Positions 1 to 64,000 of a stretch of DNA of 64,000 bases are shown one piece after another. The DNA lies in the NCBI RefSeq assembly GCF_964355755.1, contig NC_092676.1, positions 11,323,888 through 11,387,887 of the forward strand, in the 5' to 3' direction. The stretch comes from Antedon mediterranea (Eukaryota; Animalia; Echinodermata). The position numbers and the translations under genes were made by a program. The stretch's first letter is position 1. Each line of letters starts with the position of its first letter. The notes beneath the pieces are model-generated. The model was not told the origin of the DNA and searched no databases. It was given only the letters and a program-made list of their open reading frames with translations.

Positions 1-1888
1 AATGTAATGTAAAAAAAAAGAAATTCACGCTAGCAAACTAACATTTTGGTAGTAGATTTTTCATAATTGCTAGTTGAAAATTTCAAAACTAGCAAATGTT
101 TTGCTAGTGTAATTTTTGAAAAAATACGTACTTTTTAGCTTAGCCACGCTAGCCGCCGATCGCTATGTCAACAATGGCTAATAGGAACCAATTTGGTGAA
201 AACAATTGTTTCATTTACACACCGCCGATTTACGTCAAGGAAACGCAAATAGCACCGTGAATTATGTAATGTGGTAGTTGTTAACGATGTGCATTATAAA
301 CAGCAAGCTTTTTCCCAACACATTAAATCACGTGCATTTAGTATGTCGCTGAGTATTACATCATCAGTCACGTGATTACAGAATACGCGATTACAGAATA
401 CGCGATCAATTTAGGGATTTAACAAAATAAATATTTTGCCTACACAGTGGTCGAAGCGCGTTTTTAATAAGTTCTAGATAGTAAACACCCCATACTTAAT
501 GGACTCTACCAATTTTGTTTAAACGATGATCTCTTGGCACACACCACAAGGTCCTGTTGGGCGATGGGTTTTCTTACGTCTATTGTTTTTTCTGTGGAAT
601 AATTACACTTTTCGCATCACAACTTTAATTAATGATTTACACAGCAATGGGCAAAGGATTCAATAAGGAAGAATACATTGAATAAAAATTCACTTAAGAA
701 ATGCCGTAAGCTGTTCTCAAACTATTAATCAGCTCACTATTTAGTATATTGAGACCAACATCATGCTTCTCACGACAGGGAATTTCCTGGATAGATGAGT
801 CGCGAGCGAGAGACGGCAGACCATTGGCCGATGAGTGAGGCGGGGTAGCTTGGACGGATTAGTTAGGGCCTACAATTTCGCTCGGTGGCAATTAAATTTT
901 ATGTTTTAATTACGTCTGGATATAAAAAATACAAAACTCAGTTTTGACATCGGCAAATTAGGCCCTAAATTACAGTAGTATAATTTATTAATCAGATTAA
1001 CTTAGGCTAGCCTTCTCTGAACAGATAGATAGGCTTTTAGAGGCCTCAGTTCAGGCTTGCCCTACTTGCAGTGTGGCCAGCGATCGAAATGAAATTATGC
1101 TAAGTGGCAGCCAAAAAGTATGCTAGGTGGCAGCACAAAATTATGACAGATTATGCCAGACACAATTAAAGCCAAAATTGAACCAAAACAGTGTATTAGA
1201 GGGCGGTGTACAGGTATGGGTATTGTTTATGTACCACAAAGGTGAGAAGAAATGTTACCAGATTTTTTCGAAATTCTGCCAGATAATAGCTACATCATAG
1301 TGAATATGCTGTAGAAATGCGTTTTTCACATTATGCCAGATTATGCCAGATTTTCTAAAATTATGCCTAGCATAAATGCTAGATGGGTCACTCTTCAGTA
1401 AGTGTCTAAAATTGTGTCCCGATACTTTAGTGGGATAGAGACTGAAAATTCATCATTAAAAAATAAAAATTCTTGACTTATATCATAATCAACGTTATTG
1501 TAAATATAATTAATTACACAAACCAAAGATAATAACATTGATATTGTTAATTTTTATAAAAATGTTTCAGGCAACCCCCTAAAACCTCATATCATGTCCC
1601 AATCGTACATCTTCAATTTTATGATCGCCATATATATTTGATAACCGTTTGTTTGTTATTGTAAAAAGTTAGTTAACCATGATTTCATGCGATTTTACTA
1701 TTCAAAATACATCTCTACATACATTAAATTTCAAACTTTAAAGTTTTAAAGTTTGGAAAAAGCTTGTCCCGCAGTTCTGTGTCATATCCGTCACATAATT
1801 TAAATGTGCCGTCTACAATTTAATGAACAGCGGGAGAAAAAATTGATTGTGCGTTGTAAACATGCGAAGATATGGAAATAAAACATCA

Positions 1889-3334
1889 TCTATATTATAA
1901 GTGAGAGAGTTTGTCTGTTTGTCTGTTTGTTCGTTATACAAAATTTTGTTACTGCACATAATCTTACATATGGGGTATCAAAATGACCGCAATTGTACCG
2001 GGAATGTTCTAAGCTATATTTCAACATCATCCGCCACCTAGGATCCAAGTTAGGGACCAAAATGTGGTCAAAACCCCCACTTTCGATGTTTGTTCGTTAT
2101 AAAAATTTCTGTGTCTGCACGTAACCATACGTATGGGGTATCAAAATGATGGCAATTGTACCCGGAAGGTTTTAAACATTTAAAAAAATTCCCCCGACTC
2201 CTGGGGTTTTTGTGGAATGGGTGGGGGGGGGGGGGGGTGGTTGTGTGGTGGTTTGTGATGTCATTTTTGCTAGGGCTCGGGGTTGTAGGCTATCGAATTG
2301 TAAAATTATACTACAAAAGTTTTACAGTATTTGAATTATCCTCAGCAAGGCGTTTGGGGAAATATAGATATAGCTATACATATTTCATTCATTAAACAAT
2401 ATGACACCTATTCAATTACACATTTAGCAAAGTACTTTAACCATATCCAGCTATTTGTTGGTCTCTTGGATTGCCTCATTACAGACATCCATACCTGTGT
2501 GAACATACACATGTTGTTTACTGTTACTGTGTTCAACTACATCACCAATCCTCCAAGGAAAAAAACGTACATTGTGGGAGAGTGGGGTTGGGAGATAGGG
2601 TTTGGGAGTTTGGTTTCAGGAGAGAGTGGGGATTTTGCTTACACCAGAATTGTGGTTGGAAACTTTTAAAGTATTTAATCATCCCTGGGAAGCGGATGGG
2701 AGTTTGGGGTGGGGATGTACATCTAGGCCTATCACCATGACCGAAACTATATTTGGAATGTTTTAAACTACATTTGAAAACTGCCACTGAGGGATTATGG
2801 GTTGGGAGTGATAATAATATAAATTGTACTGGAACCGGCTTCAACAGATCACCCAGTGTATCTGGCGTGTGTTTTTTGTAGAGGGAGGAGGAGCGAAAAT
2901 ACTAGCGTAATGAAGTAGCCTATATGATTGGATTGTACTAGGAAAAGTTACTAAATTTGAACTGTCCAGGGGAGGAGTTAAGGTTTGTTGATGGTGGCTG
3001 GGGTGGTGAAAGGAGAAAGAAGGCTGGGTGCCCGCAGTATCTAAATTACAAATTTTAATTATCAGCCAATATGACACCTATTCATTTACACAATTTACAA
3101 CGTACTACAACCATTATTAGACCCATCGTAGTTATGAATACTCCTCTCAATTCGAAGCTTAGGTTGAATTGAATTTGTCCATCACTGGGAAGATTTTGTT
3201 TTTAAGAAAGAGTATGGGGTGTTGTTGAGGGGTCGATGTTGGTGAGTATAGACAGATACTGGCGTCGGGTGTTATGTACTGAGAAGGCTGTAAACTAATT
3301 TTGAAACCCGCCCTGGGGCGGGTATAATTGCTAG
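1889..3334 (+). mobile_element. Non-autonomous Helitron
   Basis: Inserted between A and T; 5' TC followed by TATATTATAA and (TGTCTGTT)n; 3' GC-rich hairpin ACCCGCCC-TG-GGGCGGGT followed by terminal CTAG at 3331-3334. Confidence 0.8.
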
Positions 3335-3719
3335 TTTTTAATAAAAGAGGAAAAAAGCTAATAAAACAAGGTTTTAGAAAAATTACAGCTGCATACCTTT
3401 ATAGAATGTCATATCCGAACGGTATAGAACTCATTAAATAATTATAATTTCTGGTTTTTTTTCAACTGGAAGTACAATTTATTCACGGTATCTAGAAGTA
3501 TGTACTCCGTCTCCGCTGTCAGACATGCCTACGAGGTGATCCTGGGCTGTCCTATGCCAAATACATCATCTCCGTCACGGTCAGCTCCGTCCCATTCCCC
3601 CATATTTCGTTGTGACAGAGATGATGGCCAGTGACGGATATGACATTTTGTTATTGCCAGGGGCTTTTTTGTTGTACATTTTGTTTTGTATATCTTTATT
3701 ATGTTTTTACACTGTATAT

Positions 3720-4676
3720 TAGACTTGCCCCAAGTCTGTATTTATTGTCTTTTTTTTATTTATTTGTTTTTATTTCGACCGCGATTTTTGTCTGAAACAG
3801 ACTTGTGAAACACGTATAGAAATCGATTTGCAAACCGCAAACATCCGATAAGAATGACGTAGGTTATCATACCGTATTTGGCTATATGGGGCGGGCGGTA
3901 TGTAAATAAGGATTTCGAATCAACCAATGATCATTTTATTTCAAAATGAAAAAGATCGAGTACCGTACGTACAGTGTGCTGAATGTACGATCGAGACTGA
4001 ACTGTTGAAATATAAAATCGTGTTGCCAAGTTGTTTTGTTTATTAATTGTTCTGGCCTAGGCCTCCTTCGTAGGCGGGTTCGTAGGGCTACTACAACTCG
4101 TACGTATGACCTTCCAAATAAAACGCCAATAAGGTACAATACCACCACCGACCGGCACACAACAGGGCTACACCACCACAGAACAGGACAGGGTCTGGGT
4201 GGGAATTAAATCAAATTTTCTCCACATAATAATGATCCATTCAATGTTTGATTTGGCGGAGAACTAGCCTATCATATCACTACGAGTTTTCATGTTCTTG
4301 GGAAAAATCTCAAATGTTTACCAGACTATTAGGCATATAAAATCATTTTTAGCCTTCAGAAACTTTCATCAATGTACCCAAGTACAGTACACATTGTCTA
4401 AACGTAACATAGCGTATGCGCATCATCGTCTTAGACGTTGAGTCTTTGAAATTCTGAAATATGAATATTAAAACGACGTACGAGTGAGTAGCCAATGGCA
4501 TGCGGCTGAAACTAGTCAACTGGATAATTTATGCACCAAGAATTCTTTGTGTCAAACCACGTGACTTATGCGTGTTTCCCCAGACGGAGTATCCAAACTC
4601 AAGTAATACACGTATGAAACGCCATATGTGCAAAAATATTAATATTTTTACAAAACTCCGTCTGGAGCCCAGACTA
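3720..4676 (+). mobile_element. AcademH-like non-autonomous element, copy 1
   Basis: TAG...CTA termini with subterminal hairpins; 9-bp TSD ACTGTATAT at 3711-3719 and 4677-4685; homologous inverted copy at 55007-55947. The superfamily call is inferred from ends and TSD length. Confidence 0.75.
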
Positions 4677-5958
4677 ACTGTATATCTATGTGACTCTGGT
4701 CAATAAACATATTCAAATCATATCTTAAAAGTCATATCCGTCACATGATTTTTTAGGTTCGTCATATCCGTCACGGTTTCATCTCCGTCACATAGATATT
4801 TTATCCTTTTAAATCCTAAAATACTGTATTTCAGTTATGAACTTTATTATGTGGTATAATTGAAATATAAACAATATTCTTCTACTATGTCAATGGTTAG
4901 TAATATTAGTTTAACAGATTTTTGTAAGACATCAGTGACAGTCATACTATTTTTGGAAAATTTTTTTTTTTTTGAAAAGTAAATGGTTTTGAACGTATAA
5001 CATCATACTAATAAATGTTAAATTAAAGCAATCATTTTTTCATTAATCGAGAAAAAAATACTGTATCGTATCAAATAATTAATAATGGAAATAATTTTAT
5101 AATTCCTAACCCATTATTTTTTCTATCTCTGTAGCCTATCCATAAATGTGACGGATATGACAGCAACATGGAACCATGTATTTAAAAATACAAATAAAAT
5201 ATGAAATATATAATAGAAGATTGCGCCAAACATACATATGCTTGCCAATAAACTTTTAAAATTAAAAAGTTTTAAAATCGATTTTTTATAAACCTAAAAT
5301 TACACACTTACTGAAGAATGACCCAGATGCCAGATTTGACCACTATGCCTACTTGCAAATGCTGTATATAAAATTAATTATGTATATAGCGCCCTCTGTC
5401 GCATTGACGGACGCTGCCATTGAAAATTATTGCGCAATAATTGGGTTGTCCATAAAAAAAGGTACGCATACTGGCCAAACCTACCCAACCCGTATAGATA
5501 CGAAACTGCATTAGCACCAGTTGGCCTACCTTAACCTTGTCCTTGCATCAGCAGGTTGTCTGCTGAGAATCAATGGAAATGAGGTTTTTACAGCACGTCT
5601 ACCTCTACCAACAATAGGAAAGCTTGCCATGCCCATTCCATGTGTTGTACCCGTACTCAAATCGTAGTAGTTTTGACAACCAAAAAAGCACGTTTTCTGC
5701 GCTCTCTCTCTCTCTCCCTCAGTCTCAATCAATCCTTCCTTACCATGTCCAAATAAAAACAAAATGCTCAGTTCCAGCTCAATCTGAAATTATAGTACTG
5801 TATGCCTAGTTCCCTAATAAATAGGTCTATTATACGTGTTTATAATGATTTCCTGGAAAACAATTTTCACAGAGTCTAAAAAATCTCAGTCGTCCAGGGC
5901 ACTTATTTAGTTTACGAATGCGCACTTAATTCATGGGATAGATGGACCGAAACAAAGA

Positions 5959-8470
5959 GGTGTCTGATCATTTCGGCCGCCAGTCATTTCGGCCGCCGGT
6001 TATGGAATTGCCAAATTCATGAACCGCCAAAAAGGACAAAATATGTATTGTTCATTTCGGCCGCCAGAATTGTAATTATTCTTGAATATGTATGACACGC
6101 CATGTGTGTTAAAATGGTATTAAGCCGAATCGGCGGTCAGAAACAGCAGCGATATTTATGGCAGGATTGCCCGCTTTTCGATACATTAAAAACAATCTCA
6201 TTTGCCGACTGATACGTAGCCCTACACCAGTTTTACTTAAAAATATATAGGCCCGGTAGCTTTTATTTTATATAGATAAAACGTCATCGTTTACATAAAA
6301 GGGGGAATGACGGATTTTGTAGTTTAGCGGCAGCGCGTGCATGGCACGCGTACAGCTCAATACGGCCGTTTCATCAGCAGCCAAAACAAAATATCGGTAA
6401 ATTTTTCAACCAATAAAGGTGCGCATGATCAGTCATTACCAAACAACCAGATGCCCAATCACATTGCAACAATTTGTCCTTCACGTCAAAGGTTAAAAAT
6501 TATCGCATTTATCCGATAATTATCTAATTTAAATGACAAAAAAAAGAATATCCGCGTATTTGATCGAACCCGCCAGTGGTGGCGCCAGCGGGGGGAAAAG
6601 GAAGCGGTTGGCCCGAACCATAAAACAGGGTCTGGTCACGTTTCTTTTCGCGCATAAATCTCGATCTAGGGTAGGTGGGTGAATGGGGTGGCTAGCCACC
6701 TCCCTCTTAATTCTAAAGGGGAAAAAAAAGATGCACCAAACCCGTGACCGTCGCTAGACGCGGATTTGACGCACTTGACTCTTTTAATTAAGTAGGCTAG
6801 AGCTATAGTTGTGTAAATAGGCCTACATAGTGAAAGAACTATTTATGAATTCAAGAGTTTAAAAAGAAAACGCAATTTAAAATCTTCGGAAAATACCCAC
6901 AACTGAGTTATTTTCAAAACACATGCACTCCCACTACCAGCATCACGTTGTCTTAGCTCGCTCCTCGTGTGAATGCTGACGTCATCACTCTCCAAAAATA
7001 CACCATTTTCCGCCCTGGTCCGTGTGCAAGCGTTAGCGTGGACCTGTATATTTACACCCCTGTACAGAGTAGAGTGTAATATCGTGAACTTTTTTCTCGC
7101 GTATGAAGGATTTTTATATAATGGTATGCAGTATAAACGATAAAAAAAACGATAAACATGATGTTCTTTTATTATTATTTCATAGGCATAAAAACATGAA
7201 ATGTCTTGTTCTATGTACACGGCCGAAAAAACGGCATTTTATTGATTTGTGTTATAGACACGGCGATTACGGCAATCATCATTGTATACGGTACTAAATT
7301 ACATTACGTTATTCACCCGGCTATAGGGTATATATCTGAGGTTAACAGACCACCAAAGCACAGTCGTACACTAAACACATGCACTATCGAGGCATTTTCG
7401 GATCAAAGTTTATTATTAGTTCGTCGAAAAAGATCCGTATTAGAGTATTTAGGAAAGATTTATTTAAATTTACATTATTATGTGACATTGTTATTAAATG
7501 TAATGGAAACAGTTGCTCTAGCCTATTAAACAGTGTGTAAGCATCTATTTTTTCAAAATTTTCTGAGGCTCGGGAGGGGGTCCTCCCAAACCCACCCCCG
7601 CTTTCGCGCGTACGGCCCCCGTGGGGGAATTCGGCCCCCCTGTCGGGGAATTCGCCCCCCCCCCCCCCCCCCGTCGGAGAAATCCTGGCGCCACCACTGG
7701 AACCCGCTTACTTGGATATTTGGACAAACAAATAAACAATGCATCGCGCGTCATCGCATGTTTATTGAAATTTAATATGAAGTGTGCAAAAAGCAAAAAA
7801 ACATTATAAAAAAAAAGATACACCTACTTGTTTAGCGCATAGTAACTGCTTAGCGTCGGATGTTTAGCCTGCCTTTGTTTTTTTAATATATTTATATATT
7901 TTATGACGAAATGCGTCCGACAATGACAAGAAAAATATGTACGGTTATCGTTAGCGGCGGTTTCAAAGATCATTGTTTAATGAGCCTTGTAAAACGCATC
8001 CTATGGCATTTTGTTTGGAATAGAAATGAAACTTCCCTTATCGCAAAGCTATCATTTTTTTAATAAGAAGGAGGTGATGCTGAAGTTGTTTTATGTGCCA
8101 GTCAAAAACACTTTTATTCGTATGTTTTACATTTATTATATTCATAAAGAAACACATTTTTACAAAGCACACGCATCTTCGGGACCTGTAAAATAACAAA
8201 AAAATAAACATTTAATCAATATTCATTTGGACCAAAATATTCAGACGGTAAAATAATATAACTTTAAATCTACGGCAAAAAAAAATGTATTTACATTGCA
8301 CAACTGATCTCTGGTTTAAATGACTATAGTTGTGGCGTTCCATAGACTTGGTAAAGTTATTTTTTTCACTGTAATACTGTACAGTTATTTCTGGCTATTT
8401 CAATTTGGCGCGCCATACTTGGCGGCCGAAATGATTATGCCATATTTTGTCCTTTTTGGAGTTTGGAGAC
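5959..8470. mobile_element. Degenerate TIR element with CATTTCGGCCGCC repeats, right end eroded
   Basis: 5969-6067 CATTTCGGCCGCC repeats and AAAAAGGACAAAATATG are mirrored at 8420-8458; no TSD found. Confidence 0.4.
6574..7699. mobile_element. hAT MITE
   Basis: 15-bp TIR CAGTGGTGGCGCCAG / CTGGCGCCACCACTG; 8-bp TSD GAACCCGC at 6566-6573 and 7700-7707. Confidence 0.85.
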
Positions 8471-10915
8471 TGCACTGTGACCAACAAAGATAGTGTAGTA
8501 GGAAGATGTTACACTTCCTATTCGATCAATGCAAATAAAAGCGAGACAACATGGAGCTAAATTTAAAGGGCGCCTCGCACGTCGAGTAGGGATACGGAAG
8601 GTTATTGTATAGGAAATAGGCTGTATAACAGAAGAATAAAATGACTGTAAAATTAAGATTTAATACGAATTAACATATAAAATGTACTGTTATCTTTATA
8701 GAAAGTGCAAATGAATCATATTTTTATGTTTTGGAATACAAATTTGTGTTTCAATTACCTGGAGTTGTTTAGGTACCTGGAATATCTACCATATTTTATT
8801 TCTTTTATTTTAATGTTTTTATTTGCAAATCAACTGAACTTTTTTAAAATTATTATTTACATTTTATTGTTTATCATTGGACAGAGATAGAGAATTTAAT
8901 ACCTAGCTTTAGAAACACTTCTTCATCAGAGTGAATACATATATTAGGGCCTATATTAGTGGTAATAATAATAGGCCTACAATGTGTATGCCTATAATAA
9001 TCGATTACGTATGGCCGGTTTATTTCTAAATGGGTAAACCCTAAAAGAACATATATAGTGAGGCATGTGTAATCAATTAATCAATATTTATTGTAATCAA
9101 TAATATTATACAAATAGTCGATCTGTCCATAGGGGGAAACATATACAATGAATACGGTACCAGCCTATTATTGGAATTTAGGACTACGAGTATGTTTTTT
9201 TACTGAAAAAAAACCAATTATTGTTAATTATCTATTAATTTTAATAATTTAATAATAACTAATTATTTTATGCTTGTAACACTCCGAACTTTCATGCATT
9301 CATCGTAATTTTATATGCCATGATTATGTAATGCCTAACAATAACATTATTGATAATATTATTTTAAGCCGATGAGTTCATTATTGGTAAGGTATATCAA
9401 GGAAAAAATATCCGTGGGGAGGCCTACTTTACCCACTTTTATTATACGATTCCAGGACGATTCGGCCCGGGACTATTCGGCCCACTTTTAGTGGGACGTT
9501 TCGGCCCAAAAGTGGGCCAAAACGTCCCACTTTGCGGGTCGAATCGTCGAAAAAACAAATGATTGTTAATTATCACGTATGTTTTCCCCTGAAATGCAGT
9601 ACTGCGCGTGCGCAACGTACGCTCTGGTGTACGCGCGACTGTGTTTTTAAAAGGACGAGGTGCGCACAACGGATGAAAACTGCTGATTTTTAAACCTACA
9701 CACGTCACTTTTAAAACGGTCATACGACTTTTATTTTAGAATAAATAAAATATTTTATCAAATAGGTCAAAAAATATCTAAAAATCAAAAAAATATTTTA
9801 TATTTATGATAGAATATTATTCTCTTAAAGATTTGCATTTTAGTGACGTCATAATTATTATTTTTATACGTTTTACTACACCAGCAATATTTTAAAAAAT
9901 AAAGTTTTTGAAGAGGTCATAGTATCTCATACATATTCATAAAGCGTTCAACGACGAAAATTACCACATGGGTTTGTTGAGCCTATTCGTGGTTTTGCCA
10001 TGTGATGGGTGGAAGTTGTGGCCATTTTCAAGGTTTACATTTTTTTTCAGCGAAAATATGCCTACGTAATGTATGCTTGACAACGTTGTATCATAGAGGT
10101 GAGTTTCTGTTGCATTTTGGAATAAATAATAAGGATATAGGCTTATTTATAGTCAACAACTATTTGAAATTGAAGCCACATGGTCGACGATATCGCCCAT
10201 GCTTGAAAATAATTTGAGTAAATAATTACATTTTATGGAGAAAAATAGTAGAAATTCATATAATATATAACATTTCTACTTTCCAAAATGTGTCAAATAA
10301 GTATTTAATGATAATTTATGCATTTCGGATCTTCTAAATTTTATTTTTTTCATTTATTTGATTTTTTAAATTAAATTGGTTTTATTACTAACCCTATTTT
10401 AAATGGTACGTTCCATGCGGCACTAACGCGCATGCGTACCTTCGGTTAAAAAGGCAACTTGGACTGTACCATTTTGTAGAAAGGTAATTTTATAAATGTA
10501 ATTTATTTTGCTTATTATTATTGTCGTTTAAAATTGTTCTTGTATTTTTTTTTTTCTAGTAGTGGACCAAATAAAATTTCTTGTATCTTCTACTACTAGT
10601 ACTACTACCCTAGTGACAACCCGTCAACCGATTCAGTTCCAAACCAATACAATCATTCACGAAAACACCACCTCAAGAGGAATATTTGTTGCCACAGACA
10701 CTTACCTTTATTTTAGTGATGTTAATAAAGAGGCTGCAGTGAGGGTTGCCTAGGTATAGTACTAGGATTTAGCAGCTATTGTCGAATTATATCTATTGTG
10801 TAAGTGGTTGAACTGCATTTATTCAGTAGTAGTAGTAGTAGTAGTACAGTACATTGTATTGTTGTGAACACATAATAAATACACAGTATTGCTTAACAAT
10901 CTCTTTTGGTTTTTG

Positions 10916-11023
10916 GGTAGCCCTGAAAAGGGCTGTTTGGTTTGAGATTGTTTGCGGTTTGTGGTAGCCCTGAAAAGGGCTGTTTGGTTTGAGGTAGCCC
11001 TGAAAAGGGCTGTTTGGTTTGAG
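10916..11023. repeat. Three ~30-bp repeats, each containing an AGCCCT-GAAA-AGGGCT hairpin, just 3' of the RAG1-like stop codon
   Basis: GGTAGCCCTGAAAAGGGCTGTTTGGTTTGA at 10916, 10963 and 10993. Confidence 0.9.
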
Positions 11024-11049
11024 TTTTTTTTGTTTTTTTGTTTTTTTTT

Positions 11050-14000
11050 TTAGGGTTTGGCTGCCAACATGGATGGCGATGTCTTCACCCAATGTTCCTT
11101 CATTGCACTGGTCAGAATACCAAGGTCATCGTTGAATCCACGGATGTTGGACTTGAGGGTGTTGAGCTGAGCGTGCATGCTCTCCCCTCCCTGCTCTCCA
11201 TGGAATCCCAATCCAAACTTCCATCTTTTTATCCAATCAGACACATGCTCTTCCAGAATGTGCATCTTGGGAGGCTCTGTTTCTTGAAAGTGTTTCCGAA
11301 AGAACTGCACATAATCTTCAATGTCTGATTCTTTAGAGACAAAAAAAAAAAAGTAATAGACAGACAGGCTAGACAGACAGGCTAGACAGACAGGCTAGAT
11401 AGACAGGCTAGATAGACAGACATGCTAGACAAACAGACAGACAGGCAGGCTAGACAGCCAGGCAAATTTAACTCAATATATTTACAAAAATATTGTTGGT
11501 GATGAAAGAAACTCATCGAAGAATTTAGTGGAGCAGCTGAAGTTGAGATTTTAGTAGAAAAATAATAAGTATTGATTTTTTTTACCAAGCTTCAATATCA
11601 TCTCCTCTGTGAAAAATGAGGCACAATTGTATTGCCTGTGGCAGATCCCAAACAAATTAAATAATCTTCCGTATTTTGTTGTGACACTGACAACATTTTC
11701 TTCAATTTCTGGACAAAGTTCTGTTGCAGTCTTGCATATCTTTGTCATTAGTGTTTTGATATTTTCAGGCTAAAAGTAAATAATTCAATGATAAAATGAA
11801 TAGTATAGTATAAAAGTCAAATGACAATGACATTAATATAATTATACAGTATAACATAAATGAAATACCTTGCAGCACTTATGGATGTGGTTACCCACAA
11901 ACGATTTGCCGTGATATGCCTGTCTGTTTACCCTGAAAGATTTTAGCACATCATCAAGTTTTGCCACCAAAGGCCCTTTTCTTACTTCAGGTAAGTCATT
12001 TGAAATATGGACTGCTTCAGCTCTCTAAAACCAATAAATAAATTGTTAAAAAATAAAATAATTCTAAGGAAAAATGCCACCTGTATAGAAATGTTTTCTA
12101 ATTGTCTGATTTAAACTTACAACTTGTGCCTCTTGTGCCTCTTGGCTTTGAATCTCGCTAATTATACTCTCAGTTGTTCCACTGGTGTCACCCAATAGCA
12201 TAAAGACACTTAAGTAATCTTTAAGTTGGTCTATTCCATTGCATATGTCTTCTGCCTTGTTTTCTAGGTCTTTGATTTGATTTGACATGGCAACGTGCTT
12301 TAAGAATGTGGGGATATTGGTAGGAGTTTCGAGACTGTTTTGAAGCAATGTACTATCAGTAGACTTTAAAATGATGTCGTCCAGTTGCTGGCAAGCTGCC
12401 TCCAGGCTGTTGAAGTGTTTCAAATATAAGCCTAGGCTTATATGTAAGCCAGGAGGACATACCTATTTAAAAAAGTGAGGGAGCAAAATAATTACCTTGT
12501 TTTATGAAATTTAAGAGTCATGTAAGCTTTTAGAAAATAATGTTTTAATACCTACATGGTCAATGGGAACTTGTATCAAAGGTCTGGCAATTACATTATT
12601 GTAGTTCTTTGCTTTTGAAATATTACCACCAGCCTCTCTGAACCTGTCCAAGTCTTTCTTCATAGTGTCCAATGTCCTTGGGAGTTGGGATTTGTGTTTT
12701 TTGGTTGCATGGCACCACAAGCAGTAATGTCGTCCTTGAAAACAAAATTTAATACACATTTGCTTTCAAATATCCATCATTTATTAATTGCTAATAATTG
12801 CAGTACTGTACCTGTAATACAAATATTGTTTGTTTACCGTTTGCACCCGTTAGGCCATATATACGAGCCAAATACTCGTAGTCACCGAATATGAAAACTT
12901 TGACTTGTTTTCCCCTATTAAGAAAAATGAAGCCAGTTAATAATTTGTCTTAATTTACACAAATATATTTGTAAAATTTTGTGCAATATTTTACTTTTAC
13001 AGATAAATGGTATATTTACCTTAATGAGGAATTTTGCAACTCTTCGAGTTGAGGCAAGATATCCTTGAGGCCAGTTCTTAAATTAAAACTGGAATCGGTG
13101 GCCTCAAAGCAATTGATGATGATTGTATTATTTTGGGCATTGGGGCGTGGTACATGGCAAAGCTGAAGCATCTGCTTGAAATTTCCACCACCCTTATCCC
13201 CTCCGATCTTTACCCACATCTCATCTGATGGGATGTGGCCATCGTGCCATGTTAGAAGATTTAATCTGTAAAAGGTATTGATATTTATTTGATTCGTTTT
13301 TTAAAATTCAGTAATTAAATTAAATCTGTTAATGAAAGCAAATAAAAAACCTACTTTTCTAGTTCATCATATTGCTGGCAGATTTTTTTGTTGAGACTTG
13401 CAACAGAAACACATGCAGTTTTTTTGATGATTGTATCCCCTGTGTCGTTGCAGGAATGTGCCATAGGAACGTATTCAGCAATGATGTTGTCGTCAATGAT
13501 GATGTTTTTTTGCTGCCTCATTTTTGCCTCGCATTCTGTGCTGACACCATATTTTTTTAGCCAGCTTTTAAAAAAAAATAAAATATTAAAAACTATGTTG
13601 AGGGTGTTCGATTCAGATACTGCAGAATGTTGATTTGTTATTTACCATTTCAGTTCTCTGTTTTTTTTCCATGTTAGGCCAAGATTGGTTTTTAAAGATA
13701 GCAAATCACCAGTTGGAAGACGTATCGGACTTTTAAATTGAGAAAACTCATCATCTCTTTGAGCTTCTGAATCGCCTCCACTTACTGCCGACCGTACATC
13801 ATCAATGAATTTACTTCTGTTGTGAACAGTTCTCCAGCCTGCATCAGATGAGCTTTTTCGTGGTATCGGCATCGCCATTGTTTTTAGTTTCTGGTTTTTA
13901 AAAAAGGTAATACATTTCTATAGTTGGTGTTATTTTTAGCAATAAAATTAAGTAAAGTTGTTATTTTTTATTAAATTTAAGTTTTTTGTAATAATTAACA

Positions 14001-14977
14001 ATTTGATTATACAGTAATAACCATTAAAAAAGTACCTTTCCTTTAACACTAAACTCAGTTGTGTTGTTGTTCGACTGTTTCAATTTTGCTTTTAGGATGT
14101 GTAGACCAACTTCCTCCATCAGTGGCGTTACTGGAGTACCAAGTGGATGGTTTAATATGTCATCTATTTGGTTCGTTTGTTGTAATTGATCACGAGGAGT
14201 GACTGGCGTTGATGTTAAGTTAGTTGGCGATGATAGATAACAGTGGTCTGGCAGGCACACATGGTCACTGATACATTTACATTTCACTACAGTACGACAT
14301 CTTTTACATACAACAGGAACAGACAGATAACATTCAGCAAAGATTGACTGAACATCGTTAATACATGAAAAATGCACAGGTACATTACATACAGAACATT
14401 GGACAGTATCACAATCCATATACAACGGTTGAATACAGGACTTGCACATAACGTGATGGCAAGATGTAACCACAGGAAAAGACGAAACAAGTTTACAAAT
14501 ACCACATTTAAAATTATCAAGTGAACTTGAAACATGAAAGGAGCCAGAAATTGGCTGAAGAAACGGAGGATTTAAGTTTTTAAAATGGGTTTCCACTGCA
14601 ACGGTAGTTTCATGTTTTATTTTATAGCTTTCAGTTGCTAAACCTCTTTTCTTCTTCTTCGGTCTACCGCCACTTTTCTGTGTCTCAAATTGGGCACATG
14701 TACTACAGTCGCCTGTTCTATGATGGGGTTGCCACTGGGTTACATTGCATGGTTTGTTTTTTTGCAAATAACCCATGCACAGCAGACAGAAATACTTGGG
14801 GTGAACACCCTCAATATCTTGCAAAATGTTGATGTTTAAAGCAGTTGAAAATTGTGGTTGAAAGTTGGAACAAGCAAACCGCCTGATTTCCTTGGCTCCT
14901 TGTCTGGAGGCATAAGGTTTTAGCCTGTTCCCACATATACGACACAAGTAATTTAGATTTATAACATGCTTTTCCAT
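11050..14977 (-). CDS. RAG1-like DDE transposase (Chapaev/N-RAG-TP type), 10 exons, 953 aa, apparently intact
   Basis: GT-AG exons 14977-14036, 13890-13646, 13564-13355, 13265-13020, 12914-12838, 12734-12556, 12462-12121, 12024-11869, 11769-11586 and 11330-11050 join in phase (2862 nt, no internal stop). Motifs: H-x7-CRICG...HPKYFCLLC...WQPH...CSTC; RING CGICK...CHHVMCKSC...CSVC; VKIGGDKGG (D1); FGDYEY (D2); CLWC; GLHISLG; FVGNH; KMHILEEH; GEQGGES (E). Confidence 0.88.
11356..11462. repeat. AGAC/CAGGCTAG microsatellite in the last intron of the RAG1-like gene
   Basis: Tandem AGACAGACAGGCT-like units. Confidence 0.8.
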
Positions 14978-15596
14978 ATTCAATTTTAATAAAAGAATGA
15001 CGTTTTACACAGTGAGTTGTAGGCGAGGCCTATACTAATATTAATATATTACTAGTATTATTTTGTAAAAGTACAGGAAATAGTCTTCTACATCGACCTG
15101 AAATAAAAAAAAATTAGAATAGGCTCAACATCAAGAGTGCATTTTAAGTTTTATTTGATAATAAATAAATAGTATCTTAGAATTGAATAATGACAAAAAA
15201 CTCTGAAAATTTAATTATTACAGAAATTATATGCCTTGTATATTAATTAATGTTTTTATAATGATACTTTTGGTAATTTGATATGCCTATACTAAAATCG
15301 TTTTTTATAATTGTTTTTGCTCACTAAAAATTTTGAAAATTTCACTAAGTATGTATTAGTATATTAAAATTAAACATATATTTAAAAAAAAATAAATTAT
15401 GAATTCTTACTGTAGTTATACGACTTTTAATTGTCTTTTTCGTCGGCGCGATTGTTTGTTTATCGTTGCCAAGTAACGAAACTACGAGGGTATGTTTACG
15501 CCCTCTATTGATGAGTGACGTAACCAGGAAGTATCGAATTTCAGGCTTTTGCATAGCGAGCGAACATTATATATAATGTTATACAGTTTTTTTTTT

Positions 15597-16448
15597 AAAC
15601 GTCACAAAATAAACATGAATAATTCATCAGTTAAATTTTCTTGTTCCGTGTGCACCCAAGCGTATAGCAACAAGAAGTGATTACACAAGTGCGGTACGAT
15701 TCTAGGCCTATCTCCGCTGTTGTTGCGGCGTGCGATTTCATAGAAGATAGCGGCGTTTTGTGTGGATTGTCGAAATAATCAGCCTTTAGTTTATGGTGTT
15801 TTTAATATAATTTATTACTAAAGAATTACGTGTTAAAATTATAGTTTCTATTAATACTATTAGGCCTAATTATTAGTCTCTAAACCCATCATGTCTATTC
15901 TAGTAGTAGTAGTAGCTGTGTGGGTGTGTGTGACGTGTGTGTGTTAGGTATGACCAAAGATAGTTATCTTTGGTATGACACAATCCGAGTAATAAGTCAG
16001 CAAAATTAAACAATAAACATTACACAAAAATACATTTTTTATTCTCGTGGGTCAAATCTTCCCATCTCATGTGTTCATATACGCGCATTTTTAAAGTTCC
16101 TTTGAGTACATGCATATTGTTTGATATAAAAATAGCAGAATTAAAAAAATACAGTACACAAATTATACACATTCTTTATTCTTGTGGGTCTAAGCTTTCT
16201 TTGGGCTATGTCCAATGAATTACTACTTAGTTTAATGTCTTGCCTAGCTGTCGATTAGCCTCGACTCGACACATTTTGTGTGAAGAAGAGTGTGCGAGAA
16301 GGCAATGACGTGAATTGACTTAGAATCTAGGCCTACCTGTAAAGTATCGTATCGCAGTTGTGTAATCACTTCTTGTTGCTATACGCTTGGGTGCACACGG
16401 AACAACAAATTTAACAGATGAATTATTCATGTTTATTTTGTGACGTTT
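15597..16448. mobile_element. Foldback/MITE-like segment with ~100-bp inverted repeats
   Basis: 15597-15700 (AAACGTCACAAAATAAACATGAATAATTCATC...GTGATTACACAA) is mirrored at about 16345-16448; no TSD seen. Confidence 0.65.
15948..15979. other. Probable P-superfamily excision footprint
   Basis: GTATGAC + CAAAGATAGTTATCTTTG + GTATGAC: a 7-bp direct repeat around an 18-bp palindrome matching the CAAAGAT termini of the element at 17161-21637. Confidence 0.65.
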
Positions 16449-17554
16449 CATGAGGGGTCCCCAACTTATGTACGAAAAAAAAAATCGCGTCCCAGGGCCG
16501 AATCGTCCCAGGGCCGAATCGTCCCGTTACCTATTTAAAAAAAAAATGTTCTATAGAATAATTATATATATAGAAGTTTTAGAATTCTACGTTAATCTAT
16601 TATAGAAACAGATAATTTCTATACAAATGAATTTACAGATTCTACGGGCCCTAGAGTTTTATAGAAATACTTTATAGAAAATATTGAAATTGCAGAAGAA
16701 TTGCGGTAACGCTTAAATTTATCGGCTTTATGCATTTATAAGCATAAAATAAGCATTTTCCCCCAAACTTTATTTTCAGAGAGACTGTGGGGTAGTACTA
16801 CTAGGGATAGAGATGCAATAAAGCAAACATTTTGAAAACATTGTCGAAAATGATCAAACAAGGTTTTCGAAGTAATAAATTGAATATAAAATTACGTTTT
16901 TTTAGTAATTTATTATATATATTATATCAAGATTTTCAATATCAATAAATACGGATTGTTAAAACACCTTTAAAAACTGGATAAATACCAAAAAAAATGA
17001 ATATGAATTTGGTCTAAAGTGAGACGTTTCGGCCCATAAAGTGGGACGTTTCGGCTCAAAAGCGTAAATGTGTTCAAAAAACATTATTTAATATAAAAAA
17101 TAATAATCTAATATAATACTTTAAGACCACATAAATTACAACACATATTCTTGTCAAAACCAAAGATCGTATAGCGCCACGTAGTGGCGCAAGATATGGA
17201 ACTGACGCTCAAAAAATGATAATTGCATGGGCAGCCATTCCGGCAAGCGATTTTTTTTTCCGTACGAGAGTTCCTCCATCGGTTCGTTTCGGACTCAATC
17301 GACTCTCTTCGGTATTCGGTAAAGTCAGCTCACTGATGCGTGACAACATAATACAATTTACATTTACAAACCGCGAGCTAACTTTCACACAGGCTCTCAT
17401 AATAGTAAAATGAATCTACACTAATACGAGTTTTGATGACATTAATTAATAAATACTAGGCCTACTTAGTAATTACATTAAGAACCCAATAGCATATTGA
17501 AGATATTTAGGTCTACGACCCAATAGTAGGTCGTATCAGATATTATTTTTTGAA

Positions 17555-17603
17555 GTTGAACCATGGAGGTATAACCATGGAGGTATAACCTCCATGGTTG
17601 AAC
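17555..17603. other. Probable P-superfamily excision footprint
   Basis: GTTGAAC + CATGGAGG...CCTCCATG (35 bp) + GTTGAAC. Confidence 0.6.
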
Positions 17604-18515
17604 GACCTTTTGTCACGAACGAGAGGCCCATTTCTTATCGTTTATGGTATTGTTTGTAGCTAGCCCATGCAGTGTATGTTTTTTATACCTTTTAAAATAA
17701 TATTATTAAATTAATATTTATATTGTAAGGTAATGGAAATTTTACGTTAAAGGTGTACGTATTAATTATCCCCAATCTTGAAAAATAAAGATTTCAGACT
17801 TTTAAAATAGGCAATTTTGGAGTTTTAATTAAGTTATAGGCCTACAACTAATATTATTGTTTATTATGTGTATATGTAATTTGGAAAATCATAAAAAATA
17901 CATGCAAAGTAAAAAACATTCAATTACGGTACTGACACGACTGCAATAGTACAAATACATTAAATAAAACACATTTTCCAGGAAGCTTATAATTATATGT
18001 GATACTATCATCTTGTCATGAAGATCGGTTTTCTGTATTCCATATTCTTGATTTTATTTTTTTTATTATGGTTTCTGAAATAAATTTTTTTTTTTAAATT
18101 GTTCATTTTAATTCGAAATTTCCACCGGCCAAGATATCAATAATTATTAAATTAACACAATATTAAACGCTTTATAAGCAAGCATGTGTTTCTATACATT
18201 ACAACTTACAAGAATACATGTTACTAATAGGCCTATAATGTATACAATTTTTCAAATGTTACACTTAAAAACCTGAAGACAATTGTAATTTTCTTGATAA
18301 AAACATCTGTTAGTGTTACTTCTGTACATATAATTCCTAACCTACTAGTACCTACTGCTGTACTTCATTATTAAAATAAAAAATAGTACTGTAGATGGAA
18401 ATGTACTACATTGAATTTGAAGCACACGTACGTAGGGCTAGGCTAGCTAGGCCTTGCTTGTGACGACCAACAAAGTGCTGCTGCTGTATGTGTGTTACTG
18501 TTTGTGAATCTGATG

Positions 18516-19306
18516 CAGGCCCGTAGCCAGGGGGGTTTTTATGGTTCGGGCGAACCCCCCTTTACAGCGAACCCCCCTTAACCAACTGCGAACCCCCATC
18601 CCCGACATGCCCAATACCTCACCCTCATCTCCAAAAATCCTCCAAATACGTGCCCACCACAGTACAAAAAGTTGTTTGTAAATTGAAAAATTCGTAAACT
18701 TGTTCGTGAACCTTCTTCTCTGTATGAGCGTCAACTAGTGATACGTGTCTGTAAATTTCTAAAAGCTGCAAATGAATTGCCGATTTTAACCTAAAAAATA
18801 AATGTTTGGTCCCTGCATGTAACATGATATTGACGCGTCTCATAGCGAGCTGGCGCACGAACGATTCGTACAAAGGACACCGCCAGACAAACTGCGTACC
18901 TATAATTGTTTAGATCACTGGCAGTCAGGCAGCATGCATAAAGTATATAGCCTTCCGACGTACATCAGTATTTATGTGTGACTATGAAGTATAATGTATC
19001 ATAGAGGATTATAGTGAATATTAATATTTTACACTATAATAATATCTATGGTATCAAGTACTGTAGTTCACATTATGGCATCCGATTATTTTTTTCTAGA
19101 CCACCAGCCGATACGTACTAAAATGTATCAATATCACCTATTTACATATTTATATTCCTCAACAAATTTCTGTAAATAAATATTATAGATAGAGCTAGCA
19201 AATAGCATTTGCCTTCGCCCAGTTTGCTTTTTTCGGGGCTGCTCCTAGATATATTCAAATATTTAGTGTCCGAACCCCCCCTTGACAGATCCTGGCTACG
19301 GCCCTA
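18516..19306. mobile_element. hAT-like MITE nested in the MULE
   Basis: TIR CAGGCCCGTAGCCAGG / CCTGGCTACGGCCCTA; CGAACCCCC subterminal repeats; flanked by a 5-bp direct repeat TGATG rather than the usual 8 bp. Confidence 0.65.
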
Positions 19307-21689
19307 TGATGGTACATACATTGGTTTGTGGCTGCCTATACAGTATTATATTATTAAAATTCTAGGCCTATTATTATTATTACAATGACGTTCAGTACTA
19401 CTATTTTTACAGTGAGTATAGTATTAGCCTCTAGTATGTATAAATCTGTCACTCGTGCAAAAAACTGCTCACGTTTTGTCTTGTGGTTGCTGTCACGCAT
19501 CAGTGAGCATCGGTGGCTTACCGAAGAGTCGATTGAGTCCGAAACGAACCGATGGAGGAACTCTCGTACGGAAAAAAAAATCGCTTCCGGCAAGCGGATT
19601 ACCCAGTAGGCAATGCGGCACGCCACCAAATCAATGTAAACAAATAAGATTTACATCTACGCGATAAATAGTACGACTTTATTTTATCTTTCGCGTCAAA
19701 ATGAAAGAACATCTATATAAAATTCGATTATATAAATTTACTCCATTTGATATTACAATTACATATGCGTATATCACTGTCCAACCTCAAACGGCTACAG
19801 AATAAACACTGACTGTATGGAGGACGAATTTTGTAGGCAGTCGGTTGAGGCATAGTTATAAATAGTGTCGCGGGGCGCAGCGCGATGCTACGCACTTCAC
19901 GCCCAAGGTCGGCCGCGGTTGGCCTAGGCTGGGATGATGGCTTAGTTTATGTGCGAGAGAAGCATTTTTTGGAGATGAATTGTAATAATTGCCAAATATA
20001 TTGTCCAAAACTGTCTTTTTAATTTTTTTTTTTTAAATTGATAGGCAGGGGGATGTTCTTTCCCCTGTTTGGACCTCTCTTTCTATTTTGTGTGCTTCAG
20101 GCCTACAAATACAAAGTTCTTTCATTGCAAGGGGAATTTTACTCCGATCTGCCACAATACAACTGTAGTATACTGTACATACATTACTAGATACAAAAAC
20201 AATTGTTACATTTTTTTAATTTCAAAAAAGTAAAAGTATTAAATATTAATTTTAAAAATTCATAATCATAATTTGTTCTTTTCAACCCACTTTTATTAGC
20301 TCAACTTTCAATATTACAGACAGGATTAAAATGCAATAAAAATACTGAAAAATCTCACTTTATACAATATTAATAAATAAAGATGGAATAATTAAATACA
20401 CTCAATAAATAAATTACGAATGTATGGTTTTAGCCTTCTTAGATACAAGGAAAATTCTATTATTTTGATTTCTTGTATTACAAAAGAAGCCAATAGGCCT
20501 AAACAACAGTACTGATAATAACTGAATTCTGGTTATTTCCTTTCACTTTAAAGTATGAGGTGTGTGAAAATAGTGATTTTATTTGTAATCCCATAGGATA
20601 CTGCTCCTTTTCAAGAATCAAAAATATAAACTATTATTAGTATTACTATTAAAATATAATTGTCCATCAGTTCTGGCCTTTGTATTTAATTCTTGTGTAA
20701 AATACCACTTTGCACTCAATCATCTATCTTCTCAATTTTACAGTATGATGACAGACATATATCTTTCTGAAATAGGGAAAAATATATCATTAAATTATTT
20801 GGTCACTTTTCGAACTGTTACATAATCATTTGATTACTTATTATAGTATTTTAAAATACTATACATTTTTAAATTCAAAACAAAAGTCAATATACTATTT
20901 ATTAATATTGTAAGTATTCAAAAATGTTTACATTAATTAACTAAATATTTTTCAAATAAAGATGAAGAACAAAATAAATATGAGGATCAAATTTAAATTT
21001 AAATTTATTAAATAAAACAAACAAACAATAACATCCTCACGATTTTTTATTTCATTACATTTAATTATTTCTGTTAATGTTATTATTAATAAAACGCTAT
21101 ATTGTCTTGTACATTTTTATTAAAAACTCCTAATTCCCGAACAGCTTCAGTTTTTTCCTTAATCTTCCATCCATCCAAGCCTTGTTTGATCCATCTATCA
21201 AGACGCCAATCAATATATCATTCATCCTCCCAGACTTTTTTTTTATTAATCATACTAACTAAACTAGGCCTAGTATTCGGCATTAAATATGCCTAGGCCT
21301 ACTACTATCTAGGCCCTAAATCAGATTGCGCAGAAACGCCTGCCTGAACTAAATTTAAACAACAATTTAATAATTTTGTTAATGTTTACTAACAAAAAAA
21401 TATATATTCTAAAAACTTACCATTACAATTTACCAAATACAACACGAGAAAACTTCCCGAACAAACAATAACACGTCACACGTGGATGTGGTTCAATGGT
21501 TTATTATACACTTCCGGGGTATGTGATCGCGTAACTTGCTTGCCGGAATGGCTGCCCATGGAATTTCACTCATGCGCAGTGTATAAGAGATAGGACTTCC
21601 CTATCTTGCGCCACTTCGTGGCGCTATAGTATCTTTGGTCAAAACACAGTGAAGTTTTTTATAAAATTAAATATAATTATTGTTATCGT

Positions 21690-22057
21690 TGCGTTGCGTA
21701 TCGTTCTCACGTACGCAGCAGATAGGCTCAACACAGGCGTAGTAGTGCGTACTGCGTATAGTAGGGCATATCTGATTGGTCGATTGCAGCCGCCATCTTG
21801 TTGGTTCCCTCTCTCCATGGAGAATCACTTTTTGAACTGCTATAACATTGTTCATTGCGATCTAGCCTTCGGCTTACAGCTCACTGGTGGCTGACGATGT
21901 TCATTCTCTTCCCCACCAATTAACCACCACCAAAGATTGTATAGCGCCGCTATATAAATATAATCTTTGTTCCAACCACCAACGGCCATCATTTTTATTT
22001 GTTGTTTTGTGAAGTTTTTCTTTTTTTAGTCATTTTCGTTGGTTAAAGTGTAACATA
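21690..22057 (+). promoter_or_regulatory. MEAF6: MEAF6 proximal promoter and 5' UTR
   Basis: CpG-rich stretch directly upstream of exon 1; inverted CCAAT (CTGATTGG, ~21772); YY1-like GCCGCCATCTTG (~21789). Confidence 0.5.
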
Positions 22058-48493
<26,436 letters not shown>

Positions 48494-49033
48494 AGTTTGA
48501 ATTATGGGACAGTACATGCAGCATACATACTGTTGAAGTACTTTCTACCGCACCATTGTTAATGCGACCCTCTGTCATAGCTTATATAAGTAATGTTGAG
48601 CAGTGAATTGCCTTTTCAACAAGACTAAAAAAAGTGAGAGAATGCATTATTGTTTGATATTTAATGTGGTATATTATTATTGTTTGAACATCTTTAAAAA
48701 CAAAAGTTGATGTGGAGAACAAAAAACTGTTGCTCTGTGTAAATGCTTGTTTCTGCACACAAATATGTATTTGGGATTAAGATATGCTGGTCCTGGTTAA
48801 CAATCGCAATTCAACTAGTTAGTTCCTGGGGAATAGCCTCAGTGTGATCCATGATTGGAAATTATATAGTGCACATTATTTGCAACATCATAGCCAGTGA
48901 ACTTTCACAAATTGCATTATGATTGATACAATAACACATTACAATAGGTGAACTTCAAAATTATTATGGTATTTTAAAATCACAAGTTGTATAATAATAA
49001 TAATATAGGTGAATGAATATGAATTTTGTAACT

Positions 49034-49039
49034 AATAAA
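49034..49039 (+). terminator. MEAF6: Candidate MEAF6 polyadenylation signal
   Basis: AATAAA about 540 bp after the stop codon, followed by T/GT-rich sequence. Confidence 0.4.
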
Positions 49040-49118
49040 AACTGTCAATACAATACAGTAAACAGGTCAGTTCAATAAGTTTGTATTTATTTTTTGTAAT
49101 ATAAACAAAATACTCTTA

Positions 49119-49908
49119 CGCCCGTATTCTTAAACCGGACTTTAGTCGTAGTTCGAGCTAAAACTTTAAAAATTACGTCATTTTAATTCATAAAACTAAA
49201 TCGGCGATTAAATCAGGTCAACCTCGACTAAATCGAGACGGATTTTGATAGATTTTTTTAGTCCTTGAGGGGGCAGGATAAATCGCCGACTAAGTAGTAT
49301 TTAAACGAGGTTTATAAAAAATGTTCAGTCATTGAGTTGTTATATTGGCCAGATATTAAAGAATGAAATATCTATTTTTATATTAACTTAATTAAATATA
49401 CATTGGTATATGTTATAATAATGCAAATCATGTTTATTTACAACCGTATACAAATTACATTAATTATTTTCTTCCCGCAAGTCTGACTTAAACTGCGTCA
49501 CGCCATAGCGACAATGGGAGATGCGGAAATTCACCATGCGATGGAATGTTTAGGGGCCTAGCGCTTGTTATGGTTTCTACACATATTTTGAAGATTTTGT
49601 TTGTTGTTAATCAAAAGTACTTCACTTGTAAATTAATACTGATCTTGTTCTAATATTATAATTGACAATTACAATTATTTTTCATGTATATGTCCTGATG
49701 CGTGGAAAGTGATAACAATGCACAAAATTTCGTCTGCTCCTCAAATACTCTCTTGTTATTGGCCAATATATAGCCTTTGTTACCCAGACTAAAAGCTCGA
49801 CTTCATTAAGTCGAACTGCAAACTTCAACTACTTCTTTTATGAATCGAATTTGAAGTAATGGCTCGAACTAGGACTTTTTCAAGTTGAACTACGACTAAA
49901 GTTCGGGC
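49119..49908. mobile_element. Degenerate PIF/Harbinger-like MITE
   Basis: CCGGACTTTAGTCGTAGTTC is mirrored by GAACTACGACTAAAGTTCGG; ends eroded. Confidence 0.4.
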
Positions 49909-50235
49909 ATTATTATATAAAAAAAGTAATGTTTAAAGCATAGAGAAATAAGTTTATTATTATTACATGGTTAAAGCTATTTTAATAACTGATAATAAAC
50001 ATGTTTTTATCCTTGATTGCACTCATTGTTTATATTGTCTAGTTTCTGTTGGTGATAAACCAAAAAAGCACATGCAATTACCTCTTTCAATTCAAAGCCA
50101 TTCTCATATACATGCTTATATATGCTTATATATGTTGGAAATTTAATTACAGTATAAAATTTGGTTTAAACAAAGTGACCCTAAATATATTATAAATCAC
50201 TAGAGCACCTTTAATAGATTGCTTGGATTTATACA

Positions 50236-50269
50236 GTATAATCAGGGAGTTGTTACTCCCTGGTACAAT
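50236..50269. other. Probable P-superfamily excision footprint
   Basis: GTATAAT + CAGGGAGTTGTTACTCCCTG + GTACAAT (1 mismatch). Confidence 0.55.
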
Positions 50270-52026
50270 CTAATACAGATAAACTCTTTGGTTTTAACTA
50301 TTTTCTTTTACCTAGTTCTAATACAGTAGAATTATGATGTTTAAATGGATGCTGAATGACAATGATTAAAAGTATAAACAAGCAAAATGAATGATCACTG
50401 CAACAACCAGTCAATTTGCAGGCATCCTTGGATGTATCTATAAAACAAGCATAATATGGAATGTGGGACTATTCAGTATTCTGTACAAAAAAAAAAATTT
50501 AGATACCAAAATTTCTTTTTATCAATTTTACAAGAATTTGCATTTTTATTGTTCCTTTATTTGCATATCATAAGAATTATTAAAATCAACTAGTCTGTGA
50601 GCTGATAAAAAGGGTCAATAAAAGTTGATTATTGTAGTTAACAATTTCTATTGGCTTCATTTCATTCATTAATGGCTTCATTTAGTTGTTTTTATAATCT
50701 AAAGGTTGCAGCTTAATATTTGCTACTGTTTTTGTCAAGTTGATAAAATTGCCACATGGATACCAGTTTATAACTGCAATCAATTGGGATCTTAAAACCA
50801 TTTTAAAGATATTTCTGCTGGTAAGAAAAAAACATTGTTTTTAAACATTACTCCTGCTCATTAGAAATGAGGCCCAAATGCATTCTACAACACAAATGGA
50901 AACCAGCCGTTTGTGTGCAAGACATTTGTGTAAGTTATTTTATTGTTTTTAGGTATTCTATAGGCTTCATCTTATTTCTTTTATTTGCCAGATGATTCTT
51001 GTCACTGCCAGAATTGTTTCTTATATTATAGAGGCACCACACATTCACAACACTGAATCAACCTGAAAAGCATTGTAGAAGATACATATTACTGAATTTA
51101 TTAATTGAAAATATTAAAAAGTTAAAACTTAATTTATGAAAATATATTATTATTTTAAGAATAATATACAAGAAATATAATATCAGTGGCTGTGGTTTCT
51201 TCGAGGACACAAATGTTTGTAGGCCAGGTTTCAACGAAAAGATTGTGTGTGTGTGTTGCCACACCATTGAAAGCTTGTTTTAATGTTTAAGCTTGATTTG
51301 TATAATGTAATTGTGAATGTTTTGTTTCTGCTATCATAGAAAACAATTTTTCCATGTTCACATTTTTATATATGGAACAAATAAAGATTTAATTTGATTA
51401 TTTTGATCTGTTTAAAAACAGTTTATAGACATCACCACAAAACCTTTGATGCTGTTAAAAAACCACTTGATCGGCTCCAAAGTTTAATGTTTGTTTTTAA
51501 GTGCAATACCAAATACTATTTTATTTATTTTATTCAGTTGACAACCAACATCGATGAAACCGCCACTAACAGGTTGAATCTAAACATAATGAACTACAGT
51601 ATAATAATACATTCAAAAAAGCAACAATAACATAAACAAAGATCGGAACATTATAGAGATTTAACAATTTTACCCTTAAACTATCATAAAATAAATCAAT
51701 ATCCAAACAAGTAACAAGCAACCTATTAAATGTGTTAGGTAACCACTGAAAAATACCTCGTTTTGTGCATTAATTCCTATACTTTATATTACACCTACTT
51801 TCAATAATCCTATGTTTTTATAAAGGTATTATAAAATTCATAACAGCATTTTGTATTATAAAATCAGCTGCACAGATTAATATTTTCCACTAGTAAATTA
51901 ATGCACTTTACATACACTATTAAAACTATTAAAGGAGTATTATCAATTAACTGTTTTATACAATAATTAAATAAAACGTTACAAATGCATTATAAATTAA
52001 AAAACATACAGGTATTAAATTATACG

Positions 52027-52062
52027 GTATAACCATGGTGTATATTTCCTCCATGGTATAAC
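52027..52062. other. Probable P-superfamily excision footprint
   Basis: GTATAAC + CATGGTGTATATTTCCTCCATG + GTATAAC. Confidence 0.6.
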
Positions 52063-55006
52063 GCACCTAAGTAGATTCTTATTTTTTTCTTATTTTCATT
52101 TAATTACAGGATAGTGGATCACATGATATAAAACAAAATTTCTATTGCACTCTTAATTACGCACGAGTACAGCAATTTCGTTAGCGCATTCATTGTTTCC
52201 ACAGTGACACGTCTCTAATATTAGCCGCTCGCAGTTGGCAAAACGATCGTAGCCTAAAATAATAAATCATTTTGTTTGACAAATCCAAATGAAACTAGAA
52301 TTTAATTCGTCACTTTGACGAATTATAGGTGATCAATTTTATCATTTTATTGACATTCATATTTTTTAAACATGCACGTATGTTAACATACAATCGGAAA
52401 ATGTTGATGTATGCCATCCTATTATACGCTTTATAGTGCTGAGTTGTGCCTATTATATGCCATATACAATATGTACAGTATATACTGTACTGTGTATATC
52501 TACAGTGTAGCATAGGTGAAATTACGGGACCCACATCATGTTCTAATTTTTTGGTATGATGGAATTATCAAAATAAACTTGAAGTTGACAATTTCGAAAG
52601 ATAATGAATTGAGCAAATAAATAAAAGAATTGTAAGAGAAATTGGCACGTAGAAGCGCAATGCGCGCTCTTTGAAATTTGCATAACTTTGACGAAAGAGA
52701 TGAAAAAACTACTTTTTAACTTCATCTGGCCATATGTTGACGTCACAACATCCGATAGGCTTGGTTTTTATATGAATTCATATCTACATTTCATCAGCTT
52801 TCATAATAAATTAAAATCATCAAGGTAACCTTCAATTTTGAAGAGCTGTAAGATATTCAAATTTACGGCGAAGGTGAAATTACACGACCTACGTTATTCA
52901 AGTTTTTACGCGTGATGACGTCATCAAAATGAAAACACTGACAACTTATGAGAAAGATAAATAATTAAGCAAGCACACACTGAAATTTGTGCGAAAATCG
53001 AGCTCAAATAGCGGAGATGCGCTCTATTGAATGTGATAACCTACACAAAACGGAAAAAAATCCTAATTTTTAAATTCAAGTGGCCATTTGATGACGTAAT
53101 ACAGTACCATTTTGTACGTCTAATGTGTATATACATTTATATCTACAACTCAATGGCTTCCCGAATAAGTTAAAAAACTTAGGGGTCATCGTGCATTCTG
53201 AAGAGTTATTTTCATTTTAAAAAAGACATATTTTTTACAATTTTCAGAACTTTTGTACAATTAATGTGTGCATTTTGTCATTTGTAATGTGCTCATAGAC
53301 CGGGCGCCCGGAAGATTTATTCATGTGAAAAGATACAAAAGGTTTGATGATGTAGTTTGTGCGTATTAGGGTGAGATGCAATATTCGACATTGCTGCCGG
53401 GTCACAGCCTGTACATAGGGCCTGTGGGGATCATAACATAGGGGGGTAAAAATGCATTTATTCATGTGAAGCGATACAAGGATAAACTTTTTTGGATATC
53501 ATTCGCAGTGGGCTACTAATGATTACATCACCAATGACAGCAACTTTATCCTGTACATAAGATCAGACAGCAGCCCTAAAGGTCCGCAGTTTCCCCCTAT
53601 TCAGCTATATACTCAGCGCGTATGTCGTCTTATGGCGTTCAGCTGAGTTAGAAATACGTGATACGGACTCGGACTGACAATAAATACACAGTAGAATGAT
53701 AAAACAATAAATAAAGAGAGCAGTTGTTTGCTGTACCAAATCATCAAACTCTTAGGAACTCGCCCAAAATGGGTTTATCCATGAAGTATGAATCATTTAA
53801 AAAAAAATGTTGTTTTTTTCACTTTATCCGGTACACAGCAGCTCAAATGCCCGAGGCTCCATTCGTGATCAACAATGTCGATAATACAAACACATTCACG
53901 ATAACGAGTGACTTTTATTTTATAATTGAAATATATCTTTATTTTGGAATAGTAAATAACACAAAAAAAAACACTTAAAATAACCAACAGCAGATTTGTA
54001 TTTTAGGGTAACATTTTGAACAATCATTTTTATATCAAAATCATTATTTCGATCAAAATAATATAATTTAAGAATATTTTTCAGATAAACCATGGATAAA
54101 AGAATTAGAAGGATATGCATCGACGGCGACATCAAACGATTTTACAACGCGCTTGCCTATACTAAAGCACTGCTGCCAATCAAACATTGAACTCCCGTGT
54201 CTCTAACCGCGGCCCTCTGTAGAACGCTGCGAATCAACTGCTACATTTTTTTAGACCAAAACGTAACCATGTAGAAATCGTATGCGCAGTCTGAATGTTC
54301 TATTGACATGTCTGCGTCGATGATTAATTGACAACAAAAATGTATTGCTGAACAATTCTGTTTTAGTTTCATAACAATCGGACTACGAAAAGTTCACTTT
54401 CTTACGACTGGTAATTTTAAGTAGTTGGTAATATTAATAAAATATGCAATTTTTATATTTGAAGTATCAAATATTTGCCTGCCATCTTCTGTCATTAAAA
54501 ATTGCGTTAATCTATAGAATATTAAATTATGCATTTGACCATGTATGTTGTTAGCGTGTCCGGTGTCCACACACAGAACAATCATGTTTTTAATATATGG
54601 CTAAGCAGTGGTTTCTTCATAAATCTCCTTAATTATCGATGTAATTATATTTAAATTTTAGTGCCTGGTGATTGGCTAGTGGTTATGTCATCCACATCAC
54701 ATCCAATCACCGGGCCTAATTGAATGAAAACATCGATCCTTGATCCGGGATTGGCTGGCTATGTATAGTTGCGATACGTTACCTAGCGGTCGTTTTGAAA
54801 AGTACACGCATGGCAAACTTAATCACGAACAAACGAAGTACGGTACCTATTATTATTCACACAAGAAGTAAGACAACGGTGAGTATATACCGTAGATCAT
54901 GATTACACGTTGTATCTACTACACTTAATATTAGCCTAGGCCTACCTAGGCAGTATCAATGTCGGCAAATCATATGGTTTACTAGTAAGCCTAGAAGGCC
55001 TAGGCC

Positions 55007-55947
55007 TAGTCTGGGTTCCAGACGGAGTTTTGTCTTAATATTAGTAAAAAGATAAATATTTTGGCACATATGGCGTTTCATACGTATACTACTTGATTTT
55101 GGATACTCCGTCTGGGGAAACACGCACAAGTCACGTGGTTTGACATCAAGAATTCTTGGCGCATACGATTATCCGGTTGACTATTTCAGCTGCATGCGAT
55201 TGGCTACTCACTCGTACACCGTTTTAATATTCATATTTCAGAAGTTCAAAGACTCAACAACTAAGATGGTGCGCATGCGCTATGTTACGTTTAGACAACG
55301 TGTACTTGGTACATTGATGAAAGTTTCTGAAGGCTAGAAATGATTTTATATGCCTAGTAGTTTGGTAAACATTTGATGGGATTTTTCCCAAGAACATGAA
55401 AACTCGTCTTGATAAGATAGGCTGCTTCTCCGCAAATCAAACATATCATTTATTACGCGGAGATAATTTGATTTAATTCCCACCCAGACCCTGTCCTGTT
55501 CTGTGTAGTGTGTGGTGTAGCTTTGTTGTGTGCCGGTGGTATGTAGGCCTACTTTATTGGCGTTTTATTTGGCAGGTCATACGTGCGAGTTGAGTAGGAC
55601 CTACGAAAGAGGCATAGGCCTAGGCCAATGACTAAACAATTAATAAAAAAACAACTTGGCAACACGATTTTATCAACAGTCTCGTCTCGTACATTCAGCA
55701 CTGTACGTACTCGATCTTTTCCATTTTGAAACAAGATGATCATTGGTTGATTCGAAATCTATATTTACATACCGCCCGCCCCATATAGCCAAATACGGTA
55801 TGATCACCTACGTCATTCTTATCGGACGTTTGCGGTCTACAAATCGATTTCTATACGCGTTTCACAAGTCTGTATTTTCAGACAAAAATCGCGGTCGCAA
55901 TAAAAACAAATAAATAAAAAAGAAAATACAGACTTGGGGCAAGTCTA
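55007..55947 (-). mobile_element. AcademH-like non-autonomous element, copy 2
   Basis: Reverse-complement homolog of 3720-4676; 9-bp TSD GCCTAGGCC at 54998-55006 and 55948-55956. Confidence 0.75.
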
Positions 55948-56769
55948 GCCTAGGCCTAGTATCCTTGCTGATTTTGTAATTTTACATGTAGGCTGAGACA
56001 ACAAATAGTTGTCTCCAAAGTCAAACTTTTAATTGTTACTGTACTAATATTAGACAGTGATATCTGATAAAACGCAACATTAATTAATATTAATAATACT
56101 GAACCAAATTAAATGTCGTTACTTATCCACAATGGATCAACTACTGTATTGATTATTGGACATTATTTTACTAACTAACATAAGAATGTGATATCTGATA
56201 AAACGCAACAAACTGAATCGAATTAAATATTGTTACTTATCCATAATGGATCGACTACTGTATTGATTACTGCACATTATTTTACTATAACTGCCCAAGT
56301 CAAATTTAAAATTGTTACTGTACTAACATTAGACAGTGATATCTGCAACATACTCAGGACCAAATTAAATACCGTTACTTATCCATAATGGATCGACTAC
56401 TGTATCAATTATTCATTGCACATTATTTTACTATAACTGCCCAAGTCAAATTTAAAATTGTTACACTAATAACACTGGACCAAATTAAATATCGTTGCTT
56501 ATCTCTAACAGAACCCAGGTCGAATATTTTACATGCAGTGTAACTACCGACACACTGTAAAATCACAATTGAGCAAAGACATCGAGGTTACTGGCTGTAT
56601 GCATTAAATTACTAAATATTGTACATTCCTCATATTCCATTACTCTGAACAGAATACACGATATGATAAAACCAATAGGGGCTATTGGATTTCTTTTTAC
56701 ATGATTTGTGACAGCATCATTTATAAATTTGATTATATCACACTGTAATGATACTGGATTTTACCGCAA

Positions 56770-57363
56770 AGGCAAGTCAATCCCATTTTACATATTATTT
56801 AGTGAAGGACAAGAAACATGTTGCTGCATTGCGATCGCTTTGTGGTGACAGGATGGACAAACCTGCAGTCACTGCCCATGTATGCAAGATATATGGGTTT
56901 AAAAGCATGAACAGTATTAATGAGGCCAGGTACCAATCGCTTCGCAAAATGACAACTGGAAAGAAGAAATTCAAGAAGATCAACTGTTCGTCATTGCCAC
57001 CATGTGAAATCACAATCACCCAGCATCTGTTGAGGGCAAATTATGTATATCTATTATGTGGAGACACGCTCATACTCCTCAGCCAACACAAAACCTACAC
57101 CCATTAAACTATGATGGGTTGATAATGGTGATGGAAGGTATGTACCTAAATGGTTTGAAGGAAATGCTCTACCAGATACGTTGACTAGTGATCCACACTC
57201 GGAACAAAGTGCTGAATCAAACACAGTTCTTGACGATACTTATTCAGGAATATTGGAACAAAGTTATGATGAAGAACTTGAAATAATATATTTTGAAGCT
57301 GAAATCGATGATGACCAACCTTGGAGTGATGACAGAGAAAGTGACTGTGATGATGACGAATAG
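56770..57363 (+). pseudogene. C-terminal remnant of an Academ transposase
   Basis: VCKIYG...INEARY...SSLPPC...QHLLRANY, then a frameshifted YVPKWFEGNALP and an acidic tail. Confidence 0.7.
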
Positions 57364-59701
57364 ATAAACTCAAAAGATTATGCATTACGGCTGATTTAAT
57401 AGTTTTTAATCGTTTACATAAAACATTTGAGAGTTTTGAAGTAAATATTGTATAATATTGTATAATATATCAAATGTAAATACTGAACTATTTGATCCAT
57501 AGATAGTTGGCAAGAAGAATCCAGTATCATTACAGTGTGATATAATCAAATTTATAAATGACGCTGTCACAAATCATGTAAAAAGAAATCCAATAGCCCC
57601 TATTGGTTTTATTATATCGTGTATTCTGTTTAGCTAGTAACAATGGAATATGATGAATGTACAATATTCAGTTATTTAATGCATACAGCCAGTAACCTCG
57701 ATGTCTTTGCTCAATTGTGCTTTTACAGTGTGTCGGTAGTTACACTGCATGTAAAATATTCGACCTGGGTTCAGTGCAATAATCAATACAGTAGTCGATC
57801 CATTGTGGATAAGTAATGATATTTAATTTTGTCCAGTATTATTAATATCTTTTATCAGATATCACTGTATAATGTTAGTACAGTAACAATTTTAAATTTG
57901 ACTTAGGCAGTTATAGTAAAATAATGTGCAATAATCGATACAGTAGTCGATCCATTATGGATAAGTAACGATATTTAATTTGGTCCTGAGTATGCATTTT
58001 ATCAGATATCACTGTATAATGTTAGTACAGTAACAATTTTAAATTTGACTTGGGCAGTTTATAGTAAAATAATGTGCAATAATCGATACAGTAGTCGATC
58101 CATTATGGATAAGTAACGATATTTAATTTGGTCCTGAGTATGTTGCATTTTATCAGATATCACTGTCTAATGTTAGTAGTACAGTAACAATTTTATATTT
58201 GACTAGGGCAGTTATAGTAAAATAATGTGCAGTAATCAATACAGTAGTCGATCCATTGTGGATAAGTAACGATATTTAATTTGGTTCAGTATTATTAATA
58301 TTAATTAATGTTGCCTTTTATCAGATATCACTGCCTAATGTTAGTACAGTAACAATTAAAAATTTGACTTTGTTTGAGTTAAAGTAAAACAATGTGCAGT
58401 AATCGATACAGTAGTCGATCCATTATGGACAAGTAACGATGTTTAAAATGTTGGCAGATTAAGTTATTTGTTGGTTTTTATCAGTCTAATTCACATGAAA
58501 ACGGTTACTTTTTTAAAATTTAAATTGAGTTAAAAATACATTAATAGTGTGCAATCGATAGTCTAATCTATACCTTACCAATTCTCTAAGTGATTATGTT
58601 GAATTCGAACTATTATTTACTTTACTATTATGTTATGTTATGTTAAAAAATGTTGCAAATTTAGATTTCGTTGCCTTTTTTCATATAGACATATCACTAG
58701 TGTCTAGTGTGTAATTAAAACAATATTTAAATGGAGTTATAATAATAATGTACAATAATCGGTACCGGTGTCGATCATTATGAGTGTAATTATTTAGTTT
58801 ATCTGAAAAATATTCTTCAATTATATTATTTTGATCGAAATAATGATTTTGATATAATATTGATTGTTCAAAATGTTACACAAATCTGCTGTTGGTTAGT
58901 TTAAGTGTTTTTGTTGGTGTTATTTATTATTCCAAAATAAAGATATATTTCAATTATAAAATAAAAGTCACACGTTATCGTGAATGTGTTTGTATTATCA
59001 ACATTGTTAATCACGAATGGAGCCTCGGGCATTTGAGCTGCTGTACGTGTACCGGATAAAGTGAAAAAAAAACCATTTTTTTCAAAAATGATTACACACT
59101 TCATGGATAAACCCATTTTGGGCGAGTTCCTAAGAGTTTGATGTTTGATGATTTGGTACAGGAAACAACTGCTTTCTTTATTTATTGTTTTAGCATTCTA
59201 CTGTGTATTTATTGTCAGTCCGAGTCGTCCGTATCACGTATTTCTAACTCAGCTGAACGCCATTAAACGACATACGCGCCGAGTATATAGCCGAATAGGG
59301 GGAAACTGCGGACCTTTAGGGCTCGGCTGCTGTCTGAGCTTATGTACAGGATAAAGTTGCATTGGTGTTTTTGACATCCCCAATATATACTGCTGCCATT
59401 AAAAAAAGATTCAACCTTGTATCGCTTCACATGAATAAACCCATTTGGGCGTGGCCCTAAAATGTTGCTATTAGGATAAAGTTGCTGTCATTGGTGATGT
59501 TATCATTAGTAGCCCACTGCGAATGATATCCAAAAAAGTTTATCCTTGTATCGCTTCACATAAATAAATGCATTTTTACCCCCCTATGTTATGATCCCCA
59601 CAGGCCCTATGTACAGGCTGTGACCCGGCAGCAATGTCGAATATTGCATCTCGCCCTAATACGCACCTAACTACATCATCAAACCTTTTGTATCTTTTCA
59701 C

Positions 59702-61438
59702 ATGAATAAATCTTCCGGGCGCCCGGTCTACAAATCTAACATCTCAAAACAAGAAAGAGTTGCTCTTAATACATTAAAAAAGGACAAAGAAATAATGGTA
59801 ATGGGTGCCGACAAGGGCAAGTGTATTGTCGTTCAAAATAAGAAAGAGTATGAAAGCAAGGTTAAGGAAATGTTAAACGATCATAACACGTATGAAAAGC
59901 TTACCAAAGATCCTACTCCGGGTTACAAACGGAAGTTAGTTGAGATTTTGAAAAGACTAAAAACCGAAAACAAGATCAATGAAAGCCACTACAGGTTACT
60001 CTATCCTACCGCCGAAAATACACCTAGAATGTACTGTACCACCAAGATCCACAAACAGGGAAATCCTATAAGACCGATAGTGGATTACACCGGGTCGATT
60101 GGATATCAAACCTCAAAAGCCCTTGCCGAGATACTCGCCCCGCTCGTAGGTACCACCGAACATCATGTTGTGAACTCCAAATCTCTCGCGGAGGAAATGA
60201 CAGCGATAATGATTGACGATGGGGACATTCTTAATTCTCACGATGTCGTATCCTTGTTCACTAACACCCCTATCGAAAAAGCCTTGGACGTCATTAAAGA
60301 TAGACTGATAAATGACAAAACTCTAAACCAAAGAACTAATTTAAACCCGGACGACGTTATTGCTCTTTTAGAATTTATCTGCACAACAACATATTTCAGC
60401 TTCAGGGGACAAATTTATCGTCAGATATTTGGTGCTGCCATGGGCAGCCCTGTTAGTGCAATCCTGGCCAATCTGTTTATGGAATGGTTAGAGAGAGAAG
60501 CCATCGCTACATCACCTCTCGATTGTAAGCCGAAGCTGTGGCGTCGCTACGTTGATGATGTGTTAGAGATAATTCAAAAAGACAGTACACAAAAACTTAC
60601 TGACCACCTCAACTCCATCGATCCAACGGGCAACATCAAGTTCACGTTTGAGGAAGAAGATCAGGGAAAAATCCCCTTCCTGGACACATTAATCGTCGGG
60701 AAAGAAGATGGGTCACTGAAATTGCTGGTGTACAGGAAAAAGACACATACTGACCAGTACCTGAACTTCCAATCTCAACACCCGCTACACCAAAAGCTAG
60801 GGGTCATCAGAACGCTCATGGATAGAATGGAGAACATAGTTACAGAGGAGGCGGATAAGAAAGAAGAAGAAGTTAAGATCAGGAATGCGCTTAGGAAATG
60901 TGGATACCCCAAATGGACACTGGACAGAGTCAAACAACAAATAAAAAATAAACAACCAAAGCAGAGAAATAAGAACAAAGAGTCGGAGACACCATCAAAG
61001 GGTATGGTTGTTTTACCTTATGTCGAAGGAGTGGCAGAACAAGCTCAAAGGATTTTTAAGAAATATGGTATTTCCACCGCCATGCATCCAACGAACACTC
61101 TTAAAAGCATTCTAGTCCACCCCAAAGACAAGAAGGACATCACCCAAACAAGTGACATTGTTTACGACATTCCTTGCAAAAGTTGCAAGAAATCGTACAT
61201 TGGGGAAACAGGTCGTCAATTTGGAGTAAGACTGAAAGAACACCAAAAATACACTGATACGGTCACCAACCGTAAATACACCCGGGCAGCTAGAAAGGAA
61301 TCAACATCCGAAATCCACAAATCCGCCATCACAGACCATGCAGCGCAAGAAAACCACATCATCGATTGGGAGGGGGCCAACATTCTTGACAGAGACTCAA
61401 CCCATTTAAGCGTAGAATCAGAGAGGCAATCCAAATAA
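59702..61438 (+). CDS. Penelope-like reverse transcriptase plus GIY-YIG endonuclease; 5'-truncated, frameshifted at the 3' end
   Basis: ADKG, KIHK..PIRPIV, DVVSLFT, GAAMGSPVS, RYVDD, IPFLD, YRKKTHTDQYL, IVYDIPCKSCKKSYIGETGR; the native C-terminus (REAIQI, INRDEG) lies in other frames at 61400-61570. Confidence 0.9.
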   Translation: MNKSSGRPVYKSNISKQERVALNTLKKDKEIMVMGADKGKCIVVQNKKEYESKVKEMLNDHNTYEKLTKDPTPGYKRKLVEILKRLKTENKINESHYRLLYPTAENTPRMYCTTKIHKQGNPIRPIVDYTGSIGYQTSKALAEILAPLVGTTEHHVVNSKSLAEEMTAIMIDDGDILNSHDVVSLFTNTPIEKALDVIKDRLINDKTLNQRTNLNPDDVIALLEFICTTTYFSFRGQIYRQIFGAAMGSPVSAILANLFMEWLEREAIATSPLDCKPKLWRRYVDDVLEIIQKDSTQKLTDHLNSIDPTGNIKFTFEEEDQGKIPFLDTLIVGKEDGSLKLLVYRKKTHTDQYLNFQSQHPLHQKLGVIRTLMDRMENIVTEEADKKEEEVKIRNALRKCGYPKWTLDRVKQQIKNKQPKQRNKNKESETPSKGMVVLPYVEGVAEQAQRIFKKYGISTAMHPTNTLKSILVHPKDKKDITQTSDIVYDIPCKSCKKSYIGETGRQFGVRLKEHQKYTDTVTNRKYTRAARKESTSEIHKSAITDHAAQENHIIDWEGANILDRDSTHLSVESERQSK

Positions 61439-61612
61439 CGCAATCAACCGCGACGAAGGGGCTGTATATCTCGATCACGTATACACATCATTGCTACCAA
61501 AAAGTATGACGTCACCTAGAAACAATAACAACAGATTTCCAGGAAGTAGCAGTGGACCGGATCACTTGTGATCAAGCCATCAGCCAAGATGGCGAAAGCT
61601 AAAGAATGTGAG
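59731..61612 (+). mobile_element. Penelope-like retroelement
   Basis: RT-GIY-YIG coding region followed by a pLTR-like tail with a hammerhead-like motif and a GTGAGT donor. Confidence 0.85.
61567..61600 (+). ncRNA. Degenerate minimal hammerhead-ribozyme-like motif of the Penelope pLTR
   Basis: GTGATCAA-GCCATC-AGCCAA-GATGGC-GAAA-GCT; stem II and GAAA are intact, but the CUGANGA box deviates. Confidence 0.45.
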
Positions 61613-61670
61613 TAATTAGGTGATCATTTAGAATAAAATGATCACCTATTGTTATTGTATAAAATCTTTA

Positions 61671-63275
61671 TTGGTTATCCGCAACTTAGTTGCGGATAAC
61701 CTATGTGATTGTAAATATCTTTTTTTTTCTTCTTCTTTGTTATTCTTCTTTCTTTCCCAGATTTTTGTCCACAGCATATCCCATATTGCTTGTCAACATA
61801 ACTTTGTATAACTTGGTAAAAAGATTGACATTGAAGTGTAGATGTGCAGCCAAGCTTTTTGACGATGTCAAAGTTGCGTTGCGTAAGATACGCGCGATTT
61901 TATGAATTTCTATAACTGATCATAACTTTAGAACCAACAAATATTCTTTCATTAAACTTAATATCAGGGGCAAACTTTCTACGGATTAAAAATGGCATGT
62001 TTCACAAGAAGTTACGCGCGCACGCGCATTTAAAATTTCAAAATGCGCAAAATTAATTTCTAATCAACTTTTTACGCGTTTCATGTCACTTTGAGCATGT
62101 CAAAAATTCCCACGGGCGCGCAATTTTTTACGCACGCGGTGCGCACGTAGCGATAAAAACATATTTTTTTCTCTTGAATTATATTTTTCAAGCCTTTCCT
62201 AGTAATTTTGAAAACAATTTAGACCTTTTCCAGTTTAAATAACGCCATACGAACACGTTGAATTAGACAATTTGTGCGCGTTTTTTATGAAAAAGCTTAA
62301 AAAATCATCAAAATAATGTCTTTTTTTAAACAGTCATAGTTTCTAAAGTAAACCGTGAACCGGTTATTTTTATTACAAAATCTAGAAGTTGATGAGTTGC
62401 AGATATCGGATCATGCATCGATAAGGCTAAAAAAACATTGTGACGTAATCGTTTGGCCACACGAATGTAAAATATAGGATTTTTGTCTGTTTCGTTATTG
62501 CTCATCACATTCAATGGAGCGCATCACGCTTATCTGTATTCCTTTTTCTCCTATATTTATATATTGTTTAGGTCAATCAACTTTCTTTAGCATGAGATAA
62601 AAATATTTAAATTTTTATAACGTCATCATGCCTAAAAATTTTAATTACTTGGGTCATTAATTTCATCTTTACAGTAAATTTTAATCTGTAATACCTCGTA
62701 AGAATAAAATGTGATAATCACGATTAAAACGTTTTCTGGAAGCTATAGGATTGTAGATACGTACGAATTCATGTAAACATTTTGCCAATCGGATGTTGTG
62801 ACGTCATCATATTGCCAGTTGAATAAAAAAAGTCGTATTTTCATATTTTGCGTAATAGTTCATCACATTTAAATGTGCGCGCACCAACATTTTACGTATT
62901 CAAATTTCTTCTACACGTTAATATGTTGTTGCTAAGATAATTTTCTTCAGAAATTGCTATCGTTGTGTTGTTTTTTTTATGACGTCATCATGTTAAATAT
63001 TTGAATTAAAGGCAGGTCCATTAATTCAGTTAATATGTCATATAATATACAGTAGTACAATGTACACCAGCATAGTCTCTGATGTGAGCAAATTGTTGTT
63101 TGCCGCCCTCTGTATCATGTAGAATTAATGTCTCCTTTTATACACAGTGTACTGTATAATTATAATACAAGGCGAAAATACAGGACCACCTCTTATAGTT
63201 TTTAACGTATGACGTGCACGTGGCATCTGTCGTGCGGATAACTAACTCGTCAAAGTGACGAGTTTCATGTCTAGT
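61671..63275 (+). mobile_element. Helentron-associated non-autonomous element (HINE/DINE-1-like)
   Basis: 5' palindrome GGTTATCCGCAACTTAGTTGCGGATAACC, then a TTC tract; 3' subTIR GCGGATAAC, hairpin AACTCGTC-AAAGT-GACGAGTT and terminal CTAGT. Confidence 0.75.
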
Positions 63276-64000
63276 TGGTTATCCGCAACGAAGTTGCAGG
63301 ATAACCTCTTGTGATTGTACGAAATCATCAACATCAACTTTTTATTTTTTGGTTATCCGCAACGAAGTTGCAGGATAACCTCTTGTGATTGTACGAAATC
63401 ATCATCAACATCTTTTTTAGTTATCCGCATTGAGCGGATAACTCCTTGTTATTGTCCAGATTCTTTTTGGTTATCCGCAACTTAGTTGCAGGATAACCCA
63501 TGTGATTGTAAATATCTTTTTTGGTTATCCGCACTTGGCGGATAACCTCTTGTTATTGTCAGGATCTTTTTTTTTTTTTTTTTTTTTCTTTATTCTTCTT
63601 TCTTTCCACGAATTTTGTTCGCAGCGTATCTCTAATTCTGGCCAACATATGATTGTATAACTTTGTCAAAAGGTTGCCCTGTAGCTGTAGATGTGCAAGA
63701 AACTTTTTTTTAAAAATTTCGAGTCGCGCAGCGTAAGTTACGCGCGATTTTATGAATTTCAATGATTGATCATAGAATAAAAACTAATAATCATTTTGTA
63801 TTGAAACTTGGAGAAACTTTAAGTGATATCATGCGCAAAGTTTCTATGGATTGAAAATGGCATGTTTCAAAAAAAGTTACGCGCGCACGCGCGTTTAAAA
63901 TTTCAAAATGCGTAAAATTAATTTCTAATCAACTTTCTACGCGTTTCAGGTCATTTTGAACATTTCAAAAATTCCCACGCGTGCGCAATTTTTTTACGCG
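63276..64000 (+). mobile_element. Stack of five Helentron/HINE 5' ends followed by a body truncated by the window edge
   Basis: GTTATCCGCA...GGATAAC palindromes at ~63277, 63351, 63420, 63469 and 63523; body 63600-64000 is homologous to 61750-62130. Confidence 0.75.

Follow-up and report, generated by a model that had tools for sequence, protein, structure and literature searches.

The 64,000-nucleotide stretch of Antedon mediterranea DNA analysed here (the window) in all likelihood harbours a full-length, RING-bearing Chapaev DNA transposon, which encodes an unbroken 953-residue DDE transposase that has a predicted RAG1 fold and likely works without RAG2. The element is classed as a new and intact addition to the RING-bearing Chapaevs, whose architecture was reported in 2015. 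It spans about 6.0 kb on the minus strand (9574..15567), as judged from read runs, the end pattern of relatives and the sequence; the extent first proposed (11050-14977) is accurate for the gene but falls short of the whole feature.

The transposase gene is composed of ten minus-strand exons that join to 2862 nt (953 aa) with no internal stops, and the model, with GT-AG boundaries at all nine introns (145, 81, 89, 105, 103, 93, 96, 99 and 255 nt), agrees with the original prediction. The GC content is 40.5% in exons compared to 24.6% in introns. The joined protein aligns over residues 1-953 with a 951-aa protein of the crinoid A. mediterranea at 47% identity, and at most one gap column private to this pair lies beside the exon junctions; this protein and the next nearest (37% identity), also from A. 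mediterranea, are unannotated. The public run X5, which is RNA-like by guess, includes a contig (13) that covers 10964-11330 and 12121-12462, with 340 letters between that equal exons 8 and 9 summed, and with edges that coincide with both exon 7 boundaries and the spliced boundary at 11330. X5 contig 14 terminates at 14036, the exon 1 boundary. The X5 transcript contig also has 30 gap letters across a 30-bp tandem repeat stretch (10905..11030, no strand assigned), which is directly downstream of the stop codon. The GC contrast, the end-to-end alignment, the near-gapless junctions and the spliced X5 contig thus confirm that the ten-exon open frame is real and not a product of chance, and the gene is likely spliced and expressed. 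The spliced contig matches exons 7-10; introns 2-5 have no junction read support among the matches listed. An alternative intron 7 donor, which keeps the frame and gives 965 aa, is contradicted by the X5 contig and was rejected. All five indels listed within the gene are in introns (p about 0.0015 among the indels listed), and this pattern, with the intact frame, suggests recent selection on the enzyme.

Exon 1 (14036..14977, aa 1-314; minus strand, as are all exons) encodes a Chapa (NZD) double zinc finger at aa 4-94 (H4, C12, C15, C64, C67, H85, C91 and C94), a basic GRPK stretch at aa 104, a C3HC4 RING at aa 158-197 and a C2H2-like finger at aa 224-241. The double finger follows the type I pattern set out in bioRxiv 10.64898/2026.01.24.700457. 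The exon has a Pfam RAG1_imp_bd match (E 3.4e-8), and the N-terminal profile matches RAG1 residues 101-442 (E 1.2e-29) and the NZD structure 21WB (E 3e-14). A model of exon 1 matches 1RMD with a Z of 8.1; the fold matches listed for this model are filled by RING structures and do not include 21WB, which does not count against an NZD. Exon 2 (13646..13890, aa 315-395) carries an NBD-like basic helix at aa 322-340, in which R339 is kept in 29 of 30 homologues and which is without a GRPR/K motif. In the model of the closest homologue (P0001, 47% identical to the window protein), used as a proxy, residue 311 onward aligns with RAG1 390 onward, which places the helix as expected. Thus, the RAG1-type N-terminal region and the basic helix at the NBD position, both anticipated in the original prediction, are borne out.

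Exon 3 (13355..13564, aa 396-465) is defined by the gene model and homologue alignment. Exon 4 (13020..13265, aa 466-547) includes D489 (13198-13196), the invariant D523 and a Pfam DUF1280 match (E 2.3e-13) that recurs in all 13 long homologues scanned. Exon 5 (12838..12914, aa 548-573) supplies the second putative catalytic aspartate, D559 (12883-12881), which is kept in 30 of 30 homologues, and exon 6 (12556..12734, aa 574-633) supplies C578 and C581 of the CLWC motif (578-581), kept in 29 of the 29 homologues having residues there. Exon 7 (12121..12462, aa 634-747) has the LH motif (639-640) and a long insertion that is helical in the proxy model. The GNH motif (791) is in exon 8 (11869..12024, aa 748-799), while exon 9 (11586..11769, aa 800-860) is placed by the gene model and by its length sum with exon 8 in X5. 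Exon 10 (11050..11330, aa 861-953) carries H884, H889, E906, E910 (11184-11182) and the stop. With H4..CRICG, HP..FC..C (59-67), W.PH (82-85), the RING and PRKSSS (324) ahead of these, every motif originally listed is found in the order given. H884, H889 and E910 line up with RAG1 H937, H942 and E962, with E910 in a non-significant stretch of the alignment; the glutamate originally assigned to EQGGES (906-911) is in the right motif, and it is the second glutamate of this motif that lines up with RAG1 E962. D489, D559 and E910 are the predicted catalytic residues.

The fold comparison with RAG1, BbRAG1L and HzTransib was carried out with the proxy core (pLDDT 80), which aligns with all three (Z 25-29). 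The match to RAG1 extends over about 450 residues (Z 27-29, rmsd 3.6-4.4, identity 12-14%), followed by BbRAG1L (PDB 6B40; Z 25.6, identity 13-14%) and HzTransib (PDB 6PQX; Z 25.1, rmsd 3.6 over 397 residues, identity 10-11%), with the P element at Z 11.8. The core is thus predicted by modelling to be an RNase H core with a zinc-binding helical insertion, of the RAG1/Transib (CMCT) fold group. At the sequence level, the core family profiles reach BbRAG1L at an E of 0.74 or return nothing relevant, exons 4 and 10 searched singly against solved structures give no RAG1 or Transib match, and word-index protein searches with exons 4 and 1, which are weak evidence, give no matches. The RAG1 core Pfam (PF12940) has no match in the ten exon frames or in 13 homologues.

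The original prediction listed Chapaev among the relatives but headed the gene as RAG1-like; all diagnostics tested favour Chapaev over RAG1L. A true RAG1-like gene (RAG1L or a hypothetical TransibVDJ) that lost its RAG2L would account for a protein colinear with the whole of RAG1, for the strong N-terminal profile match, for vertebrate RAG1 as the nearest Atlas clusters of exon 1 and for RAG1 cores as the top fold matches. This origin is nevertheless highly improbable and already largely refuted. The core is 10-14% identical to those of RAG1, BbRAG1L and Transib, where RAG1L cores are more than 30% identical to RAG1 according to PMC4411706, and the spacing from the first to second aspartate is 70 compared to 108 in RAG1 and 99 in Transib. 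DUF1280 is found instead of the RAG1 core profile, and the NBD-like helix is without GRPR/K. The CCGHC tail, a RAGL feature (PMC10462144), is absent from 34 of 34 proteins examined, and relatives have 4-bp duplications in place of the 5-bp duplications of Transib and RAGL (PMC8355894, PMC9435367). No RAG2L is seen within the element: stop-to-stop frames reach at most 78 aa on the 3' side of the gene (1476 bases) and 73 aa on its 5' side (590 bases), and the two longest plus-strand frames 3' of the gene have no Pfam match; the predicted absence of RAG2 thus stands.

By contrast, the Chapa finger, the RING, the core with C(2)C, LH and H(4)H plus DUF1280, and the CAC..GTG terminal inverted repeats (TIRs) are all Chapaev traits. 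In PMC3985635, DUF1280 and Chapaev are treated as equivalent, and the three core motifs are given as those of Chapaev in PMC4079192. The expected 3-4-bp duplication measures exactly 4 bp in all three relatives that have both ends, and the window has a TTAT candidate that is weak alone. Compared by eye with the alignment in PMC4411706 supplement 5, the N-terminus resembles Chapaev-1/2_NV and Chapaev-1/2_BF, with which the protein shares the order of Chapa, a basic GGRPKK stretch, RING, C2H2 and DDE core; RING-bearing Chapaevs likewise have no RAG2. The tree built covers only unnamed family members. A recent chimera, in which a RAG1-type (N-RAG-TP-like) N-terminus was joined to an unrelated core, could explain why sequence ties the N-terminus but not the core to RAG1. 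This has next to no plausibility, given that the Chapa, RING and core layout is common to crinoid, hemichordate and other homologues as well as published Chapaevs, and that the core has the RAG1 fold as modelled.

As a Chapaev, the element differs from named RING-bearing members in being a new family with nine introns, an intact frame, spliced RNA-like support and one clipped end. With vertebrate RAG1 (6OEP, 6V0V, 9JPU, 1RMD and 21WB), the protein shares the NZD, RING, zinc finger, NBD-like helix and RNase H core, while it is without the vertebrate H2 insertion in the NZD (an 18-residue gap), the GRPR at the NBD and RAG2, and it has transposon ends. The RAGL/ProtoRAG elements (BbRAG1L 6B40; RAGL-A, PMC10462144; AanRAGL, PMC9435367) have CAC-starting ends and the core fold in common with it, and many also have N-terminal cysteine motifs and a RING; they differ in RAG2L, CCGHC tail and duplication length. 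Transib (HzTransib) is similarly a single-gene element with the core fold and CAC..GTG ends, but is without the Chapa/NZD and RING and makes a 5-bp duplication.

The ends were derived from aligned read runs and relatives. At the 3' end of the gene, an intact TIR (CACGTATGTTTTCC, 9574..9587, plus strand), with the element's CACGTATGTT end, is preceded by a TTAT duplication candidate (9570..9573, plus strand). The end pattern of the relatives has its sole match in the 64 kb at 9574 (0.04 expected), and X5 contig 11 follows the window to 9574 and then continues with 26 different letters, a second flank. At the 5' end of the gene, the window copy is without the outer 5-6 bases and keeps the inner five as a TIR remnant (15563..15567, minus strand). 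Runs X6, X7 and X11 all diverge from the window at 15567, and the next five bases of X7 complete a 10-bp inverted match. A right TTAT candidate (15567..15570, plus strand) is weak alone in AT-rich DNA. A first search for CAC..GTG pairs around the gene came up empty owing to the clipped end, and two loose-end motifs of X7 are absent elsewhere in the window. Relatives L002-L004 carry CAC..GTG ends (one with a single changed base), and the relatives having both ends show exact 4-bp duplications in 3 of 3, with bodies 98-99% identical; element ends were not found for L005 or L006. On either side, the element is bordered by short inverted repeats that belong to another family. With one end short of its outer 5-6 bases, the window copy is likely fixed in place, yet may supply enzyme to complete copies elsewhere.

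The original prediction offered a recently active transposon or a domesticated recombinase-like gene as alternatives. The first fits the ends, the candidate duplication, the second flank in X5 and the finding of a related organism in which near-identical copies are amplified; the second is unsupported. Domestication, under way or done, in which the clipped copy is retained as an expressed zinc-finger/RING nuclease gene, would fit a damaged end beside an intact frame and spliced RNA-like sequence, and for echinoderm RAGL loci that have no ends, domestication has been proposed (PMC10462144). It is very unlikely here, as the other end and a candidate duplication are still readable, the introns and UTRs differ only about 1-2% from end-retaining copies of other organisms, and X5 has a second flank. 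Intron sites are also common to the window gene and its mobile relatives; by sequence comparison, the intron richness appears ancestral in the Chapaev family and is therefore no sign of domestication.

Whether the copies multiplied by transposition is a separate matter. In X7, the depth of the element body is about 2,500-2,700, against depths of 30 and 53 in two contigs beside it; depth is not a copy number, and near-identical Antedon proteins are found in three accessions. Passive amplification within a larger repeat, with the Chapaev family no longer jumping in the host group, is unlikely but draws on several features. The deep X7 contig extends 36 letters beyond the inverted-repeat match, which would fit such amplification as well as independent jumps; this contig and the X6 contig run 41-42 letters past 15567, 9579-10174 is shallow in X7, and both flanks have the inverted repeats of another family. 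Weighing for transposition are the different flank at 9574 in X5, the tendency that assemblers may have to extend a contig into one flank, and the intact frame with intron-only indels, which suggests recent enzyme selection. Horizontal transfer is not claimed, as thin flank cover in X6 and X11 can reflect low host depth.

From the predicted fold and published RAG1 and HzTransib chemistry, the transposase would cut and paste CAC..GTG-ended elements without a RAG2 partner. A dimer of the enzyme may bind both element ends, with metals held by D489, D559 and E910 and zinc bound by C578, C581, H884 and H889. Cleavage would leave the flanking DNA with hairpins, and a 4-base stagger at insertion would create the 4-bp duplication.

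To our knowledge, Chapaev is the sole transposase group reported to share the N-terminal finger of RAG1. The bearing on the origin of V(D)J recombination, as first claimed, holds to the extent of an outgroup, the Chapa, RING and core layout having already been used for that argument in PMC4411706. Because the architecture was in print by 2015, as was its role as an outgroup, the element alone leaves the account of RAG origins unchanged. A further lead comes from the subterminal word CCTGAAAT, which occurs 4 nt inside the 10-bp end (9588..9595, plus strand) and 17 nt inside the expected stop of the other 10-bp end (15538..15545, minus strand). RING-bearing Chapaev might then be a living single-subunit, full-length RAG1 whose enzyme pairs unequal bipartite ends, of a 10-bp tip plus the word at 4 and 17 bases, similarly to the RAG 12/23 arrangement. 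The idea is weak and distinctly unlikely: the pairing has a shuffle frequency of 0.9-1.7% (p about 0.01-0.02, post hoc), and the test in L003, with its right end set one base off, gives p 0.19. If true, the whole RAG1 layout, including the NBD-like arm, would predate RAG2, and asymmetric recognition of the ends would be older than the pairing of RAG1 with RAG2, so that a single protein would suffice to test it.

A literature search, with Repbase outside its scope, turned up neither a Chapaev transposition assay nor a paper on crinoid Chapaevs, and bioRxiv 10.64898/2026.01.24.700457 notes that the Chapa domain has yet to be tested experimentally in Chapaev systems. With an intact gene, spliced support and defined ends, the Antedon element is a candidate for the first biochemistry of a Chapaev enzyme and for asking what roles the NZD, RING and NBD-like parts have in a RAG2-independent transposase.

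The gene at 14977..11050 (minus strand) is a Chapaev transposase, not a RAG1-like (RAG1L) gene. When the minus strand is translated in its three frames and exons are linked at GT-AG sites, ten exons totalling 2862 nt encode 953 aa without a stop, which confirms the original prediction, and all the motifs it listed are found in the order it gave. The GC content is 40.5% in the exons vs 24.6% in the introns.

Profile and fold matches support the predicted structural reading, in which the protein is colinear with RAG1. For exon 1, RING models and Pfam RAG1_imp_bd (E 3.4e-8) both match, the closest Atlas clusters are vertebrate RAG1 fragments, and comparison of its predicted model with the RAG1 dimerisation domain gives Z 8.1, equal with TRAF6 and LNX2. 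A profile built from 19 sequences matches mouse RAG1 over residues 101-442 (E 1.2e-29) and structure 21WB of the N-terminal double zinc finger (NZD, or Chapa domain; E 3e-14); compared to RAG1, the profile alignment of the window family has an 18-residue gap at the extra helix of RAG1. The core fold is judged on a proxy, the model (pLDDT 80) of P0001, a 951-aa homologue. This model scores highest against RAG1, at Z 27-29, with 13-14% identity and an rmsd of 3.6-4.4 across about 450 residues; Z is 25.6 for BbRAG1L, 25.1 for HzTransib and 11.8 for the P element, a ranking repeated by Foldseek. The P0001 core does align with RAG1/HzTransib (Z 25-29), one of the two points on which the prediction had been staked. 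Several structural alignment rows begin at model residue 311-315 against RAG1 390-395, with high rmsd, which would align the basic helix (window protein residues 322-340) with the beginning of the nonamer-binding domain (NBD).

The family assignment is distinct from this likeness. Exon 4 matches Pfam DUF1280 (E 2.3e-13), as do all 13 of the long homologues that were scanned, and none of these 13 matches the RAG1 core family. PMC3985635 equates DUF1280 with Chapaev, in the same clade as RAG1, and the Chapaev hallmarks listed in PMC4079192 are CAC..GTG ends, duplications of 3-4 bp and the motifs C(2)C, LH and H(4)H. Since the motifs C(2)C and H(3-4)H occur throughout the CMCT (RAG1/Transib fold) group, according to PMC12730594, they are no marker of RAG1. 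Two Chapaev subgroups have Chapa followed by RING (PMC4411706), and Chapaev-1/2_NV and _BF, compared by eye in the alignment of that paper, share the GGRPKK stretch and spacing of the window protein. The first two catalytic aspartates lie 70 residues apart in the window protein and 27 of 33 homologues; the others have 119 (two gene models, in which 49 additional residues lie at the position of intron 4) or 74 (one), or are truncated (three), while RAG1 has 108 and HzTransib 99 (PMC6941560). The CCGHC tail, a RAG1L feature (PMC10462144), is found in none of the 34 proteins. In these proteins GRPR/K occurs solely downstream of the Chapa domain, whereas RAG1 has it at the NBD position. An AT-hook-type GRPK directly follows the Chapa domain at 14657-14668 (aa 104-107), and 9 of 33 homologues have GRPR/K there. 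Thus 'RAG1-like' holds for colinearity and fold but not for family (DUF1280, aspartate spacing of 70, no CCGHC tail), and 'RAG2-less' agrees with the element, in which no frame for a RAG2-like gene exceeds 78 aa.

The ends of the element are defined by comparison with relatives and public sequencing runs (X5, X6, X7 and X11). Seven metagenome loci (L001-L007) were found, of which L001-L004 are copies of a single 4.8-kb relative; they are 98-99% identical and each has its own flanks. All three copies in which both ends are present begin with CACG..TGTT, finish with AACA..CGTG and have exact 4-bp duplications. The 3' end pattern of the relatives has a single window match, at 9574 (0.04 expected), where the match of an X5 contig stops and 26 other letters follow; this flank is a second insertion site. 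X6, X7 and X11 all diverge from the window at 15567, beyond which X7 has five bases that are absent from the window; with them, the inverted match to the 9574 end reaches its full 10 bp. TTAT, at 15567-15570 of the window, repeats the four bases just before 9574. Thus, the element spans 9574-15567, with one end clipped. An 8-mer common to both ends, at unequal distance inside, is a weak lead towards the bipartite, unequal ends of RAGL transposons (PMC9435367). Depth in X7 is about 2,500-2,700 over the element body and 30 and 53 in two neighbouring contigs; this depth, which is not a copy number, suggests strong amplification. The amplification could also be passive, as the deep X7 contig continues 36 letters past the end match. 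Related copies differ structurally in the 3' region, where X6, X7 and X11 have extra or different sequence at 10145 and 10538-10560. L005/L006 represent one relative with its coding pieces divided between the two strands, which hints at an internal inversion; a search for its ends found none.

Part of the window is matched by fifteen listed runs, which come from six organisms and of which none is recorded as RNA; four of them were aligned to 5000-18000. In X5, presumed to be RNA, contig 13 matches 10964-11330 and 12121-12462 with 340 letters in between, the combined length of exon 9 and exon 8 (184 + 156), thus fixing the intron 9 acceptor and intron 7 donor, two parts of the predicted junctions; introns 2-5 are covered by none of the alignment rows listed. 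A 965-aa alternative product is ruled out by the same contig. Contig ends coincide precisely with two further splice sites, the intron 6 acceptor (12462) and the intron 1 donor (14036), which is the pattern that branching between spliced and unspliced forms would give. All five listed indels within the gene, from a table with 389 further rows, are intronic (p about 0.0015), and listed non-coding indels explain all gap letters of the X7 contigs over 13854-15567 and 12516-13108. By eye, eight intron sites are common to the window gene and L007 (compared without intron 7). In L003, which has both ends and a duplication, three sites agree exactly and one approximately, with intron 6 missing; the introns are thus ancestral in mobile members of the family.

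An HMMER search with exon 10 against 1.84 billion representatives (E up to 0.001) matched 864 proteins, with the best 150 listed. The top match is P0001, uncharacterised and from the crinoid Antedon mediterranea, with 47% identity to the joined model over residues 1 to 953. The closest Atlas clusters of exon 10 are unnamed eukaryotic proteins, not RAG1, with recognition slightly below the threshold of the tool. A core tree was built from 20 of the 34 long proteins, leaving out 14 that were truncated or near-duplicates. In it the window protein and two Antedon proteins form a group (98/96), nested in a clade that also has proteins of sea cucumber and sea urchin (99/98), in keeping with an echinoderm host.

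The window also has other repeats and frames. A small element with 107-bp inverted arms (94%) at 15597-16448, 30 bases past the clipped end and very deep in X5, may be connected with the damage there. Short GC-rich repeats of one family (9455-9548, 16488-16525 and 17015-17062) lie in inverted orientation on both sides, and the Chapaev element may be nested in another small transposon. Two minus-strand frames, one intronless and of 833 aa (24343-26844; weak DDE match, PF07592, E 0.0067) and one of 262 aa (27545-28333), between 37-bp inverted arms (23957-23993 and 28642-28678) are possibly an intact two-gene DNA transposon. Four overlapping minus-strand frames of 119-173 aa (36085-37593) look like a frameshifted transposase, with no useful Pfam match for the two scanned. 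A 592-aa plus-strand frame (59660-61438) may be a reverse transcriptase of the Penelope type that carries a GIY-YIG motif, and 22059-22142 (plus, 28 aa; no Pfam match) may be the first coding exon of MEAF6. Inverted arms of 45 bp lie 2.35 kb apart at 6022-8464, and one X6 contig links 6162 to 8071 with 52 letters between.

D489, D559, E910, C578, C581, H884 and H889 are invariant in all homologues with residues there, as is D523, which may correspond to the fourth acidic residue of RAG1. Because the terminal CAC bases are the cleavage point of such enzymes, the window copy is likely immobile yet would supply enzyme in trans. A RAG2-independent dimer would cut and paste the element, with flank hairpins during cleavage by analogy with HzTransib and RAG, for which this is published (PMC6941560). 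The locus is a new intact Chapaev of known family and layout: PMC4411706 and bioRxiv 10.64898/2026.01.24.700457 already describe this family, how it is built and how it relates to RAG1, and searches for Chapaev with crinoid or with transposition assay returned nothing on the subject by title or abstract start. The whole-length colinearity between this Chapaev and RAG1 would fit the older common-ancestor account better than the fusion of Transib and N-RAG-TP proposed as the origin of RAG1 in PMC8355894.
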